Shown here: positions 1 through 57,127 of the stretch, piece by piece
Position numbering within the stretch: the stretch's first letter is position 1
Layout: every line of letters begins with the position of its first letter
Source: a virus
Lineage: Duplodnaviria > Heunggongvirae > Uroviricota > Caudoviricetes
Virus record (IMG/VR): IMGVR_UViG_2597489870_000006
Location: 1-57,127 of that record
Reading direction: 5' to 3' (one strand)
Length of the DNA: 57,127 nt
Translations under genes and position numbers: made by a program
The notes under the pieces: generated by a model
Seen by the model: only the letters and a program-made list of their open reading frames with translations
The model's database searches: none
What the model was told of the DNA's origin: nothing

Positions 1-9888: not shown

Positions 9889-10493
9889 TTAGTGCGTCAC
9901 TGGTGCTTCTGGGATGCCGTTTTCGTTTAGTTCGGCAATAAAGCTGTTGTGAAGATCGGCAAGCACTTCTCGCCCAAACGAAGTGAGTGTTCCCTGTTCG
10001 ACATCGAACATGTTGCTGTAAAAAATGATGGCATTCTTTGTTCCGACATCAACACCATATTTCTCGATCATTGCGCCCTCAATGTTGTTTGCCATAGCGA
10101 GGCGCTCTGCTACTGGATACAGCGGCATGGCGACGATGCCATTGGAATAAACAGAAACCACGGAATGATTGCCACTGTCATCAATAATGCTGACGGTGCC
10201 GTTTTCCTTTCTCATTTCATTGATTAATGCTGTTGCTATCAGCCAGCGCCACATAATCACGTGATGCTGTGATGTGTAATCGAAATATCCCTGGTTGCCG
10301 CCACTGGCAATAGCGAGATGTATAAACATGCCTTCATCTGGTTTATCGTCATAATCCCCGGCATCCAGACGATTTACGGCATCAATATATGAGACGGTCT
10401 CAACGCGTTCTGTCATGCCATTGTTGCTGCGGTGCATGATGTTTACGCCGTCAGGCGTTGCTTCTGCATGGAAGGTTAAGAAATTATTCATGT
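9889..10493 (-). CDS. hypothetical protein (201 aa from ATG at 10493)
   Basis: ATG at 10493 with SD gaggcg, overlapping the upstream stop; the track's longer ORF starts inside the upstream gene. Confidence 0.45.
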
Positions 10494-10705
10494 TTCGCCT
10501 CGCCTGAATGATTCTGTAACTCATATTTGCCCAACAATTCGTCCGCTTCCTGAATAGCTTCTGGTACGCCATTGAGCAGTGACATAACCGCGCCAATCAT
10601 TAACTTGTCTCTGTTGCTTGGGCTGGCCCCTTCAAGCCAGAACCCTAAAACAGTCTGAACCTGTTCGATGCGACATTGCGCTTCAATGAGCTGGATGTTG
10701 GTCAT
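10484..10705 (-). CDS. small hypothetical protein (73 aa)
   Basis: One of a chain of small overlapping genes typical of phage regulatory regions. Confidence 0.4.
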   Translation of the reverse strand: MTNIQLIEAQCRIEQVQTVLGFWLEGASPSNRDKLMIGAVMSLLNGVPEAIQEADELLGKYELQNHSGEAKHE

Positions 10706-10965
10706 TTCGCACTCTCCACATCGATTAAACTGATATCTATCAGGGAGGTAACTTTTTGTAGCCAGCTATTGATTACTGTCGCCTGTTCCCCTCCCACCGA
10801 TGGAAGAATCTCATTCATCACATGAACCAGACCTGTGCGCGCTCTGGTAAGCCGTTCAGTCGTGCGATCTGCAAGAGTGAATGTGTCTGGATATGGCTCT
10901 TCACGGCTCAGCAATGATTCAATTTCCAGCTCACACGGATGACGATAAATTAAGTTGATATTCAT
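10702..10965 (-). CDS. small hypothetical protein (87 aa)
   Basis: Start/stop overlap with neighbours. Confidence 0.4.
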   Translation of the reverse strand: MNINLIYRHPCELEIESLLSREEPYPDTFTLADRTTERLTRARTGLVHVMNEILPSVGGEQATVINSWLQKVTSLIDISLIDVESAK

Positions 10966-11156
10966 TTTTCACCCCCAAGAATTACCAGCTCTGCACGGGC
11001 ATCGTTAACCAAAGATGAGCACGCTTTAATCGCATCCACGACATCAGTAGCGTCCATTTCTTCAGCCGAAAGACTGACAGCAACCAGGACAGCCGCTGCT
11101 TGCTCGATTAATTGAAGTGCGGACGTAAGGCGAGGGGTATTAATTGAGTTATTCAT
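10962..11156 (-). CDS. small hypothetical protein (64 aa)
   Basis: Start/stop overlap with neighbours. Confidence 0.4.
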   Translation of the reverse strand: MNNSINTPRLTSALQLIEQAAAVLVAVSLSAEEMDATDVVDAIKACSSLVNDARAELVILGGEK

Positions 11157-11366
11157 TGGTTGCCCCCGTTTTTACTGGCATTTCGCCACCTTCCAGCAGG
11201 AAATGAACGTCACGAACGGCGAGATCCAATATCGCGAGTAACGCCTTCAGTCTTTCGTCTCGTGAGGGAGAGTTGCTCACCAGAATGTCGTTAATCACTT
11301 CTGTCAGTGTGATGATCTGGCTTGTGCGTTCGAGGGGATCCATATGCACATCGTAGTTTTTAATCA
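11149..11366 (-). CDS. small hypothetical protein (72 aa)
   Basis: Internal ATG at 11366 preceded by strong SD GGAGGTG; more plausible than the 355-aa read-through ORF. Confidence 0.4.
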
Positions 11367-11554
11367 TGTGCCACCTCCATGCGGATACGACCAGCAAAAA
11401 AGCAGATGTGATCGCGCACCAGAGAACGGCGAGCATCGCGTTCAGACTCGGCAGCAATATGATGAATTTTGGCGGTAATTGTCGGGCAATCGCGGCGAAC
11501 TGCGGCGATAATCCAGATAAATTGCGTTTTTTGGGTAGGGGTAGTAGCCAGCAT
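11360..11554 (-). CDS. small hypothetical protein (64 aa)
   Basis: ATG at 11554 preceded by SD GAAGGAGG 7 nt upstream; sits downstream of a structured leader. Confidence 0.45.
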   Translation of the reverse strand: MLATTPTQKTQFIWIIAAVRRDCPTITAKIHHIAAESERDARRSLVRDHICFFAGRIRMEVAHD

Positions 11555-11574
11555 GTGGCAGCCTCCTTCAGATA

Positions 11575-11650
11575 GCAGGTTACGCTACCACCGGAAACGC
11601 CAATTTCGCTGGTGGTAGCCCAGACAGGGTTGGCGTAACCGGCTCTGAAG
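11575..11650 (-). ncRNA. Structured RNA leader (nested inverted repeats pairing with the downstream SD)
   Basis: On the minus strand CTTCAGA...GGTTACGC...CTACCACC...GGTGGTAG...GCGTAACC...TCTGAAG-GAGG; the outer arm includes the SD of the 11554 gene. Confidence 0.35.
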
Positions 11651-12216
11651 GATACCGGCGCTTCCGAAGAAGCCCCCGCCTGAGCCACCATTGATTGACA
11701 AAGGCGCTGGATTATACACCAACGCCCAAAAAATGGGTGAGTCAGACCTACGACATAAAAAAAGACGCTCGGCGCGTCATATGTCGCCTTCAGAATTTTC
11801 AGGACGCCAATCCCGGCACCCGTTTTATGAGGTGCCTTATAACCATAAACCGTGTTGCCGCATAACGGCAAGCTCTTTTTTATGGACTCCGAAAACTCAC
11901 TATTGGAAGAACCAGAAGCACAGTACATCGCGCTCATTTCGTTAACGTCACGCGCGTGGACGAAGGTTTTTGTGGAGTCACTACACGAGCAGAGAAAGCC
12001 ATCTACGACCAGAAATTCTCTGGCATAGCCGCTGACCTTCTCAACGCTAACACCATCGACCGTAATTTCTGACATAGTTAAGGCATCCGCTCCTACCACC
12101 AGCAAATGATAAACTTTGCTTGTATCTGCTGTATTAATGTCTGACTTTGCTGTCATATTGCTGGATTTTGGCGACATACCAGCCAGTGAAAATATCTTCT
12201 TCTGGGCGGTTAGCAT
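11650..12216 (-). CDS. hypothetical protein, N-terminal part of the 355-aa track ORF (true 3' end uncertain)
   Basis: Protein-like N-terminal about 190 aa; the frame stays open through the structured region and the two SD-bearing small genes, so it is probably not one gene. Confidence 0.3.
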
Positions 12217-12392
12217 TTGTTAACCTCCGCGAACTCCTTCATGAAACGTGCCAGCGGTTGTACGCATGGCGATTGATACCCGTCGCGATAAAACGTCACT
12301 CGGTTGTGAGACACGCTTTCGACAGTAACGAGTGCTCCGTGGGCATCTTTGTAGCGTTTTTGAGGTTGTGGTGTTCCTGTCGGCTTAAACAT
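12210..12392 (-). CDS. small hypothetical protein (60 aa)
   Basis: ATG at 12392 overlapping the antirepressor stop. Confidence 0.35.
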   Translation of the reverse strand: MFKPTGTPQPQKRYKDAHGALVTVESVSHNRVTFYRDGYQSPCVQPLARFMKEFAEVNKC

Positions 12393-13218
12393 GGACCGCC
12401 TCCAGACGCTTGGCGAGCCAGCGTTGCGACAGGCGGGTGAGTTCTCCTTTGCGCTGCTCATATTCCATGCCCATATCAATTAACGTGATATTGGTGCTTT
12501 CGAGATATGAGAGGTGCTCAAGCTGTTCTGCGTTCATATGGTCGCGAGGTTCGCCAGAATAGCCATTTATCCGCGCCCACTGCTTAGCAGTTAGCCCACC
12601 AAGAACGATACGAGAAATCATATTGCTCTCGTTTGTGTAGTGGTGTTGCTGCGTCGTTTTCCCCTGCTCGGCACGGGCCATATTCAGCGCATCGCACATT
12701 GGCTTAAAGTTGTTTGCGGCACTAATACGGGCTTTTAGCTGGCGACGATAGCGGGCGGCGATTTCAGGCACGCTACGCTGTAATTCTTCCTCGCACTGGA
12801 TGAAATAACGACGGATAGCGCGACCCTGATCATTGCGTTCGATCATTGCCAGTTCTTTCGCCATTCCGACACTTAACAGATAGTCTTTGCCGGGTCTGCC
12901 AGAGTGCTTAATCTTGCTGTAAGCCGCGCCATTCGGGCTTTTCCCCAAATTTGGGGAAATTGTTTTATGGACTGAGTAATCGTGCCCAATGGTGAAGTCA
13001 TATTCAGAGATGCGATCAGTGATCCATGTAGAGAAGTCTTTTCCCACGCCCAACGCTTTGTGTAACGCTTTTGCGCTAACAATATTGGTTTCACGCCCAC
13101 CGATATGACCAGGAATAACCGGGACAATTGCGGCAAATTCATTACCGTTAATTGTGCCCAGAGAGGCGTTCAGATGAGGGGCAGCCTCAGAAATTAATCT
13201 GCTTTTTTCGATGTTCAT
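12385..13218 (-). CDS. phage antirepressor (AntA/KilAC-like, 277 aa)
   Basis: N-terminal SAKALHKALGVGKDFSTWITDRISEYDF resembles the AntA/Ant N-terminal domain. Confidence 0.6.
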   Translation of the reverse strand: MNIEKSRLISEAAPHLNASLGTINGNEFAAIVPVIPGHIGGRETNIVSAKALHKALGVGKDFSTWITDRISEYDFTIGHDYSVHKTISPNLGKSPNGAAYSKIKHSGRPGKDYLLSVGMAKELAMIERNDQGRAIRRYFIQCEEELQRSVPEIAARYRRQLKARISAANNFKPMCDALNMARAEQGKTTQQHHYTNESNMISRIVLGGLTAKQWARINGYSGEPRDHMNAEQLEHLSYLESTNITLIDMGMEYEQRKGELTRLSQRWLAKRLEAVHV

Positions 13219-13230
13219 TTTCAGTCTCCG

Positions 13231-13662
13231 TTAGGCGGCGTTAAACGCGTCCGGGTAGAGTTTCAGAATGTCGGCAATTTCCTGCTGAGAAAGTCCGTTG
13301 TGATCATTTATGTTCGCAAGATGGTTAACATGAGTGATCACTTTCAGAACATCACCACGGCAGGAGAAACGGTAGCGAAGGTGTGTTCCGATACCATCAG
13401 GATTCTTTTCGTCGATACGCTCCAGAGTGATTCCAAGCTGGCGTTCTAACTCTGTTGCATAGTTACGACCAGAAGACAGACGGCAGTAGCGAAGAATGTC
13501 ATTTTCTGTCCATCCCTCTATACCAGTACGCAGCATATAGACTCTGGCACGATGCTTTTTCGGTGTGCGCTTTGGTGCTTGAAGGGATTTTGTCAGGGGC
13601 GTAACATCAGATACGCGAATATCTGAATTAGCCGCCTGTAATGGGCGGTTTTTCTTTTCCAT
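13231..13662 (-). CDS. hypothetical protein (143 aa)
   Basis: ORF immediately downstream of alpA with ATGA-type overlap. Confidence 0.45.
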   Translation of the reverse strand: MEKKNRPLQAANSDIRVSDVTPLTKSLQAPKRTPKKHRARVYMLRTGIEGWTENDILRYCRLSSGRNYATELERQLGITLERIDEKNPDGIGTHLRYRFSCRGDVLKVITHVNHLANINDHNGLSQQEIADILKLYPDAFNAA

Positions 13663-13865
13663 CAGGCCACCTCGTCTCTAGATTCTAATATACACTTCTC
13701 AATCCATTCATCTATTTCAGACTCAACAAAAGCAATTGCCCGACTTCCAATTTTTACCTGTTTAGGGAACCTCCCCTGACTAATAAGACGATAAATCCAT
13801 GCTTTGCTATAACCAGTTCGCCTTTGAACTTCAGAGAGACGAATTAATGAATTGTAATTAGCCAT
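13662..13865 (-). CDS. alpA: AlpA-family transcriptional regulator / excision activator (67 aa)
   Basis: HTH pattern IRLSEVQRRTGYSKAWIYRLISQGRFPKQVKIGSRAIAFVESEIDEWI matches the AlpA family; sits next to int. Confidence 0.75.
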   Translation of the reverse strand: MANYNSLIRLSEVQRRTGYSKAWIYRLISQGRFPKQVKIGSRAIAFVESEIDEWIEKCILESRDEVA

Positions 13866-14124
13866 TTATTAATATCCTGTACTAATGACGCAATAACTCC
13901 CTCCTGCAACGAATGGCGAGAGTTTTATTTGCATCAAATGTCGAATACGCCAAAGACCACAATATGAAAAACATATTGCGGTCTTTTATAAAAGATAGTC
14001 AGATTGTTTTGGTTTGTTTGCTCCACAAGGGTAGAGCTACCCTGCATTTCGGCAGGATCACGCTATTAGGCGTGACATCCAGTAGTTTTAAAGAACGCCC
14101 TTTTTCAGGGCATGGTGGGCAGGC

Positions 14125-14430
14125 AAGAGAGCAATTGCGCTTTGTCAGCGCCGTAGATTCATATTTGAATCATTGTATGTTTCCCGATAGAAATCTATCG
14201 GTCACTGCGGGACGAACCATCCCGCCCACATCAATGTTAAAGAGCAATTGCGCTTTGTCAGCGATCCGCAGCCTCATGGATGAATCATTACATGCATTGT
14301 AAAGGTGCATGTATCCCTATTCTTTCCTGCATCAGGAAAGCACCAAAGGCTGTTAAAGAGCATCCAGCTTTTCAGCTGCGTAGAAGATTCCATCTTCGTT
14401 GTTAAAAGAGCGATTGCCCTTCTCCAGGGC
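14125..14430. repeat. Four copies of a GTTAAAGAGC-plus-hairpin repeat in the int-alpA intergenic region
   Basis: AGAGCAATTGCGCTTTGTCAGCG twice exactly (14127-14155, 14229-14262) plus two degenerate copies near 14353 and 14397; irregular spacing. Confidence 0.5.
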
Positions 14431-14516
14431 TAACTGTTAAATAGTAATCCTCTGTGAGTTTTTATCAATCTACTCCCCTATACTTTAGTAAACCTCTGTA
14501 TACTTGTCCAGTTGTT

Positions 14517-15731
14517 TCATGCGTGTTTTTCAAACACCATATGCACCACATTTCCGCCATGCTCGAGAGAATCCATATAGTCGGCATACCATTGAAGCAT
14601 CTCCCGCCTTCCATCCAGATATTGCGCATGGTTGTATGTGCCACGAATTGAGTTCTTATCAACGTGAGCGAGCTGCGTTTCTATCCACGCGGTGTTATAG
14701 CCCTGCTCATGCAAAATCGTACTCATAGTGTGCCGGAACCCATGACCAGTTACACGTCCAGCGTAGCCAATGCGCTTAAACACTTGGTTTATGCTGGCCT
14801 CACTCATTGTTTTCCTTGGATCATTGCGCCCGGGAAACATAAGAGGGTAATTGCCTGTTATTTCTCTAATCTTCCCAATAAGCGAAAGAGCCTGCTCAGA
14901 CAATGGCACAATATGAGGCCGCCGCATTTTCATACGTGAAGCGGGTATCTCCCAGAGAGCCTTGTTGAAATCAATTTCATCCCATAATGCGCCACGTAGT
15001 TCGCCAGTCCGCAAGCCTGTGATAATCAGTAGACGAGCCGCCATAACAACCAATGCGCTTCCTGAGTAACTGGACAATGCCTTGAAAAAATCAGGTAATT
15101 CTTTGGCTGTAAGGAAAGGGTAATGATTAGATTCATGGCCTTGCATCGCGCTAGTAAGGTCTGGTGCAGGGTTATACTCTGCGCGACCAGTGACTATTGC
15201 ATAGCGGAAAACTTCCCCGCACCGCTGCCTCACTTTTTTGGCTTTTTCTGTAGCACCGCGCCCCTCGATGCGCCGCAGCACATTCAGAAGTTCAAGTGGT
15301 TTGATTTCGGCGATTGGTTTTTTGCCAATGTAAGGGAACACATCTTTGTTGAAGGCTTCGAGGATGTCTGAAGCATAACCAGCAGACCATTTTTTTAATT
15401 TGCTGCTGTGCCACTCAAGGGCAATATCTTTGAAGGTGTTGTTTAACTGCGTTTCCCGGGCAATCTTTTCCTCTCGTTTCGCTTCCATCGGATCGATACC
15501 ACCAGCGATACCTCTTTTCGCATCTTCACGTTTTGCCCGAGCATCGGCTAGAGTAACCTCAGGATACACACCTAGTGCCAATAGCTTCTCTTTACCAGCC
15601 ACACGATATTTAAGTCGCCAGTATTTACCTCCATTAGGTTTTACCAAGAGATACAAACCGCCACCATCGGCCAGCTTGTAAGCCTTCTCTTTTGGCTTGG
15701 CTGTGTCTATTTGACGGGCATTGAGTTTCAC
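14517..15731 (-). CDS. int: tyrosine integrase, P4 family (404 aa)
   Basis: P4-type integrase N-terminus MKLNARQIDTAKPKEKAYKLADGGGLYLLVKP and C-terminal R...HGFRHT...Y catalytic region; GTG start with SD GGAGG; next to att core. Confidence 0.9.
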   Translation of the reverse strand: MKLNARQIDTAKPKEKAYKLADGGGLYLLVKPNGGKYWRLKYRVAGKEKLLALGVYPEVTLADARAKREDAKRGIAGGIDPMEAKREEKIARETQLNNTFKDIALEWHSSKLKKWSAGYASDILEAFNKDVFPYIGKKPIAEIKPLELLNVLRRIEGRGATEKAKKVRQRCGEVFRYAIVTGRAEYNPAPDLTSAMQGHESNHYPFLTAKELPDFFKALSSYSGSALVVMAARLLIITGLRTGELRGALWDEIDFNKALWEIPASRMKMRRPHIVPLSEQALSLIGKIREITGNYPLMFPGRNDPRKTMSEASINQVFKRIGYAGRVTGHGFRHTMSTILHEQGYNTAWIETQLAHVDKNSIRGTYNHAQYLDGRREMLQWYADYMDSLEHGGNVVHMVFEKHA

Positions 15732-15799
15732 TTGGGGGTACCTCCACTAAACCGAACAGCAAATACCCCCATAAGTACCCCCATCTGACCGTAGATTTT

Positions 15800-15885
15800 G
15801 AGGGACTTTAGTAGACGTCAAAAGACGAACGGAGCTTTAATACGCGGATTATAAGGGGTTTTGAAAGACTTTAGTAGACTTGGGG
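15800..15885. promoter_or_regulatory. Candidate integrase arm-type binding sites (direct repeats GACTTTAGTAGAC)
   Basis: Two copies about 60 bp apart between the int start and the att core. Confidence 0.4.
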
Positions 15886-15896
15886 AGATGTTTGAA

Positions 15897-15942
15897 TGGT
15901 GCCTATAATAGGAGTCGAACCTACGACCTTCGCATTACGAAT
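15897..15942 (-). repeat. 46-bp att core: copy of the thrW 3' end (one mismatch)
   Basis: tggtgccTataataggagtcgaacctacgaccttcgcattacgaat matches 55684-55729 except one base. Confidence 0.85.
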
Positions 15943-16162
15943 TATAAGAATCCGCTTCTAATTCAAAGCATTACCCCATCAACACTGCGCTCACACGTCC
16001 CACCACATCAAAACATGTAAAGCCTTGCAAGCCATTGTGAGGCCTTATGTGTCTCAGTTTTGTCCCACTACGACCTGCACAGAAAATAAGAAAATAGCGG
16101 TGATATCAAACAGTACAGAAGTCTTTTTTCTTTCAAATGGAGAAACTGATTAACCCGTTTAA

Positions 16163-16390
16163 TTGTACTCCTCATGGGCAATCAGCAGTCCTCAGAGTAA
16201 TGGAATGGCAGAAAGGTTCGTGAAAACGATGAAGGAAGACTACATCGCGTTCATGCCGAAACCGAATGTAAGAACGGCATTGCATAATCTTGCAGTGGCG
16301 ATCGAACATTACAATGAAAACCATCCGCACAGTGCGTTGGGTTATCGCTCTCTGCGAGAATATCGACGTCAGCGGGTAACGTTAACTTAA
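16163..16390 (+). pseudogene. IS3-family (IS2-like) transposase C-terminal fragment
   Basis: [20 protein letters not shown]...[14 protein letters not shown] resembles the C-terminus of IS2-type OrfB; only about 75 aa, no upstream catalytic region. Confidence 0.6.
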
Positions 16391-16431
16391 GATACACCCC
16401 CTGTCTGGAAATAAGGGGGCAAGAACAATGA

Positions 16432-17184
16432 TCAGATTCCCTGGTGAGTAAGAATTTTACTTTCTGAACTCCTCTGAGAGTATTGACTTGGAGAAACACC
16501 AAAATAACGTCTAAATACATAAGTAAAGTATGAGACACTGGCATAACCACAGACCTTAGCTACTTTACTAATAGGATAACAACGAGTGCTGAGTAAATAT
16601 TCAGCCATTTGCATCCTCTCATCAAGTATGATCTTACTGAATGATACCCCCTCTTCTTTCAATTTCCTCTTTAGTAAACTTTCGCTGAGATATAATCTTG
16701 ATGATATATCCTTAAGACGCCATGGTGCAGATAAATCCGTATGAATAATCGTTTTAACTTTAGCCCCTGTGCTTTTCAAACATCCAAACAGAAATACTCC
16801 AAATTGTTTTTCAGAAGAAAATGCAGAGAGACATGTAAAAGCAATAGACTCATCAAAAATTTCTATGTATTCAGCACAGTGATTAGCCCAACTAATTAAT
16901 CCTTTAATTAAACTGAAGTCAGCAAAGTTTATTTTTAAATAAGATGGATATTCCCTACAATCAGAAATATCCCTTAAGTTATTAGCTTTCAAATAGCGAC
17001 TAATAAACTCAGCGCCAAAATCCGCCACTATCACTCTTTCAGGATATGTCAGGAAAAAATCTCTAGAGCTAGAGTCGACAAGTACAGATGAACCTCTCTC
17101 CAGAAACACAATCTCTTTTCCTAAATAAACATCAAAGGACTCCAAAATCAATATAACTGAACATGTAGTTGCCATATCATCCAC
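16432..17184 (-). CDS. AraC-family transcriptional regulator (250 aa, AT-rich)
   Basis: C-terminal AraC-type HTH region ...ISKVAKVCGYASVSYFTYVFRRYFGVSPSQY; low GC, flanked by AT-rich DNA. Confidence 0.75.
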   Translation of the reverse strand: MDDMATTCSVILILESFDVYLGKEIVFLERGSSVLVDSSSRDFFLTYPERVIVADFGAEFISRYLKANNLRDISDCREYPSYLKINFADFSLIKGLISWANHCAEYIEIFDESIAFTCLSAFSSEKQFGVFLFGCLKSTGAKVKTIIHTDLSAPWRLKDISSRLYLSESLLKRKLKEEGVSFSKIILDERMQMAEYLLSTRCYPISKVAKVCGYASVSYFTYVFRRYFGVSPSQYSQRSSESKILTHQGI

Positions 17185-17759
17185 CCAATTTAACTGAAAC
17201 TAGGATGAAGTATATGCATATAAAGTTCACTTTGCCAAACTTCAGTATAAAAAACCACATAAAAAATAGGGTGTGATAAAAAATACCGTAACAATAAAGC
17301 AAAGGATTATAAATTCCGTTACAGTTACAAATGATACTCAAGAAACAATTCCTTAGGAAAAACTTATTTACAGCCAATAAGTAAGACACTTATATGATAT
17401 CAAGTTTTCATAAAACATAACTAGGCTAAATAGCTTCGCCTAATACCGCTACACTTTTGCCAGCCCATGTGTGCCTCCGGGTATTGACCCCTTCTCTACG
17501 CAACTTCAGTTCCCACCACCAACTTTGCGGCAGCTTTGTAGGATCAATGTCTAAAAGAATAATGGTGACCGATAAGAAAACGACTGAATAACTGCAGATT
17601 TTCGCTCGAAATCTTCCTGTCAGATCCATAGCGAATCAAGTGCTGAATGTCACAGTATCGAACAGAAAACAGTGACGATCTAACCCTTCAAGAATATTCT
17701 ACGATTGTTCTGTTTAGGAAAAGCAAGGCGGGAAGTCGGGAGATAAGTCATTGATAAAG

Positions 17760-17821
17760 TGGCGGAGAGAGGGGGATTTGAACCCCCGGTAGAGTTGCCC
17801 CTACTCCGGTTTTCGAGACCG
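17760..17821 (-). other. tRNA-like 3' fragment (T-arm plus acceptor ending CCA), resembles the tRNA-Ser (serU-type) 3' end
   Basis: Minus-strand read ggtctcgaaaaccggagtaggggcaactctaccgggggttcaaatccccctctctccgcca; 5' half of a tRNA absent; serU assignment is from memory. Confidence 0.45.
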
Positions 17822-17904
17822 ACCCGATCATCAAACGAAACATAAAATTAGCTCACATTATGAGGAAAGGTATCTTTTTGCGCTATGTAAATTCAAAGGG
17901 TTAG

Positions 17905-18774
<870 letters not shown>

Positions 18775-18831
18775 GTCTTTAAGTGATAAGCATAAACCGC
18801 AGCACGATCTTGCATACGACGTGCTACGGTT

Positions 18832-19392
18832 TCATTTATCTCCGACCGGAAACTTCTTATACAGTGTCGATATACCAACATCATAGATGATCGCCACCTT
18901 CTGGCGAGGAACGCCTGATGCAATTAATCGCCCGGCCTGCGCCCATTGTTCTGGTGTAAGTTTGGGACGACGTCCACCAATTCGTCCCTGTGCGCGAGCA
19001 GCTTCCAGTCCAGCTTTTGTTCGTTCAACAATCAGTTCTCGTTCCATTTCAGCCAGGGCACCCATCACATGAAAGAAAAAACGCCCCATCGGTGTGCTGG
19101 TATCAATAGCATCCGTCAGGCTGCGAAAATTAACGCCACGTTCGCGCAACTCCTCAACCAGAATGACCAGATGCCGCATACTACGCCCCAGCCGATCCAG
19201 CTTCCAGACAACCAGAGTGTCACCTGCCGATAATGTCCTGAGCAGTTTTTTCAGTCCCGGCCTTTCGGACTTTGTACCGCTTATCTTGTCTTCAAAAATC
19301 AGCTCGCATCCTGCACAGTTCAGTGCATTACGTTGCAAATCGGTGTTCTGGTCATTTGTTGACACGCGTACATAGCCAATAAGCATGATCAT
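18832..19392 (-). CDS. serine DNA invertase, Gin/Pin/Hin family (186 aa)
   Basis: N-terminal resolvase motif IGYVRVSTNDQNTDLQ with catalytic Ser, C-terminal HTH; next to the invertible segment. Confidence 0.9.
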   Translation of the reverse strand: MIMLIGYVRVSTNDQNTDLQRNALNCAGCELIFEDKISGTKSERPGLKKLLRTLSAGDTLVVWKLDRLGRSMRHLVILVEELRERGVNFRSLTDAIDTSTPMGRFFFHVMGALAEMERELIVERTKAGLEAARAQGRIGGRRPKLTPEQWAQAGRLIASGVPRQKVAIIYDVGISTLYKKFPVGDK

Positions 19393-19413
19393 CCCCCTGA
19401 ATAAAAACCGGAG

Positions 19414-19806
19414 ATGATGCCAGTTAGCTGTTACCTCTGCATTTTCTTAAACGTTGGTTTGGGAGAAGCGGCTAAAAGGAATGTAGGGACAGGGGCGAAT
19501 CAGATACCTGATATGGGTAGCTTCACGCTTTCTGTTTCAGGTACTGGATATCAAAAATTACCATCAGGTTTTATTCTTCAGTGGGGCTCAATCGGCGCAC
19601 CAGGCATTGCACAGGATGTAGTAACCCATTTCCCGATTGCATTTCCAAACAGATGTCTGCGTGTTTTGGTCTCACAAGACTACACACCAGATAGCGGGGC
19701 TGTTGGTTATATTGCCTGTGCAGGTTTTAGTCCCGACCCGGTTAAATTTATATCCAGAGCCAGTACTCCTGGCCTCGGCGCTTCATTTTTAGCGTTAGGC
19801 TGTTAA
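19414..19806 (+). CDS. alternative tail-fibre C-terminal segment, promoterless, inside the invertible segment
   Basis: Reading frame passes through the crossover site with the same ...LGLGE... junction as the expressed tail-fibre gene. Confidence 0.6.
19444..19467. promoter_or_regulatory. gix/hix-like inversion crossover site (left)
   Basis: ttcttaaacgttggtttgggagaa is an inverted copy of the 21367-21390 site (14 contiguous identical bases). Confidence 0.7.
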
Positions 19807-19827
19807 TTTAGCTATATGGAGTGAAAA

Positions 19828-20268
19828 ATGAATTACATATATTCCGCGACTACAAACTCTTTCTATCCGCTGGAGATGAAAGAGGATTACACTCAAGCTG
19901 ACTCATGGCCAGATGATGCTGTTGAAGTTGATGAGCAAGTGTATATTGAGTTTTCCGGATTACCGCCGAAAGGAAAAATCCGTATCGCTGGAGAAAATGG
20001 TTTTCCTGCATGGTCTGAAATTCCACCACCAACACATGAGGAACAGATTGCTGCAGCCGAACAGGAAAAGCAGCAACTGATTAATCAGGCCAACGATTAT
20101 ATGAACAGTAAACAATGGCCTGGTAAAGCGGCTATTGGTCGTCTGAAAGGTGAGGAACTGGCGCAATATAATTTGTGGCTGGATTATCTGGACGCACTGG
20201 AACTGGTCGATACTTCCGGTGCGCCAGATATTGAATGGCCTACGCCTCCGGCAGTTCAGGCCAGATGA
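19828..20268 (+). CDS. tail fibre assembly protein (alternative copy, 146 aa)
   Basis: Tfa-like sequence following the alternative fibre segment. Confidence 0.7.
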   Translation: MNYIYSATTNSFYPLEMKEDYTQADSWPDDAVEVDEQVYIEFSGLPPKGKIRIAGENGFPAWSEIPPPTHEEQIAAAEQEKQQLINQANDYMNSKQWPGKAAIGRLKGEELAQYNLWLDYLDALELVDTSGAPDIEWPTPPAVQAR

Positions 20269-20845
20269 CATCCGGCGCGGTGCTGGTATCTGTTGCCGTC
20301 ACCGCGTCAATGTAATCCAGCGCAGCGTTAAGTCGGGCGGTTTCTGCCTGCGTCAGATTCCGTCCGGCCTGCAATTTCAGCTGAATCAGACTAATGGAAG
20401 CCATTGCAGTATCAATCAGTGACTGACGCTGTGCTTCTGCCGCGCCTACTGCGGCGCTATGCTGTGCCACAGTATCTGTTACCCATTTCTCACCATCCCA
20501 TTCATCGTATGGCGTTAACGGGGCGATAGTGGTTGTATTTTCAGGATAATCACCCGGAGCTGTGATTTCTTTCGATTCTCCTGTTTCGGTGCTATAGATG
20601 ATTTCACCGCGATGGTCTGGCACATACTCCCATGAGTTTAAATCTGCCGAACGGCAGATTGCATAACCAGCCTTATGTGTGCCAGGAGCATCTAAACAGG
20701 AATATGCAGGGATACCGACACCCACAGCAAGATATTCAGTTGATGCAGAAATATACTCCCGTGTCTCACTGTCATAGTTATAAACGGTAATCTCTCCTGC
20801 CTTTGTGGCAATAAATTTACTATTCAAGATGGCGTTATACATCAT
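20240..20845 (-). CDS. tail fibre assembly protein (expressed orientation, 201 aa)
   Basis: Tfa-like C-terminus, directly downstream of the tail fibre gene. Confidence 0.7.
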
Positions 20846-21669
20846 GCAGCCCTCACAATGTAATTAAATGAAATATTACGTGGGCGTGTCTCTGCTGCAC
20901 CGACAATACTGGTACTCAACCCCGTCGCTGTTCGTTTGTTATTTTTATTTCCTTCAATCAGACAGTTGTAATCATCATTACCAATTAACGAATTAGTGGC
21001 ATCAATACCGTCCGGGGACAAGGCATTAGTTGTAGAACTTAAAGTCAGCATCTCGTCTGAACTTGGAAGATTTTTTAATGGTATTTCATTGCGAGAAATA
21101 CCCGCGTAAAAAAAGGACTCATGCCTGTGCGCTTCAAAAGAGTCATCCTGAAGACTTAGCAAGGCACGTCCCGCATCCACACCACGCCCGTCATCCCAGC
21201 CACGAATAAACTCACCACGTAAATCAGGCAATTTATTTGTCGGATAAGCCTTTGCCAGTTCCGGGTATTCTTCAGCAGAAAAAGCGGCACCGTTGCATTT
21301 CAGCCAGCCTGTTGGCGGAGTGGCGGAAGGCCACGGAACAGGCACGCCAACGGGTAATGCCGAACCTTCTCCCAAACCAAGGTTTTCGAGAGCTGTTTTC
21401 ACCGTGCCATCCGATTTGATATCGCCAAACGGATTCTTGCGGCTTAACAGCAGCGCACGAAGCGCGGTAAGCAACTGGTCGTGCCGCGCCTTCTCCAGGC
21501 TGGCACCGGATGCCTCCACCACGCTGCAGAGTTCTTCCTGCAACATATCAAAGTAGTCATCATCCAGATCGGTGGCAGACGTGCCAGTCTGGGGGTTACC
21601 ACGGGTAAAACCGTTCTTACCCGCGCCGAACTTATCCTTCTGCGCGGTTTTCGTGTCTATACGATGCAT
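20842..21669 (-). CDS. tail fibre protein (275 aa; N-terminal about 96 aa constant, remainder inside the invertible segment)
   Basis: Position after baseplate genes; crossover site lies at codons for ENLGLGEGS. Confidence 0.75.
21367..21390. promoter_or_regulatory. gix/hix-like inversion crossover site (right, inside the tail fibre gene)
   Basis: ttctcccaaaccaaggttttcgag, inverted partner of 19444-19467. Confidence 0.7.
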
Positions 21670-21672
21670 GGA

Positions 21673-22257
21673 TTACTCCGGATATTTAAAAATTACGTAG
21701 GTATGCGACGGGCAGAGTTTGTTAAGCACACACTCGACAACGGTGTCACCCCAGATACGCAGTGCGGAATCACAGGGATCGCCACATGTCATCCAGGTGG
21801 TGTTGGTGGTGGTTGGCATGTTGACCTGCCAGTAATACCGCCATTCCGGCGCATTCACCGCGTCAGTACAGGCCGATGAGCAGGTGAACGTGCTTTTGTC
21901 GTATCGCGTGATGGTGGCATCTGGTCTGCCCAGGGCAGCAAGCTGTGCAAGATAAAAATCCTCGTTGATGCCGCCCGCCAGGTTAACCTTCGCATCCAGC
22001 CGTTGCTGACGCTGGCGAAGGGTCTGCGTTCCCGCCGGAATACATTCATCCGGCAGACCGCACAGACGCTCCCAGCGGTTTATCAGTTCAGTGGTGGTGC
22101 GCGGATCCAGCTCCCGCATCAGGGCATCCGCACGCTGATGAACACGGGTTAATGACGGTGCCGCACCGGCAATCGCCGGATCGCTGGCTGACCACGCCGG
22201 ACCGGGCGGCAACAGTGCCGATAACAGGCGGATGTAATCATCGTTTGTCACGTCCAT
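21673..22257 (-). CDS. tail protein (Mu gp48-like, 194 aa)
   Basis: Position between baseplate J-like and tail fibre genes. Confidence 0.6.
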
Positions 22258-23306
22258 GAAATCGTCCCCAGTACCGCCAGTTCGTTTTTCGCAATGGAGA
22301 TATTGTCCACCGGTGCAAGCAACTGATGGCTGTATTCCCCGTTCGCACCGGAAATCGCCTCACTGATACGCGATACCTTCAGTTCTCCCTGCGGATAACC
22401 ATCACGCAGCAGGAACGAACGCAACTCCGCGGTAATGGCAGCCCGTATTTCCGGTGTGTCCGGCGTCACGCGGATATGAAAATCCACCGTATGTGCCACC
22501 GGCCTGAATACATACAAATCAGAGCCTGCCACCGGGGCCAGTGGCCCGATATGTTGTCTTGCTGCCGTTTCCGTTGATTCTTCCGGAATGGGATTAATCA
22601 GGTCACTGCTGGCAATCATCACACCGACAGTTCCCGTTCCCATCCAGTGACGGTATGTCCATGCGCGGGTAATGCCGGGCACTTCTTTAGCCCAGACGAC
22701 ATAGTCCCCGTCAGCCCCGCCCTGAGGCGTCCAGTAATACCGCTCAATGACGCGGGCACGCCACGTTTCCAGCTCTTCAGTATCAAATCCACCTGTCAGG
22801 GTATCTGCCACGCCGGAAGACGGCAGACCATTAACCGGCGTGACCAGGATTAATGACGTACCGTCGTCAGCGTTACCGACCGCGCCTGCACTTGAGCAGG
22901 CGATCGGCACGCGCAGGACACCACCGGAGCTGGTTGCATCGGCAGTTGCCGTGTACTGAACCAGGTCATCGCGCTGAATAACACTCCCGGCGGTCACCTT
23001 CAGGCCATCGCTGACACCTTCCCAGCGCATATACCCGCTGGCAGCCGTGGCCCCCTTGCGCGGACACCGTTTCATCGCAGCATGTCGCGCCAGCCAGGAC
23101 TCATCGCACAGGTCAGGCAGCATGTTCATTGCCAGATAATCGATGTACCCGTAAACCGTATGCAGCGCCGCCGCATACACCTTTGCCCGCACGTCTTCAT
23201 CCATGCGCCGGAGCGTGTCGCTGACGTCCAGCCTGGCGAATAAATCGTTACGGAGCATACTGATATTTTCTGCCAGCGTCGGGCGCTGAAATTCACTGTC
23301 CGCCAT
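22248..23306 (-). CDS. baseplate J-like protein (352 aa)
   Basis: Size, position and sequence pattern of Mu gp47 / baseplate J family. Confidence 0.7.
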
Positions 23307-23721
23307 GCGTTATCGCACTCCACAGATCATCAAAAGAAATCATTACCGGTCCGTCACGACGCCAGAGAGTGATACTGTTACCCAGTTCATTAATCCCGGT
23401 GCGGTGGATATCCAGATCAATACGGGACACCACGCCGTCATCAATCATCCATTGCAGGCATTCGCGGATATACCCCCTTACCGTCAGCACCAGCTGATTG
23501 GTCAGTTTGCTGCGCTGAAGCAGCCACAGTCGGGAGCCGTAACGGTCATTCTGTACCGCAGGCCAGGTATCCCCCCACCATCCCATCGGGACGTCGGCGT
23601 TGTCATCAGGCTCCGCCCGCCGCCAGGTAAACAGGGAAATCACCACGGCGCGGGTCAGCGGATCCAGCGGTGCGCTGGCGCAGGTACGTTTACCGTTCAC
23701 CGTCAGCCACAGTTCCATCAT
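23293..23721 (-). CDS. baseplate protein (GPW/gp25-like, 142 aa)
   Basis: Position and size in Mu-type baseplate module. Confidence 0.6.
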   Translation of the reverse strand: MMELWLTVNGKRTCASAPLDPLTRAVVISLFTWRRAEPDDNADVPMGWWGDTWPAVQNDRYGSRLWLLQRSKLTNQLVLTVRGYIRECLQWMIDDGVVSRIDLDIHRTGINELGNSITLWRRDGPVMISFDDLWSAITHGGQ

Positions 23722-24266
23722 GCCTCCATCGATTTATCAGGTTTGTCGGTGTTACTGCCCTGACCGTTCTCTCTGTGACGATGCCCGTTATAGGCAAGCC
23801 GCATCGCTGACATGGTGGTGCCGCTGGAGTCGCACAGGTCTTTCACCTGTCCTGTCACTTCCAGGTCCATTTCAAAACGTGCTTTAGGTGAATTGCGAAA
23901 CGTGATCGTTTTACCTGCACCGTCCACCACGATCCCCTCCCGGGTCAGCGTCACGGACTGCCCCTGATCGTCATAGACAGCCACCTCACCCGTCTGCAGC
24001 CCTTTCAGGCGGTAGCGCCGGTCCGACACCGTAACAACCACCGCATGAGAACGGTCACCATCCGGAAACAACACCACCGCTTCCGCACCGCTGTTTGCCC
24101 TTGCGGTAAAACCGTAGGGTTCAAGATGTTCAACCCCGGCTTTGGGTTCACCGGCAATCAGGGACACATCCACGGTCTGACATTTCGTGGCGGCACTGAT
24201 GCTTTTCACCACCGCCCGCCCAATCAGGCCGAGGAGTTGTCGCTGCATGGCTTCAATCGCCTTCAT
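23718..24266 (-). CDS. baseplate assembly protein V / spike (182 aa)
   Basis: Position and size in Mu-type baseplate module. Confidence 0.65.
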   Translation of the reverse strand: MKAIEAMQRQLLGLIGRAVVKSISAATKCQTVDVSLIAGEPKAGVEHLEPYGFTARANSGAEAVVLFPDGDRSHAVVVTVSDRRYRLKGLQTGEVAVYDDQGQSVTLTREGIVVDGAGKTITFRNSPKARFEMDLEVTGQVKDLCDSSGTTMSAMRLAYNGHRHRENGQGSNTDKPDKSMEA

Positions 24267-25345
24267 CAGAACGGGTCCTCCTGTACTCTGGCTTTTTTCT
24301 TTTTCCGCGCGCCGGGGGCTTCGGGTTCAGGCAGATAAGCATCAGGTGGGCCGACACGGATTTCCGTCAGGGTGCCATTCTGGTCCTGAGTAAACGTGAC
24401 TTCCGAGACAAGCAGTTCGGTATTGTCGAAACCACAGACCGGATCGAAGACAATCACCCGCTGGTTGGGCTGCCACAGCGTACCGTTACCCTGTCGCCAG
24501 CCCTGCACCACATAGGTGGTTTCATCCGTCCGCGCCGCCCGTTGTCGGGCTTCAAAGTCAGCACGCGCAATACAGCCTGCCCCCGTAGCCTGCCCTGTCT
24601 GCCTGATATACATCGGACGGTAACGGGCAATAAATGCGTCCTCTGTGCGGGCCCGCAGCGCAGTTGTGGTGGCCTCACCGAAATCATCGTCGTTTCCGGC
24701 ACGCTGCCCCGCCACCTGGTAAACAGAAAACCGCTCCCGGATACTCTTCTCCGTATCGCAGGAAAGGATGTTTTCCCCGAGTACCAGCGCGGTATGTGCC
24801 CGCGTTGAGCCAATACCGCCAATCACCAGCCTGCCGTGCGGGTCGTCATAAGCCAGCGCCTGCTGCTGACCGAGTATTTTGTTAATCACCTCGATCACCG
24901 TTTCACCGTGATCAGGCTGGACATCAGGAATAACACCCGACGGCGCACCGCTGTTCACCACCTCAATGCCGAAGGGCGCAGCAAGCGCCTGCGCAATCTG
25001 TACCAGTGATCGTCCGTTAAACTGTGTCGGTTCAGCTGCACAATCAATCAGGTCAGCGGTCAGACTGCGTCCGGCAATACCGGTGCTGACCGAACGGGCA
25101 TCGTAACGAACGAGCGTCGCCTCCACCCAGCCGGTGATCACCAGCTCATCACCAATCAGCACCTCCACTTTTGAACCGTTTTTAATGCGCGGCTGAAGCG
25201 TGGTGATACCCTCATCACCCGGCCACTGGCGGGTGATCTCCACACTGAAATCCCGCGCCAGTCGTTCAACACCGGCACCGATGCGCACCGATGTCCAGCC
25301 ATTCCACTCCCGGCCATTTACCCGTAGCGTGACATTGTCGTTCAT
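24266..25345 (-). CDS. tail protein, Mu gpP-like (359 aa)
   Basis: Position after DNA circulation protein, size and composition. Confidence 0.65.
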   Translation of the reverse strand: MNDNVTLRVNGREWNGWTSVRIGAGVERLARDFSVEITRQWPGDEGITTLQPRIKNGSKVEVLIGDELVITGWVEATLVRYDARSVSTGIAGRSLTADLIDCAAEPTQFNGRSLVQIAQALAAPFGIEVVNSGAPSGVIPDVQPDHGETVIEVINKILGQQQALAYDDPHGRLVIGGIGSTRAHTALVLGENILSCDTEKSIRERFSVYQVAGQRAGNDDDFGEATTTALRARTEDAFIARYRPMYIRQTGQATGAGCIARADFEARQRAARTDETTYVVQGWRQGNGTLWQPNQRVIVFDPVCGFDNTELLVSEVTFTQDQNGTLTEIRVGPPDAYLPEPEAPGARKKKKARVQEDPF

Positions 25346-26676
25346 TGCGCTGGCACCTTCAGAGGGATCACCGGCACAAAGCCGGGATGCGTAATGGCAT
25401 TACGCCGGATAATGTCCGCATCACGCGCCGCGTTATCAAACCAGGTCGCCGCCAGCACCAGCGCGGGTAAAACCTCATCCGGTGTGCGCTGAATGATCCG
25501 TGCAGACTGTTCAAGGCGCGTGTTGATATCCGCATTCAGATCTGCTTTCACCCGGCGCAGCGCCAGAAACAGCGCATCACTGGTTGTACGGGACAACTCC
25601 TTATCAATTGCCATATTCAGTGTGTCGCGAATGTCGGTCAGTTCTTCCCACGTTGGCAGGTCAACCGTGTTTTTCACCGCCGGTGCATTGTTCAGCACCG
25701 GATGCGTGACGGCAGGCCAGCCGGAGCTCTGCGCGGGTGTTGTTGCCTGCCCCACTGCGGAATTCTGCATCACCGCAGAAGTTGTTGGCGCAGGCAATCG
25801 GGTAACGGCATACGCCGCTTCGCTGATTGCAGTCGTACGAAGGGTGCTGGCAACCATGTTACGCTGCTGCGTCGCTGTGGCGGTGGTTTTACTGTCCGTT
25901 TTCCAGACGCCGCGCGGTTGCAAATCGCTGCCGAGGCTGACACCAGAAAGCGTTTTGATCATGGTGACCAGGTCGCTGGCGTTACCATAAAGGCGTTTCC
26001 CGGTACGCCACATTTTCTGCACCTGCTCAACGAAATTTTTTCCTGACGATGGCGGCGGCATAAGTACCGAGATATCCCCCTGCAACAGCCTGGCGGCATC
26101 CGATACAGCAGAATCCACCACTTTCATCGCATCAGAAACATACCCAAGCATTGTGCTGGCATTACCGATAACATCGTTCTGCACAAAATCCGCCACGCCA
26201 TCGATACTGAAACCGCTGAAGCTGTCACTGATGCAGTCATCCAGTGCAGAACAGGATGACATCAGCGTCTGCGCCGTCGCCACGCCTGATGTGGGGTAAG
26301 AGAGATCTCCCGCTTCGACAAACTTCAGGTCAAAGCGGACAATACGCCCTTCACTCTTCGATGTGCTGACCCGAACTTCCCCGTCAACACAGACTTTCAA
26401 CTCACCGTATGTCGGGTGGACAAGCGTGCCGGGACCGGGTTTATTCAGCGCGTCAATCAGGCGATCGCGCTGGTCAAAGCAGTCATCTCCCACCACATAA
26501 GCCGTGATGGACGGGCGGAAAGTGACTTTTCCCAGATCTTCGGTATAGGGTTTGTCGCGGTTCGGATATTCGTGTGTTTCCACACGACGGCCGGTTCCCG
26601 CACTTTCTTCTTCAACCTTAAACGGCACACCTCGAAATGACGCATCCTGAAGCCTGTCTTTCCACGTCATATACAC
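25342..26676 (-). CDS. DNA circulation protein, Mu gpN-like (444 aa)
   Basis: Position after tape measure, size typical of Mu N. Confidence 0.65.
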   Translation of the reverse strand: MYMTWKDRLQDASFRGVPFKVEEESAGTGRRVETHEYPNRDKPYTEDLGKVTFRPSITAYVVGDDCFDQRDRLIDALNKPGPGTLVHPTYGELKVCVDGEVRVSTSKSEGRIVRFDLKFVEAGDLSYPTSGVATAQTLMSSCSALDDCISDSFSGFSIDGVADFVQNDVIGNASTMLGYVSDAMKVVDSAVSDAARLLQGDISVLMPPPSSGKNFVEQVQKMWRTGKRLYGNASDLVTMIKTLSGVSLGSDLQPRGVWKTDSKTTATATQQRNMVASTLRTTAISEAAYAVTRLPAPTTSAVMQNSAVGQATTPAQSSGWPAVTHPVLNNAPAVKNTVDLPTWEELTDIRDTLNMAIDKELSRTTSDALFLALRRVKADLNADINTRLEQSARIIQRTPDEVLPALVLAATWFDNAARDADIIRRNAITHPGFVPVIPLKVPAQ

Positions 26677-26680
26677 TCCG

Positions 26681-26711
26681 AAAATAAAAAAGCCACCTAT
26701 TAGAAGGTGGC
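26681..26711 (-). terminator. Rho-independent terminator downstream of the tail-cluster moron
   Basis: 7-bp stem gccacct/aggtggc followed on the minus strand by ttttttatttt. Confidence 0.6.
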
Positions 26712-26731
26712 CTTGTAATGAATTTTATTAA

Positions 26732-27262
26732 TTAGCGAGTCAGAAACAACGAATCTTTATACTTTTGCTGTTGTTCATTTAAATACTTAGCTGTTTCATC
26801 GCTGGCAAATGGAAATATTACAGTATTTTTAGGCATAGTAATTTCTTTTTTGTCCAGCGTCAGAGTAAACATAGGAACATACTGAGCAGAGTAACGCACC
26901 GCAGAAACGAGCTCTAGTTTAGACTCTTCAATAACACTTAAATTATCCAAGCTAACTTTCTCTTCATCTTTTTTCTTTGACGCATTTAAAGTTTTTATTA
27001 CTTTATTTAATTTCTCCTGAAAATCCTCCTTAAAGTTTTCAGGATTGCCGTCGACAACAAGAATCTGTTCACCCTGATTATCTGGAAAAATAATCTTTGC
27101 ACTTATCAATTTATTTTCTTTATAAACATCACCAAGTTTTATGGCTCCTCCAGATAACTGAATAATATGTTCATCTTTAAAGGAGATGTTGCCAGAGATT
27201 ATGAGAGATGAAAAAATAGCCGCTGCTCCAAGAATTACACTTGCTGTGATATAGCCTTTCAT
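26732..27262 (-). CDS. AT-rich moron: protein with N-terminal signal peptide/anchor (176 aa), function unknown
   Basis: N-terminal hydrophobic MKGYITASVILGAAAIFSSLIISG; low GC; own terminator; inserted between tape measure and DNA circulation genes. Confidence 0.6.
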   Translation of the reverse strand: MKGYITASVILGAAAIFSSLIISGNISFKDEHIIQLSGGAIKLGDVYKENKLISAKIIFPDNQGEQILVVDGNPENFKEDFQEKLNKVIKTLNASKKKDEEKVSLDNLSVIEESKLELVSAVRYSAQYVPMFTLTLDKKEITMPKNTVIFPFASDETAKYLNEQQQKYKDSLFLTR

Positions 27263-27353
27263 TTTTCGCCTATTAACATTTTTCTAAATGTGCATTAATT
27301 CTATCACTCTATTTATGACTTACAACCAGCAATACATGTGAGGGGAATCCTGG

Positions 27354-29186
27354 CTACCAAAATCGGGTATAGCCAACATCGTGATTTATATCAATGCCAC
27401 TGGAGCGTGTTTCCGTAACCCGCATACCTGGTGGCATATTTATAAATGATACCTTGATCTCACCATCAACTTTTGGCGCGGTAGCTTTATTAATCATGAA
27501 GGGATTCGAGCCTGTGGCATCGGAGGCGTTGTTTGCCTGAGCCGGATCCACCGCCGGATAAGGCGTGTATCCCCGTGCCGGTATTCCCGTCCCATAAGCA
27601 TCATAAGCACCCGCGCCCCACTGCGCCGAGTTAATGGTATCGACCGTGTCACCGGAACTGTCGGTAAACCATTCAATAATCGGCTTCAGCTTATCCCACA
27701 TATCCTGAAACCACTTAACAACCGGTCCCCAGTTATTGATCACCATCCCCAGCGGCGACCAGGCAAAAACTTTCTTAAGGAGTTCCCAGCCAGCCTCAAA
27801 ATAAGGACCAATGGTTTCCCAGAGCTTCTTGAAATAAGGTCCGACAACATCCCAGTTAGTGATAATTAATCCCGCAGCCAGGGCTATCGCCGTCGCAATC
27901 ATGCCAATCGGCGTCATCGACATGATCCTGCTGACAATGCTGATGGCACTGCCCACGCCCATCAATCCCAGTTTCAGAATCGCAAGACCGGCAGCAAGCC
28001 CGACGACGCCGCGAATAACCCGGGGATTTTCATCCGCAAACTTCGTGAATTTCTCCCCCAACTCCCCCAGCCACTGCGTGATGTTCTTAGCGTCACCAGA
28101 AAATGCGCCGCCAATAGCCGCAAGGCCGTTAGTTGCGGTCCCCGTCATTGCCTCCCACAGGTTGGACAGCGTACCAAGCTGAGCCTGAACACGTTTATTC
28201 AGGCTGGCCTGTTTATTCATCTTCTGCTGGATCTGATCGTAGCCATCCTTTCCTTTATCGATTAGTGCATTGACCACCTGAAGGGTTTCGGCATCATCAC
28301 CAAATATTGCCTTAAGTACACCGGTTCGCTTAACGTCGGTCAGTTTTCGCAGCTTTGCCAGTTGCCTGAACATGTTATCAAGACCGCCAAAACTCCCTTT
28401 GCCATCAGTAAAATCGAGCTGTACCCCGAGTTTCTGGCGGGCCATGATTTTATTGACGTCCCTGATTTTCTTAACGCTTAATCCGGACTGGATAACTTTT
28501 CGCAGGGCATTACCTGCCGACTCCCCGTTCATCCCCATCTGATCCATCATGACACTGATGGGGGCAAGACTCTGTGCAGCCTGAAGACCGTCCTTATTCA
28601 CCATCTTCAGAACAGAGCTGGTTTTAGTGAAGAATGACAGCATGTTGGTATCGTCCACGCCCAGATAAAACGCCTTCTGAATTGTGTCGAACAGCCCCAT
28701 CATGTCTTCTGAGGCCGTTCCGGTAGCATCCTGCATCTTTGCGGCAAACTCAGCAGCCGCTTCCGGTGTTTTTTTCAGTTGTACCGCAAGATAAGCTGTC
28801 GCTTTACCCACACCACCAAGAATGTTTTCTGCCGGGATCCCCTGACGCACCAGCATCTGCATCATGTTCTGGAAATCAGCCGTTGTACCGGGTAGCTGGT
28901 TACCCAGGCCAATAGCCAGTTTATTGATGTCCTGAAAGCTCTTTCCAACCTCGCCGTTCGCATCCATCATGGCGACTTTCAGCCCGGTGGCGGCGTTTTC
29001 CTGATCAGCATAAGATTTCAGGGAAAGCGTCAGACCCGCTGCCAGTCCGCCACCAAGCGCCAGCCCACCCTGTGACGCTTCTTCCGCCTGGCGTTTAAAT
29101 CCCCGGATTTTCTTTTGCATTTTCGACAGCGCGGGAGAAAGCCTGTCGACACCGGTGATCAACGCCTTAAGCTCAAATTCAGCCAT
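27354..29186 (-). CDS. tail tape measure protein (610 aa)
   Basis: Long helical protein with hydrophobic segments, located after tube and chaperone genes. Confidence 0.8.
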   Translation of the reverse strand: MAEFELKALITGVDRLSPALSKMQKKIRGFKRQAEEASQGGLALGGGLAAGLTLSLKSYADQENAATGLKVAMMDANGEVGKSFQDINKLAIGLGNQLPGTTADFQNMMQMLVRQGIPAENILGGVGKATAYLAVQLKKTPEAAAEFAAKMQDATGTASEDMMGLFDTIQKAFYLGVDDTNMLSFFTKTSSVLKMVNKDGLQAAQSLAPISVMMDQMGMNGESAGNALRKVIQSGLSVKKIRDVNKIMARQKLGVQLDFTDGKGSFGGLDNMFRQLAKLRKLTDVKRTGVLKAIFGDDAETLQVVNALIDKGKDGYDQIQQKMNKQASLNKRVQAQLGTLSNLWEAMTGTATNGLAAIGGAFSGDAKNITQWLGELGEKFTKFADENPRVIRGVVGLAAGLAILKLGLMGVGSAISIVSRIMSMTPIGMIATAIALAAGLIITNWDVVGPYFKKLWETIGPYFEAGWELLKKVFAWSPLGMVINNWGPVVKWFQDMWDKLKPIIEWFTDSSGDTVDTINSAQWGAGAYDAYGTGIPARGYTPYPAVDPAQANNASDATGSNPFMINKATAPKVDGEIKVSFINMPPGMRVTETRSSGIDINHDVGYTRFW

Positions 29187-29327
29187 GTGTGCGTTTCTCC
29201 TGCTCTATCCTGTTTGCCTGACTGACCAGCAAGGGAATTTCACTGATCGGCATATTCAGCAATTCGAAGGGATTAATGCGCCAGTAGCTGGCGCAGTCAA
29301 AGAAGCGATCAGTGAGGTATTCAGCCG

Positions 29328-29597
29328 TCAGGCCTGGAGGAAAAAACCAGCCACAAGCCACGCCGCTGCATTCAGGTCTGCCGGAGACATCTGGTCGACA
29401 GAGCTTTGCGGCACTTTCGCCAGCCGCACAATGTATTTCGACACCACATGCGCCAGAAGTCTGACGGACTCATCCTGATTCATCTGGTAGGGATACCCCA
29501 GCTCGCGGACATCCTTCCCGGTGGGTTCATCAAACTCCAGTACGGAGAGTGTCTCACCATGAGCGATAATCGGTTTCTTTAACTCAAGCTCTTTCAT
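29328..29597 (-). CDS. tail assembly chaperone (89 aa)
   Basis: Position between tube and tape measure; an overlapping out-of-frame ORF 29179-29361 is compatible with a frameshift-extended form. Confidence 0.55.
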   Translation of the reverse strand: MKELELKKPIIAHGETLSVLEFDEPTGKDVRELGYPYQMNQDESVRLLAHVVSKYIVRLAKVPQSSVDQMSPADLNAAAWLVAGFFLQA

Positions 29598-29953
29598 TAC
29601 TGGTAATCCCCTTCTTCACCGTGGAACTCAAGATCAACCGTGCCTTCTTCGGCATTATGGTTCGCTTCTCCGTGCAGCCAGGCGGACGACAATACATAGA
29701 CCTGACCGTTCGCCAGCTCGGCAGTGATGGTCATCTCATCAGACGAGGTGATTTTGCTCACCGGAAAATTCTTCGGCACCTTGAAGGTCCCTTTGACATA
29801 AGGCGCACGGTGAGTTTCCTTGCGGTCCACTGAACCGTCCAGGCCGATGATGTCATCATTGACCGTCCTGTTCATGGGCACCTCAATGCCGCCGGTCAGC
29901 GATAGCTGCTGACCGTCAATTTTGAAATAACAGGTTCCCCCGATACGGGCCAT
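29597..29953 (-). CDS. tail tube protein (118 aa)
   Basis: Directly downstream of the sheath gene with start/stop overlap. Confidence 0.75.
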   Translation of the reverse strand: MARIGGTCYFKIDGQQLSLTGGIEVPMNRTVNDDIIGLDGSVDRKETHRAPYVKGTFKVPKNFPVSKITSSDEMTITAELANGQVYVLSSAWLHGEANHNAEEGTVDLEFHGEEGDYQ

Positions 29954-31449
29954 TATGCAGACTCCTCTGAATACTGAAGACGGAACTGGTTAACCACGGC
30001 AAAAACACGCAACTGGTTAACATAGTCAGGCGGGAACAGCGTGTTCAGGCGGTTCGGATCGCTGGCATCACGCTCCACAACCAGATACTGCTTAAACAGT
30101 TCGTAGTTTTCCACGATCCCCGCACGCTCAAGCTGACGGTAGGTTGCCAGCAGTTCCCCTTTGATTACCGCCGGGGTGACAATCGCCTGACCGGGACCAA
30201 AGCGGGTACCGTCGCTGGCAAGCTTGTGACGCCCGTACTTACTGGTAATGACGGATTTCAGTTTGCGCAGTACATACGCACTGGTATGCAGCGTCTCGCT
30301 GTCGAGGTAGCTGTTATCCGCAACCCCGTAAGCATTTTTCCTGTACGTGGTGACATCACGCTGAATGCGCAGCACCCCGCTTTCGACATACGCCGTTGCC
30401 ACGCCATGAGACAGCTGGGTCTGCTGCTCGGTCATCGTGAACCGTTTCCCCTTCGGCGCAGGCAGCATACCCACCAGCTCACCGGTCTGCGTGGGACGTG
30501 CCGGATCGTTGCGGATAAACACCGCTGCGCGGGCGGTACGGCTTGCCGCCAGCTCGTCGGCAGGCGTCTGGGTGTCTTTTTCGTACCCCGCCAGGGTAAT
30601 GTGCTGCTGGTTAAACTGGTCACCTGCGGTCACCAGTTCTGACAGCGTGCCGATCTTTGCCGTATACACATGACCATACAGCTGACGCGCATAGCTCCAG
30701 CGACCGCTGGTATCGTTCATCTCGGTCACCAGCGTGTTAACGGAGGCCGTGTCGTTGAACGGCAGGCCGATATAATCAAACGGCTCATCCGCCATTGCAG
30801 CCACCGCGCCGGTGAGAACAGGAGCGCCCGTTCCGGCGTTCCCCGTCGCCACGGCAATCTGTACGCCCGCTGGCAGCACTTCGCCCCCACCGAAGCCGTA
30901 GTAATTGAGGCTGACAGGAATTTCATTCCCGCAAAGCCCCTTATGACGCGCGGTCAGTGTGACCACGCCAGCCGAAGATGAAGCTGTAAACGGCAGAGTC
31001 GGAACGGCATTGATGGCATCTTTGATACTGCTGGCAATCGTCGTGACGTTATCGCCGTTGGTCACCGGAGCCTGCACGCGGGTACGTCCCACATAGACAT
31101 TCACCGTGCCGCTTTCGGTTGCTTCCCCGGTCACCGTCAGCGTAACCGTTGCCGCCGCGCCTGTGGCTTCCGGAACGGCAATCACATACAGCTCACCAAA
31201 CGGGTCGGTCTGGCGATAAGCCTCGACCATACGCGCCAGCTGACTTCCCGCACCACAAATCTGGCGTGCATAGTCTGCCGACGGCATCAGCACCAGACTG
31301 TTGGCAACAATCTCTGCACCGTTATTGGCATGACCAATCAGCAGCGATGCTCCGCTGTCCTGTGCAGTATTCGCAGCCTGGTTATCCATTTCCGCATAAA
31401 ACAGCGGAACCAGCGTATTCGACGGAATGGTGCTAAAGCTTATCGTCAT
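29953..31449 (-). CDS. contractile tail sheath protein (498 aa)
   Basis: Size and sequence typical of Mu gpL-type sheath proteins. Confidence 0.85.
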   Translation of the reverse strand: MTISFSTIPSNTLVPLFYAEMDNQAANTAQDSGASLLIGHANNGAEIVANSLVLMPSADYARQICGAGSQLARMVEAYRQTDPFGELYVIAVPEATGAAATVTLTVTGEATESGTVNVYVGRTRVQAPVTNGDNVTTIASSIKDAINAVPTLPFTASSSAGVVTLTARHKGLCGNEIPVSLNYYGFGGGEVLPAGVQIAVATGNAGTGAPVLTGAVAAMADEPFDYIGLPFNDTASVNTLVTEMNDTSGRWSYARQLYGHVYTAKIGTLSELVTAGDQFNQQHITLAGYEKDTQTPADELAASRTARAAVFIRNDPARPTQTGELVGMLPAPKGKRFTMTEQQTQLSHGVATAYVESGVLRIQRDVTTYRKNAYGVADNSYLDSETLHTSAYVLRKLKSVITSKYGRHKLASDGTRFGPGQAIVTPAVIKGELLATYRQLERAGIVENYELFKQYLVVERDASDPNRLNTLFPPDYVNQLRVFAVVNQFRLQYSEESA

Positions 31450-31603
31450 CGGTGTTCACCTTTTTATTCACGCGCCGGATATCACCCGCTGCTTCACGGC
31501 GCAGCCAGTAGTTGTTCTCATCAACATTTCGCCCTTCGGCGGGCAAAAGGTCGCCGCGGGCAGGGTCAGGAACTGACCGCCCTTTAACAGGTTTGACAAA
31601 CAT
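31438..31603 (-). CDS. small hypothetical protein (about 55 aa, below track cutoff)
   Basis: ATG at 31603 (MFVKPVKGRS...) overlapping the sheath gene start. Confidence 0.3.
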
Positions 31604-31611
31604 GAGGATCC

Positions 31612-32172
31612 TCAGGAAGGAAGGGTTATTTCGGTGTGATGTTCGATATCGCCGTCAGGCCCGTTACCGGGCTCGAGATAATCAACATCAATCGCCAGCG
31701 TTTGCAGTTCATCCAGACTGTTCAGATCATCCTGCTGGCGGGTATCGTCTTCAGTCAGCTCGCTGATGACCGAAAAATCGAACTGATAAATCAGCTCATG
31801 ACGATTCAGATCCAGCAGCGTGCCGCCGTCATAGGTAATCGGGTTACCGCACGCTTCCGGGTTCCAGCCCAGCAGGGCCTTAAAGAGCATCTGCCGGACA
31901 TCGTCCACCACATCATACGAGGCAAACTGACCGCACTCATCACGCCCGTTACTCAGTATGACAACCACGGAGAAGCCCTCTTTCAGCTCCTGCCAGTAGT
32001 CGGTCTGGCTTTTGTTTTCTCCCGGAGAGTCATCACCCGGTACCACATACGCCGCCGGGAGTCTCAGCTTTCCGACCTCCGGCAGATTTTTGAACTGTGC
32101 CGCGCCTGCCACCCGGTTTTCAAAATACGGGCAGCGGGCACGCAGCGCAGCAATAACAGGCGTCAGTTTCAT
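31612..32172 (-). CDS. putative tail completion / neck protein (186 aa)
   Basis: Position between head-tail joining genes and sheath. Confidence 0.5.
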   Translation of the reverse strand: MKLTPVIAALRARCPYFENRVAGAAQFKNLPEVGKLRLPAAYVVPGDDSPGENKSQTDYWQELKEGFSVVVILSNGRDECGQFASYDVVDDVRQMLFKALLGWNPEACGNPITYDGGTLLDLNRHELIYQFDFSVISELTEDDTRQQDDLNSLDELQTLAIDVDYLEPGNGPDGDIEHHTEITLPS

Positions 32173-32675
32173 CTGTGTCGTCGCTCCGGCTTCAGTGATT
32201 TACGCAATTCCCGCGCCAGAAAATAGCGTGTCCAGCTGCGGTTCTTTTCAAGAGTTTCCACCATGAAGTTATTACGTGGAGCCAGTCGCCAGCCGCTGCC
32301 ACCGGATGCACCACGATGATGACTACGACGACGTTTTGCTCCTCCCCGGACACCAAAAAACAGAAACGCCGGATAGAAGTCACCAGAGATCATCCGGTTC
32401 CCCTTCCCGTTGCGCTGGTTAGGGGCAATGCGTGTCATAAAACCGGCTCGCTTTTTACTGGCTCTCGGCACCATATAACCAATCGAACGAGCCAGGCGTC
32501 CGGTCTGATAACCGGGGTTTTCACCCGGTGCCGACCGCGCACGGCGCATCACCAGCCGACGGGCATCACGCATATGACGCTGCCCAATCGTGACAAACGC
32601 CCGCCGGACACGGGCGCGGTTAAAGCGCATCTCGGCGGGCTGCTGAACATCAACGTGAAAAAAGGGAGTCGCCAT
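32169..32675 (-). CDS. HK97 gp10-family protein (168 aa)
   Basis: Basic protein at the position of HK97 gp10-type head-tail joining proteins. Confidence 0.55.
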   Translation of the reverse strand: MATPFFHVDVQQPAEMRFNRARVRRAFVTIGQRHMRDARRLVMRRARSAPGENPGYQTGRLARSIGYMVPRASKKRAGFMTRIAPNQRNGKGNRMISGDFYPAFLFFGVRGGAKRRRSHHRGASGGSGWRLAPRNNFMVETLEKNRSWTRYFLARELRKSLKPERRHR

Positions 32676-33060
32676 TGCTGCCTCCGTGACTCTGCGTAAA
32701 TTCGCCCAGTTCCGTACACTCCAGCAGCAGAAAGCGCCGCGCCCCGTTCAGATCGCGCTGACGTTTCACCCGGTACACACTGTCATCACAGACCACCTCA
32801 TAATCAGCAGTGATCCCGCGGCGGTAGCGAATGGTGATGTAATGGGTGATGGCGTCCCCGGTCTGCGCGGTTTCCTGCCAGGTGGTGGCACTGGTCTGGA
32901 TAACCTTCGCCCATGCCCGGAACGCAACCGGGTATTGAGGCTCCACGCCAAAGTTATCCGCGGGCATATCCACCCGCTGGCGGATCAGGACGCGTTTATT
33001 CAGTTCGCCGGGGTCCGGCAGTATGTAGGTTGCGCTGGTCTGCGCCTGACGAATTTTCAT
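32650..33060 (-). CDS. head-tail adaptor / head closure protein (136 aa)
   Basis: Position after connector gene. Confidence 0.55.
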   Translation of the reverse strand: MKIRQAQTSATYILPDPGELNKRVLIRQRVDMPADNFGVEPQYPVAFRAWAKVIQTSATTWQETAQTGDAITHYITIRYRRGITADYEVVCDDSVYRVKRQRDLNGARRFLLLECTELGEFTQSHGGSNGDSLFSR

Positions 33061-33425
33061 AGTGGTATAAGGCGATAAGGAGCAACCAACCAGTTAAAAC
33101 TCATTGGCAACTCCATTTTCTCAACGTCTGTAACCGTTGAGCGGTTTTCGTAGAAATGGCTGACAAGTAGCAGGAGCGCCAGCTTCACATCATCAGATAT
33201 CACAAGCCCATCAGGATCATCCGCAGGCCTGTCATCTGCGGTTGCATACAACTTACGGTTAAGGAAGTTTTCCGTACGACTCTGAGCGGCCTTACCAAGC
33301 AGTTCAAGCAACTCATCTTCATCAGAGAAATCATCATCCAGACGGAGCTGAAGCTTAATCTCTTCCATTTTTAACAGCATAAAACCTCCTGTGCCCGCCA
33401 GAACGCGGGCACAAAAAAACCGCAT
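33057..33425 (-). CDS. head-tail connector / DNA packaging protein (122 aa)
   Basis: Position directly after major capsid gene. Confidence 0.55.
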   Translation of the reverse strand: MRFFCARVLAGTGGFMLLKMEEIKLQLRLDDDFSDEDELLELLGKAAQSRTENFLNRKLYATADDRPADDPDGLVISDDVKLALLLLVSHFYENRSTVTDVEKMELPMSFNWLVAPYRLIPL

Positions 33426-33458
33426 TACGCGGCGTGCTGTATTACGTAAAAAGACTAA

Positions 33459-34688
33459 TCAACCACCAACGCTACCTTTCCCCACCAGCGCTTTAATGGC
33501 AGAGGTGTCTTCCAGGATACAGTCAAAACGATGGAAGGCCAGAAAACCGGTCTGATCATATTCCGCGTAACGCTCAACCAGACGTTTAAGAATCATGTCT
33601 CGCACACGACGGATAATGAAGCGATCAAAGTCACCACAGAACATGAATTTTTTACCCGCCCCGATATCATCAATTTCCTGATCAATGACATACGGTACAT
33701 TCAACACTGAAGCAGGTGCCACACCAACAATATCCGGCAACCATAAAGGGCGTCCCTGACCGTCTTCCATCTCACTGATCAGTTTCAGCGTATTATCGTT
33801 AAACGCCAGGCGGAATTTCGGTCCGCGACGATATGCAGGATCAATGCTGTGTTTCAGAGCCAGAATTTCCTGCCACTTCACCGTATTTGCCGCGGCAGTC
33901 TGTGTTGTGCCGGTCACAGATGCGACCAGCCCTTTGGGTTGTTTAGGCGTACCAGCACCAGTTCCCTGAATCAGATAACGGGCTTCACCACGACCAATAC
34001 GTTCAGCAATGCGACGGGCAAGATAAGCTTCCATATCGATCGCACTGTCCTGCAGCAACTCATTAGACACACGAATTATTTTCGATGTCATTTTGAGCGC
34101 CCCAAGGCTTCCCATACCGAAATCGGTGTCTTCTTCACCGGCTTCTTCATTTTCGCCCAGCAGAACACCAACTTCGGAAGTACCATCAGCTGTTGCCCAC
34201 TCCATAGTGCGACCGTCAGAAGTGGTAAGAATCTGCGCCACACTGGCGATGCCACCGTAGGATTTCATCTTCTCAACAACTTTCGCCAGGAATGTTTCTG
34301 GTACGGTATATCCGCCCTTTTCATCCTGAGCTACGCCCTGGGCACGAAGTTCACGCAACGCCTTTCGTTCTTCTGATGTCAGCTCACTGGCACCGTGACG
34401 CATCCACTTATCAAAAACCTGAGCTCGTTTCTCATCCTGTTGTGGATTGTTTTCCGGATCAAGATTCTGACGCTGCTCTTCCTCATTGCTTTCAATGTAC
34501 GCCTGATCCTGACGACGCAGTTCTTCTTCGCGTGCAATTCGTTCATCAAGCGCTTCCAGTTCGGATTTTGCTTTGTTCCACTCAGTGCGCTGCTCTTCCG
34601 TCCATGCGTTATCACCAATTTTTTCATTCAGGGCGCGCATGTCAGTTGCGATAGTATTACGTTTCTGTTTCAGTTCATGCAGTTTCAT
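33459..34688 (-). CDS. major capsid protein, HK97 family (409 aa)
   Basis: Size, N-terminal coiled-coil delta-domain and position after prohead protease. Confidence 0.85.
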   Translation of the reverse strand: MKLHELKQKRNTIATDMRALNEKIGDNAWTEEQRTEWNKAKSELEALDERIAREEELRRQDQAYIESNEEEQRQNLDPENNPQQDEKRAQVFDKWMRHGASELTSEERKALRELRAQGVAQDEKGGYTVPETFLAKVVEKMKSYGGIASVAQILTTSDGRTMEWATADGTSEVGVLLGENEEAGEEDTDFGMGSLGALKMTSKIIRVSNELLQDSAIDMEAYLARRIAERIGRGEARYLIQGTGAGTPKQPKGLVASVTGTTQTAAANTVKWQEILALKHSIDPAYRRGPKFRLAFNDNTLKLISEMEDGQGRPLWLPDIVGVAPASVLNVPYVIDQEIDDIGAGKKFMFCGDFDRFIIRRVRDMILKRLVERYAEYDQTGFLAFHRFDCILEDTSAIKALVGKGSVGG

Positions 34689-34698
34689 GATGTTTCCT

Positions 34699-35301
34699 TT
34701 ACGCGTTAAGAAGGGTCAGGACGCGTTCACGCGCCATACGTTGATTAATGGCTTTCTGTAGCGCGCCGCTGTTGCGCGCCTCCTGCCATGCTTTCATGGA
34801 GCGAACAGCCGAGTCAGCCTCCTGATAGGCAGGATATGTCACAGGACTGACATCCAGCAGACGGGAAAAGCGGGTTATCTCGCGAATAACAACCCCGTCC
34901 TCATCCTGATACCACTCCTCGCCGTCACGGGCGACACGGAAAGCAAAAGATGACTGGTTAATATCTCCACGTTGCATCGGGGCCAGCACCAGATCACGAA
35001 TGGTCTGTGTCTCCGGAGCCTGGATGTCATAGCGCAATCCGCGCTCATCAACTGAAAGATTCAGCGTGCCTGCTGCACTACGCCCAAGAATAAAATTAGG
35101 ATCGTGGTTAAACAGTGCGCGTACATCATCACCAAGCACATCGTCAAAAGCGCCGGGCCGGATGATTTCGCGGAATGAACCAAATATCAGCTCAGAACGA
35201 CAGTCAAACACCGATCCATAACCGATAATGTGCGCAGGGTTATCGTCATGCCGCTCAGCACGCACCTCACCGCTGTAACAACGGATTTCACGGTCATTCA
35301 T
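34699..35301 (-). CDS. prohead protease, HK97 family (about 200 aa from ATG at 35301)
   Basis: Protease-like sequence between portal and capsid; SD GAGGG before ATG at 35301. Confidence 0.75.
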   Translation of the reverse strand: MNDREIRCYSGEVRAERHDDNPAHIIGYGSVFDCRSELIFGSFREIIRPGAFDDVLGDDVRALFNHDPNFILGRSAAGTLNLSVDERGLRYDIQAPETQTIRDLVLAPMQRGDINQSSFAFRVARDGEEWYQDEDGVVIREITRFSRLLDVSPVTYPAYQEADSAVRSMKAWQEARNSGALQKAINQRMARERVLTLLNA

Positions 35302-36520
35302 TGGTTTTTCCCTCATCATTTTTTGGGGGCTTAAAATCTCCTGCCGGGTTAGCAGCATTCACGCTTACCAGCATCTCATCCAGCCCTTCAACCGGATTCA
35401 TATCCTCGAATGCGCGGGCTTCATTACGGCTCATCCATCCATCGGTAATAGCGAAGTGATAGAATTGCGCGCGCTCCTGCGGAGTTCCGCGTAAAAGCCC
35501 CGTCAGATTGAACCTGACGTAATACCCGGCGGCTAACTCAGCGCGGGTAAACAAGCGACGGTTAAGCTCCTGCTCCCAGTTCGTCACCCACGGCATCATC
35601 GTGTAGCGGACAAACTGAATCGCCTGCGCAGAAATATTGGAGAAGGTGGCTTTTTCGAGGTCATTAATCATGTGCGCAGGAATATTGAAAATACCGGCAA
35701 TCATTGAACGGTTCAGTTTCATCATGTCAATGATCTGAGCGTCAACTGGCGACACAGTCAGTGCCTTGTAATCCAGATCGGCTGGCAGCAGCATGGTTTT
35801 GTTTTCCTGGCTGCGTAACGCCTGCGATGCCTTCTGCCACTGATCTTTAAGCCAGCCCCAGCTGTCCTTATTGAGTCCGCTTTTAACGGATACTATCCCC
35901 GCCGGACGGGCATTACCGCTGAAGAAGCTTTCTGTGTATTTCTGACCGCTCATCCCCATGCCTATTGTTTCGGCATGTTGCATAATCGGACTCAGCCCCA
36001 TCTTCTGATTATTACCCAGCGCACGGATGTGGATCATATCGTCGGGGCTGATCGCAAACGCCCCATATTCGTTGTACAAACCGTAGGTGTATCGGCCACC
36101 AGTATTCATCAGCGTCGTTTCCCACGGCATACAGCAATCCAGGGATATGACTTCACCGCGACGATTACGTTTCACCCAGGTATACCCATTCCCCCAGCCA
36201 AGGATGTGACGTTGCTTCAGTTCGCGCCATTTGTAACTGGTTTGCCAGGTATTGGGCTCATCATGAACCAGATAAAACGCCGGATGATCGCGTGCGGGCT
36301 CAACCTTCCCATTGTGCCTGCGCATAACATGCAACGGCATCTGGGCAAGGCTGGAAGACAGGACATAGATACAGGAATACACCGCAGCCAGTTTCATCGC
36401 AGTTTCAGGACGGACATAAACGTCTGTCCGGAACAGCCCATCAGTATCAACGGCATCCCCGGTTATCGGGGTGGAAGGATTCTCCAGTGATTTACTTCTG
36501 AACAGAGCATCAAGCAGCAC
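35294..36520 (-). CDS. portal protein (408 aa)
   Basis: Size and position after terminase large subunit. Confidence 0.85.
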   Translation of the reverse strand: MLLDALFRSKSLENPSTPITGDAVDTDGLFRTDVYVRPETAMKLAAVYSCIYVLSSSLAQMPLHVMRRHNGKVEPARDHPAFYLVHDEPNTWQTSYKWRELKQRHILGWGNGYTWVKRNRRGEVISLDCCMPWETTLMNTGGRYTYGLYNEYGAFAISPDDMIHIRALGNNQKMGLSPIMQHAETIGMGMSGQKYTESFFSGNARPAGIVSVKSGLNKDSWGWLKDQWQKASQALRSQENKTMLLPADLDYKALTVSPVDAQIIDMMKLNRSMIAGIFNIPAHMINDLEKATFSNISAQAIQFVRYTMMPWVTNWEQELNRRLFTRAELAAGYYVRFNLTGLLRGTPQERAQFYHFAITDGWMSRNEARAFEDMNPVEGLDEMLVSVNAANPAGDFKPPKNDEGKTNE

Positions 36521-36671
36521 GCGTCCCCCTTCTGGCCATAGCCAGTGCGCCCACCAGCAGTAAACCGCCGGACAGCATCAGAGCCGGAGCCATACCAAAC
36601 TGCAGGTAAAACCCGCACGTAAGCAGGCCAAAACCAGCCAGCCCGATAACATCAGCAATTAGTGATTTCAT
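36513..36671 (-). CDS. small membrane protein (52 aa, below track cutoff)
   Basis: ATG overlapping the terminase stop (ATGA); hydrophobic sequence [26 protein letters not shown]... Confidence 0.4.
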
Positions 36672-38401
36672 AGAATTAAGAGAGCATCGTCCGGATCAAG
36701 AGATGAGAGGAAATCGTCGGGTTCTTTGAGCATTGCCCGACCGATCGCCATAATCAGCGCAACCGCACCATCGATTTTGTTTTCCGCCTGCTCCTTGACA
36801 GGCTTCACCACATCATCGTTACCCGGAATGGTTTTGCCGACCACGTTGCCGATACACCAGGTCATGATGGGATTGCCGTCATGATGAAAGCGCCCCGATT
36901 CAATCGCCGCTTCCAGCTCTTTCATCGGATCGGACATGTTGGTGTAGTTCTGAATGATGGTGATGGGGTTCAGGTCTTCATCAGCAAGGTCATGCGACAG
37001 CCCGGTCGCCCCGAAGGGGTCGATGGGTGACTCACTGACCGGGCTGATTTTGTTCGCCGCTTTGGCCTCCTCGAGGATGTAGCGATAATCCACCTCCGCA
37101 CCAGCGGTAACAGTCAGAACGCCCATTTCCACCCATTTCTGAAAGCGTTCGGCTGTCCGGCGATCTTCATTTTTCTCGACGCTGTACACCGTGTCATACG
37201 GTACCCAGAAACGCGGGGCCACACTGTAGTAATGCGTTTTACCGTCAATCTCGCGGGTATAAAGTCGCGCCATGCTGTTCATATCCAGCTTACGCGCCAG
37301 GTCAAAGGCCAGAATGCACGGCTGCCCCTCGAACTGCTCAAGGGTCAGTGATTTATCCTCGCAGCTCTGCCAGCTCACCAGGTTGAAATACGCCGAACGC
37401 GCCGACACCCAGATATTGAGGTGTTTTGTTTTAAAGACGTTTGCCAGACGGGCGTTATTTTTCGCACGCTGCTGCTGACTTAACAAAAATTCGCGATAAA
37501 CCGACACGCCAATATTTGGATTGGCTTTTTCCAGCACCTGCGGGTCGGTCCAGTCGTCACCTTCATCAACGGTATAGATGATCCCGAACAGTTCATCGTT
37601 GGGTACCGAACCGTTGAGCATCTCGATAATTTCCCGCCGCTTGTCGTAGCACGGCCCCTCAATGTTGTACCCGGCGGTGGTGATGGCCCACATCAGTGGC
37701 TGACGTCGCGCCCCCATCCCGGTAAGCATCGTGGTATAAAGCGCATCGGTGGCGTGCTCGTGATATTCATCCACCACCGCACAGTGGGGTGATGAACCAT
37801 CACCAGGGTTACCGATCAGCGGTTCAAACCGCGCACCATCCTCCGGACGGTTCATGTTTGAGGCGTTAACCTCAATCCCGAACGCTTCCGTCAGCATGGG
37901 TGTGCGTTTACACATCAGTCGTGCCGGACGAAAGACTTCCCATGCCTGTTTCTCCGTCGTGGCACCGGAATACACTTCCGCGCCGAACTCGTTATCACAG
38001 GCAAAACAATACAGGGCAACACCGGCAGAGATTGCCGATTTGCCGTTCTTACGGGGGATTTCGGTATACACCTCCCGGAAGCGGCGCAGCCGGGAGCCTT
38101 TATTGACCCAGCCAAACGCGCAGCAGATCACAAAGAGCTGCCACGGCTCCAGCGTGATGGGCATCCGTTTGAATGCCCACTCACCCTTGGTGTGCGGCAA
38201 CAGCTGAATAAATTTCGCGGCCCGTTCAGCCTGGTCCTTGTCGAAGCGGTAACGAAACGACTTACTTTTTTCCGCCATCAGGTCATCAAGATGGCGCTGG
38301 CAGGCCTGAATCACAAACTGGCAGGCCACAATCTTTCCGCGCACGACATCACGGGCATACTGATTGGCTGCATTTACGTTGGGGTAAGATTTCCGGCTCA
38401 T
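36668..38401 (-). CDS. terminase large subunit (577 aa)
   Basis: N-terminal ATPase and C-terminal nuclease-type composition; position before portal. Confidence 0.85.
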
Positions 38402-38901
38402 GATTCGATAATTTTCAGAAACGGGTTAGTGGCTTTCTTCTGCCCCGCCAGGCCAATCAGACGCTGGCGGCTGCTGGGGTCGAGTCCGAGCATTGCCCCC
38501 GTGCTGCTCATCTCGGACTCCTGTTCTTTCTTGGCGGTCAGCTCCGGATTTTTGACCATACCGCCCATTGCACCGGTGATGGTGTTGCCCTGGCTGGCAA
38601 TATTTTTCACGGCACGTCGCCAGAACTCATAGGCTACGCACCACCGCTCAAGCACCGCGAGGTCAGTCACGCACAGCAGGCCCTGACCGCAGAGTTCTTT
38701 GGTTGTCAGTTGCCACATGATCGTGGCGAGAGGGAGATTTTCTTCTGCGAACCACTCCGGTGGCTCAACGCCTTTGATGGGCGTAAAAACAGGTTCATCT
38801 TTGTTCAGGGCTCGCTTGCCGGGGTTTCCGGCCAGCGCCTTGCGCGCCGTTGGCTTGGGGCGACGCCCGGAACGCCCCGCCGTTCCAGCCATATGCGGCA
38901 C
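38398..38901 (-). CDS. terminase small subunit (167 aa)
   Basis: Basic N-terminus and position directly upstream of the large subunit. Confidence 0.75.
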
Positions 38902-39017
38902 TCCTGGTTAAATTTCATTTTTCGCGGGTATAAAAAAACGATGGGGCGGGCAGTCCGGAAGACGTCAGGTCACAGAGATTTGACCCGCCCCTCCCCTCAG
39001 ACAGTTGAGAATTATGA

Positions 39018-39368
39018 TCACTTTAGCCGTTCACGGGCCGTCTTCGCCTTATGGCACGGCCAGCACAGGCTCTGCAGATTACTGTCGGCATCTGTGCCGC
39101 CATGCGCTTTAGGGATGATGTGGTCAACAGTTTTCGCCTCACGCACCACACCAGCACGCAGACATAGCTGACACAGGCCTTTGTCACGCTTCAGGACACG
39201 CACGCGGATAACATCCCACTTCGAACCATAACCGCGCTGATGACGGGATTGTCCTGGCTTGTATTGCTTCCAGCCTTCGCTTTTATGGCTTTCGCAGTAG
39301 CCTGACGGGTCCGTGGTTGTAGAGCGGCAGCCGCGAACACGGCAGGCTTTTGGGATTCTAGGGGGCAT
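39018..39368 (-). CDS. HNH endonuclease (116 aa)
   Basis: Cys/His motifs CxxC...HxxxH...CxxCH; typical location upstream of terminase. Confidence 0.8.
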   Translation of the reverse strand: MPPRIPKACRVRGCRSTTTDPSGYCESHKSEGWKQYKPGQSRHQRGYGSKWDVIRVRVLKRDKGLCQLCLRAGVVREAKTVDHIIPKAHGGTDADSNLQSLCWPCHKAKTARERLK

Positions 39369-39418
39369 ATAAAAAATTTATAATAAGTAAAATAATAAAG
39401 AAAAATACTCAAAGGCAA

Positions 39419-39973
39419 TTATCTTGACTCAAATACAAATCTAGAAGAGATGAGCTTATCAAGCATTTTCATAAGTAAATCCTTACTCTCACCACCATTT
39501 ATATATTTATTAAAGTTAGACTCGAACTCATGCCAAACTTTTTCTAACTCAGTATTATCAAATAAGTGCTCTGTCGCAAACCATGAAGACTGGCAACAAT
39601 CGAAAATACTCAAAAGTTCATCAAATCTTTTAACATTCTCTTCTCCCAACTCAATTTGCTGACTAATAAGATCTACATCTTTAAATAGCCATTTCGCAAT
39701 AACTTGCTCTCGTTCATCATTGAGTTGCTCGGGGTCAATATTGACAGGCATAAATAATAGAGCTGTCTTTAATTTCTTTAATGCATTCCTAAAATCTATT
39801 TTTACTTTTGTTTTCTCTTGTTCCCGCCACGTAAACAATGCCTTGAACGCCAAAAACAAAGTAACAATAGTAGCTCCAGCACTCACCCAAGATGCAATCA
39901 TTGCCCAACAAGCCCACTCAGCAGCAGCACGGTTTGCTACAAGTGTCTCATATGCAATATAATTTTCGTTCAT
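39419..39973 (-). CDS. AT-rich moron: single-pass membrane protein (184 aa), function unknown
   Basis: One N-terminal TM helix (AAEWACWAMIASWVSAGATIVTLFLAF); low GC; lies between lysis cassette and packaging genes. Confidence 0.6.
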   Translation of the reverse strand: MNENYIAYETLVANRAAAEWACWAMIASWVSAGATIVTLFLAFKALFTWREQEKTKVKIDFRNALKKLKTALLFMPVNIDPEQLNDEREQVIAKWLFKDVDLISQQIELGEENVKRFDELLSIFDCCQSSWFATEHLFDNTELEKVWHEFESNFNKYINGGESKDLLMKMLDKLISSRFVFESR

Positions 39974-40050
39974 TTTTACCTCACTGTTAATAGTGAGAGT
40001 ATTGTAACTAAAAGCATAATAACTAGAACAGTCAAATAATAATATTTCAC

Positions 40051-40329
40051 CTAATGAATATTATTATTCAAATGCAGATTGTACTTTTGCTCTCCTAACC
40101 TACGAAGATCAGACTTATCACGGTTACATAGCCCCAGTGCTGATAGCAGACTTACATTCAAACTAAGACTATCCCCATAAGTCAGAGGATTGGGTATAAC
40201 TGGCTGTGGAGTTTCAGCGAGCAGGTTCGTCGGTAACGGCATCGTTGGAACCTGCACGTATACTGTCCGCGTACTTCCGCAACCGGTCAGCAGCGACATC
40301 AGGCACAGGGCGTGAAGCACAATCATCAT
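40051..40329 (-). CDS. Rz1-like o-spanin lipoprotein (overlapping Rz, alternate frame)
   Basis: Internal start giving MMIVLHALCLMSLLTGCGS lipobox, embedded in and extending past Rz. Confidence 0.5.
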   Translation of the reverse strand: MMIVLHALCLMSLLTGCGSTRTVYVQVPTMPLPTNLLAETPQPVIPNPLTYGDSLSLNVSLLSALGLCNRDKSDLRRLGEQKYNLHLNNNIH

Positions 40330-40606
40330 CCGCAACAGCCACTTTGATATCTTCCTGGGCTCTCTGTGACTCCAGTGCGATCTGCTGTTTTGCATGCTGG
40401 TTAGCCTCCAGAACTGTATTGACGATTTGTAGTGATTGCAGGACGTTATTGGTAATGGCAGTTGCTGATTCAGCATTTCGTACAGCCTCATCAGCACGTT
40501 TCTTTTCGTACTGATATTTGCTGTAGTAGTGGTTGGCCGACCAGATGAAAGAACCAATGACAGTAACGAAGAAACCAACGATAACCAGCTTATAGCTCAG
40601 CTTCAT
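40214..40606 (-). CDS. Rz-like i-spanin (130 aa)
   Basis: N-terminal TM helix then coiled coil; follows endolysin. Confidence 0.7.
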   Translation of the reverse strand: MKLSYKLVIVGFFVTVIGSFIWSANHYYSKYQYEKKRADEAVRNAESATAITNNVLQSLQIVNTVLEANQHAKQQIALESQRAQEDIKVAVADDDCASRPVPDVAADRLRKYADSIRAGSNDAVTDEPAR

Positions 40607-41066
40607 TTACCACCCCACCAGCCTCTTTAAACCGGGCAATCAAATCACCGATTTTATGTTCATACTGACCATAACCTGCACCGGGTAACGACGCCCAGAT
40701 ATTGCTGCAACGGTCGATAGCCTGACGAATATCACCGCGATCAATCATCGGTAAAGCGCCACGCTCTTTAATCTGTTGCAGTGCCACAGCATCCTGGCTT
40801 TTGGGGGAGAAGTCTTTCAGAGCAAGCTGCTTACGGTAGGCATCCCACCAGCGTGAAAGAAGCTGATAACGTCCGGCGGCTGTTGATTTGAGTTTGGGGT
40901 TTAGCGTGACAAGTTTGCGAGGGTGATCAGAGTAATCAGTAAACAGTTCGCCGCCAACAATAACATCATAACCGTGATTACGTGTCGGTTGTCGCCCGTT
41001 ATCCGTTCCTTCTGACCATGCCACCATATCGAGGAAAGCTTTACGCTGGGAATTTAGTACCTGCAT
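40590..41066 (-). CDS. endolysin, lambda R-like lytic transglycosylase (158 aa)
   Basis: Sequence ...NSQRKAFLDMVAWSEGTDNGRQPTRNHGYDVIVGGELFTDYSDHP... closely resembles lambda R. Confidence 0.9.
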   Translation of the reverse strand: MQVLNSQRKAFLDMVAWSEGTDNGRQPTRNHGYDVIVGGELFTDYSDHPRKLVTLNPKLKSTAAGRYQLLSRWWDAYRKQLALKDFSPKSQDAVALQQIKERGALPMIDRGDIRQAIDRCSNIWASLPGAGYGQYEHKIGDLIARFKEAGGVVNEAEL

Positions 41067-41069
41067 AAA

Positions 41070-41396
41070 TTACTCCTTAGAGCCACCAAACTTATTACCG
41101 ATTACTCTCATTGCAGCCCCACGAATAGCATCGACCCCGATTAGCCCAACGCCGCCACCAATGGCAACAGAAAGAGATTTAGGCCATCCGACATACTCAA
41201 GAGCGGATGCAAAAGTCAGAGTCAGAGCACCACAGAGCAAAATCTCGAGCGTTTTTCGTTTCCAGCCCCCACCACCGCCAAAATATGCAATGCGCAAGCC
41301 AGCCATAACAATCGACATAATCACTGCGCCCAGCGGTGTGTCTCCACGCCACCAGCTCTGGACCAACTCCAACCAGGTATTTGGGTTATGAGGCAT
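41070..41396 (-). CDS. holin (108 aa)
   Basis: Three hydrophobic segments, immediately upstream of endolysin. Confidence 0.7.
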   Translation of the reverse strand: MPHNPNTWLELVQSWWRGDTPLGAVIMSIVMAGLRIAYFGGGGGWKRKTLEILLCGALTLTFASALEYVGWPKSLSVAIGGGVGLIGVDAIRGAAMRVIGNKFGGSKE

Positions 41397-41530
41397 TTGT
41401 AGTTATCTCTCACCTCGCTGATACAGCAGGTGCAAATTGAGGGAACATCATGTACCGCAAATCAGAAGCGGAAACGTCAAAGAGCCGAACCAATGGATAA
41501 TTGCGGGATAGGCCAGGCCCAACGAATCCC

Positions 41531-41569
41531 CAGCAACAAAAACGACAAAACCCGCTCGACGGCGGGTTT
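41531..41569 (-). terminator. tR'-like Rho-independent terminator upstream of the lysis genes
   Basis: Stem aaacccgc/gcgggttt followed on the minus strand by ttttgtcgtttttgttg. Confidence 0.55.
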
Positions 41570-41692
41570 AAGCTGTGTGGCGAAGTAACCACTCTTAACA
41601 GATTACAAGAATTTTTGCGGACCGCGTTAATGATTTTTAATCCCAAAGTCGTATTATTCGTTTTTTACTGTAGGAGTTAATAGGTTTATATT

Positions 41693-43024
41693 ATGTTAGA
41701 TACACTATCTTTCACTGAACGTGACGAGTTCCAACGCAGAAGCATCGCTGAAAATATCATCAAGTTGCTAAAACCAGAGGCAGACATTTCACCACTGGTA
41801 ATAGACGGCGCATGGGGAACAGGGAAAACAGAATTTAGTATCAAACTGAAAAATCTCATTATTGAGCAAGAAACTGAATCTAAAGTTGTTTATATTGATG
41901 CCTTTAAAGGGGATCATGCAGAATCTCCATTACTTCTCATAACCTCTGCAATTGCCAGCATTTTACCTGAGGAAGAAAAACAACACTTCATTAAGAGATC
42001 TCTTCCTGCAATTCGCTTTGGTTTAAAAACGGTACTAAAAGCTGGTGCAGGTTGGTTTTTACGACAGGAGGCTAGTGAAGTTTCCGAAGAATTCCAAGAT
42101 GCGATGAAGAAAGCAAGCAATGCAGCAATAGATGGGACTATTGAAAATTTGCTTGAAGACCATATGGAATCAGAGAAAAACATAAATTCACTTAAATCTT
42201 GCATCGAAAGCATTTCAGAAAGTCAAAAGATAGTAATTATAATTGATGAATTAGACCGATGTAAGCCGAGTTTTTCAACAAATGTCATTGAAACAATAAA
42301 ACACATTTTTGACATCAATAATGTCTTTTTTATTTTAGTTACAAACACAGAACAATTAAAAGCATCGATAAATCATATTTATGGTTATAGTATTAACTCA
42401 CAAAAGTATCTTGACAAGTTTATAAAATATACCATCACGCTTCCAGACACATGTTTAATAAATGGTCACGTCGTATGTAAAACATCTGTTATATATTGGA
42501 ATTACCTTGTAGACAAGACAAAATCATTAAATGAAATTAATAGTTTATCTGGTAGATTTATCCGTGATTTAATTCAACGAACCAACTTATCCTTACGTGA
42601 AACACAAACTTTTTCACGCAATCTTAACATTTTTCAACTATTAAACGACGATGAGTACAAAAGCAGTGATCCTTTAATAAATAAGATCTTTGTCGTAGCT
42701 GTCTTCATACATTGCTTTGGTGACAAGGAAAAACTAAAACAAGAAATTACCGCAGAATCTATATCTCATTTAGCAGATCTGCTTAACATAAAAGAAATAC
42801 CTTATTCTTATGAGAGAAGATCGCAAATTCCTGAAATATCTATTGTATTCTTCGGAATAATTAAAGACAGTATTACTCTTAATGAGCGATTTGCCCCTAA
42901 AAGTGATGAAGAACTTAAAAAATTCACCAATGTTTATACTGATTATGAACACCTAAATTTTTGGAGTACTACACCCAGAGAGTTATTGATAAAATATATT
43001 AATCAAATGTCATTCATCCAGTAA
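41693..43024 (+). CDS. KAP-family P-loop NTPase (443 aa), AT-rich, opposite strand to flanking phage genes
   Basis: Walker A VIDGAWGTGKTEFS and KAP-type Walker B VIIIDELDRCKP; low GC; convergent with Q. Confidence 0.8.
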   Translation: MLDTLSFTERDEFQRRSIAENIIKLLKPEADISPLVIDGAWGTGKTEFSIKLKNLIIEQETESKVVYIDAFKGDHAESPLLLITSAIASILPEEEKQHFIKRSLPAIRFGLKTVLKAGAGWFLRQEASEVSEEFQDAMKKASNAAIDGTIENLLEDHMESEKNINSLKSCIESISESQKIVIIIDELDRCKPSFSTNVIETIKHIFDINNVFFILVTNTEQLKASINHIYGYSINSQKYLDKFIKYTITLPDTCLINGHVVCKTSVIYWNYLVDKTKSLNEINSLSGRFIRDLIQRTNLSLRETQTFSRNLNIFQLLNDDEYKSSDPLINKIFVVAVFIHCFGDKEKLKQEITAESISHLADLLNIKEIPYSYERRSQIPEISIVFFGIIKDSITLNERFAPKSDEELKKFTNVYTDYEHLNFWSTTPRELLIKYINQMSFIQ

Positions 43025-43054
43025 ATAATACGCCCCTGCATGGGGCGTATTATT
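43024..43054. terminator. Bidirectional terminator hairpin between the KAP NTPase gene and Q
   Basis: 13-bp inverted repeat AATAATACGCCCC/GGGGCGTATTATT with 5-nt loop, overlapping both stop codons. Confidence 0.6.
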
Positions 43055-43421
43055 AAACGTCCAAATCTAATGTTAGATCTAGCATGGAAAGGCAGCCATC
43101 AATAAATCCTTCGGCTAGCTGTATTTCTATACGTATCAATTTCTCATCCTTTCCACGCGCCTTTGCAATCTTACGCTTGGATATTCTGTATAAATAATGT
43201 GCCACAAGAAGCGAATGCTCATAAGGTCTTTTTTGCTTTAGACGAGCAAGACAACCTTCAATAATTAATGCATCACTATCCGAACAAGCCAAGCGTTTCT
43301 TGCTGGTATAGGGAAGAAGTCCCTTAAACCCAGCAGCTATAGGTGAATAGTCAACGCCTGAACTATCACTCGCCGCCCATGCTCCCCAACGCTCAAGAAC
43401 CATCTGAATATCACGCATCAA
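43053..43421 (-). CDS. late-gene antiterminator Q (small Q family, 122 aa)
   Basis: MMRDIQMVLERWGAWAA... resembles the small antitermination Q family; position before lysis module. Confidence 0.7.
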   Translation of the reverse strand: MMRDIQMVLERWGAWAASDSSGVDYSPIAAGFKGLLPYTSKKRLACSDSDALIIEGCLARLKQKRPYEHSLLVAHYLYRISKRKIAKARGKDEKLIRIEIQLAEGFIDGCLSMLDLTLDLDV

Positions 43422-43435
43422 CTTTCTCCACCAAA

Positions 43436-44431
43436 TCAGGCCAGCACGCCAATTGCCAGCGCACGATCGATAAAACGAAATATCAGCTCCAGCTGGGAGC
43501 CATACTTCTCTTCAAATGCCACGGTATCCGCATGCAGCTCGTCGTGATGCTTTCTGCACAAAGGCAACACAAAGAGGTCATGCGCTTTTGTACCCATTCC
43601 CCCCTGACCGTGGCCTATCAGGTGGTGGGGATCATCAGCGGGCTTTCCACAACATGCACACGGCTGCGTCTTAACCCAGCGCGTGTACTTCTCATTAACC
43701 CAGCGGCGACGTTTTGGGCGTAACATAAAAGACTCCGGCGACTCCGGATCCACTTTCAGCGCCAGCACCTTTTTTGCCTTATCCTGGATGATGCTGGTGG
43801 CAGGAACCGAAGGCACAAGGTCACTTTCCCGGGTGACAGACGGCACAACAGGCTTTGGTAATCTCAGTGCCTTACGGGCTGCACTTTCCGGTAAGGCATC
43901 CGCCAGGTCATTACGAATCAGCCACCAGCACAGTTCCGGCATTGTCACAACGTGACTATCATCAAAACCGAGATCCCGACGCACAACAGACAACACCCAG
44001 CGGGCACAGTTATCCGTTGCCATTGATTCCAGCCGTTCCGTGAACTGATCGCGCAGCTGGTTATCACAGTGCCAGCACAGACGGATTGCGCCCGGAGCGT
44101 GTCGCATTGTGGTCATGTTCTCGCTGTGCCAGTCGGAATGAGGCCACTGGCAGCCTTTTTCACGAAGTAACCAGCTTTCAAGACATTCCACGCCACCAGC
44201 ACGACGGATCACTGCCTCATTGCGGAACACGGCCCGAACAGCAGGATCATCCGCCAGCGGTTGTGATGCCGCGGGAACGGCACCACTGGCGAAAGATGAA
44301 TAACGTTCCGGCTCAGGCTCCAGCAGTACACGCCCCTGCATAAACAGGGGCATCAGCTCTGAACCTGGTCTGAACAATACGATCCCCATACGCGGGGCAA
44401 TTTCAGGGGTCAGTAGTGCTCTCACGGTCAC
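43436..44431 (-). CDS. DUF968-type lambdoid prophage protein (331 aa)
   Basis: C-terminal Cys/His cluster CACCGKP...HHLIGH...CRKHH as in DUF968 proteins of nin regions. Confidence 0.6.
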   Translation of the reverse strand: MTVRALLTPEIAPRMGIVLFRPGSELMPLFMQGRVLLEPEPERYSSFASGAVPAASQPLADDPAVRAVFRNEAVIRRAGGVECLESWLLREKGCQWPHSDWHSENMTTMRHAPGAIRLCWHCDNQLRDQFTERLESMATDNCARWVLSVVRRDLGFDDSHVVTMPELCWWLIRNDLADALPESAARKALRLPKPVVPSVTRESDLVPSVPATSIIQDKAKKVLALKVDPESPESFMLRPKRRRWVNEKYTRWVKTQPCACCGKPADDPHHLIGHGQGGMGTKAHDLFVLPLCRKHHDELHADTVAFEEKYGSQLELIFRFIDRALAIGVLA

Positions 44432-44432
44432 C

Positions 44433-45230
44433 TCAATGAACGGTATCGAGCAGCTTTAACAGCTCAGGGAATCGGGATTCGAAGAAATGCGGCTGCGTCT
44501 CGCGCGGATTTGCAGGACTGATAATGTTCTTGCCGAACATGCAGCCTTTCGCCGTCAGCGACCAGAATTTTTTGATTTTGTTAATCGCGGTACGGCTGTA
44601 TCGTTCGCGTTGTTCAACGATCCCCAGCTTCGCCATCTGGTGATATGCCTGATTAGCTGTCAGGCGGATACCATACTGTTTCAGCAGTGCACTCAGCGAC
44701 AGCGTAGGGCGACTTGAGCCATCAGGCGCGTCAGCAGGAGCATCAATGGCATAGCGTGGTGCCAGATTCGGTAAGCCAACAGCCTCCTGGAGTTTCTGAC
44801 AGGCCCCAAGCACAGATGAGTTAGACAGGTTTAACTCCCGGCGCATAAAGTCCAGCAGAATCACGCCAGCCTGCATCTTGTCAGCAGCCTGCCCGGATAA
44901 TTTTTCCGGTGCGCTGGTTACCATATCGAAAGTACGGATCACCTTCAGATGGAATGACGGGCTGATCCACATTGCATAGGCATACACCAGTTCTTTGCAG
45001 ACATACGTCCCCTGGTTATTTCCGCCACGACTAACGTTAACTGGCTCTATATTGACCGAGTTGCAAATCTGCAACTCGCTTATTAAACGTTCGGTTTGCT
45101 CATTGCGGAGCCAGAATGCAGGCTTATGCTTATCCTGAGAACCGGCAGCCCTGTGCAGATCGTTCAGGCTGTAACGCCCATAAGCATCACGACGAACTTC
45201 AATACCATCAATGACCATCAGATTATTCAT
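44433..45230 (-). CDS. KilA-N domain protein (265 aa)
   Basis: N-terminal MVIDGIEVRRDAYGRYSLNDLHRAAG pattern of KilA-N domains. Confidence 0.55.
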   Translation of the reverse strand: MNNLMVIDGIEVRRDAYGRYSLNDLHRAAGSQDKHKPAFWLRNEQTERLISELQICNSVNIEPVNVSRGGNNQGTYVCKELVYAYAMWISPSFHLKVIRTFDMVTSAPEKLSGQAADKMQAGVILLDFMRRELNLSNSSVLGACQKLQEAVGLPNLAPRYAIDAPADAPDGSSRPTLSLSALLKQYGIRLTANQAYHQMAKLGIVEQRERYSRTAINKIKKFWSLTAKGCMFGKNIISPANPRETQPHFFESRFPELLKLLDTVH

Positions 45231-45249
45231 ACTTCGTTTCTCCTCTTAA

Positions 45250-45639
45250 TCAGGCGGCTGCACCCGCCGTTTTCTCGTACTTACTGATAGTGATCTCGAC
45301 CTTCCCTTCCGGGATAACCGGCCCCCACTCCACCAGCATTCTTTTCACCTGACTGTCGTCTTCCCACACACCCGCGTGGGTCAGGGCATCAAACAGCGCC
45401 TTGTTATAGTTGTCCAGATCGCGGATCCGGTTATCCGGAGGAAACAACACGATCTCCACTGAAGCAGGTGCCGACGTTGGTTTCGGCAGACGACGTAACT
45501 GCTCAACTATTGCTGCGCACGCCGCGCTCTGGAATTTTCGCCCCGCCGCGCTTATCAGGCTCTTACCAGCAAACGCCCCTTTGTTGGGGTGTCGCCAGTA
45601 CGTGTTCACGCTGGGCGGAAAAGGCAGGATCAGCTTCAT
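45250..45639 (-). CDS. rusA: RusA-type Holliday junction resolvase (129 aa)
   Basis: MKLILPFPPSVNTYWRH...D..N conserved RusA N-terminus. Confidence 0.8.
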   Translation of the reverse strand: MKLILPFPPSVNTYWRHPNKGAFAGKSLISAAGRKFQSAACAAIVEQLRRLPKPTSAPASVEIVLFPPDNRIRDLDNYNKALFDALTHAGVWEDDSQVKRMLVEWGPVIPEGKVEITISKYEKTAGAAA

Positions 45640-45962
45640 ACTTTCAGGTCCCTCTCATGTAACCAGTGGGTTGCACGCAGCCTTGCGTTTTCCTCACCGG
45701 CAAGCAGTGCGCGGATAATCCCGACCGCCTCGCTGTCGTCGTCCTTCACCGCGGTATGAAGCGTTATCCCCCGGGCCACGCCACGCTTTATCGTGATGAC
45801 GCCTTTTTTCTCCAGTGCGCGAAGATGCTCCACCGCTGCATTCACCGAACGGTATCCCAGCATGGTTGCCACCTCCTGATTGGTTGGCGGGAAGCCACGT
45901 TCTTTCTGATAAGAAATCAGCATATCCAGCACCTGCTGCTGGCATTGAGTTAACGTCGTCAT
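45636..45962 (-). CDS. LexA-like winged-helix DNA-binding protein (108 aa)
   Basis: ...GFPPTNQEVATMLGYRSVNAAVEHLRALEKKGVI... resembles the LexA N-terminal domain. Confidence 0.55.
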   Translation of the reverse strand: MTTLTQCQQQVLDMLISYQKERGFPPTNQEVATMLGYRSVNAAVEHLRALEKKGVITIKRGVARGITLHTAVKDDDSEAVGIIRALLAGEENARLRATHWLHERDLKV

Positions 45963-46645
45963 GCCGCCATCTCCCTGACCAGTTTTTCCGCCTGCTGGCG
46001 AACCTGCGCCAGAAACGCCTCACCACATGCCTCAAGTTCATCGCGCCCGATGTAGCTGATTGCCGGTCCCTTCCAGGTCTTGTCAAAAACAGCAATAGCA
46101 CCAGCGAAAAAAGCTCCTGTCGGTACCTGCTTCTCGTCTTTCGGGATAAACCAGACAGGCAGTTCAAAACCAATACGCCCGCGAATAAAAGCAATATGAT
46201 CTGCATCTTCCGGCCACCACACTTCGCTGGTGGCAGCTTTGATCAGGAAAACATAGCGCCCGCCCTTATCACGCATGGCACTGGCATGTTTCATGATGTA
46301 ACGCATGCCGGTGATGTATTGCCCCTCATGCTGACTGGCGCGGCTGTATGGGGGATTACCAAAGGCAGCACCTTTAAGCTCCGCAAGACGTTCTGACCAG
46401 TCATGCGCCAGCGCGTTGTCTTCCGCCGTGTAATACGCGGCACATTTGGCGTTATCACCGTCAGTGAACAGATCCAGAACAAACGGGCCAAACAGGGTGT
46501 TAATTCCCCAGAAAATGTTGTCCGGCGTGCGCCACTGATCGCCCACTTCCTTCAGTTCATGGGCTGGTTTGTTCCGCAGTTCCACCAGCGCCTGGCAATA
46601 TTTATTACTCATTAAGCCCCCACGTAATTCCCTGACAGATACCAC
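45959..46645 (-). CDS. phage N6-adenine DNA methyltransferase (228 aa)
   Basis: NPPY catalytic motif (GNPPYSRA) and phage Dam-like sequence. Confidence 0.75.
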   Translation of the reverse strand: MVSVRELRGGLMSNKYCQALVELRNKPAHELKEVGDQWRTPDNIFWGINTLFGPFVLDLFTDGDNAKCAAYYTAEDNALAHDWSERLAELKGAAFGNPPYSRASQHEGQYITGMRYIMKHASAMRDKGGRYVFLIKAATSEVWWPEDADHIAFIRGRIGFELPVWFIPKDEKQVPTGAFFAGAIAVFDKTWKGPAISYIGRDELEACGEAFLAQVRQQAEKLVREMAA

Positions 46646-47106
46646 TCTTCACCCGATGCAGCGCGCTTGCTGCTTTTCCGTAAGCACCGCTCACGACGCG
46701 CCAGAAAATTGTTTCGTTCTGGCTGGGAGTGGCTTTCACGGAATGCCGCCATCCACACGGTTGCAGCACGACGGTATAAGCCCCTGGACTCCAGTTCTTC
46801 CGCCTGGCGGGTCAGGCACAAAATCACACGGGGATCGTTAGTGCCGACATAGAAATTGCGCACAGGTCTGGTTTCACGAACTGGTTGTGGTTCCGGTTCC
46901 TGCGCTCTCTCAGTCAGGCGCGGGAAATGTCTGCGTGTATCTCCTTCACAACGGTGAGCCACACGCCCACTCTGACGTAACTTGCTTGCTGACTGCAGAA
47001 CGCGCTGCCGTGAGTAACCGGCAAAAGCATCCGCAATATCTCCGGAAGTACAGCCCGGATGGGCTTCAATGAATTTCTGAACGTCATTCAAAAGACTCAT
47101 GCTCAC
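46612..47106 (-). CDS. PerC-like regulator with N-terminal HTH (164 aa)
   Basis: C-terminal AEELESRGLYRRAATVWMAAF matches the PerC-like motif also seen at 1-282. Confidence 0.45.
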   Translation of the reverse strand: MSMSLLNDVQKFIEAHPGCTSGDIADAFAGYSRQRVLQSASKLRQSGRVAHRCEGDTRRHFPRLTERAQEPEPQPVRETRPVRNFYVGTNDPRVILCLTRQAEELESRGLYRRAATVWMAAFRESHSQPERNNFLARRERCLRKSSKRAASGEEWYLSGNYVGA

Positions 47107-48044
47107 CCCCTGAATCCTGCCGGGATCTGGCTGTAGTCCACGTTGTCGTAACTGGCTTTGAAGTACGGGTCTTCGCGTTTTTCGGTGTACGTGCTGACGG
47201 ACGGCGATAAGCGCAGGGAAAGCTCATCCCATTTTTCCCGCAGCTTCGACGGGCTGAGCACGTTACGGCACCAGAACGGATCGCGACTGACGCGGCTGTA
47301 CATCTCGCAGATTTGTTTATGAGTACGACCATCCTGCACACACATCAGGCGAATTTCGTTTGCCCAGGCTGTCCAGTTCGGTTCTTTGGGACGAACCACC
47401 TCGCCGTCACATTCGGCGGCATGCTCGTACAGGGCGATGATTTTTTTCCAGAGCCACTGTGCGCAGGTCAAATCATCCTGCGTCCCCCACTGGCGCTTTT
47501 TAGGGCTGAATACAACCGCATCAGGATGGCGAGTTAAAAAATCCTGTTCAGCCTTCTGCGTGTCCGGTTGCGAAGCGTCCGGACGAGAAGTTTTTTTATC
47601 TGACGGATCATGTTTTGATTTTACTGACGGATCCCCGCCAGATTCTGACGGGTGAAAACCCGCTTTTTTGCCAGATTTCGACGCATCAAATTTTGACGGG
47701 TCAGATTTTGATGCGTCAGATTTTGACGGGTCAGAATCTGACAGTTGAGAAAAAGCCGCAGCCTGAAGCTTCGCAACGTTAAGCTGATAAACATTCGACG
47801 CATTGCGGTTACCCTGGCGACGCGCCTTACGCGTTAACCAGCCTTCTGCTTCCAGCCGTGCGATAGCCGTTCTGACGGTACTCATCCCCGCGCCAATCTG
47901 GCGGGCAATGGTTTCAATTGATGGCCAGCACACACCTTCGTCATTACTGAAATCAGCCAGGCGTGCCATAATTGCCACGCTGGATAATTTCATGCCTGAC
48001 GCTGCGCAACCATCCCATACATAGCCGGTTAATTTAGTGCTCAT
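47103..48044 (-). CDS. replication initiator, lambda O-like (313 aa) with internal origin iterons
   Basis: N-terminal HTH ...GVCWPSIETIARQIG... typical of phage replication proteins; repeat-encoded SDSDPSKSDASKSDPSKFDASKS linker. Confidence 0.75.
   Translation of the reverse strand: MSTKLTGYVWDGCAASGMKLSSVAIMARLADFSNDEGVCWPSIETIARQIGAGMSTVRTAIARLEAEGWLTRKARRQGNRNASNVYQLNVAKLQAAAFSQLSDSDPSKSDASKSDPSKFDASKSGKKAGFHPSESGGDPSVKSKHDPSDKKTSRPDASQPDTQKAEQDFLTRHPDAVVFSPKKRQWGTQDDLTCAQWLWKKIIALYEHAAECDGEVVRPKEPNWTAWANEIRLMCVQDGRTHKQICEMYSRVSRDPFWCRNVLSPSKLREKWDELSLRLSPSVSTYTEKREDPYFKASYDNVDYSQIPAGFRG
47595..47760. repeat. Origin iterons inside the O-like gene (about 7 copies of GATTTTGACGGGTCAGA-type repeat)
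   Basis: tcagattttgatgcgtcagattttgacgggtcagaatctgac and further copies upstream. Confidence 0.65.
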
Positions 48045-48388
48045 GACCGACCTCTATTTCCCTGAATTTACGACGAAACTGTTCGAGCGGACTGAAGCAT
48101 TCATGCTCATAGCCTTCGCGGAGGTAGATAACCCGTTGTGTTTCCGGCTCCCAACGAATGACTCTGACGGGTACTCCGTAGTGATCTTTGAACCAGCGGT
48201 TAACTTGTCGCAAAGGACTGTCTCCTTTTGCCGGTTAAAATCACCCACAGCCCACTCTGCAAAGCTGTGGGTTACAATTACCCTGCCACCTGGTACATTT
48301 ACTGCATAGCAATACTCCACCTTCGCTTTTCCACCCGGTACAGGAAGCGCAATCAGTTGCGAGCGACGGTAGTGTGTTGTTAAACTAT

Positions 48389-48940
48389 TCATGCGTTAGT
48401 TTCTCCACAGTCACGACACGCCACGGCGCCCGGAGCTGCACACTCGCGGGCGTCATTACTTTCTGAAATGCAAAAAATTTTGTAGACCAGTGCTGCATGC
48501 TCCTGCAGCTTCGAAATTGAGAGGTACAGCTCGTCGTTAATTGCTGTCTTCTCATGCGGTTCCACTACACCGTCTTCAATTGCTGAACGAATCTGTTTTG
48601 AATAACTGCCGATCTGTTCAATGACCTCCAGCAGGCGTTGGTTGATATCGGCGTTGTCCACATCCTCGACATCAGGAAGAGACACAAAGACGCCATTTGC
48701 AGACTGCGCCACAGCGTCAGCAATGAAGTGAGTTCCACCAGCACGTTGCAAAATCATTGCCCATCCCAGCGGGAAAATCTGATCGCCATCGGCACGAAGG
48801 CGGTTAAATAATGCGTTCTCTGTTACATCCAGCCAGTCAGCTGCTTCAGCGTAACCCCCCGGCAACGCTGCGATAGTTTTTCTGACAGCTTTCACGTACC
48901 ACTCAGGCTGTTTTTCTACTTTCCAGTGATGCTTACCCAC
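48389..48940 (-). CDS. early regulatory protein at the cII position (183 aa, CII/YdaT-like)
   Basis: Directly downstream of cro with overlapping stop/start; family assignment uncertain. Confidence 0.45.
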
Positions 48941-49193
48941 GGTTCACCTCCTGTTCCTGTGGTTTAAACCCATTCTGATTTTGGCTAGATTGAAAACGTG
49001 CCGGATAAAGAATCTGCATTTCGCTGACTTCACCCTTAAAAAAATTGGCTAAACGTTCTGCAAGCTCGATAGATGGAATCTGCTCCAGCCTCTCAATACG
49101 ACTCAACGTCGCTGGATTGACTTGAACACCCGCAGCAACATGCTGCAAAGTGAAACCATGCGCCTTACGCACATTTCGTAATGGTGATTGCAT
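48933..49193 (-). CDS. cro: Cro-like HTH repressor (86 aa)
   Basis: HTH ...FTLQHVAAGVQVNPATLSRIE...; divergent from cI; strong SD GGAGG. Confidence 0.8.
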   Translation of the reverse strand: MQSPLRNVRKAHGFTLQHVAAGVQVNPATLSRIERLEQIPSIELAERLANFFKGEVSEMQILYPARFQSSQNQNGFKPQEQEVNRG

Positions 49194-49290
49194 ATAACCT
49201 CCAAATATTGCGCGTTATGCATGTTATTCCACGCAATTATTTTGCGCAAGTTGATTTGCTTATCACGCAATAAAGAAATGTAATAAACGC
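49194..49290. promoter_or_regulatory. OR-type operator/promoter region between cro and cI
   Basis: Repeated CGCAA/TTGCG half-sites (acgcaattattttgcgcaa, tcacgcaat); cI appears leaderless. Confidence 0.6.
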
Positions 49291-49983
49291 ATGAACATAG
49301 GAAACCGAGTCAGACAACTTCGCCAAGCGAAGAACATGAAAATCGCCGATCTCGCTGAAGCAATAGGAGTAGATGCGGCGAACATCTCGCGCTTAGAAAC
49401 GGGTAAGCAAAAACAATTTACCGAACAAACACTGAGTAATATTGCCAAGAGCTTAGGTGTTGATATTGCTGATCTCTTTACCTCTGCCCACAAAAGTAAT
49501 ACTGTATATAAAAACAGTAATAATGAGGATGTTGCGCAGGTGAAGGATGTGTTCCGTATTGAAATGCTGGATATCAGTGCCAGTGCGGGAAATGGCCTTA
49601 TCCAGGGCGGTGATGTCATTGATGTGATTCATGCCATCGAATACAGAACTGATAATGCTGTATCAATGTTCGGCGGACGACCAGCCAATCACATCAAAGT
49701 TATCAACGTTCGTGGGGACAGTATGTGTCCAACCATTGAGCCAGGAGATCTCATCTTCGTTGATGTCAGCATCAATCAGTTTGATGGTGATGGTATATAT
49801 GTCTTTGGTTTTGATGACAAAATATACGTTAAAAGACTTCAAATGATTCCTGACAAACTGCTGGTGATTTCTGATAACCAGATTTACCGTGAATGGGGAA
49901 TTACTAGCGAAAACGAACACCGATTCATGGTCTTTGGAAAGGTCTTAATCAGTCAGTCGCAAACCCTTAAGAGACATAATTAA
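49291..49983 (+). CDS. cI: CI-type prophage repressor with S24 LexA-like peptidase domain (230 aa)
   Basis: N-terminal HTH (IGNRVRQLRQAKNMKIADLAEAIGVDAANISRLETGK) and C-terminal autocleavage domain (GDSM...KRL). Confidence 0.9.
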   Translation: MNIGNRVRQLRQAKNMKIADLAEAIGVDAANISRLETGKQKQFTEQTLSNIAKSLGVDIADLFTSAHKSNTVYKNSNNEDVAQVKDVFRIEMLDISASAGNGLIQGGDVIDVIHAIEYRTDNAVSMFGGRPANHIKVINVRGDSMCPTIEPGDLIFVDVSINQFDGDGIYVFGFDDKIYVKRLQMIPDKLLVISDNQIYREWGITSENEHRFMVFGKVLISQSQTLKRHN

Positions 49984-50003
49984 CCTCAATATCCCATCCA
50001 TCG

Positions 50004-57127: not shown

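What the first reader, a model, noticed from the sequence alone, without database searches (positions are those of the whole stretch)
11575..11650. Nested stem-loop element that pairs with the ribosome-binding site of a small gene in the satellite-like island
Seen in sequence (minus strand): three nested inverted repeats with the outermost arm CTTCAGA pairing to TCTGAAG immediately upstream of the SD GAAGGAGG of the 11554 gene. It lies inside a 355-aa open frame that therefore is probably not one gene. Established knowledge: P4 immunity is mediated by a small structured CI RNA acting on leader sequences. Inference: an RNA-based immunity or translational-control element.
Basis: partly seen in the sequence, partly recalled or inferred. 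Interest (0 to 1): 0.45.

Follow-up and report, generated by a model that had tools for sequence, protein, structure and literature searches.

The report
P4-type antisense immunity RNA and targets
The inverted repeats belong to an already known phage and satellite immunity system: a small C4/CI antisense RNA whose two exposed segments match the ribosome-binding site of a small cell-division-inhibitor gene, so the finding is real but ordinary.

Summary
The three nested inverted repeats are in the sequence as described and are not chance. They are not one hairpin element. They are the 3' half of a C4/CI antisense RNA (Rfam RF01695, 11608-11695 minus strand, 79.9 bits) plus its downstream target. 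An IsrK/SeqA-type leader (RF01394, 11758-11835) lies upstream and carries a second copy of the target. The small gene at 11554 is an Icd/Kil-like cell-division inhibitor. Phage P4 has the same layout, but both recognition boxes differ there and so do all four target boxes, which implies a different immunity specificity. In 114 distinct related loci each RNA matches its own targets and not those of other loci. The 355-aa frame (RefSeq "ash family protein", equivalent to P4 eta) stays open in every P4-like locus, and length changes between the upstream target and the RNA are multiples of three. Its amino-acid sequence is not under protein-type selection across the RNA region. It is therefore best read as a translated frame with RNA genes and icd embedded in it. 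The system is already known from P4, P1/P7, Gifsy-1 and chromosomal islands. Interest is low.

The parts
11842..11871 (-). PLE-like sigma-70 promoter inside the long ORF: -35 TTGCCG (11871-11866), 18-nt spacer, -10 TATGGT (11847-11842). The -10 ends 7 nt before the first base of the IsrK match.
   Evidence: It aligns column for column with the P4 sequence upstream of its isrK match. TTGC...TATAGT is 90-100% conserved at this position in 83 P4-like loci. The generic promoter scan did not flag it, so function is inferred.
11758..11835 (-). IsrK/SeqA-type leader RNA. It has two 5' hairpins, a single-stranded linker and an intrinsic terminator (stem 11778-11764 followed by a run of seven U).
   Evidence: Rfam RF01394, 67.8 bits (gathering score 50), full length. 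The terminator was found. P4 has the same element.
11804..11810 (-). a1 box UUGGCGU, in the loop of the second IsrK hairpin, complementary to a'.
   Evidence: Repeats I10 and D7. In 113 of 114 loci the locus's own a'/a1 complementarity is at least 7 nt.
11787..11794 (-). b1 box UCUGAAGG, in the IsrK linker, complementary to b'.
   Evidence: Repeats I13 and D6. In 100 of 114 loci the locus's own b'/b1 complementarity is at least 8 nt.
11608..11695 (-). C4/CI-type antisense RNA gene: a 17-bp outer stem (11690-11674 with 11629-11613), hairpin 1 with a UUCG loop, hairpin 2 with a 12-nt loop, a single-stranded junction and a conserved CC 3' of the stem.
   Evidence: Rfam RF01695, 79.9 bits (gathering score 45), model positions 1-87. 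The minimum-energy fold reproduces the structure. All stems are 100% paired in 60 loci, with two-sided changes at 7 outer-stem pairs and 4 hairpin-1 pairs.
11644..11652 (-). b' box UCCUUCAGA, in the loop of hairpin 2.
   Evidence: repeats I8, I13. There are 25 variants among related loci, each matching its own b1 and b2.
11630..11636 (-). a' box ACGCCAA, in the single-stranded junction 3' of hairpin 2.
   Evidence: Repeats I2 and I10. a'/a2 is 100% paired in 60 loci, with 6 of 7 pairs changed on both sides, and the loci were not selected for this pairing.
11597..11603 (-). a2 box UUGGCGU, shown in the loop of a hairpin formed by the 3' arm of C4 (11619-11611) and GGUGGUAGC (11592-11584).
   Evidence: (repeats I2, I9). 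The inner helix is 99.2% paired with 3 pairs changed on both sides.
11562..11572 (-). b2 box UCUGAAGGA (11572-11564), overlapping the Shine-Dalgarno sequence GAAGGAGG (11569-11562) of the icd-like gene.
   Evidence: (repeat I8). In 98 of 114 loci the locus's own b'/b2 complementarity is at least 8 nt, against about 0.5% of cross-locus pairs reaching 7 nt.
11360..11554 (-). Icd/Kil-like small gene (64 aa), the regulated gene. It is not annotated in RefSeq.
   Evidence: NCBIfam NF033153 phage_ICD_like, E 1e-19. It is 40% identical to P4 Kil. dN/dS is 0.19 in its own frame, with differences by codon position 7/4/19. It is absent from the annotation.
11149..12216 (-). Eta/Ash-like 355-aa open frame, which contains the promoter, IsrK, C4, the targets, icd (read in the +1 frame) and the next gene. 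Its start overlaps the stop of the DUF4222 gene and has GGAGG 7 nt upstream.
   Evidence: Pfam PF10554 hits residues 124-232, which correspond to 11521-11847. RefSeq calls it 'ash family protein'. There are 388 homologues. The frame is open in every P4-like locus, and the length classes between b1 and C4 differ by multiples of three. There is no third-position excess, and dN/dS is 0.7-0.9 over the RNA module and 1.5 over icd.
11149..11367 (-). Separate 72-aa gene that forms the C-terminus of the long frame. Its ATG overlaps the icd stop (ATGATTAA), with GGAGG 6 nt upstream.
   Evidence: M284 is invariant, and the module after it swaps between homologues. dN/dS is 0.19.

Best explanation
This is the immunity region of a P4-like island, built like P4 PLE-seqA-cI-seqC-kil and P1 immI a1b1-c4-a2b2-icd.

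What the sequence and comparisons show:
- A promoter-like site inside the long ORF lies just upstream of an IsrK/SeqA leader that carries target boxes a1 and b1 and ends in an intrinsic terminator.
- A C4/CI RNA gene follows, with a conserved fold and two exposed boxes (b' in a hairpin loop, a' in the junction).
- Each locus's boxes match its own targets.
- The downstream gene is Icd-like, and its Shine-Dalgarno sequence lies inside b2.
- The long frame is kept open, but its protein sequence is not conserved.

What is inferred from P4 and P1 work:
- Read-through transcripts carry the C4/CI precursor, which is trimmed to a stable RNA of about 80 nt. In P1 and P4 the 5' end is made by RNase P.
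- The mature RNA pairs through a' and b' with a1/b1 in the leader and with a2/b2 on nascent transcripts.
- This blocks translation of the Icd-like gene, and transcription then stops before the downstream replication genes (the primase at 7528-9876). The island stays quiescent and is immune to elements of the same specificity.
- On induction, transcription arrives from upstream in the AlpA operon. Ribosomes then translate the Eta/Ash-like frame through the leader, C4 and the targets, which overrides pairing and termination.
For: - Family matches: Rfam C4 at 79.9 bits and isrK at 67.8 bits, both full length. P4 itself gives the same pair at the same spacing, with an Icd-like Kil.
- P4 comparison: in the window-P4 alignment, a', b' and all four target boxes change together.
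- Specificity: 114 distinct loci carry 25 b' and 18 a' variants, and each matches its own targets (own-locus median 8 and 7 nt, cross-locus median 4).
- Structure: C4 stems and a'/a2 are 100% paired with many two-sided changes.
- Targets: the composite a-b motif occurs only at a1b1, a2b2 and, in antisense, inside C4.
- Regulated gene: Icd-like by NF033153, under purifying selection.
- Promoter: conserved across relatives; terminator found.
- Long frame: no stops over the module in frame 0 in 59 stacked P4-like loci, against 2-5 per locus in the other frames, and frame 0 spans the module in every P4-like class. Length classes between b1 and C4 differ by 6, 36, 45 and 48 nt.
- Literature: IsrK corresponds to seqA and C4 to CI (PMC3632133). 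The roles of eta and kil, and C4/isrK hits in chromosomal islands, are described in PMC10111431. P1-like RCS47 has isrK, C4 and then ant.
Against: - There are no transcript, processing or termination data for this island. RNase P cleavage, Rho involvement and action in trans all come from P4 and P1.
- The generic promoter scan did not call the PLE-like site.
- The c4-a1b1 model (RF03163) does not hit the window at E <= 0.1.
- In a 301-nt read-through RNA the minimum-energy fold is the cis nested structure, not C4, so the balance between cis and trans action is open.
- No sid, psu or delta genes were found, so this is not a complete P4.
- icd is out of frame with the long ORF, unlike kil within eta in P4.
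Confidence: 0.9

Rival explanations
1. A purely cis-acting attenuator. In the read-through mRNA, the region from b' to b2 folds into one nested stem-loop that hides the Shine-Dalgarno sequence. No processed trans-acting RNA is needed.
For: The nested fold is predicted for 11540-11650 (-45.8 kcal/mol, z -3.0). It is part of the minimum-energy fold of the 301-nt leader. It is only 4.3 kcal/mol less stable than the C4 fold in a 161-nt context. In Gifsy-1, alternative cis structures of the isrK-orf45 transcript control translation (PMC4825925).
Against: The middle helix is only 58% paired across relatives. The C4 three-way junction is 100% paired with covariation and scores 79.9 bits, which a cis attenuator does not require. 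A second target copy lies upstream. CI and c4 act in trans in P4 and P1 (literature). This fold probably coexists as an alternative conformer rather than replacing the trans mechanism.
Confidence: 0.07
2. The region is simply protein-coding. The 355-aa 'ash family protein' is a conventional regulator, and the inverted repeats are incidental.
For: RefSeq annotation. Pfam PF10554 at E 6e-34. PHROG families labelled transcriptional repressor or regulator. 388 homologous ORFs, some full length at 48% identity. The frame is kept open.
Against: There is no third-codon-position excess over isrK, the spacer, C4 or the target. dN/dS is 0.71-0.92 over the RNA module and 1.54 over icd in this frame, against 0.19 for icd in its own frame. 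The Pfam domain coincides exactly with the RNA genes. The RNA-type covariation is strong. The same RNA module occurs with no spanning ORF in P1-like and other phage contexts (0 of 14 loci). The P4 cI 'protein' is historically an RNA.
Confidence: 0.03
3. An IsrK-type activating switch dominates, as in Gifsy-1. The short IsrK-like RNA carries a1 and b1, acts in trans on the long transcript or titrates C4, and so turns on the downstream genes. On this reading the locus is mainly a stress-responsive activator rather than an immunity repressor.
For: The isrK match is full length, with its own terminator. Its a1 and b1 boxes are complementary to C4. Gifsy-1 IsrK activates translation of orf45 and anrP in trans (PMC4825925). 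IsrK-like elements of P4-like prophages are required in S. Typhi transposon-insertion screens (PMC3632133).
Against: The island's layout (an Icd-like gene, then replication genes and a primase) matches P4, not the Gifsy-1 anrP/antQ cascade. The two readings are compatible rather than exclusive.
Confidence: 0.25

Closest known systems
Satellite phage P4 immunity: PLE promoter, seqA, CI RNA (cI), seqC, the eta/kil nested genes, then alpha primase
   Same: The order and spacing of promoter, IsrK/seqA, C4/CI, target and Icd-like Kil are the same. Both have a long open frame running through the RNA genes. Both have an AlpA-family gene upstream and a P4 alpha-type primase downstream.
   Different: The recognition boxes differ. 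Here a' is ACGCCAA and b' is CCUUCAGA; in P4 they are UUCUCAC and CCUGUGAA, so a different immunity type is expected. The spacer between isrK and C4 is 45 nt shorter. icd starts at +122 and is out of frame with the long ORF, whereas P4 kil starts at +123 and is nested in frame. The long frame has an extra 123-aa N-terminus and runs on into the next gene. AntA and DUF4222 genes precede it. No sid, psu or delta genes were seen.
Phage P1/P7 immI operon: a1b1, c4 antisense RNA, a2b2, icd, ant (founding members of Rfam RF01695)
   Same: The same RNA family. The same logic of two boxes pairing with duplicated targets, the downstream copy covering the icd ribosome-binding site. The P1-like phage RCS47 shows isrK, C4 and then ant.
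   Different: In P1 the distal gene is the antirepressor Ant, and no ORF spans the RNA in the non-satellite contexts. Here the distal genes are for replication.
Salmonella Gifsy-1 isrK-orf45-anrP-isrJ locus (PMC4825925)
   Same: An IsrK leader with a terminator and read-through. A conserved RNA (STnc1160) lies under a short ORF whose amino-acid sequence is not conserved. Translation through that ORF is coupled to the next gene.
   Different: In Gifsy-1 the experimentally shown effect is activation by IsrK in trans, and the output is an antirepressor/antiterminator cascade. Here there is no anrP or antQ, and the ORF through the RNA is 355 aa rather than 45.
Immunity RNAs in the 'Bro zone' of Gram-negative phage-inducible chromosomal islands (PMC10111431)
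   Same: That paper reports Rfam C4 and isrK hits inside Phage_ASH/Bro-network genes of int-alpA-primase islands in Enterobacteriaceae. This is the situation seen here.
   Different: No difference in kind was found. This island was not checked against their list.

Membership tests
C4 antisense RNA / P4 CI RNA (Rfam RF01695) | Covariance-model score above the curated gathering threshold over the full model | tested here: met
   79.9 bits against a gathering score of 45, model positions 1-87, E 4e-14.
C4 antisense RNA / P4 CI RNA (Rfam RF01695) | Three-way junction: a long outer stem, a UUCG-type hairpin, and a second hairpin with a large loop | tested here: met
   The minimum-energy fold reproduces it. 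All 27 pairs are 100% paired in 60 loci, and 11 of them change on both sides.
C4 antisense RNA / P4 CI RNA (Rfam RF01695) | Exposed a' and b' segments complementary to a downstream a2/b2 target that covers the ribosome-binding site of the next gene | tested here: met
   b' pairs with b2 over 9 nt that overlap GAAGGAGG, and a' pairs with a2 over 7 nt. The family-wide comparison of own-locus and cross-locus pairs is. a'/a2 covariation is.
C4 antisense RNA / P4 CI RNA (Rfam RF01695) | A second, upstream copy of the target (a1/b1 in P1, seqA in P4) | tested here: met
   a1 is at 11804-11810 and b1 at 11787-11794.
C4 antisense RNA / P4 CI RNA (Rfam RF01695) | The downstream regulated gene is icd/kil-like | tested here: met
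   NF033153 at E 1e-19. 40% identity to P4 Kil.
C4 antisense RNA / P4 CI RNA (Rfam RF01695) | The mature RNA is cut from a longer transcript (5' end made by RNase P), acts in trans, and causes premature termination or a translation block | not testable with these tools
   Only sequence hints are available: a tRNA-acceptor-like stem followed by an invariant CC (columns 84-85 of alignment A3). No expression data could be reached.
IsrK / SeqA leader (Rfam RF01394) | Covariance-model score above the gathering threshold, with a terminal intrinsic terminator | tested here: met
   67.8 bits against a gathering score of 50, full length. The terminator stem at 11778-11764 is followed by a run of seven T.
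c4-a1b1 motif (Rfam RF03163) | Covariance-model score above the gathering threshold | tested here: not met
   No hit at E <= 0.1 in 9000-16000. P4 itself scores 44.1, below the gathering score of 46.7. The overlapping isrK model covers the same element.
P4-like satellite (the whole element) | P4-type integrase, an AlpA/Vis regulator and an alpha primase-helicase | tested here: met
   The integrase has Arm-DNA-bind_3, Phage_int_M and Phage_integrase domains. Phage_AlpA is present. The primase has Zn_Ribbon_Prim, Toprim_3 and DUF5906 domains.
P4-like satellite (the whole element) | Capsid-size and late-control genes sid, psu and delta | tested here: inconclusive
   None is annotated, and no Pfam hit of that kind was found among the 10 ORFs scanned. 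P22-type injection genes follow the primase instead. Not every small ORF was scanned.
Pfam PF10554 Phage_ASH, taken as a true protein family | Protein-type (codon-periodic, low dN/dS) conservation of the domain | tested here: not met
   The profile matches (E 6e-34). Variability by codon position is flat, and dN/dS is 0.71-0.92. The frame is nevertheless kept open.

The most novel reading that the evidence does not exclude
In P4-like islands the 'Ash/Eta' frame may be selected only to stay open. On this reading it is a translated leader whose ribosome traffic overrides the RNA immunity switch, and its amino-acid sequence does not matter. Pfam PF10554 would then be a protein family whose conservation comes entirely from the embedded IsrK and C4 RNA genes. 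In this lineage the frame also reads icd in the +1 frame and fuses to the next gene, which hides the real Icd-like gene from annotation pipelines.
Probability: 0.45. Interest if true: 0.35.

Novelty: already known. Interest (0 to 1): 0.15.

Why it matters
The value is mainly for annotation. In RefSeq the locus is one 355-aa "ash family protein". It actually holds a promoter, two RNA genes, two target sites, an unannotated Icd-like toxic gene and a separate 72-aa gene. Recognising the C4/IsrK module shows which boxes set immunity specificity. Here they are ACGCCAA and CCUUCAGA, which differ from P4, so one can predict which co-resident satellites or phages would be cross-immune. The comparison also gives a clean example of a frame kept open without protein-level selection. 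Nothing here changes the current understanding of the mechanism.

Tried and rejected
- tblastn of the 64-aa Icd-like protein against the phage collection found nothing at E <= 1e-3. The protein is too short, so NCBIfam and a pairwise BLASTP against P4 Kil were used instead.
- A global MAFFT alignment of about 1.1 kb around C4 from 114 loci ran to 2710 columns and was uninformative, because the flanks are mosaic. It was replaced by stacking loci on fixed anchors.
- A strict sequence anchor for the isrK terminator caught too few loci.
- The primary P4 papers (Sabbattini 1995; Forti 1999) are not held. Their content is cited second-hand from PMC10111431, PMC3632133 and PMC4825925.
- A test for selection keeping the +1 frame open over icd was weak. 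Chance alone gives P = 0.22 under the island's codon usage.
- The other two TCTGAAGG sites in the window (25356 and 44942) lack the a box and are at chance level.
- An ATG just after b1 starts a 10-codon mini-ORF in the window and aligns with an ATG in P4, but it is not conserved in the family consensus.

Full report
**Observation.** The minus strand of 11540-11700 reads ...GGUGGCUCAGGCGGGGGCUUCUUCGGAAGCGCCGGUAUCCUUCAGAGCCGGUUACGCCAACCCUGUCUGGGCUACCACCAGCGAAAUUGGCGUUUCCGGUGGUAGCGUAACCUGCUAUCUGAAGGAGGCUGCCACAUG.
- outer: 11564-11572 / 11644-11652, 9 nt, 100%;
- middle: 11574-11585 / 11633-11644, 12 nt, 92%;
- inner: 11584-11592 / 11611-11619, 9 nt, 100%.

The outer 3' arm overlaps the Shine-Dalgarno sequence GAAGGAGG of the 64-aa ORF that starts at 11554. 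All three lie inside the 355-aa ORF 11149-12216.

**What it is.** A scan of the whole window against Rfam at gathering thresholds gives a full-length C4 antisense RNA (RF01695, 11608-11695 minus strand, 79.9 bits against a gathering score of 45). It also gives a full-length isrK RNA (RF01394, 11758-11835 minus strand, 67.8 bits against 50).

Its partner at the Shine-Dalgarno sequence is the b2 target.
- a second complementarity, between the junction segment ACGCCAA (a') and UUGGCGU (a2, 11597-11603);
- a complete upstream duplicate of both targets inside the isrK element (a1 at 11804-11810, b1 at 11787-11794).

The composite motif TTGGCGT-N(5-35)-TCTGAAGG occurs three times in the 57-kb window: at a1b1, at a2b2 and, in antisense, inside C4. 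None is expected by chance. The 64-aa ORF matches NCBIfam NF033153, "host cell division inhibitor Icd-like" (E 1e-19).

**Origin and context.** The window is 100% identical to E. coli ETEC H10407 (NC_017633.1), and 1224 of 5426 complete E. coli genomes carry related sequence. RefSeq annotates the 355-aa ORF as "ash family protein". It annotates no RNA gene and no icd gene.

The island encodes a P4-type integrase, AlpA, AntA, DUF4222, the long ORF, several small ORFs and a P4 alpha-type primase. The coding genes from AlpA to the primase overlap or nearly abut each other.

**Comparison with P4.** P4 itself (X51522) gives isrK (60.8 bits), c4-a1b1 (44.1 bits) and C4 (74.9 bits) in the same order. 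The historical "cI gene product" ORF contains the Icd-like domain. The window's Icd-like protein is 40% identical to P4 Kil.

In the pairwise alignment the promoter region, both RNA scaffolds and the Shine-Dalgarno sequence are conserved, while the boxes change together. The window has a' ACGCCAA, a1/a2 UUGGCGU, b' CCUUCAGA and b1/b2 UCUGAAGG. P4 has UUCUCAC, GUGAGAA, CCUGUGAA and UUCACAGG. This is the pattern expected of elements with different immunity types.

**Family-wide test.** A scan of IMG/VR for the C4 core, with the loop left free, returned 120 loci. They give 114 distinct regions, carrying 25 b' variants and 18 a' variants in 47 combinations.

| Pairing | Own-locus exact complementarity | Loci meeting it |
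|---|---|---|
| b'/b2 | at least 8 nt | 98 of 114 |
| b'/b1 | at least 8 nt | 100 of 114 |
| a'/a2 | 7 nt | 109 of 114 |
| a'/a1 | at least 7 nt | 113 of 114 |

Cross-locus pairs have a median of 4 nt (5 for a'/a1).

I then aligned 60 loci. They were selected for an exact b2 match, so the b'/b2 helix is uninformative there. On this alignment the C4 stems are 100% paired, with 11 pairs changed on both sides. a'/a2 is 100% paired, with 6 of 7 pairs changed on both sides.

It is 99% paired with compensatory changes. The middle one is 58% paired, which is close to the values for the slid-partner control, so it is specific to this lineage or due to chance.

**Cis or trans.** In a 161-nt context the C4 fold plus a separate target hairpin has -76.5 kcal/mol. 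In the 301-nt leader the minimum-energy structure uses the cis fold. The nested hairpin is therefore a plausible alternative conformer of the read-through RNA, as described for Gifsy-1 isrK-orf45 (PMC4825925). The structure that evolution conserves is C4.

**The 355-aa frame.** The outcome is split.

Evidence that the frame is maintained:
- 388 homologous ORFs exist, all carrying PF10554. Some are full length (329-355 aa) in E. coli, Klebsiella and Salmonella, down to 48% identity.
- In the sample of loci found through their DNA, which is unbiased with respect to ORFs, this frame spans the module in every P4-like class. In the 59 loci that could be stacked it has no stop from isrK to the Shine-Dalgarno sequence, against 2-5 stops per locus in the other frames.
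- The length classes between b1 and C4 differ by 6, 36, 45 and 48 nt.
- The start has GGAGG 7 nt upstream and overlaps the stop of the preceding gene.
- In P4 the equivalent ORF, eta, is translated from the late transcript, and its translation prevents termination (Forti 1999, as summarised in PMC10111431).

Evidence that it is not a conventional protein:
- The Pfam Phage_ASH match (residues 124-232) maps to 11521-11847, which is exactly isrK, C4 and the target.
- Variability is flat across codon positions in isrK, the spacer, C4 and the target, whereas icd is strongly periodic in its own frame.
- Against a Klebsiella island, dN/dS is 0.71 over the RNA module and 1.54 over icd in the long frame. 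It is 0.19 for icd in its own frame and 0.19 for the last 72 aa.
- Those last 72 aa have their own Shine-Dalgarno sequence and an invariant start at M284.
- In phage contexts other than P4-like satellites, no ORF spans the RNA module (0 of 14 loci). Two further phages outside that sample carry the same RNA pair: the P1-like RCS47 and SfV.

My reading is that the frame is kept translatable, but what is conserved is RNA. It contains at least five separate functional units.

**Differences from P4.**
- icd starts at +122 from the C4 core, which is out of frame with the long ORF. In P4 and most relatives it starts at +123 and is nested in frame. That the +1 frame stays open over icd is not remarkable (P = 0.22).
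- The long frame has an extra N-terminal 123 aa under weak constraint (dN/dS 0.5-0.6).
- No sid, psu or delta genes were found.
- P22-type injection genes follow the primase.

**Known or new.** C4/c4 (P1, P7), CI/seqA/seqC (P4), IsrK (Gifsy-1) and their equivalence are in the literature (PMC2864571, PMC3632133, PMC4825925). Hits of the C4 and isrK models inside Phage_ASH/Bro genes of int-alpA-primase islands are explicitly reported (PMC10111431). The finding is real and correctly interpreted in outline, but it is already known. I rate interest at 0.15.

Noticed in passing
window 11360-11554 (-): The Icd/Kil-like gene is absent from the RefSeq annotation of H10407 and from gene calls on related contigs. 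The 355-aa 'ash family protein' ORF, which reads the same bases in another frame, masks it. The icd frame is the one under purifying selection (dN/dS 0.19, against 1.54 in the ash frame).
   Followed up: yes
window 11521-11847 (-), i.e. residues 124-232 of the 355-aa ORF: The Pfam PF10554 (Phage_ASH) domain, and several PHROG families labelled 'transcriptional repressor' or 'regulator', coincide with the isrK, C4 and target RNA module. They show no codon-type conservation, so the amino-acid conservation of these families looks RNA-driven.
   Followed up: partly
loci L002-L122 (IMG/VR), e.g. L006 and L080 compared with the window: The two specificity boxes reassort independently. There are 25 b' and 18 a' variants in 47 combinations. 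For example, the window's b' occurs with a' ACGCCAA in L006 and with UUUCCAC in L080. This suggests recombination between the boxes creates new immunity types.
   Followed up: partly
L123 2518-2728 (P1-like phage RCS47); L124 2003-2191 (SfV orf37 'immunity region'); L013, L017, L018, L033, L062: The same isrK plus C4 pair occurs in P1-like and other phage contexts. There the spacing between b1 and the C4 core is much shorter (64-86 nt), and no open frame spans the module in the sampled contigs. The open frame therefore appears to be specific to P4-like satellites.
   Followed up: partly
window 2168-5625 (-): Downstream of the primase lie a P22-type injection/translocase gene (PF16928; RefSeq marks it a pseudogene with an internal stop) and a 705-aa ORF with no Pfam match. 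These may be phage late genes captured by the island.
   Followed up: no
window 14517-15731 (-) and 55684-55759 (-): The island's integrase (Arm-DNA-bind_3 type) has no tRNA gene next to it. The only tRNA in the window, tRNA-Thr(CGU), is 40 kb away. The attachment site and the island's limits were not determined.
   Followed up: no
L127/L128 (Klebsiella), 3743-11302: A syntenic Klebsiella island next to der/engA carries int, AlpA, a 144-aa ORF, AntA, Bro-N, DUF4222, Ash (333 aa), small ORFs and a primase. Its Icd-like gene is in the same out-of-frame arrangement (phase 2). Further downstream it carries PerC and, in L128, an SSB gene, plus a gene with a superinfection-immunity domain.
   Followed up: partly

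Follow-up and report, generated by a model that had tools for sequence, protein, structure and literature searches.

We examined a tail-fibre locus in a window of 57,127 bp, the window being the whole stretch of DNA that was analysed. At this locus a gene for a serine invertase adjoins a segment that is bounded by two inverted crossover sites and holds two fibre C-terminal cassettes and two tail-fibre assembly (Tfa) genes; the constant N-terminal part of the fibre lies beyond the far site (Table 1). A preliminary description of this DNA had proposed two alternative fibre C-termini and two Tfa genes in opposite orientations, and open reading frames together with Pfam matches bear out all four, in place and in direction.

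The 3.1-kb region around the segment is a 100% match to E. coli ETEC H10407 (NC_017633.1, in which a position equals 353071 minus the window position x). RefSeq annotation of that chromosome shows a complete prophage, extending from int at a tRNA-Thr to pin and including a full virion gene set. A tyrosine integrase gene beside tRNA-Thr/proA leads into regulatory and replication genes, a Q antiterminator and lysis genes; terminase, portal and an HK97-type capsid come next, followed by a Mu-like sheath, tube and baseplate, and the order closes with a short tail fibre gene, the invertible segment and pinE. The annotation past pinE comprises a GIY-YIG gene and an AraC regulator, along with an IS fragment and a further element that bears an integrase of its own. 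The GIY-YIG gene, which adjoins pin, is a PD-T4-3 defence gene. No record in the phage collection covers at least 80% of the region, and the best matches there are P2-like phages and Klebsiella/Salmonella phages that have pin and tfa in common with it at 88-90%. A literature search found no paper on the invertase of the H10407 prophage.

Table 1. Features of the tail-fibre segment and its borders, in window coordinates.
Feature	Position	Strand	Remarks
pin, serine DNA invertase, 184 aa	18832..19386	-	RefSeq pinE, WP_000904981.1
Candidate Fis-dependent recombinational enhancer (pin nt 19-90)	19297..19368	-	Assigned by position only
Pin-proximal crossover site (pix)	19442..19467		26 bp, 12-2-12; TTTTCTTAAACG TT GGTTTGGGAGAA; central TT 19454-19455
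gp53-like fibre C-terminal cassette, currently unfused	19454..19806	+	ORF 19414-19806, 13-codon leader
Tfa chaperone of the gp53-like cassette, 146 aa	19828..20268	+	Pfam Caudo_TAP, 1e-38
Tfa chaperone of the collar cassette, tfaE, 200 aa	20240..20842 (ORF 20240-20845)	-	Pfam Caudo_TAP, 4e-31
Collar fibre C-terminal cassette, currently fused	20842..21380	-	Pfam Collar, 1.6e-15; Collar domain and tip
Whole fibre ORF in the present orientation, 275 aa	20842-21669	-	Collar domain
Constant-side crossover site (pix)	21367..21392		26 bp; TTCTCCCAAACC AA GGTTTTCGAGAG; central AA 21379-21380
Constant N-terminal fibre part, 96.3 codons to the central dinucleotide	21381..21669	-	Outside the segment

The tips encoded by the two cassettes belong to different fold families, one Collar/T4-like and the other gp53/pyocin-like. 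In the PDB, the collar cassette matches the tip of T4 gp37 (2XGF, 8e-18) by sequence, as well as short tail fibres. The gp53-like cassette is read in a frame of 130 aa (ORF 19414-19806; Pfam Gp53-like_C, 4e-15) that is annotated as a CDS in RefSeq, and among PDB sequences it weakly matches fibres of R-type pyocins and gp53 of AP22. Both Tfa proteins have relatives in K-12. The 146-aa protein is 60% identical to K-12 TfaP over its C-terminal 102 residues, and the 200-aa protein, which is named tfaE in RefSeq and is currently co-oriented with the fibre gene, is 88% identical to K-12 TfaE. Annotation treats the promoterless cassettes as genes in their own right or, in some genomes, calls them ‘integrase’.

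The constant fibre part comes after a Mu gp48-like/YmfQ gene and a Baseplate_J gene, and we therefore place it in the late tail operon. Scanning positions 18700-21800 for promoters and terminators gave counts no higher than those in shuffled sequence, so the transcription logic considered below is drawn from gene order. The preliminary description had put the constant part at only about 96 aa, hinting that this was unusual. The length is right, but 96 codons is the norm for e14, and it is not peculiar to the H10407 copy because K-12 e14 has a constant part of the same length.

Among inverted repeats in the region, the top pair was 19449-19468 / 21366-21385 (20 nt, 95% complementary, 1897 nt apart). 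Inverted repeats flanking about 1.9 kb had been noted before; they are indeed there, and the full sites of which they form part are 26 bp each. The two sites, designated pix, are inverted relative to each other and have the same core dinucleotide (TT/AA), and when they are read in the same orientation they have an identical block of 15 nt that includes this central dinucleotide. Both contain the AAACC-NN-GGTTT core that is found in gix and cix, as read from the Mu and P1 records, and in K-12 pix. The constant-side site is identical to the constant-side site of K-12 e14, and the pin-proximal site differs from the e14 pin-proximal site, TTCTCCCAAACCAACGTTTATGAAAA, by one base at a position that is variable among half-sites. 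When the pattern TTCTCCCAAACCAAGGTTT (19 nt, up to 3 mismatches) was searched for across the window, it occurred in exactly two places, the two pix sites; shuffled sequence gave a mean of 0.02 matches, and none of 100 shuffles gave two. Min/shufflon-like multiple inversion through extra cryptic crossover sites was also considered, and we rejected it because the window has two crossover sites only.

The adjoining invertase gene had been given as 18832-19392. The gene is present, but its RefSeq start is at 19386, for a product of 184 aa, and 19392 corresponds to an in-frame upstream ATG from which the product would be 186 aa. Pin has the Pfam domains Resolvase (9e-52) and HTH_7 (5e-13), and residues 1-181 match the Gin crystal structure 3UJ3 (9.5e-94). 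Its identities with K-12 PinE, P1 Cin and Mu Gin are 95%, 80% and 77%, respectively. Loss of the catalytic serine had been named in advance as evidence against a working switch. In our alignment, Pin has the same Ser9 as PinE, Gin and Cin and the same YVRVSTNDQ motif around it, and the protein is full length with all conserved residues present.

A Fis-dependent enhancer probably lies in the 5′ part of pin, where we assign a candidate by its position. The enhancer annotated in P1 cin occupies cin nt 19-90, and pin nt 19-90 aligns to it gaplessly with 56 of 72 positions identical; for Mu gin and P1 cin, the same stretch gives 55/72. As this stretch is coding sequence, its conservation is not independent evidence for an enhancer. 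When the first 160 nt of each of pin, gin and cin were scanned for a degenerate Fis motif, no consistent pair of sites emerged, and the assignment therefore stays positional.

We then inverted the segment in silico, with exchange at the central dinucleotide, so that 19454-21380 (1,927 bp) was flipped. Inversion joins the constant part to the gp53-like cassette in frame, yielding an uninterrupted fibre of 213 aa that is followed by the 146-aa Tfa. The preliminary description had reported the same LGLGE junction in both fibre frames. This is true of the two fusion products, but the frame that is currently unfused reads NVGLGE; the shared LGLGE appears only on inversion, since the constant part retains the first base of the Leu codon (CTT). 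Both predicted chimeras have exact matches in public collections, the 213-aa fibre as WP_086261056.1 and a 192-aa leader-plus-collar ORF as WP_244591289.1.

Both orientations are also found as DNA. The inverted window is colinear with the Logan assembly ERR3372734 (4708/4708 bases), with GCA_052953355.1 (a 5.17-Mb contig; 7501 bp at 99.84%) and with contigs of several ETEC16-1 metagenomes (99.2-99.6%), and the window in its given orientation aligns to these same sequences in three pieces only, with the middle piece reversed. The flipped copy in GCA_052953355.1 has the same chromosomal context, including the GIY-YIG, AraC, IS and integrase neighbours. At 97.8% identity, the prophage is also present in strains 2014C-3075 and 2018-05-5CC, with an identical PinE accession and a flipped segment, and the alignment breakpoints of these strains fall inside the repeat. 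Rather than the single orientation that the preliminary description had raised as a counter-case, public assemblies thus hold the opposite orientation of the same element, alongside the exact chimeric protein. Because flipped DNA is 100% identical over 4.7 kb, the inversion must be very recent on the scale of point mutation. These near-identical assemblies suggest that inversion is probably ongoing in H10407, whatever its rate there.

To gauge how widely the junctions occur, we took a census of 5,426 complete E. coli genomes with 500-bp junction queries, counting the genomes that covered at least 80% of a query. For the present orientation, the junction of the constant part with the collar cassette was found in 514 genomes and that of pin with the gp53-like cassette in 149. 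For the flipped orientation, the constant part adjoined the gp53-like cassette in 381 genomes and pin adjoined the collar cassette in 852.

We consider it very likely that this locus represents the P segment, flipped by Pin, in a prophage of the e14 family that is full-length and situated at thrW in ETEC H10407. The sites, the Ser9 invertase and the in-frame product all agree with the original suggestion of a Gin/Pin-type invertible tail-fibre segment, of the kind represented by Mu G, P1 C and e14 P. In the Gin/Hin paradigm, invertase dimers and a Fis-bound enhancer come together in an invertasome, and cleavage at the 2-bp core is followed by subunit rotation. On this model, Pin dimers would bind both 26-bp pix sites, and host Fis, if needed here as we infer, would act on the enhancer in the 5′ end of pin to assemble the invertasome. 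The catalytic serine would cut both strands at the 2-bp core, and subunit rotation with strand exchange would leave the 1,927-bp segment flipped.

Judging from gene order, the late tail operon would read the fixed 96-codon fibre head into whichever cassette faces it. The present orientation would give the 275-aa fibre with a collar/T4-like tip and then the 200-aa Tfa, and the flipped orientation would give the 213-aa fibre with a gp53/pyocin-like tip and then the 146-aa Tfa. Since the cassette that is read would depend on which one faces the head, a lysogen population that produces virions is predicted to release particles of two receptor specificities, each tip presumably having a receptor of its own. 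The two tips differ in fold family, which hints at a difference in host range but no more than that.

A different reading, which we think improbable though worth weighing, is that the chief role of the switch is to protect the lysogen from phages in a phase-variable manner, and not to change host range. In K-12, inversion of the e14 P segment creates a pin-proximal chimera, StfE2, composed of the leader and a gp53-like C-terminus (125 aa; PMC12529663), and T2, along with some other phages, is reported to adsorb less or not at all in the presence of StfE2 (Kirigo et al. 2025, PMC12529663). The 130-aa product of ORF 19414-19806, likewise a leader plus a gp53-like domain, is a structural analogue of StfE2, and the H10407 reference orientation is the one that corresponds to the StfE2 arrangement. 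This ORF is a RefSeq CDS; its exact sequence is present on 40 contigs, and its 90%-identity cluster has 205 member sequences. The PD-T4-3 defence gene next to pin also fits a protective role. However, the gp53-like domains of H10407 and K-12 have only 25% identity, no outstanding promoter lies upstream of the ORF, where a GGAG box abuts the ATG, and PADLOC returned no match for it. Moreover, the H10407 prophage differs from e14 in having a complete set of virion genes, and the classical role on the side of the phage therefore applies.

The anti-phage and host-range roles are not mutually exclusive. Given the StfE2-like arrangement in the H10407 reference orientation, the switch, which lies beside the PD-T4-3 gene, might also let the lysogen turn superinfection exclusion on and off in a phase-variable manner, although we hold this, too, to be unlikely. 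If it did, the range of phages excluded might differ from that in K-12, given a tip allele with only 25% identity to its K-12 counterpart.

It is still less probable that the switch is a fossil, with its anatomy intact but no longer inverting in H10407, for instance because pin is silent or the enhancer defective, so that the other orientation would reflect old events. The two complete RefSeq assemblies of the H10407 type, NC_017633.1 and CP007594.1, which have the same sequence, are in one orientation, as a fossil would predict, and the enhancer of pin is a candidate by position. Against this, Pin is full length, keeps all of its conserved residues and has the same protein accession in other strains; the pix sites match functional e14 sites; and the flipped segment is found in DNA that is 100% identical over 4.7 kb.

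That the flipped database versions come from faulty assembly, or from RecA-mediated exchange between the repeats instead of site-specific inversion, is hardly credible: the ETEC16-1 metagenome contigs do all end 28 bp outside the pin-proximal site (window position 19414), from which we conclude that assemblers struggle there, but any read is longer than the shared block of 15 identical bases, which also falls far short of what RecA recombines efficiently, each junction type occurs in hundreds of complete genomes (149-852), and inversion in K-12 has been verified by PCR/qPCR, with a pinE pinQ mutant locked (PMC4272514, PMC12529663).

If the locus is, as we favour, a Pin-driven P segment, its mechanism, sites and invertase are textbook, and the genes already bear the names pinE and tfaE in RefSeq. 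Its value lies in the H10407 thrW prophage being an intact relative of e14 that has a live-looking P segment with different receptor-binding alleles. The claimed interference of the P segment with phage adsorption could be tested with H10407 as a natural second allele pair. Reference assemblies of the lineage differ in orientation, which may confuse variant calling and annotation.

Several known inversion systems resemble this one to differing degrees. Hin and the H segment of Salmonella, responsible for flagellar phase variation, have an invertase of the same family and sites of the same type; Hin, however, flips a promoter and not coding cassettes. The P1 C segment has the same site architecture, with an AA/TT centre, but there the 3′ end of cin abuts cixL, so that the orientation of the invertase gene relative to the segment is opposite, and at 4.2 kb and about 450 codons, respectively, the segment and the constant part are both longer. 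In the Mu G segment, as in H10407, the invertase gene starts just outside one crossover site (gin and pin, respectively), the sites are 26 bp, and the cassettes follow the S/U, S′/U′ logic; the neighbouring baseplate genes in H10407 are also Mu gp47/gp48-like. Mu differs in having a constant part of about 170 codons, a G segment of about 3 kb and GA/TC instead of AA/TT as the central dinucleotide, and its cassettes have no detected DNA similarity to those of H10407.

The closest counterpart, and a direct relative, is the P segment of K-12 e14. Whole-genome sequencing and PCR revealed its inversion in cultures of K-12 (Goldberg et al. 2014, PMC4272514, whose references on e14 include Plasterk & van de Putte 1985 as well as Mehta et al. 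2004). Inversion has also been measured by qPCR and found to be driven by PinE and PinQ, and of 562 database genomes 33% had the segment inverted (Kirigo et al. 2025, PMC12529663). Gene order in e14 is the same as in H10407: ymfQ, the constant part of the fibre, pix, cassette, tfa, tfa, cassette, pix and pin. In comparison with MG1655, the region from jayE through ymfQ to the constant fibre part is 98% identical in DNA and pin about 90%. The N-terminus of K-12 StfP agrees with the H10407 constant part at 98/101 aa (97%), and the constant length of 96 codons is equal.

Outside these conserved parts the two loci diverge. The variable part of StfP is only 25% identical to the H10407 gp53-like cassette, and K-12 StfE is related to the collar cassette as a 54% mosaic in which the first 60 residues and the C-terminal end are conserved and the middle differs. 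The host elements are also unlike, a complete prophage of ~37 kb at thrW in H10407 versus a 15-kb remnant, e14, at icd in K-12. The segment is 1,927 bp long in H10407 against the 1,797 bp reported for K-12, the H10407 reference assembly has the orientation opposite to that of the MG1655 reference, and pin is followed by the PD-T4-3 GIY-YIG gene in H10407 but by mcrA in K-12. The H10407 locus is a real switch of an already known kind, an allele-variant and probably active copy of the e14 P segment carried in an intact prophage, and its differences from the K-12 e14 P segment lie in the receptor-binding alleles.

The attachment site of the H10407 prophage, where the integrase gene adjoins tRNA-Thr and proA, is thrW, a site presumably occupied by CP4-6 in K-12. 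K-12 e14 is instead attached at icd, and the H10407 prophage, lying at thrW, therefore uses an attachment site other than that of its e14 relative.

Features of the prophage, its neighboring element and related loci (window coordinates unless a locus is named)
Feature	Position	Strand	Remarks
C4 antisense RNA	11608-11695	-	Rfam, 79.9 bits
isrK	11758-11835	-	Rfam, 67.8 bits
antA/antB antirepressor gene	~12385-13218		adjoins C4 antisense RNA and isrK
Tyrosine integrase of second element	~14517-15731
IS integrase-core gene fragment	16163-16390	+	between the two mobile elements
AraC-family regulator gene	16432-17184	-	between the two mobile elements
LEM-3-like GIY-YIG protein gene	17950-18774	+	directly beyond pin
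130-aa 'gp53-like domain-containing protein'	19414-19806	+	RefSeq, as free-standing gene
KAP-family NTPase gene	41693-43024	+	between Q antiterminator and holin
Prophage integrase gene	54551-55669	+	TTG start
tRNA-Thr	55687-55759	-	abutted by prophage integrase gene
Incomplete 'integrase' pseudogene	L002 (strain 2014C-3075) 5626-6086		RefSeq; unfused fibre cassette adjoining pinE
Incomplete 'integrase' pseudogene	L003 (strain 2018-05-5CC) 5630-6091		RefSeq; unfused fibre cassette adjoining pinE

A second element lies beside the prophage. Together, its C4 antisense RNA, isrK and antA/antB gene are a c4-ant immunity module of the P1/P7 type, and a DUF5906 primase-like gene is carried along with its integrase. 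The IS fragment and AraC-family gene between the two elements suggest a scar at the junction of tandem insertions at thrW.

Two prophage genes matched defense models in PADLOC. The GIY-YIG protein matched PD-T4-3, an anti-T4 defense made of one gene, over its full length (2e-140). Its place is held by mcrA in K-12 e14, and in L002 and L003, both related prophages, it is followed by a retron Ec67 reverse transcriptase gene; the pin-distal end of the prophage looks like a slot for defense genes. The KAP-family NTPase matched the candidate system PDC-S20 (1e-176) and, more weakly, PifA, and is probably a moron or defense gene.

Within the invertible segment, the promoterless gp53-like cassette has been entered in RefSeq as a gene of its own, codons 1-13 of which are only the stretch that separates pin from the crossover site. 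The 'integrase' label in L002 and L003, where the segment is flipped, is apparently a misannotation of the silent cassette. Several independent assemblies of this prophage from ETEC16-1 metagenomes (L009-L012) all end at the position matching window 19414, which is 28 bp from the pin-proximal crossover site, on its outer side; these breaks could stem from a sample with mixed orientations or from pin-like genes repeated in the genome.

The convergent tfa genes share 29 bp at their 3′ ends (window 20240-20268), an overlap likewise found between the two tfa genes of K-12 e14. An 18-nt inverted repeat at mid-segment (20178-20195 and 20304-20321, 83%) has as its arms the homologous C-terminal coding parts of both genes. 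The architectural analogue of the free-standing gp53-like frame is K-12 StfE2, a chimera of a short leader and a gp53-like domain, which blocks T2 adsorption according to a 2025 report (PMC12529663).

Follow-up and report, generated by a model that had tools for sequence, protein, structure and literature searches.

The idea that morons in phage tail operons protect lysogens is established, and few such genes have been characterised, almost none of them in contractile-tailed temperate phages. The closest described system is gp15 of phage HK97, an AT-rich moron of the tail operon that lies beside the tape measure gene and encodes an inner-membrane protein; this product blocks DNA entry and leaves the receptor untouched, and its specificity maps to the incoming tail (PMC3594210). 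Other exclusion proteins of the membrane or periplasm include Imm and Sp of T4, Llp of T5 and SieA of P22 (PMC10883804), together with Sim of P1 and Ltp of TP-J34 (PMC3952083), and membrane-bound defences against tape-measure-assisted injection are known in other systems (PMC13190303). The T4, T5, P22, P1 and TP-J34 proteins are small, membrane-tethered or lipid-anchored, face the periplasm or the cell surface, and stop genome entry; they are encoded by temperate and virulent phages. Envelope proteins are also encoded by accessory late-region genes of the temperate phage lambda, namely bor (a lipoprotein) and lom (a β-barrel of the outer membrane).

Here we analyse a cargo gene in a 57,127-nucleotide stretch of DNA (hereafter referred to as the window), which is part of the chromosome of Escherichia coli ETEC H10407 (100% identity to NC_017633.1) and contains, next to tRNA-Thr and proA, an integrated prophage of the SfV-like type. 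Like HK97 gp15, the gene is an AT-rich, single-gene insertion that adjoins the tape measure gene in a tail operon and is not needed for the virion; its product is predicted to be a small inner-membrane protein, and the action that we propose for it is likewise a block of DNA entry after adsorption, with the incoming tail determining specificity. The two differ in family, as gp15 is YebO-like whereas the window protein lacks a Pfam match and belongs to an unrelated family, and in position, as gp15 lies upstream of the tape measure gene of a siphovirus and the window gene lies downstream of it in a contractile, Mu-type cluster. Unlike gp15, the window protein has a predicted folded periplasmic domain of ~150 residues. 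Moreover, exclusion has been demonstrated for gp15 (Cumby et al. 2012), whereas we infer it for the window protein. The gene resembles bor and lom in being an accessory late-region gene of a temperate phage with an envelope product, and differs from them in that its protein lacks cysteine and is a predicted inner-membrane-anchored α/β protein. As with the described exclusion proteins, temperate and virulent phages are both represented, as its family has members in temperate phages and a probable lipoprotein relative in virulent ones. The locus is thus an element of a kind already known, a tail-operon moron for an envelope protein.

Cargo gene in the tail operon

The prophage has a Mu-type contractile tail cluster (sheath, tube, TAC, TMP, DNA_circ_N and gp44/45/46/47/48-like genes) and encodes a Q-family antiterminator. 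Its DNA-circulation protein is 96–97% identical to the counterparts in the Shigella serotype-converting phages SfV, SfII, SfI and SfIV. The cargo gene and its flanks are arranged as follows, in the direction of transcription:

27354-29186, minus strand: tail tape measure protein (TMP) gene, 610 aa, identified by annotation and by PhageMin_Tail in homologous loci; upstream flank of the slot
27263-27353, minus strand: AT-rich (34% GC) 91-bp intergenic region upstream of the cargo gene; part of the cassette and absent from empty sites
26732-27262, minus strand: cargo gene, 176 aa, ATG start, RefSeq hypothetical protein WP_000679479.1
26681-26714, minus strand: intrinsic-terminator-like hairpin (26714-26689) and U-run (26688-26681), identified by folding and comparison with shuffles
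26679-26676, minus strand: Shine–Dalgarno sequence GGAG of the DNA-circulation gene
25342-26670, minus strand: DNA circularization (Mu gp43/N-like) gene; downstream flank of the slot

The first-pass annotation of this DNA had placed the open reading frame (ORF) between the tape measure and DNA circulation genes, which annotation and coordinates confirm, and had delimited the segment 26681-27353, which correctly runs from the T-run through to the base following the TMP stop codon. It had also described an AT-rich 176-aa ORF with an upstream intergenic region of its own, and both hold: the GC content of the gene is 0.337 (0.288 at third codon positions, GC3), compared with 0.516–0.584 (GC3, 0.57–0.65) for six neighbouring tail genes, and the intergenic regions on its two sides, the upstream one spanning 91 bp, are also AT-rich (GC 0.34 and 0.31). 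This deviant composition, as expected of a moron, extends to homologues in other genera (GC 0.29–0.39 against 0.47–0.60 for their neighbours), and family members in all phage contexts lie 12–22 GC points below their neighbours.

The 176-aa ORF is a genuine protein-coding gene under purifying selection. The dN/dS ratio between two moderately diverged Leclercia-type copies is 0.078, and 34 E. coli copies together contain nine synonymous and five conservative non-synonymous variants and no stop codons.

Insertion into a junction that is empty in relatives

Alignment of the window to an empty-site relative revealed flanks that are 92–100% identical (~95% overall) up to ~27400 and again from ~26700, whereas the segment from ~27400 to ~26700 is wholly missing from the relative. 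The last ~30 TMP codons are the most diverged part of the flanks (46/60 identical positions in block 27446-27387, compared with 55–60/60 further upstream). The cassette is therefore additional DNA between genes that are adjacent in related phages. A complete cassette is present in 175 of the 1,048 query-matching genomes among 5,426 complete E. coli genomes searched, in human and animal isolates, and the cargo gene occurs on at least 1,000 contigs. Both inspected E. coli matches of the 1-98 type have an empty 60-bp junction.

The isolated phages SfIV and vB_EcoM-689R6 also have an empty junction, indicating that the cargo gene is dispensable for virion building. The earlier suggestion of a moron is thus borne out by bare sites in ~95%-identical relatives and in these two phages, and the gene is an accessory, moron-type cargo and not a part of the tail.

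Envelope-biased cargo hotspot between TMP and DNA-circulation genes

To survey the junction, we retrieved 214 loci (119 distinct) from IMG/VR with four diverged DNA-circulation proteins, taking the best-scoring loci for each query from this redundant database, and also inspected sister loci in E. coli genomes. Among these best-scoring loci, 34 distinct sequences have an empty junction, and each occupied junction contains one of at least 11 unrelated single genes. Envelope targeting was judged from the N-terminal sequence together with a hydropathy heuristic. The cargo types are:

Window family: 32 distinct sequences; N-terminal membrane helix
162-aa protein: 15 distinct sequences; signal peptide
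170-aa protein: 14 distinct sequences; signal peptide
bPH_2 protein: 7 distinct sequences; two membrane helices
153-aa protein: 4 distinct sequences; signal peptide
tRNA_anti-like OB-fold protein, on the opposite strand: 3 distinct sequences; membrane anchor
145-aa protein, on the opposite strand: 2 distinct sequences; two membrane helices
bPH_1 protein: 2 distinct sequences; no envelope signal
DUF7424 protein: 1 distinct sequence; lipobox
121-aa protein: 1 distinct sequence; signal peptide
HIRAN protein: 1 distinct sequence; no envelope signal

The products of nine of the 11 cargo types are envelope-directed, by a signal peptide, membrane helices or a lipobox, which against an estimated background of ~35–40% membrane or exported proteins corresponds to a binomial probability of roughly 0.002–0.006. 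The junction is a cargo hotspot biased towards envelope proteins. In open-access full texts, we found no description of it as such; the moron described in the SfIV genome paper is another one, which separates Q from the lysis genes and does not occupy the TMP/DNA-circulation slot.

One alternative cargo matches phrog_8545, annotated as 'superinfection exclusion Sie-like' (E = 1.5e-49). This protein (a transmembrane helix followed by a tRNA_anti-like OB fold, PF12869) resembles the window protein in occupying the identical junction, in being single-pass and in having a small extracytoplasmic domain, whereas its fold and sequence are unrelated and its gene lies on the opposite strand. The Sie-like function label is an annotation, and a shared slot is no proof of a shared function.

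Transcription signals of the slot

The hairpin downstream of the cargo gene comprises ten pairs and a 6-nt loop, followed by TTTATTTT, and ends 9 nt ahead of the GGAG Shine–Dalgarno sequence of the DNA-circulation gene. Its predicted folding energy of −15.1 kcal/mol was equalled by 0 of 200 shuffles, and the sub-threshold leader and attenuator matches that were the only Rfam hits in the region are due to it. The empty junction has a GC-rich hairpin and U-run of its own at the equivalent place, and all five other forward-strand junction types that we folded have a hairpin and U-run a few bases ahead of GGAG, with stem sequences that differ between junction types. Because equivalent hairpins occur in empty sites and after each of the other forward-strand cargoes, the hairpin belongs to the TMP/DNA-circulation junction, where it is conserved, and is not private to the cassette. 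The strong hairpin and U-run 3′ of the gene agree with the first-pass description of a self-contained unit ending in a terminator, whereas their counterparts in empty junctions show that this terminator is not the cassette's own. Late transcription presumably passes the hairpin with the help of the Q-family antiterminator, and the hairpin would shield the baseplate genes from transcription initiated within the slot.

A promoter within the cassette is less distinct:

27325-27298, minus strand: candidate σ70-like promoter, TTGTAA-16-TGaTAGAAT (extended −10), identified by consensus match only

The end of its −10 hexamer lies 35 nt upstream of the ATG. Across the 4-kb region there are 5 σ70-like matches compared with 4.3 ± 2.3 in shuffles, so that such matches are not enriched, and a comparable match occurs in two of the four homologous loci scanned. 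The candidate is plausible but statistically no different from what chance provides in AT-rich DNA; it is the single extended −10 consensus match in the 91-bp region.

Protein family

A word-indexed search returned close relatives only, from E. coli (99% identity) and from Leclercia, Lelliottia and metagenomic sequences (52–59%). By contrast, an exhaustive profile search recovered 79 clusters (at 50% identity) of 166–200-aa proteins with a common layout. An alignment of 61 sequences retains the motif [NH][IV][IL]x[LT]xxGxVxLGx[VI]YxE together with N93 and Y124. Since E49 is the sole acidic residue conserved across the family, a catalytic-looking constellation is absent from these sequences, and we take the domain to be non-enzymatic. 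A weak match to a PHROG 'endonuclease' (E = 0.014) was discarded, as the conserved acidic residues are missing.

The protein falls in phrog_5485, a PHROG of unknown function, as are all other PHROG matches apart from the 'endonuclease', and the family and its fold are uncharacterised. The 176-aa sequence has no match to Pfam at E ≤ 10, to NCBIfam or to PADLOC-DB 2.0 at E ≤ 10, and a distant homologue and three other slot cargoes have none in PADLOC-DB 2.0 at E ≤ 0.01. No YebO-like similarity was detected in the Pfam (E ≤ 10) and NCBIfam searches, and neither sequence nor structure comparison detected similarity to Imm, Sp, Llp, SieA, Sim or Ltp or, more generally, by sequence or fold, to characterised exclusion proteins. 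In addition, tblastn searches of isolated phage genomes with the window protein or a Pseudomonas homologue as the query gave no match, and an open-access full-text search for the accession WP_000679479.1 returned nothing.

Predicted architecture and membrane tethering

AlphaFold with the 61-sequence alignment gave a model with a pLDDT of 89.9 and a pTM of 0.75, superseding a run with 12 close sequences (pLDDT 64). Together with the alignment, the model defines two parts:

27197-27256, minus strand: codons 3–22, N-terminal hydrophobic helix, predicted N-in membrane anchor
26750-27169, minus strand: codons 32–171, predicted periplasmic α/β domain

In the model, the helix (residues 3–22) is followed by a short linker, a four-stranded sheet (β-strands 32–36, 39–44, 46–59 and 66–72), a long helix (74–93), a β-hairpin (114–126 and 132–143) and a C-terminal helix (149–171), and the family motif in the predicted domain adjoins the membrane. 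The N-terminus has a single lysine and then ~20 uncharged hydrophobic residues within an uncharged stretch of ~20–25, with net-acidic residues after them, and small residues of the helix are conserved (S8, G12, S/A14, S18/S19 and S23).

Across the family, identity is 0.44 in the N-terminal helix and 0.37 in the folded domain. This conservation of the helix, at least as high as that of the domain, suggests that the helix stays in place as an N-in anchor, with the domain in the periplasm, and is not cut off as a signal peptide. Cleavage is the less likely alternative; the candidate sites IIS|G and ISG|N fit the −3/−1 rule, and an A-x-A site is absent. Thus, the 'signal peptide or anchor' of the first-pass annotation is supported by the modelled helix, which would direct the protein to the envelope, but the description of the protein as secreted is probably wrong. 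As to lipoprotein prediction, which that annotation had put forward as a check, the 176-aa sequence has neither a cysteine nor a lipobox, so the window protein cannot be a lipoprotein and hence is not of the Bor type.

We found no fold relative of the predicted domain in the PDB. Structure comparison yielded a single significant match, to the BFVD model of a protein of Pseudomonas phage ventosus named 'Lipoprotein' (Foldseek E = 9.4e-7; TM 0.55/0.65), whose gene (MG018930 51995-52429) encodes an N-terminus, MKRLLFLGITALLLTGC, with a lipobox (LLTGC). In an hhalign comparison, the ventosus protein aligns with the family from the residue just past the cysteine (E = 9.3e-5), and it is probably a remote homologue of the cargo family. 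As the ventosus relative replaces the helix with a lipobox and the alignment begins right past its cysteine, membrane tethering appears to be the conserved architecture, achieved by a helix in the window protein and by lipid in the relative.

The family in other elements

Copies in Leclercia, Lelliottia and Citrobacter (52–59% identity) occupy the equivalent slot wherever the context is visible, as do the Edwardsiella copy (~41% identity) and homologues at 30–33% identity, which again lie between TMP and DNA-circulation genes. A scan of genome contigs with a close alignment added just a Citrobacter and an Edwardsiella locus, and a Mangrovibacter member of the family was also found.

Beyond this slot, a homologue at 29% identity lies in an unrelated contractile tail operon of the E217/PhiTE type, downstream of the tape measure and hub genes and adjoining DUF551 and KilA-N cargo. 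Homologues from marine Pseudomonas (23% identity) are cargo of small integrative islands, in which the adjoining genes encode further proteins that are exported or membrane-bound, as well as a resolvase, an Mrr-type nuclease or a DUF5906 primase; a 180-aa neighbour considered as a paralogue of one of the homologues was rejected. Because the distant homologues are cargo of integrative islands, the family is not a tail component.

The lipoprotein relative occurs in four virulent Pseudomonas myoviruses of 93–101 kb. In ventosus, which is related to Otagovirus phages (PMC9796965), the gene sits in the early region amid replication and nucleotide-metabolism genes and not among structural genes. Matches on plasmids numbered five, all in non-mobilizable records, and the one inspected is prophage-like, 35 kb long and carries an IS26 insertion; no context of conjugation or entry exclusion was found among these matches.

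Proposed superinfection exclusion and alternative functions

Among exclusion, serum resistance and adhesion, the functions listed in the first-pass annotation, exclusion is favoured. By analogy with HK97 gp15, the gene may be a superinfection-exclusion moron acting at the genome-entry step, a reading that we hold tentatively. It is suggested by the match of an alternative cargo of the slot to a Sie-like PHROG, by the probable remote homologue that virulent phages, for which there is no lysogen to convert, carry in their early region, and by the repeated finding of family members adjacent to tape measure genes, in myovirus tail modules of two unrelated kinds.

The scheme that we infer covers anchor retention and topology as well as expression by the lysogen, the role in exclusion and the stage that is blocked. 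The product would be inserted in the inner membrane through its uncleaved N-terminal helix, with the N-terminus in, and would expose the ~150-residue, non-enzymatic α/β domain on the periplasmic side. Its expression would be driven by the weak candidate promoter of the cassette in the lysogen and also, late in infection, by Q-antiterminated read-through of the tail operon. Incoming contractile-tailed phages would be stopped after adsorption, when the tail tip–tape measure complex traverses the periplasm and makes an opening for DNA in the inner membrane.

If the gene does exclude phages, the few defences at genome entry would gain a new protein family, and the finding would bear on host-range failures of phage therapy in E. 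coli, Shigella, Edwardsiella and their relatives and would make the junction a simple genomic address at which to mine more entry-blocking genes. A broader reading, which is more doubtful, is that the proteins constitute a structural family of their own, periplasmic 'injection blockers' tethered to a membrane, which three kinds of element would use: temperate myoviruses, as tail-operon cargo next to the tape measure gene in two unrelated modules; virulent Pseudomonas myoviruses, as an early lipoprotein; and Pseudomonas integrative islands, as cargo. On this doubtful reading, the junction of SfV-like phages would be a dedicated, terminator-insulated slot for the exchange of envelope exclusion genes, with at least 11 alternative cassettes (nine with exported products), and the tail-operon counterpart of the P2/P4 defence hotspots, specialised for defence at the envelope.

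The dissimilarity to known exclusion and defence proteins and the weakness of the promoter count against exclusion. So does the possibility that a gene of 34% GC, a likely H-NS target, is silenced in the lysogen and expressed together with the late genes only. Moreover, divergence of the protein fails to track that of TMP, giving no sign of co-evolution with it: protein identity is 53–55% at TMP identities of both 36% and 76%.

Two alternatives are both unlikely. According to the first, the gene would act late in the lytic cycle of its own phage and have no role in the lysogen, for instance by avoiding wasted injections by progeny into lysing cells and debris, as T5 Llp does, or by modulating the envelope for lysis or tail-tip passage. 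The gene and the tail operon are co-oriented, family members lie within tail operons of two unrelated modules, the evidence for a promoter is weak and the backbone hairpin would be readable by Q-modified polymerase; a homologue in virulent phages also suggests a role during infection. Set against this, most relatives and the isolated phages lack the gene and yet form virions, and the family also occurs in integrative islands, which are not phages and lack a late operon. In its anti-reinjection form, this alternative is mechanistically superinfection exclusion and overlaps the favoured reading.

According to the second, which we regard as equally improbable, the gene is a lysogenic-conversion factor with a benefit to the host other than phage exclusion, such as serum resistance or adhesion (as for Bor and Lom), tolerance of envelope stress, or immunity to a periplasm-acting toxin such as a colicin or a type VI secretion system (T6SS) effector. 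Moron anatomy and envelope targeting fit such a factor equally well, ETEC H10407 is a pathogen and the cassette is found in human and animal isolates, and most alternative products of the slot are exported and uncharacterised, which leaves room for any envelope function. However, with no lipobox or cysteine and a mixed α/β model in place of a β-barrel, the protein is neither Bor-like nor Lom-like; its predicted anchor would keep it in the inner membrane and not at the cell surface, which argues against serum resistance and adhesion; and the predicted fold matches no solved T6SS or colicin immunity protein. The probable remote homologue also lies in the early region of virulent phages, where virulence traits would be senseless.

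A tail structural or assembly component, such as a chaperone, baseplate or ejection protein specific to a tape measure variant, would explain why the position between the tape measure and DNA-circulation genes is kept across genera, but is very improbable, as such a protein would be cytoplasmic and present in all phages with the module, whereas here the membrane helix directs the product out of the cytoplasm, where tails are assembled, the site is empty in isolated phages and ~95%-identical relatives, it accepts unrelated cargoes, including the OB-fold gene on the opposite strand, and homologues reside in non-phage islands.

Junction architecture and cassette exchange

In every junction type that we folded, including those in which no cargo gene is present, an intrinsic-terminator-like hairpin with a U-run lies just upstream of the Shine–Dalgarno sequence of the DNA-circulation gene. 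The hairpin stems are unrelated in sequence from one junction type to another, and the element looks like a conserved operon-internal terminator that divides the tape measure gene from the baseplate genes, the passage of which would require Q antitermination. The hairpin and the adjoining tape measure end lie as follows.

Junction features in the window and in homologous loci of other records (L-numbers)
26681–26714: hairpin and U-run; also at 4075–4110 of L003 and at the junctions of L002, L006, L007, L011, L014 and L023
27354–27446: diverged tape measure 3′ end; homologous loci L007, L011 and L014

Between genera, the tape measure protein has diverged far more strongly in its C-terminal third (45–60% identity) than in its N-terminal two thirds, which in L011 and L014 share 81–98% identity. 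Cassette-bearing and empty Escherichia coli loci differ from one another in the final ~30 codons as well. This divergence of the C-terminal third and of the final codons suggests that the recombination breakpoints for cassette exchange fall within the 3′ part of the tape measure gene.

The isolated Edwardsiella phage EPP-1 encodes a 125-residue protein at the same tape measure/DNA-circulation junction (L103, 2563–2940), and gene carriage at this position is therefore possible in plaque-forming phages, beyond prophages. In size, the EPP-1 gene equals the bPH_1 cargo, one of the alternative occupants of the junction.

Other accessory genes and neighbouring elements

The interval between Q and the holin gene is the classical lambdoid moron position, and is the site of stx in Stx phages. 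In the present prophage, a gene encoding a 443-residue KAP-family NTPase is located there on the opposite strand, and because of this position it is a candidate for a second accessory or defence gene. At the tail-fibre end of the prophage, pinE and the adjoining tail-fibre genes make up an invertible switch of host range, of the e14/Mu Gin type, and the AraC regulator and LEM-3-like nuclease genes beyond the pinE invertase appear to be conserved end-of-prophage cargo, since the same pair also adjoins pinE in CP088862.1.

Accessory features in the window
16432–17175, minus: AraC-family regulator
18001–18774, plus: LEM-3-like GIY-YIG nuclease-domain protein
18832–20845: pinE site-specific recombinase with oppositely oriented tail-fibre C-terminal and tail-fibre-assembly genes
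41070–41396: holin
41693–43024, plus: KAP-family NTPase
43053–43421: Q antiterminator

A second integrative element (7528–15731) directly adjoins the SfV-like prophage, and also encodes an Ash-family protein and an AntA/AntB antirepressor. Its gene layout resembles that of a P4-type satellite, and thus a helper prophage and a satellite may lie in tandem.

Features of the second element
7528–9876: DUF5906 primase-like protein
14517–15731: the element's own tyrosine integrase

The window's far end carries what is left of another phage, a P22-like one: a pseudogene with an internal stop, annotated in RefSeq as a 'phage DNA ejection protein' (~4270–5613; record 347458–348801).

Cargo homologues in Pseudomonas islands

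Distant homologues of the cargo protein are found in small islands of marine Pseudomonas (L015, 3434–6534; L018, 4935–6531), with genes for a resolvase and for a DUF5906 primase or Mrr-type restriction nuclease as neighbours. In both islands the homologue directly follows a gene for another exported or membrane protein (180 residues with a signal peptide in one island, 66 residues with two helices in the other), and the two genes may form an envelope module.

Follow-up and report, generated by a model that had tools for sequence, protein, structure and literature searches.

Which role can be proposed for a single AT-rich gene lodged between the lysis and packaging genes of a lambdoid prophage, and how did it come to be there? 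The window (the whole stretch of 57,127 nt analyzed here) is an HK97-like lambdoid prophage of ETEC H10407. An earlier note on this DNA had pointed to a 184-codon reading frame at that junction, and its exact coordinates are recovered (minus strand, ATG):

39419–39973, minus strand: protein-coding gene for a 184-aa protein, ATG start (RefSeq ETEC_RS31260 / WP_001005132.1, "hypothetical protein"; PHROG 6169)

The gene is read in the same direction as the late operon, and a Shine–Dalgarno (SD) sequence GAGG is present at 39979–39982, 5 nt 5′ of the ATG. A profile search over 1.84 billion proteins yields 122 cluster representatives at E ≤ 1e-3. In the alignment, near-invariant positions are kept among family proteins that are only 24–70% identical. 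These representatives and positions, together with a confident fold (see below), rule out a chance reading frame. The segment is a real gene, a horizontally acquired extra gene of an E. coli prophage. The match to PHROG 6169 (E = 1.3e-74) covers residues 15–183 against profile positions 2–165 of 165, and that family is annotated as of unknown function.

Comparison with three other E. coli prophages shows that the foreign segment exceeds the ORF:

39369–40100, minus strand: mosaic accessory cassette, ~732 bp, GC 0.327, delimited by homology breakpoints
39369–39418, minus strand: AT-rich spacer, GC 0.14, from the ORF stop to the HNH ATG, without a G+C-rich terminator stem

Homology ends at 39368–39370 and restarts at 40101–40115; one edge of the segment, at 39369/39371, directly adjoins the HNH ATG, and the other, at ~40100–40115, falls within the 3′ end of Rz1. 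Included are the final ~17 codons of Rz1 with their stop, then the leader and the ORF, and lastly the spacer reaching the HNH start codon. The ORF list gives no second (partner) gene within it. The ORF has a GC of 0.355 (GC3 0.315) vs. 0.489 in Rz, 0.570 in HNH, 0.591 in TerS, and 0.544 in TerL, and the spacer upstream (39974–40050) has a GC of 0.26. The earlier note had read both features properly, a GC well under that of the flanks and AT-rich spacers on the two sides. In the downstream spacer of the window copy, we did not observe a G+C stem, only weak A/U pairing (z = −1.9). In most homologues elsewhere, a clear rho-independent terminator follows the stop codon (e.g., CCGCCTnnGGGCGGTTTTTT).

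The cassette sits between Rz/Rz1 and HNH/terminase. Its flanks are found in 1301 of 5426 complete E. coli genomes and the cassette itself in only 26–28 (27 of the 5426 at ≥99.3% identity, plus one distant copy). The Rz1–HNH gap, measurable in 51 of 80 IMG/VR contigs that share this HNH gene, spans 30–70 nt (empty slot, 10 loci) up to ~1420 nt. In most related prophages, the slot is empty or contains different cargo: a Bor-like lipoprotein, Rha-like proteins, DUF2441, further low-GC transmembrane (TM) proteins, or a trypsin-like protease matching the PADLOC candidate PDC-S45. These data support what was first surmised from the letters, that the junction from Rz/Rz1 to HNH/terminase serves as a variable slot for accessory genes. 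A second accessory slot of the same prophage contains a KAP NTPase matching PDC-S20.

The homologues (24–70% identity) are placed after the spanin and before the terminase, on at least six unrelated lysis and packaging backbones. They occur in prophages of Citrobacter, Enterobacter, Klebsiella, Kosakonia, and Serratia with unrelated holins, endolysins, and terminases, and one is located between tail genes. All have a low GC (0.34–0.42), and all are co-oriented with the late genes. They are patchy in distribution and are not core lysis or packaging proteins, the alternative that the earlier note had set against its own reading. A lytic-cycle accessory expressed from the late operon (a lysis-timing modulator, an antiholin-like factor, or a shield of the dying cell against re-infection) is an unlikely identity for the product. 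The gene does lie within the late operon, co-oriented at every locus examined and almost always right after the spanin genes, and the window copy has neither a terminator before HNH/terminase nor a clear −35. However, the gene is missing from most otherwise near-identical prophages, in which empty slots occur. Since its partners are at least six unrelated holin/endolysin/spanin sets and, once, tail genes, the protein cannot be specific to one holin. Further, most homologues have their own −10 and terminator, and any read-through transcript has its SD closed off in a hairpin.

Moron elements are known in lambdoid phages, for example, lambda bor downstream of Rz and the gene 15 moron of HK97. 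The gene is similar to them as a single gene of deviant GC (0.33 vs. 0.49–0.59) between conserved late genes, present or absent among close, otherwise homologous phages. Lambda bor and phi80 rha (following the phi80 annotation) occupy the same genomic slot. Most members of the family also have the promoter-like element upstream and the terminator downstream. On the other hand, the protein shows no relationship to Bor, to Lom, or to other named moron products, and the window copy has no terminator of its own and no clear −35, with a ribosome-binding site that is structurally sequestered. From composition and distribution, the gene is best explained as a horizontally mobile single-gene accessory cassette ("moron") in a post-spanin, pre-terminase slot.

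The protein can be divided into four segments:

39917–39973, minus strand: codons 1–19, acidic amphipathic N-tail, predicted periplasmic (charge averages, alignment, entropy)
39830–39916, minus strand: codons 20–48, single transmembrane helix (hydropathy, column statistics, model)
39749–39829, minus strand: codons 49–75, basic juxtamembrane helix, predicted cytoplasmic (charge averages, near-invariant columns)
39422–39748, minus strand: codons 76–184, rest of the predicted cytoplasmic four-helix bundle (helices 81–97, 101–138, 142–158, and 164–176)

There is a single hydrophobic segment (residues ~20–48), and the AlphaFold2 model (32 sequences; pLDDT 90.3, pTM 0.70) is all-helical, with a helix unbroken over residues 3–73; one TM helix near the N terminus and a helical soluble domain had both been anticipated. 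Over 32 members, the N-tail has a mean K+R of 0.9 vs. a D+E of 3.0, and the 20 residues after the TM helix 5.7 vs. 2.3. From this strong positive-inside bias, the topology is predicted to be N-out/C-in. The bias predicts the reverse of the topology of an i-spanin (Rz-like; N-in/C-out, with a periplasmic coiled coil), an assignment we rejected; Rz/Rz1 are already present in the prophage, and the ORF list gives no embedded or adjacent lipoprotein ORF (o-spanin) at the gene.

In the N-tail, which is missing in a subset of family members, the conserved residues are I6, Y8, E9, A13, and R15. In the TM helix, small residues (G/A/S/T) at 21, 24, 28, 31, 35, 38, 42, 45, and 48 form a 3–4 heptad stripe, and A42 is invariant, as is W49. 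Because of this stripe, the helix probably self-associates or packs against a partner helix. The juxtamembrane helix carries the signature W49-x2-Q52-E53-x2-K56-x-K58-x2-F61-(K/R)62 and ends at M75-P76. These three segments are more conserved (entropy 1.6–1.9) than the soluble domain (2.4–2.8), where W131, E135, W147, Y157, and a C-terminal RFVF are kept. The family alignment contains no invariant catalytic set in the soluble domain, and the pI of that domain ranges from 4.7 to 9.7 among members, which together suggest that the four-helix bundle is a non-enzymatic, binding domain. A DNA binder or DNA mimic was rejected on the unconserved net charge of the soluble domain, and a HEPN-like RNase on the absence of the Rx4-6H motif (H136 is not invariant).

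Neither the protein nor any of 32 family members matches a Pfam, NCBIfam, or PADLOC family; for the same set, the matches to CoV_RPol_N, CTLH, SLATT_1, CARF_TM, and T4SS_pilin are sub-threshold noise. In PADLOC-DB v2 (2023 library), the best match is CARF_TM (E = 0.021) and no family is shared by more than one of the 32 members. The SLATT domain (NCBIfam NF033634) scores 16.4 bits (E = 0.007), below the 41-bit cut-off, and the protein has one hydrophobic segment, not two TM helices. Searches of PDB sequences with the single protein and with the profile give nothing below E = 0.006, where the matches are EF-hand/lectin noise, and the AlphaFold2 model matches no fold family. There is no tie in sequence, profile, or fold to any known Sie, Abi, or defence protein, and we found no literature on this protein or on the 42-nt element described below. 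In the same slots, a second family occurs with the same N-terminal module and the same leader, followed by a different, beta-rich C-terminal domain.

Upstream of the gene, two features appear related to a short element that is widespread in viral contigs:

40035–40068, minus strand: A/T-only palindrome, arms 40035–40046 and 40057–40068 (12 nt, 100% complementary), 10-nt loop
40014–40029, minus strand: GTTCTAGTTATTATGC, apparent remnant of the 42-nt element, corresponding to its 3′ arm and extended −10 (GTGCCTGTGATAATGC)

The earlier note had placed a palindrome at ~40042–40072; the palindrome does exist, but its true span lies slightly to the left. It spans the Rz1 stop codon (40051–40053) and forms a hairpin within the folded leader. 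With a stem of A/U only and no U-tract, it was rejected as an intrinsic terminator. Its center, ATTCATTAGGTG (40048–40059), matches the near-invariant loop of a 42-nt element found in at least 120 viral contigs, ahead of at least 53 unrelated ORF clusters. The window has a single match to the pattern ATTCAYTRRGTG, where 0.07 would be expected, and no canonical copy of the element. That element lies upstream of the relatives of the gene, and MAFFT aligns the GTTCTAGTTATTATGC stretch with the canonical element of 13 of them (degenerate, moderate homology). The relatives have a canonical extended −10, and upstream of the gene in the window a degenerate TATTAT is present at 40016–40021. The palindrome of the window looks like a decayed copy of the widespread 42-nt hairpin/promoter element.

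The closest analogue of the element is found in the PeSL composite terminator/promoter cassettes of T4-like phages, where a short conserved stem–loop and promoter motifs border variable accessory ORFs (PMC2839356, PMC4122927). In both, a stem–loop and promoter motifs stand at the borders of accessory ORFs and are plausible sites of cargo exchange. The 42-nt element differs from PeSL in its sequence, its phage group (temperate lambdoid, enterobacterial), and its promoter type (extended −10, TGnGATAAT).

Closer to the start codon, the leader combines a hairpin and a promoter-like hexamer:

39977–40001, minus strand: leader hairpin HP2, 5′ arm 39992–40001 and 3′ arm 39977–39985, the latter holding the SD GAGG
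40001–40006, minus strand: −10-like hexamer TACAAT, abutting the anti-SD arm; putative promoter, from sequence only

With RNAfold, HP2 has a fold energy of −9.1 kcal/mol (z = −2.7), and the SD is paired with P = 0.98 in the window leader. Pairing of the SD at P > 0.8 is predicted for 82% of 22 unique family leaders, vs. 15% of 239 background ORFs. The arm sequences vary among loci with complementarity kept. Six pairs show double changes, a number reached by 22 of 500 shuffles; the sequences are too similar for this covariation to give more than moderate support. Rfam has no family for the leader RNA. A TAnAAT hexamer is equally placed in ~15 of 20 unique leaders (positions 1, 2, and 6 fixed, position 3 free), and a start 7 nt downstream of TACAAT (~39994) would land inside the anti-SD arm. 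A consensus scan of the strand of the gene gives no full −35/−10 pair and no acceptable −35. With no convincing −35 and no terminator before HNH, co-transcription with the late operon is inevitable in the window copy. The read-through late transcripts carry the anti-SD arm and, therefore, should be poorly translated; in the lysogen, the protein would be made from its own weak promoter.

A similar geometry belongs to the fold-back inhibition of IS10 read-through transcripts, reportedly described by Davis, Simons and Kleckner in 1985. As inferred from the sequence, transcripts from the promoter would begin inside or beyond the arm complementary to the ribosome-binding site, and the leader sequence predicts an SD sequestered only on externally initiated transcripts. 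Such a tightly sequestered SD would also suit a toxin-like selfish element, in which a membrane protein silenced by RNA structure (possibly by antisense RNA) would stabilize the cassette or the prophage by post-segregational killing. We consider this very improbable. The TM helix is likely to oligomerize, and a strong promoter-like site on the opposite strand, in codons 4–13 (39934–39963; TTGCTA-18-TATAAT, 10/12), is directed into the leader. However, the DNA around that site is AT-rich and such matches are to be anticipated in it (4 found vs. 3.7 expected), the cassette holds no partner gene, and the product, at 184 aa and with a soluble domain that is folded and conserved, does not resemble type I toxins. 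Neither is the SD hairpin specific evidence of toxicity, since SD-sequestering hairpins are somewhat enriched also in unrelated morons behind the 42-nt element (30% at P > 0.8).

For the function itself, our tentative preference, held at somewhat under even confidence and drawn from sequence features, is that the 184-aa protein acts in the lysogen at the inner membrane against superinfecting phages, by exclusion or abortive infection, the two roles that the earlier note had put forward. From a short acidic N terminus in the periplasm, the chain would cross the membrane once as the TM helix and continue as a basic juxtamembrane helix and a cytoplasmic four-helix bundle. By the exclusion route, the protein at the inner membrane would block entry of the incoming phage genome; by the abortive route, the cytoplasmic domain would bind a phage protein and the membrane would be permeabilized. 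The conserved membrane module would be the working part, and the variable, replaceable cytoplasmic domain would confer specificity. Moron anatomy, membrane location, and the conserved membrane module with a variable cytoplasmic domain point indirectly toward an anti-phage role. So do the candidate defence protease PDC-S45 among the slot neighbors and PDC-S20 in the other slot. The non-defence genes that the slot also houses (Bor-like, Rha-like) point away from it, as do the lack of any tie to known Sie, Abi, or defence proteins, the missing −35 and terminator of the window copy, and the family members without a periplasmic tail.

A lysogenic-conversion factor apart from phage defence, that is, a Bor/Lom-like membrane protein altering envelope physiology, stress tolerance, or host interaction, is a lesser but real possibility. 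The occupation of the same slot by a Bor-like lipoprotein in other prophages and the pathogenic host (ETEC H10407) are in line with it, and moron anatomy with a low GC suits any cargo expressed in the lysogen. Yet most of the protein is predicted to be cytoplasmic rather than surface-exposed. The family, restricted to prophage late regions, is spread over many genera and habitats, with isolates from rivers, poultry, and soil among them, and does not track pathotype. A conserved membrane head with interchangeable cytoplasmic domains would be more typical of conflict systems.

If the protein does exclude or abort infection, it would represent a new family of membrane defence proteins, non-enzymatic, encoded by one gene, and easy to assay. 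In that case, the regulatory head would explain how such a gene is carried without harm inside the phage's own late operon, and the 42-nt element would offer a sequence handle for dozens more accessory genes of lambdoid prophages. A wider generalization, which we regard as rather doubtful, is a modular "head-and-cargo" system of enterobacterial prophages. In it, a shared regulatory and membrane head with interchangeable cytoplasmic domains would constitute a new class of single-protein, membrane-acting anti-phage sensors/effectors with self-immunity at the RNA level. The 42-nt hairpin/extended −10 element would insulate the cassette and serve as a recombination point. The SD would be free only on transcripts from the cassette's own promoter, and the gene silent during late transcription of the prophage. 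The periplasmic tail and TM helix would form a conserved self-associating module. The cargo would be the four-helix bundle here, the beta-rich domain in the sister family, and shorter helical versions. With no phage phenotype, the gene would be an ordinary orphan moron; even so, the boundaries of prophage cargo could be annotated with the help of the element and the SD-sequestering geometry. The predicted N-out/C-in topology, the heptad stripe of the TM helix and its greater conservation relative to the soluble domain, the hairpin-locked SD next to a −10-like hexamer, and the apparent link between the palindrome and the 42-nt element are new here.

Precedents exist for single-pass defence proteins of this topology and for inner-membrane Sie proteins. 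Among known defence systems, SNIPE (PD-lambda-1) is a single-gene, single-pass N-out/C-in protein, constitutively in the inner membrane, that acts at the injection site (PMC13190303). The likeness is in predicted topology only (periplasmic N terminus, one TM helix, cytoplasmic working domain). Unlike SNIPE, the 184-aa protein and its 32 family members have no DUF4041, GIY-YIG nuclease, or PADLOC match, and a small four-helix bundle, in which no catalytic signature is seen, makes up the cytoplasmic part. The defence proteins of Gifsy prophages, GiPD474 (a ParA-like ATPase) and HepS (a HEPN protein), are unrelated to it. The inner-membrane Sie protein SieA of P22 has three predicted TM helices and a cytoplasmic FxRYPxEAxxFNK motif, and is encoded between genes 16 and 9 of P22-like phages (PMC10883804). 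Membership in that family was rejected: the 184-aa protein has one TM helix, the motif is absent, and the slot and the phage type are different. Both are small (~160–185 aa) prophage-encoded inner-membrane proteins with a patchy distribution.

The membrane-protein gene lies on the minus strand at 39419..39973 (184 aa, ATG start), exactly as delimited in the earlier note, with a Shine-Dalgarno (SD) GAGG 5 nt upstream of the start. The region is identical to that of E. coli ETEC H10407 (NC_017633.1, ~312-314 kb), where RefSeq lists a hypothetical protein (ETEC_RS31260, WP_001005132.1). On the same strand, the gene is preceded by the Q antiterminator, holin, endolysin, and Rz/Rz1 genes and followed by those for the HNH endonuclease, the P27-family small terminase (TerS), the large terminase (TerL), the portal, the HK97-type protease, and the capsid. 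The low GC content remarked on from sequence holds (0.355, with a GC3 of 0.315, vs. 0.570 in HNH, 0.591 in TerS, 0.544 in TerL, and 0.489 in Rz), as do the AT-rich spacers (GC 0.14 downstream, 0.26 upstream). The features of the region are:

36510-36671, minus strand: 53-aa ORF between large terminase and portal, a hypothetical protein in RefSeq
39934-39963, plus strand: antisense sigma-70-like site, TTGCTA-18-TATAAT, 10 of 12 positions, the best match in the region
39977-40001: proximal leader hairpin (HP2) of the membrane-protein gene, -9.1 kcal/mol, SD paired with P = 0.98
40051-40242, minus strand: Rz1/LysC as annotated in RefSeq, 63 aa, its start lying past the lipobox
41693-43024, plus strand: KAP-family P-loop NTPase, 443 aa (Pfam PF07693, E = 8e-70)

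The lysis-terminase junction was rightly suspected to be a recurrent accessory slot. Of 5426 complete E. coli genomes, 1301 have the flanks of the slot, only 26 the full stretch, and 28 the 732-bp cassette when it is taken by itself (with at least 99.3% identity in 27 of these). In IMG/VR, 80 contigs share the HNH gene, and in 51 of them the gap between Rz1 and HNH could be measured; it extends from 30-70 nt, effectively empty, at 10 of these 51 loci, to ~1420 nt. The cargo differs between prophages: a Bor-like lipoprotein, Rha-like proteins, a DUF2441 protein, further low-GC transmembrane (TM) proteins, or a trypsin-like protease matching the PADLOC candidate PDC-S45 (E = 4e-22). The equivalent slot is occupied by rha in phi80 and by bor in lambda. 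A lysogenic-conversion role other than defense, for which we see about one chance in four, would also suit an accessory gene in such a slot.

The breakpoints of the cassette, from pairwise comparisons with three prophages that have different cargo, are at 39368-39370 and 40101-40115; foreign DNA thus begins within the final ~17 codons of Rz1 and extends to the start codon of HNH. These final ~17 Rz1 residues (GC 0.30) are part of the imported cassette and are not the same as in the Rz1 of related prophages. In the Rz1 frame, the lipobox LLTGC has its Cys at codon 100 of the ORF 40051-40578 (minus strand), with in-frame Met codons upstream at 40327-40329 and 40324-40326. The true o-spanin, within 40051-40329, is probably ~92 aa long. 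In the same slot of E. coli GF60 (L003:2101-3302, NZ_CP172185.1), a shorter 151-aa relative with the same N-terminal module adjoins an opposite-strand, low-GC ORF of 189 aa without family match; the two may form a two-gene variant.

Relatives are encoded at fifty IMG/VR loci, and more loci come from NCBI and Logan assemblies. At all loci, they are co-oriented with the late genes, with a GC content of 0.34-0.42, and they lie downstream of the spanin genes and upstream of the terminase, with one exception (L055), where the relative sits between a 310-aa ORF and a 1017-aa ORF, which from their positions alone would be major tail protein and tape measure, respectively. The backgrounds are lambda-type, P22-type, HK97-type with HNH, and Terminase_2/3 with Mu-F, and from one phage to the next, the neighboring holins, endolysins, spanins, and terminases have no relationship. 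This speaks against a role bound to a single system of lysis or packaging and favors a mobile accessory gene, which the cassette is. An accessory role late in the cycle would fit the orientation with the late genes, and we regard it as unlikely. Two paralogues occur in one Enterobacter prophage late region (L005:2839-3360 and 5001-5555 in Enterobacter sp. kpr-6; also L040); they are 31% identical, 1.6 kb apart, and each has an SD-sequestering leader.

Scans of Pfam, NCBIfam, and PADLOC with the protein gave sub-threshold noise only; in PHROGs it belongs to phrog_6169 (E = 1.3e-74), function not assigned. A word-indexed search yielded 13 relatives (59-70% identity), which come from Citrobacter, Enterobacter, Kluyvera, Klebsiella, Kosakonia, and Serratia; searching 1.84 billion cluster representatives with a profile gave 122 matches at E ≤ 1e-3, all small (mostly 130-200 aa). 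In an alignment of 32 sequences (24-70% identity to the protein), A42 and W49 are invariant and A45, Q52, E53, K56, F61, P76, W131, E135, W147, and Y157 nearly so. AlphaFold2 on this alignment (pLDDT 90.3, pTM 0.70) gives helices at 3-73 (a single one), 81-97, 101-138, 142-158, and 164-176; the TM helix and helical soluble domain described earlier are thus recovered, with the TM helix continuing straight into a four-helix bundle. Structure searches with this model returned generic helical bundles only (Foldseek against the PDB, E ≥ 0.85), and the sole match in BFVD was a fragment of the protein itself. The soluble domain contains nothing resembling a catalytic site, and its net charge varies across the family (pI 4.7 to 9.7).

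The protein is folded and conserved, with a single TM segment (the only stretch of sufficient hydrophobicity to cross the membrane) and a strong charge asymmetry. Over the 32 members, the N-terminal tail has on average 0.9 K+R against 3.0 D+E, and the 20 residues following the TM have 5.7 K+R. Because of this asymmetry and the positive-inside rule, the predicted topology of the family is N-out/C-in. Small residues (G/A/S/T) at positions 21, 24, 28, 31, 35, 38, 42, 45, and 48 of the TM helix form an unbroken 3-4 heptad stripe, a pattern expected of tight helix-helix packing. The N-tail, TM, and juxtamembrane columns are more conserved (mean entropy 1.6-1.9) than the soluble domain (2.4-2.8). 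The N-terminal module, MDADLISYESMxAAxxAAxWAFW plus the TM, is also joined to shorter helical versions and recurs in a second family with a beta-rich C-terminal domain; the predicted periplasmic tail is missing in a subset of the main family. This sister family (~177-195 aa; L137-L144, e.g., L143:3386-3973 and L141:4001-4576; proteins P0013, P0098, P0107, P0126, and P0134) shares the leader and the N-terminal tail/TM module, has a different C-terminal domain with an LPKKLEHGE motif, and has no Pfam or PADLOC match. Its members occupy the two slots of the main family, after the spanin and between the major-tail-protein and tape-measure positions (L141 and L144 lie in the latter, as does the relative in L055).

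Upstream of divergent relatives, a conserved leader of ~75 nt contains two hairpins. The proximal one, HP2, pairs the SD with an upstream arm, and the arms vary among loci with complementarity kept (CACCTCA/TGAGGTG, CCCCTCA/TGGGGGG, ATCCTCAT/ATGAGGAT; CTCACT/AGTGAG in the window). The ribosome-binding site of the gene is thus sequestered. In 82% of 22 unique family leaders, the SD has a pairing probability above 0.8, vs. 15% of 239 other ORFs at the same loci (Mann-Whitney p = 3e-9, which overstates independence as the leaders are related). On 12 divergent leaders, HP1 (the distal hairpin) and HP2 are 85% paired vs. 37-48% with partners slid, and there is modest covariation, with double changes in six pairs.

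A -10-like hexamer, TAnAAT (positions 1, 2, and 6 fixed, position 3 free), adjoins the anti-SD arm in ~15 of 20 unique leaders, and a start 7 nt downstream from it would coincide with the end of that arm. If the hexamer acts as a promoter, its own transcripts would lack the anti-SD arm and be translatable; late read-through transcripts would keep the arm and be silenced. The same logic is known in IS10, where read-through transcripts are silenced by pairing of the ribosome-binding site; the candidate own-promoter transcripts here would likewise be free of the anti-SD arm and the read-through RNA sequestered. The site at 39934-39963 is antisense within codons 4-13 of the gene and directed into the leader; an antisense RNA may be transcribed from it, or it may be a chance occurrence in AT-rich DNA (four sigma-70-like sites found in the region vs. 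3.7 expected). Relatives mostly have a strong rho-independent terminator immediately past the stop codon. In the window, no terminator was found between the gene and HNH, so transcription of HNH and terminase in this prophage must traverse the gene.

HP1 lies within a sharply delimited 42-nt block, (TAA)GGCATTACAGCAGGCATTCACTGAGTGCCTGTGATAATGC, the 3' end of which reads as an extended -10, TGnGATAAT. An exact 27-mer of the block is present in at least 120 viral contigs, and among the matches listed, 99 of 121 instances are followed, within 110 nt and in the same orientation, by the start of an ORF of at least 40 aa. Clustering of these ORFs gives at least 53 unrelated groups, among them HNH genes, lipoproteins, DUF2513, and both TM families. 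The block occurs directly after rha in phi80 (NC_021190.1 44298-44337, where it is unannotated), in mEp390, in Klebsiella and Pectobacterium phages, and in relatives (e.g., L032:4925-4966; also L054 and L143). It has no Rfam family, and no account of it was found in the searchable literature; the nearest described analogue is PeSL, a composite terminator/promoter of T4-like phages that lies beside ORFs of variable content and brings about their exchange (PMC2839356, PMC4122927).

No canonical copy of the block is present in the window. A palindrome noted at about 40042-40072 does exist, with its arms actually at 40035-40046 and 40057-40068 (12 nt each, perfect complements, 10-nt loop), overlapping the Rz1 stop codon. 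The center of this A/T palindrome, ATTCATTAGGTG, fits the near-invariant loop of the block (one match to this pattern in the window vs. 0.07 expected), and GTTCTAGTTATTATGC (40014-40029) aligns to the 3' arm and -10. With moderate confidence, these partial matches suggest that the palindrome is a decayed copy of the element.

The gene represents a new family of a known kind, the prophage morons for membrane proteins, and by itself would little surprise a specialist. What is added is the conserved membrane head common to several cargo domains, the SD-sequestering geometry, and a widespread 42-nt hairpin/promoter element at accessory-gene borders in lambdoid prophages. For the superinfection-exclusion or abortive-infection role suggested earlier, the two taken jointly, we would give somewhat less than an even chance. 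The gene would have a weak promoter of its own, active in the lysogen, and late read-through RNA would be kept from translation; the TM helix would self-associate or bind a partner, and the protein would act at the inner membrane on incoming phages. The membrane part may do the work, blocking an entry conduit or leaking ions, and the cytoplasmic part may recognize something; a conserved membrane module, a variable and replaceable cytoplasmic domain, and the lack of catalytic features in the protein would fit this design. We consider a toxin-like selfish module very improbable. A precedent for action at the injection site by a single-pass protein of N-out/C-in topology is SNIPE (PMC13190303), and one for a block of DNA delivery by a small prophage protein of the inner membrane is SieA (PMC10883804); both are unrelated to the present protein.

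The KAP NTPase gene, likewise accessory and low in GC (0.327), occupies the slot between Q antiterminator and holin and is encoded on the opposite strand. Its product matches PDC-S20, a PADLOC candidate defense family, along the entire length (E = 1e-176), and PifA and QatA weakly. In other E. coli prophages, a metallophosphoesterase gene, a gene for a DUF6731 protein, or other genes are found there. The 53-aa ORF at 36510-36671 overlaps the large terminase and portal genes by a few bases and has two hydrophobic segments.

Follow-up and report, generated by a model that had tools for sequence, protein, structure and literature searches.

PifA of plasmid F is a KAP NTPase that excludes phage T7, aborting the infection at the membrane. 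Validated precedents for defence by a single KAP gene are tmn and EF_KAP, both of which need their NTPase motifs: tmn is P-loop-dependent and is boosted by Gabija or Septu ATPases, and EF_KAP is Walker B-dependent (PMC12632615). Other relatives act together with partner proteins, RdrA (about 800 aa) with the deaminase RdrB and QatA with QatBCD. A further family, PDC-S20, has been catalogued as a single-gene 'phage defence candidate', a bioinformatic candidate only, among the 145 candidate systems (PDC) found as genes embedded in BREX, DISARM or type I restriction-modification (R-M) operons (Payne et al., bioRxiv 10.1101/2024.01.29.577857). A literature search for 'PDC-S20' found no paper containing the name, and the supplements of the PDC paper held no usable entry for it. 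Literature searches on KAP proteins in lambdoid prophage defence likewise returned nothing specific, and KAP is unmentioned in the papers on DefensePredictor and on a domain-centric screen as well as in those of Rousset et al. and Vassallo et al.

Prophage setting of the KAP gene

The window analysed here, a stretch of 57,127 nucleotides, is 100% identical to the chromosome of the human enterotoxigenic Escherichia coli (ETEC) strain H10407, and takes in an apparently complete prophage, integrated next to proA at tRNA-Thr. This prophage has early genes of the lambdoid kind together with a module for a contractile tail of the baseplate type, and is similar to phages SfII and SfIV. Its minus strand carries, in this order, a DUF968 gene, the antiterminator gene Q, the holin gene, the endolysin gene and Rz/Rz1, and the KAP ORF is encoded on the plus strand between Q and the holin gene (Table 1). 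A PDB sequence search with Q gave no matches, so Q is not close in sequence to any solved protein.

Table 1 Features of the KAP cassette and its flanks in the H10407 prophage (positions in the window)
Feature	Position	Strand	Remarks
Lambda-family holin	41070..41396	-	first late gene downstream of PR'/tR'
tR'-like intrinsic terminator	41538..41569	-	8-bp stem (5 G-C pairs), 6-nt loop, T-run
Conserved initially transcribed region GTTAAGAGTGGTTACTTCGCCACACAGC	41572..41599	-	28 nt, block core
-10 element TAATCT of putative late promoter PR'	41600..41605	-
Near-invariant palindrome CGCGGTCCGCA	41616..41626	-	putative Q-binding or -35 region of late promoter, upstream of -10
Whole cargo cassette (KAP gene with its upstream region and terminator hairpin)	41640..43052	+	between Q stop and late-promoter block
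KAP-family P-loop NTPase ORF	41693..43024	+	WP_000887617.1, PDC-S20 member; 443 aa, ATG start
Walker A GAWGTGKT, aa 39-46	41807..41830	+	G39, W41, G42, T43, G44, K45 invariant (42 family members)
Helical insert between Walker A and Walker B, aa 93-177	41969..42223	+	conserved sequence, predicted soluble
Walker B IIIDELDRC, aa 182-190	42236..42262	+	D185, E186, L187, D188, R189, C190 invariant (42 family members)
All-helical hypervariable C-terminal domain, aa 318-443	42644..43021	+	putative specificity/sensor domain
Perfect 13-bp hairpin common to convergent KAP and Q genes	43024..43054	.	putative bidirectional terminator
Antiterminator Q	43053..43421	-	last early-right operon gene; PF06530 Phage_antitermQ, E=2.3e-51

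The convergence of the KAP gene with Q across a perfect hairpin, as described in the original prediction, was borne out: the hairpin has a 5-nt loop and a predicted dG of -21.4 kcal/mol (z = -5.9 vs shuffles), and it overlaps the stop codons of both genes. On the holin side of the cassette, immediately before the lysis genes, lies a conserved block, most simply interpreted as a putative Q-dependent PR' that is separated by a short leader from tR'. Across 24 unique variants of this block, the palindrome CGCGGTCCGCA was unchanged or differed by one base. The -10 sequences vary (TAATCT, TACTGT, TAGTAT, TATCAT, TAATGT, TATCGT), with the TAnnnT pattern of a sigma-70 -10 element, six bases directly upstream of the block core, kept in 24/24 variants; no good -35 hexamer was found at standard spacing in this putative promoter. 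The conserved 28 nt are followed by a hairpin with a T-run, which on the minus strand of H10407 comprises the stem at 41569-41548 and then TGTCGTTTTT to 41538; the tR'-like terminator that had been placed between the KAP gene and the holin gene was thereby located at 41569-41538. This terminator adjoining the block is kept in phages cdtI and 1720a-02. An Rfam scan of the late-promoter/terminator block identified no known RNA. Elsewhere in the window, the only Rfam matches were C4, isrK and a tRNA.

Upstream of the KAP gene, a single plus-strand consensus promoter match was found, TTTACT-17-TATATT (41664-41692), which was rejected as the KAP promoter because it abuts the ATG and cannot serve this start codon. 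The best alternative element, identified by eye, is the -10-like TATTAT at 41652-41657, which is not conserved in the cassette of a homologue of 67% identity. A Shine-Dalgarno-like AGGAG is found 15 nt from the start.

Domain architecture of the KAP NTPase

The 443-aa plus-strand ORF with its Walker A and Walker B motifs was found just as first described, and it proved as markedly AT-rich as claimed, with a GC content of 0.327 (GC3 0.27) compared to 0.49 for the whole window and 0.50-0.58 for the flanking phage genes. In a profile search, Pfam KAP_NTPase (PF07693) matched aa 15-317 on profile positions 1-292 of 293 (235.8 bits, cutoff 20), and with this near-complete coverage and an E value of 7.9e-70 the assignment to the KAP family is far beyond chance. 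The RefSeq label of WP_000887617.1 is already 'KAP family NTPase', and PHROG 8614 (function unknown) also matches the protein. Both the Walker A pattern GxxGxGK[ST] and the KAP-type Walker B pattern hhhhD[DE]LDR are present, and these motifs are, like N218, invariant or nearly so in 42 homologues. The predicted ATPase core is intact and looks catalytically competent.

KAP proteins, as reportedly described by Aravind and co-workers in 2004, typically carry two or four transmembrane (TM) helices inserted in the P-loop domain. Such helices, which are not demanded by the Pfam KAP model, were not found in the 443-aa protein: no 19-residue window reaches a Kyte-Doolittle value of 1.6 (maximum 1.35), so no TM segment is predicted and the protein appears, as originally suggested, to be free of membrane-spanning insertions. 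Between the two Walker motifs, aa 93-177 instead form predicted soluble helices. We take this insert to occupy the position where other KAP proteins carry their membrane helices. It is basic, contains the conserved sequence LPAxRFGLKTxLKAGAGW and was partly modelled, at low confidence; its helix 99-116 is moderately amphipathic only (muH 0.58).

A PDB sequence search with the KAP protein gave no matches. By structure comparison, the closest solved fold is RdrA of RADAR, a ring-forming ATPase, and the AAA+/initiator-like fold also matches Orc/Cdc6, DnaA and clamp loaders. A viral structure library yielded one KAP protein, from a giant virus, and otherwise generic AAA+/clamp-loader matches only. 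Neither profile searches nor a search with the C-terminal domain revealed a recognisable effector domain, and nothing in the sequence points to a secretion or envelope function.

Comparison with known defence systems

Searches against the PADLOC defence models gave a full-length match to the PDC-S20 model PDLC04956 (E=9.6e-177), with aa 3-442 of the KAP protein on profile positions 4-449 of 450, and three further PDC-S20 models matched at 3e-51 to 7e-29. The likeness to PDC-S20 is thus end-to-end. In addition, one homologue embedded in an R-M operon (see below) matches the context from which the PDC families were derived, and the occurrence of the family in the Q slot and in a cI-int slot of prophages goes beyond the embedding evidence of the PDC paper.

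The protein had been called PifA-like, a description that holds for one part of it. The two proteins have the KAP P-loop domain in common, with the same style of Walker A and Walker B motifs, and both are carried by mobile elements. BLASTP against F-plasmid PifA showed 24% identity, over aa 11-251 of the query only, and the PADLOC PifA model aligned aa 8-252 with profile positions 14-255 of 720 (61 bits, 1.8e-17). PifA has 741 aa, however, and its roughly 470-aa C-terminal part has no counterpart in the H10407 protein. Furthermore, pifC lies immediately upstream of pifA on the F plasmid, whereas the KAP gene stands alone with no pifC-type repressor gene upstream. Orthology to PifA was rejected, since the similarity is confined to the KAP domain, and the suggestion of a distinct subfamily, shorter than PifA and lacking TM segments, was upheld.

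Differences in architecture also set the protein apart from the other KAP systems. Both tmn and EF_KAP have TM helices, and EF_KAP has an effector region of roughly 320 aa, whereas the H10407 protein only has its 126-aa variable helical tail. The PADLOC tmn model did not match the protein at E<=1, and the TM helices that follow Walker A in tmn are absent. The resemblance to RADAR extends to RdrA only, with no second gene in the KAP cassette. The QatA match was partial in PADLOC and reached 35.4 bits with NCBIfam (cutoff 600), and no QatBCD-type neighbours are found at the KAP gene. The novelty implied by the original prediction was overstated, because PDC-S20 is already listed as a candidate defence family and defence by other KAP subfamilies has been demonstrated.

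A cargo slot between Q and the putative late promoter

The region between Q and the late-promoter block was compared across IMG/VR loci encoding Q relatives of 75-98% identity; as the sample comprised the best 80 of at least 599 matches, the slot frequencies are only indicative. Downstream of Q, GTTAAGAGTGGTTACTTCGCCACACAGC was found within 5 mismatches in 61 of these best 80 of at least 599 loci. Five of the 61 block-bearing loci had an empty slot, with 46 nt from the Q stop to the block core, and the other 56 contained one of nine cassettes, with a distance of 858-2249 nt. Among the 56 occupied loci in this sample (best 80 of at least 599), the most common cargo, at 17 loci, was a 313-aa protein paired with a membrane protein of roughly 150 aa, followed by the KAP gene (10, one of them frameshifted), a 339-aa protein (7), a roughly 300-aa protein accompanied by a 140-aa protein and optionally by one of 89 aa (5), an NYN protein, an SDH/ClpP-like protease and an HNH protein (4 each), a pair of 142-aa and 379-aa proteins (3) and a TIR protein (2). 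The same site can be seen in known phages: in 1720a-02 the conserved block, with the same terminator at its end, comes directly after the stop codon of Q, and cdtI encodes two unrelated plus-strand genes at the position of the KAP gene.

Within the best 80 of at least 599 matches, every cargo ORF of at least 86 aa runs antisense to Q; the sole sense-strand ORF called in the slot is a doubtful one of 78 aa. If orientation were random, the probability of all nine cargo types being antisense would be about 0.002. Matches of the cargo to defence models included TIR-TM (1.7e-57), PDC-S42 (2.3e-32) and NYN (Pfam; 1.3e-09), and the HNH cargo matched PDC-M68A and CBASS-type HNH effectors (7.5e-27). 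Four of the nine cassette types in the best 80 of at least 599 matches had no match to a PADLOC defence model.

An inverted repeat is present 3' of the Q stop in every occupied representative locus and absent from the empty ones. The cassette boundaries given in Table 1 follow from the empty-slot loci and the eight other cargo types at the same site. The KAP cassette can be regarded as a self-contained insertion between Q and the putative late promoter, as the original prediction had it, because relatives with an empty site and relatives with alternative cargo define the same insertion point. It has the features of a moron cassette, namely variable occupancy of one backbone site, a deviating GC content (0.33 vs 0.49) and its own hairpin terminator. 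Judged by these sequence comparisons, the spacer from the Q stop to the late promoter is a cargo hotspot in lambdoid prophages with a PF06530-type Q, and no description of such a Q-adjacent hotspot was found in the searchable literature. The slot is comparable to the P2/P4 hotspots (Rousset et al. 2022) and the portal-adjacent hotspot of P2 (Vassallo et al. 2022), which likewise hold interchangeable defence-type cassettes at a fixed backbone position. It differs from both of these in its site, in the antisense orientation of all cargo relative to Q and in the hairpin terminator of the cassette.

Conservation and genomic contexts of the KAP family

Across Enterobacterales, including non-pathogens and environmental genera, homologues of the KAP protein make up a tight family with lengths of 440-447 aa. 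The exact protein is encoded on 288 contigs; the 90% cluster to which it belongs numbers 2139 proteins, many of them from Salmonella. An intact KAP gene was found in 50 of 5426 complete E. coli genomes, chromosomal every time, and no close homologue was found in isolated, sequenced phages. Comparison of four E. coli alleles (dN/dS ~0.2) showed the gene to be under purifying selection at the sequence level. The two parts of the protein evolve differently: the mean pairwise identity is 55% in the KAP domain compared to 22% in the C-terminal 126 residues, and dN/dS is 0.09-0.21 in the former compared to 0.28-0.72 in the latter (four E. coli alleles, small counts). When searched alone against 1.84 billion representative proteins, the C-terminal domain had no credible relative outside the family; the extra-family matches in this search were set aside as fragmented and probably compositional.

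The Q-convergent slot is also occupied by homologues from Citrobacter (66% identity) and Cronobacter (45%), in prophages with different lysis cassettes, some of them degraded. In Salmonella, an orthologue with 92% identity is found in a remnant prophage beside an sspH2-like effector, with the order holin-KAP-Q-DUF968 kept. The layout is presumably that of SPI-12, and from the gene order we take the orthologue to be STM2238. Outside the Q slot, homologues of 44-47% identity lie between cI and the integrase gene, on the cI strand, in 186-like prophages, and the corresponding site of a Vibrio phage related to P2 is a defence hotspot according to Rousset et al. A homologue of 39% identity is embedded in a type I restriction operon (HsdM-HsdS-DUF4357-KAP-HsdR), and one of 46% is carried as cargo by a small element that has genes for an integrase and a primase. 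The copy in Yersinia has a 160-aa neighbour. The occurrence of the family in four independent contexts, all of them either mobile or embedded in defence loci, speaks most strongly for the proposed anti-phage role.

Discussion

We consider it probable that the KAP gene is a stand-alone anti-phage gene protecting the host of the prophage. Its full-length match to PDC-S20 and its homologues in four mobile or defence contexts make it the credible single-gene candidate that it was originally proposed to be, and an anti-phage role is well supported by context. In such a role, the KAP protein would be made in the lysogen, where its conserved NTPase would act as a nucleotide-driven switch or oligomeriser and its fast-evolving C-terminal helical tail would recognise a phage-derived trigger. 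The assembly that blocks infection would then be driven by the binding and hydrolysis of ATP. Because there is no separate effector domain, the effector step would have to be an action of the conserved basic helical insert on a membrane or nucleoprotein target, the consumption of NTP or the remodelling of a phage complex; our confidence in any particular one of these is much lower than in the stand-alone anti-phage role itself. The antisense placement upstream of PR' may allow expression in the lysogen and keep the gene out of both phage operons, and after induction, convergent early-right transcription through Q may silence it during lytic growth of the prophage. Some observations weigh against a defence function: an effector domain is not recognisable, the single consensus promoter match on the strand of the gene ends at its ATG, close homologues were not found in isolated, sequenced phages, the validated KAP defences tmn and EF_KAP differ in architecture, the closest structural and profile relatives, RdrA and QatA, work with partner proteins that are absent here, and we would expect that H-NS could silence a gene of such AT content.

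The dependence of RdrA on RdrB and of QatA on QatBCD, along with the boosting of tmn, raises the alternative that the KAP NTPase is a non-autonomous defence component, serving as sensor or switch for a partner encoded elsewhere. The nearest solved folds and profile relatives being subunits of multi-gene systems, the missing effector domain, the documented synergy of tmn with other ATPase systems and the neighbours of two homologues (DUF4357 in the R-M operon, the 160-aa protein in Yersinia) are in line with this. However, the KAP gene is the only one in the Q-slot cassette, in prophages of Escherichia, Salmonella, Citrobacter and Cronobacter alike and although its neighbours differ among them, no conserved partner recurs across the four contexts, and we regard such dependence as unlikely.

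It is improbable that the gene instead serves lysogenic conversion or host fitness, for example in host colonisation, unrelated to phage defence. The family also occurs in 186-like cI-int slots, an R-M operon, a small integrative element, non-pathogens and environmental genera, the slot's other cargos are of kinds typical of immunity (nuclease, TIR and protease-type proteins), and the sequence carries no hint of secretion or an envelope function. These points stand against the origin of the window from a human enterotoxigenic strain and the fixation of the 92% identical orthologue in the Salmonella remnant of SPI-12 layout, beside the sspH2-like effector. SPI-12 and its Q gene STM2239 have been found to contribute to fitness (PMC4480994), a point for the host-fitness explanation.

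More doubtful still is the idea that the gene works for the prophage itself as a selfish or regulatory element, either an addiction-type stabiliser or a tuner of Q expression and of the lysis-lysogeny switch, acting by convergent transcription and through its protein product. Strict convergence with Q over one common hairpin, the antisense orientation of all nine cargo types (best 80 of at least 599 matches) and the retention of the gene in degraded prophages could be read in this way, but nine unrelated cargo types at one site and related phages with empty slots imply that no particular slot protein is needed for regulation, and the KAP family also occurs where no Q is present. A lytic-cycle function, as a replication or packaging accessory ATPase or as an anti-defence factor, would fit the AAA+/initiator-like fold matching Orc/Cdc6, DnaA and clamp loaders, but is highly improbable for a gene that lies outside and antisense to the early-right and late operons, that is dispensable because close relatives have empty or differently loaded slots, and whose family is present in non-phage contexts with no close homologue in isolated phage genomes.

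Beyond the stand-alone anti-phage role of the KAP gene, we tentatively put forward a joint proposal, that the Q-PR' spacer could be an unrecognised anti-phage hotspot and the KAP protein a distinct solo mode of KAP defence. The hotspot may have a built-in logic, in which the antisense cassettes are expressed during lysogeny and, once the prophage is induced, early-right transcription runs over them. The KAP protein may form rings and act as a sensor, reading a phage trigger with its variable tail and having the basic insert or NTP turnover as the effector.

Specialists would not be surprised by an anti-phage function, given an annotated gene from a candidate family already catalogued and from a class known to defend; the value added here lies in the clear delimitation of the Q-PR' hotspot and in the minimal architecture of the KAP protein. 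Should the gene prove defensive, PDC-S20 would gain its first tested member; this family is distributed over prophages of Enterobacterales and has become fixed in the remnant of a Salmonella pathogenicity island. The gene would then also provide a minimal KAP NTPase, with neither membrane anchor nor effector domain, for studying how the class stops phages. Since at least four of the nine cargo types match no known defence family, the Q-PR' slot could be a source of new systems, and its fixed conserved flanks would allow candidate systems to be harvested from lambdoid prophages, including relatives of Shiga-toxin phages. The slot also suggests a simple transcriptional control, by which a defence gene would be on in lysogeny and off in the lytic cycle of its own prophage.

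Cargo of the Q-PR' slot

Besides the KAP cassette, eight cassette types were found in the slot between Q and the putative late promoter (PR') among the best 80 of at least 599 matches, and a search of the PADLOC defence models gave no match for four of these eight, which comprise two protein pairs, a 339-aa protein and a protease. The cargo is occasionally subject to decay, as indicated by an IMG/VR locus (L020) in which the KAP copy is broken into ORFs of 280 and 113 aa by an apparent frameshift, and by a further locus (L064) in which the HNH cargo is likewise broken up.

The hairpin following the Q stop codon was compared with that of a near-identical IMG/VR copy (L023). The 13-bp stem is identical, whereas the 5-nt loop (window 43037-43041) is the reverse complement of its counterpart, reading CCCC-ATGCA-GGGG in the orientation of Q in the window and CCCC-TGCAT-GGGG in L023, as if the loop had been flipped.

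Features of the window and of the comparison loci
Feature	Location	Strand	Remarks
Non-KAP Q-PR' cassettes	L031, L040, L046, L051, L057, L063, L065, L068, L074, L088, L096		just downstream of Q
150-aa membrane protein + 313-aa protein	Q-PR' slot		no PADLOC match; orf53/orf54 in phage cdtI
339-aa protein	Q-PR' slot		no PADLOC match
142-aa + 379-aa proteins	Q-PR' slot		no PADLOC match
SDH/ClpP-like protease	Q-PR' slot		no PADLOC match; Pfam SDH_protease
KAP orthologue	L109 8001-9332 (Salmonella Typhimurium contig)		92% identity; remnant prophage
KAP homologue	L104 7001-8344		39% identity; within type I restriction-modification operon
C4 antisense RNA	window 11608-11695	-	Rfam, 79.9 bits
isrK RNA	window 11758-11835	-	Rfam, 67.8 bits
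Integrase, left-part element	window about 14517-15731		
LEM-3-like GIY-YIG domain gene	window about 18001-18774		adjoins pinE invertase
Cargo-like gene, 184-aa protein	window 39419-39973	-	AT-rich, GC 0.30-0.39

KAP homologues in other settings

The Salmonella orthologue lies in the gene order holin-KAP-Q-DUF968, beside genes for an sspH2-like effector of the LRR+NEL type and for an oafA-like acyltransferase, an arrangement that corresponds to SPI-12. Mapped by gene order, this orthologue would correspond to STM2238 and its Q to STM2239; STM2238 appears in a microarray study as a 'putative phage protein' weakly induced by PreA. The more distant homologue is found in an operon ordered HsdM-HsdS-DUF4357-KAP-HsdR, and such embedding is the type of context used to define the PADLOC PDC families (Payne et al., bioRxiv 10.1101/2024.01.29.577857).

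Other possible accessory regions of the window

The left part of the window, to which the adjacent C4 and isrK RNAs belong, forms a distinct integrative element that encodes an integrase of its own, an antirepressor (antA/AntB) and a DUF5906 protein. The LEM-3-like GIY-YIG gene, situated at the prophage's tail-fibre end, may likewise have an accessory character; a comparable GIY-YIG gene is located close to the Citrobacter KAP prophage (L006 12175-12948).

The cargo-like gene located between Rz/Rz1 and the HNH-terminase genes encodes a protein with a hydrophobic segment at its N-terminal end, for which neither Pfam nor PADLOC searches returned a match. As close relatives carry different genes at the same position (a ClpP-like protease and a hypothetical protein, DUF6979 and KilA-N, or DUF6236), this position appears to constitute a second slot of variable content, situated upstream of the packaging module.
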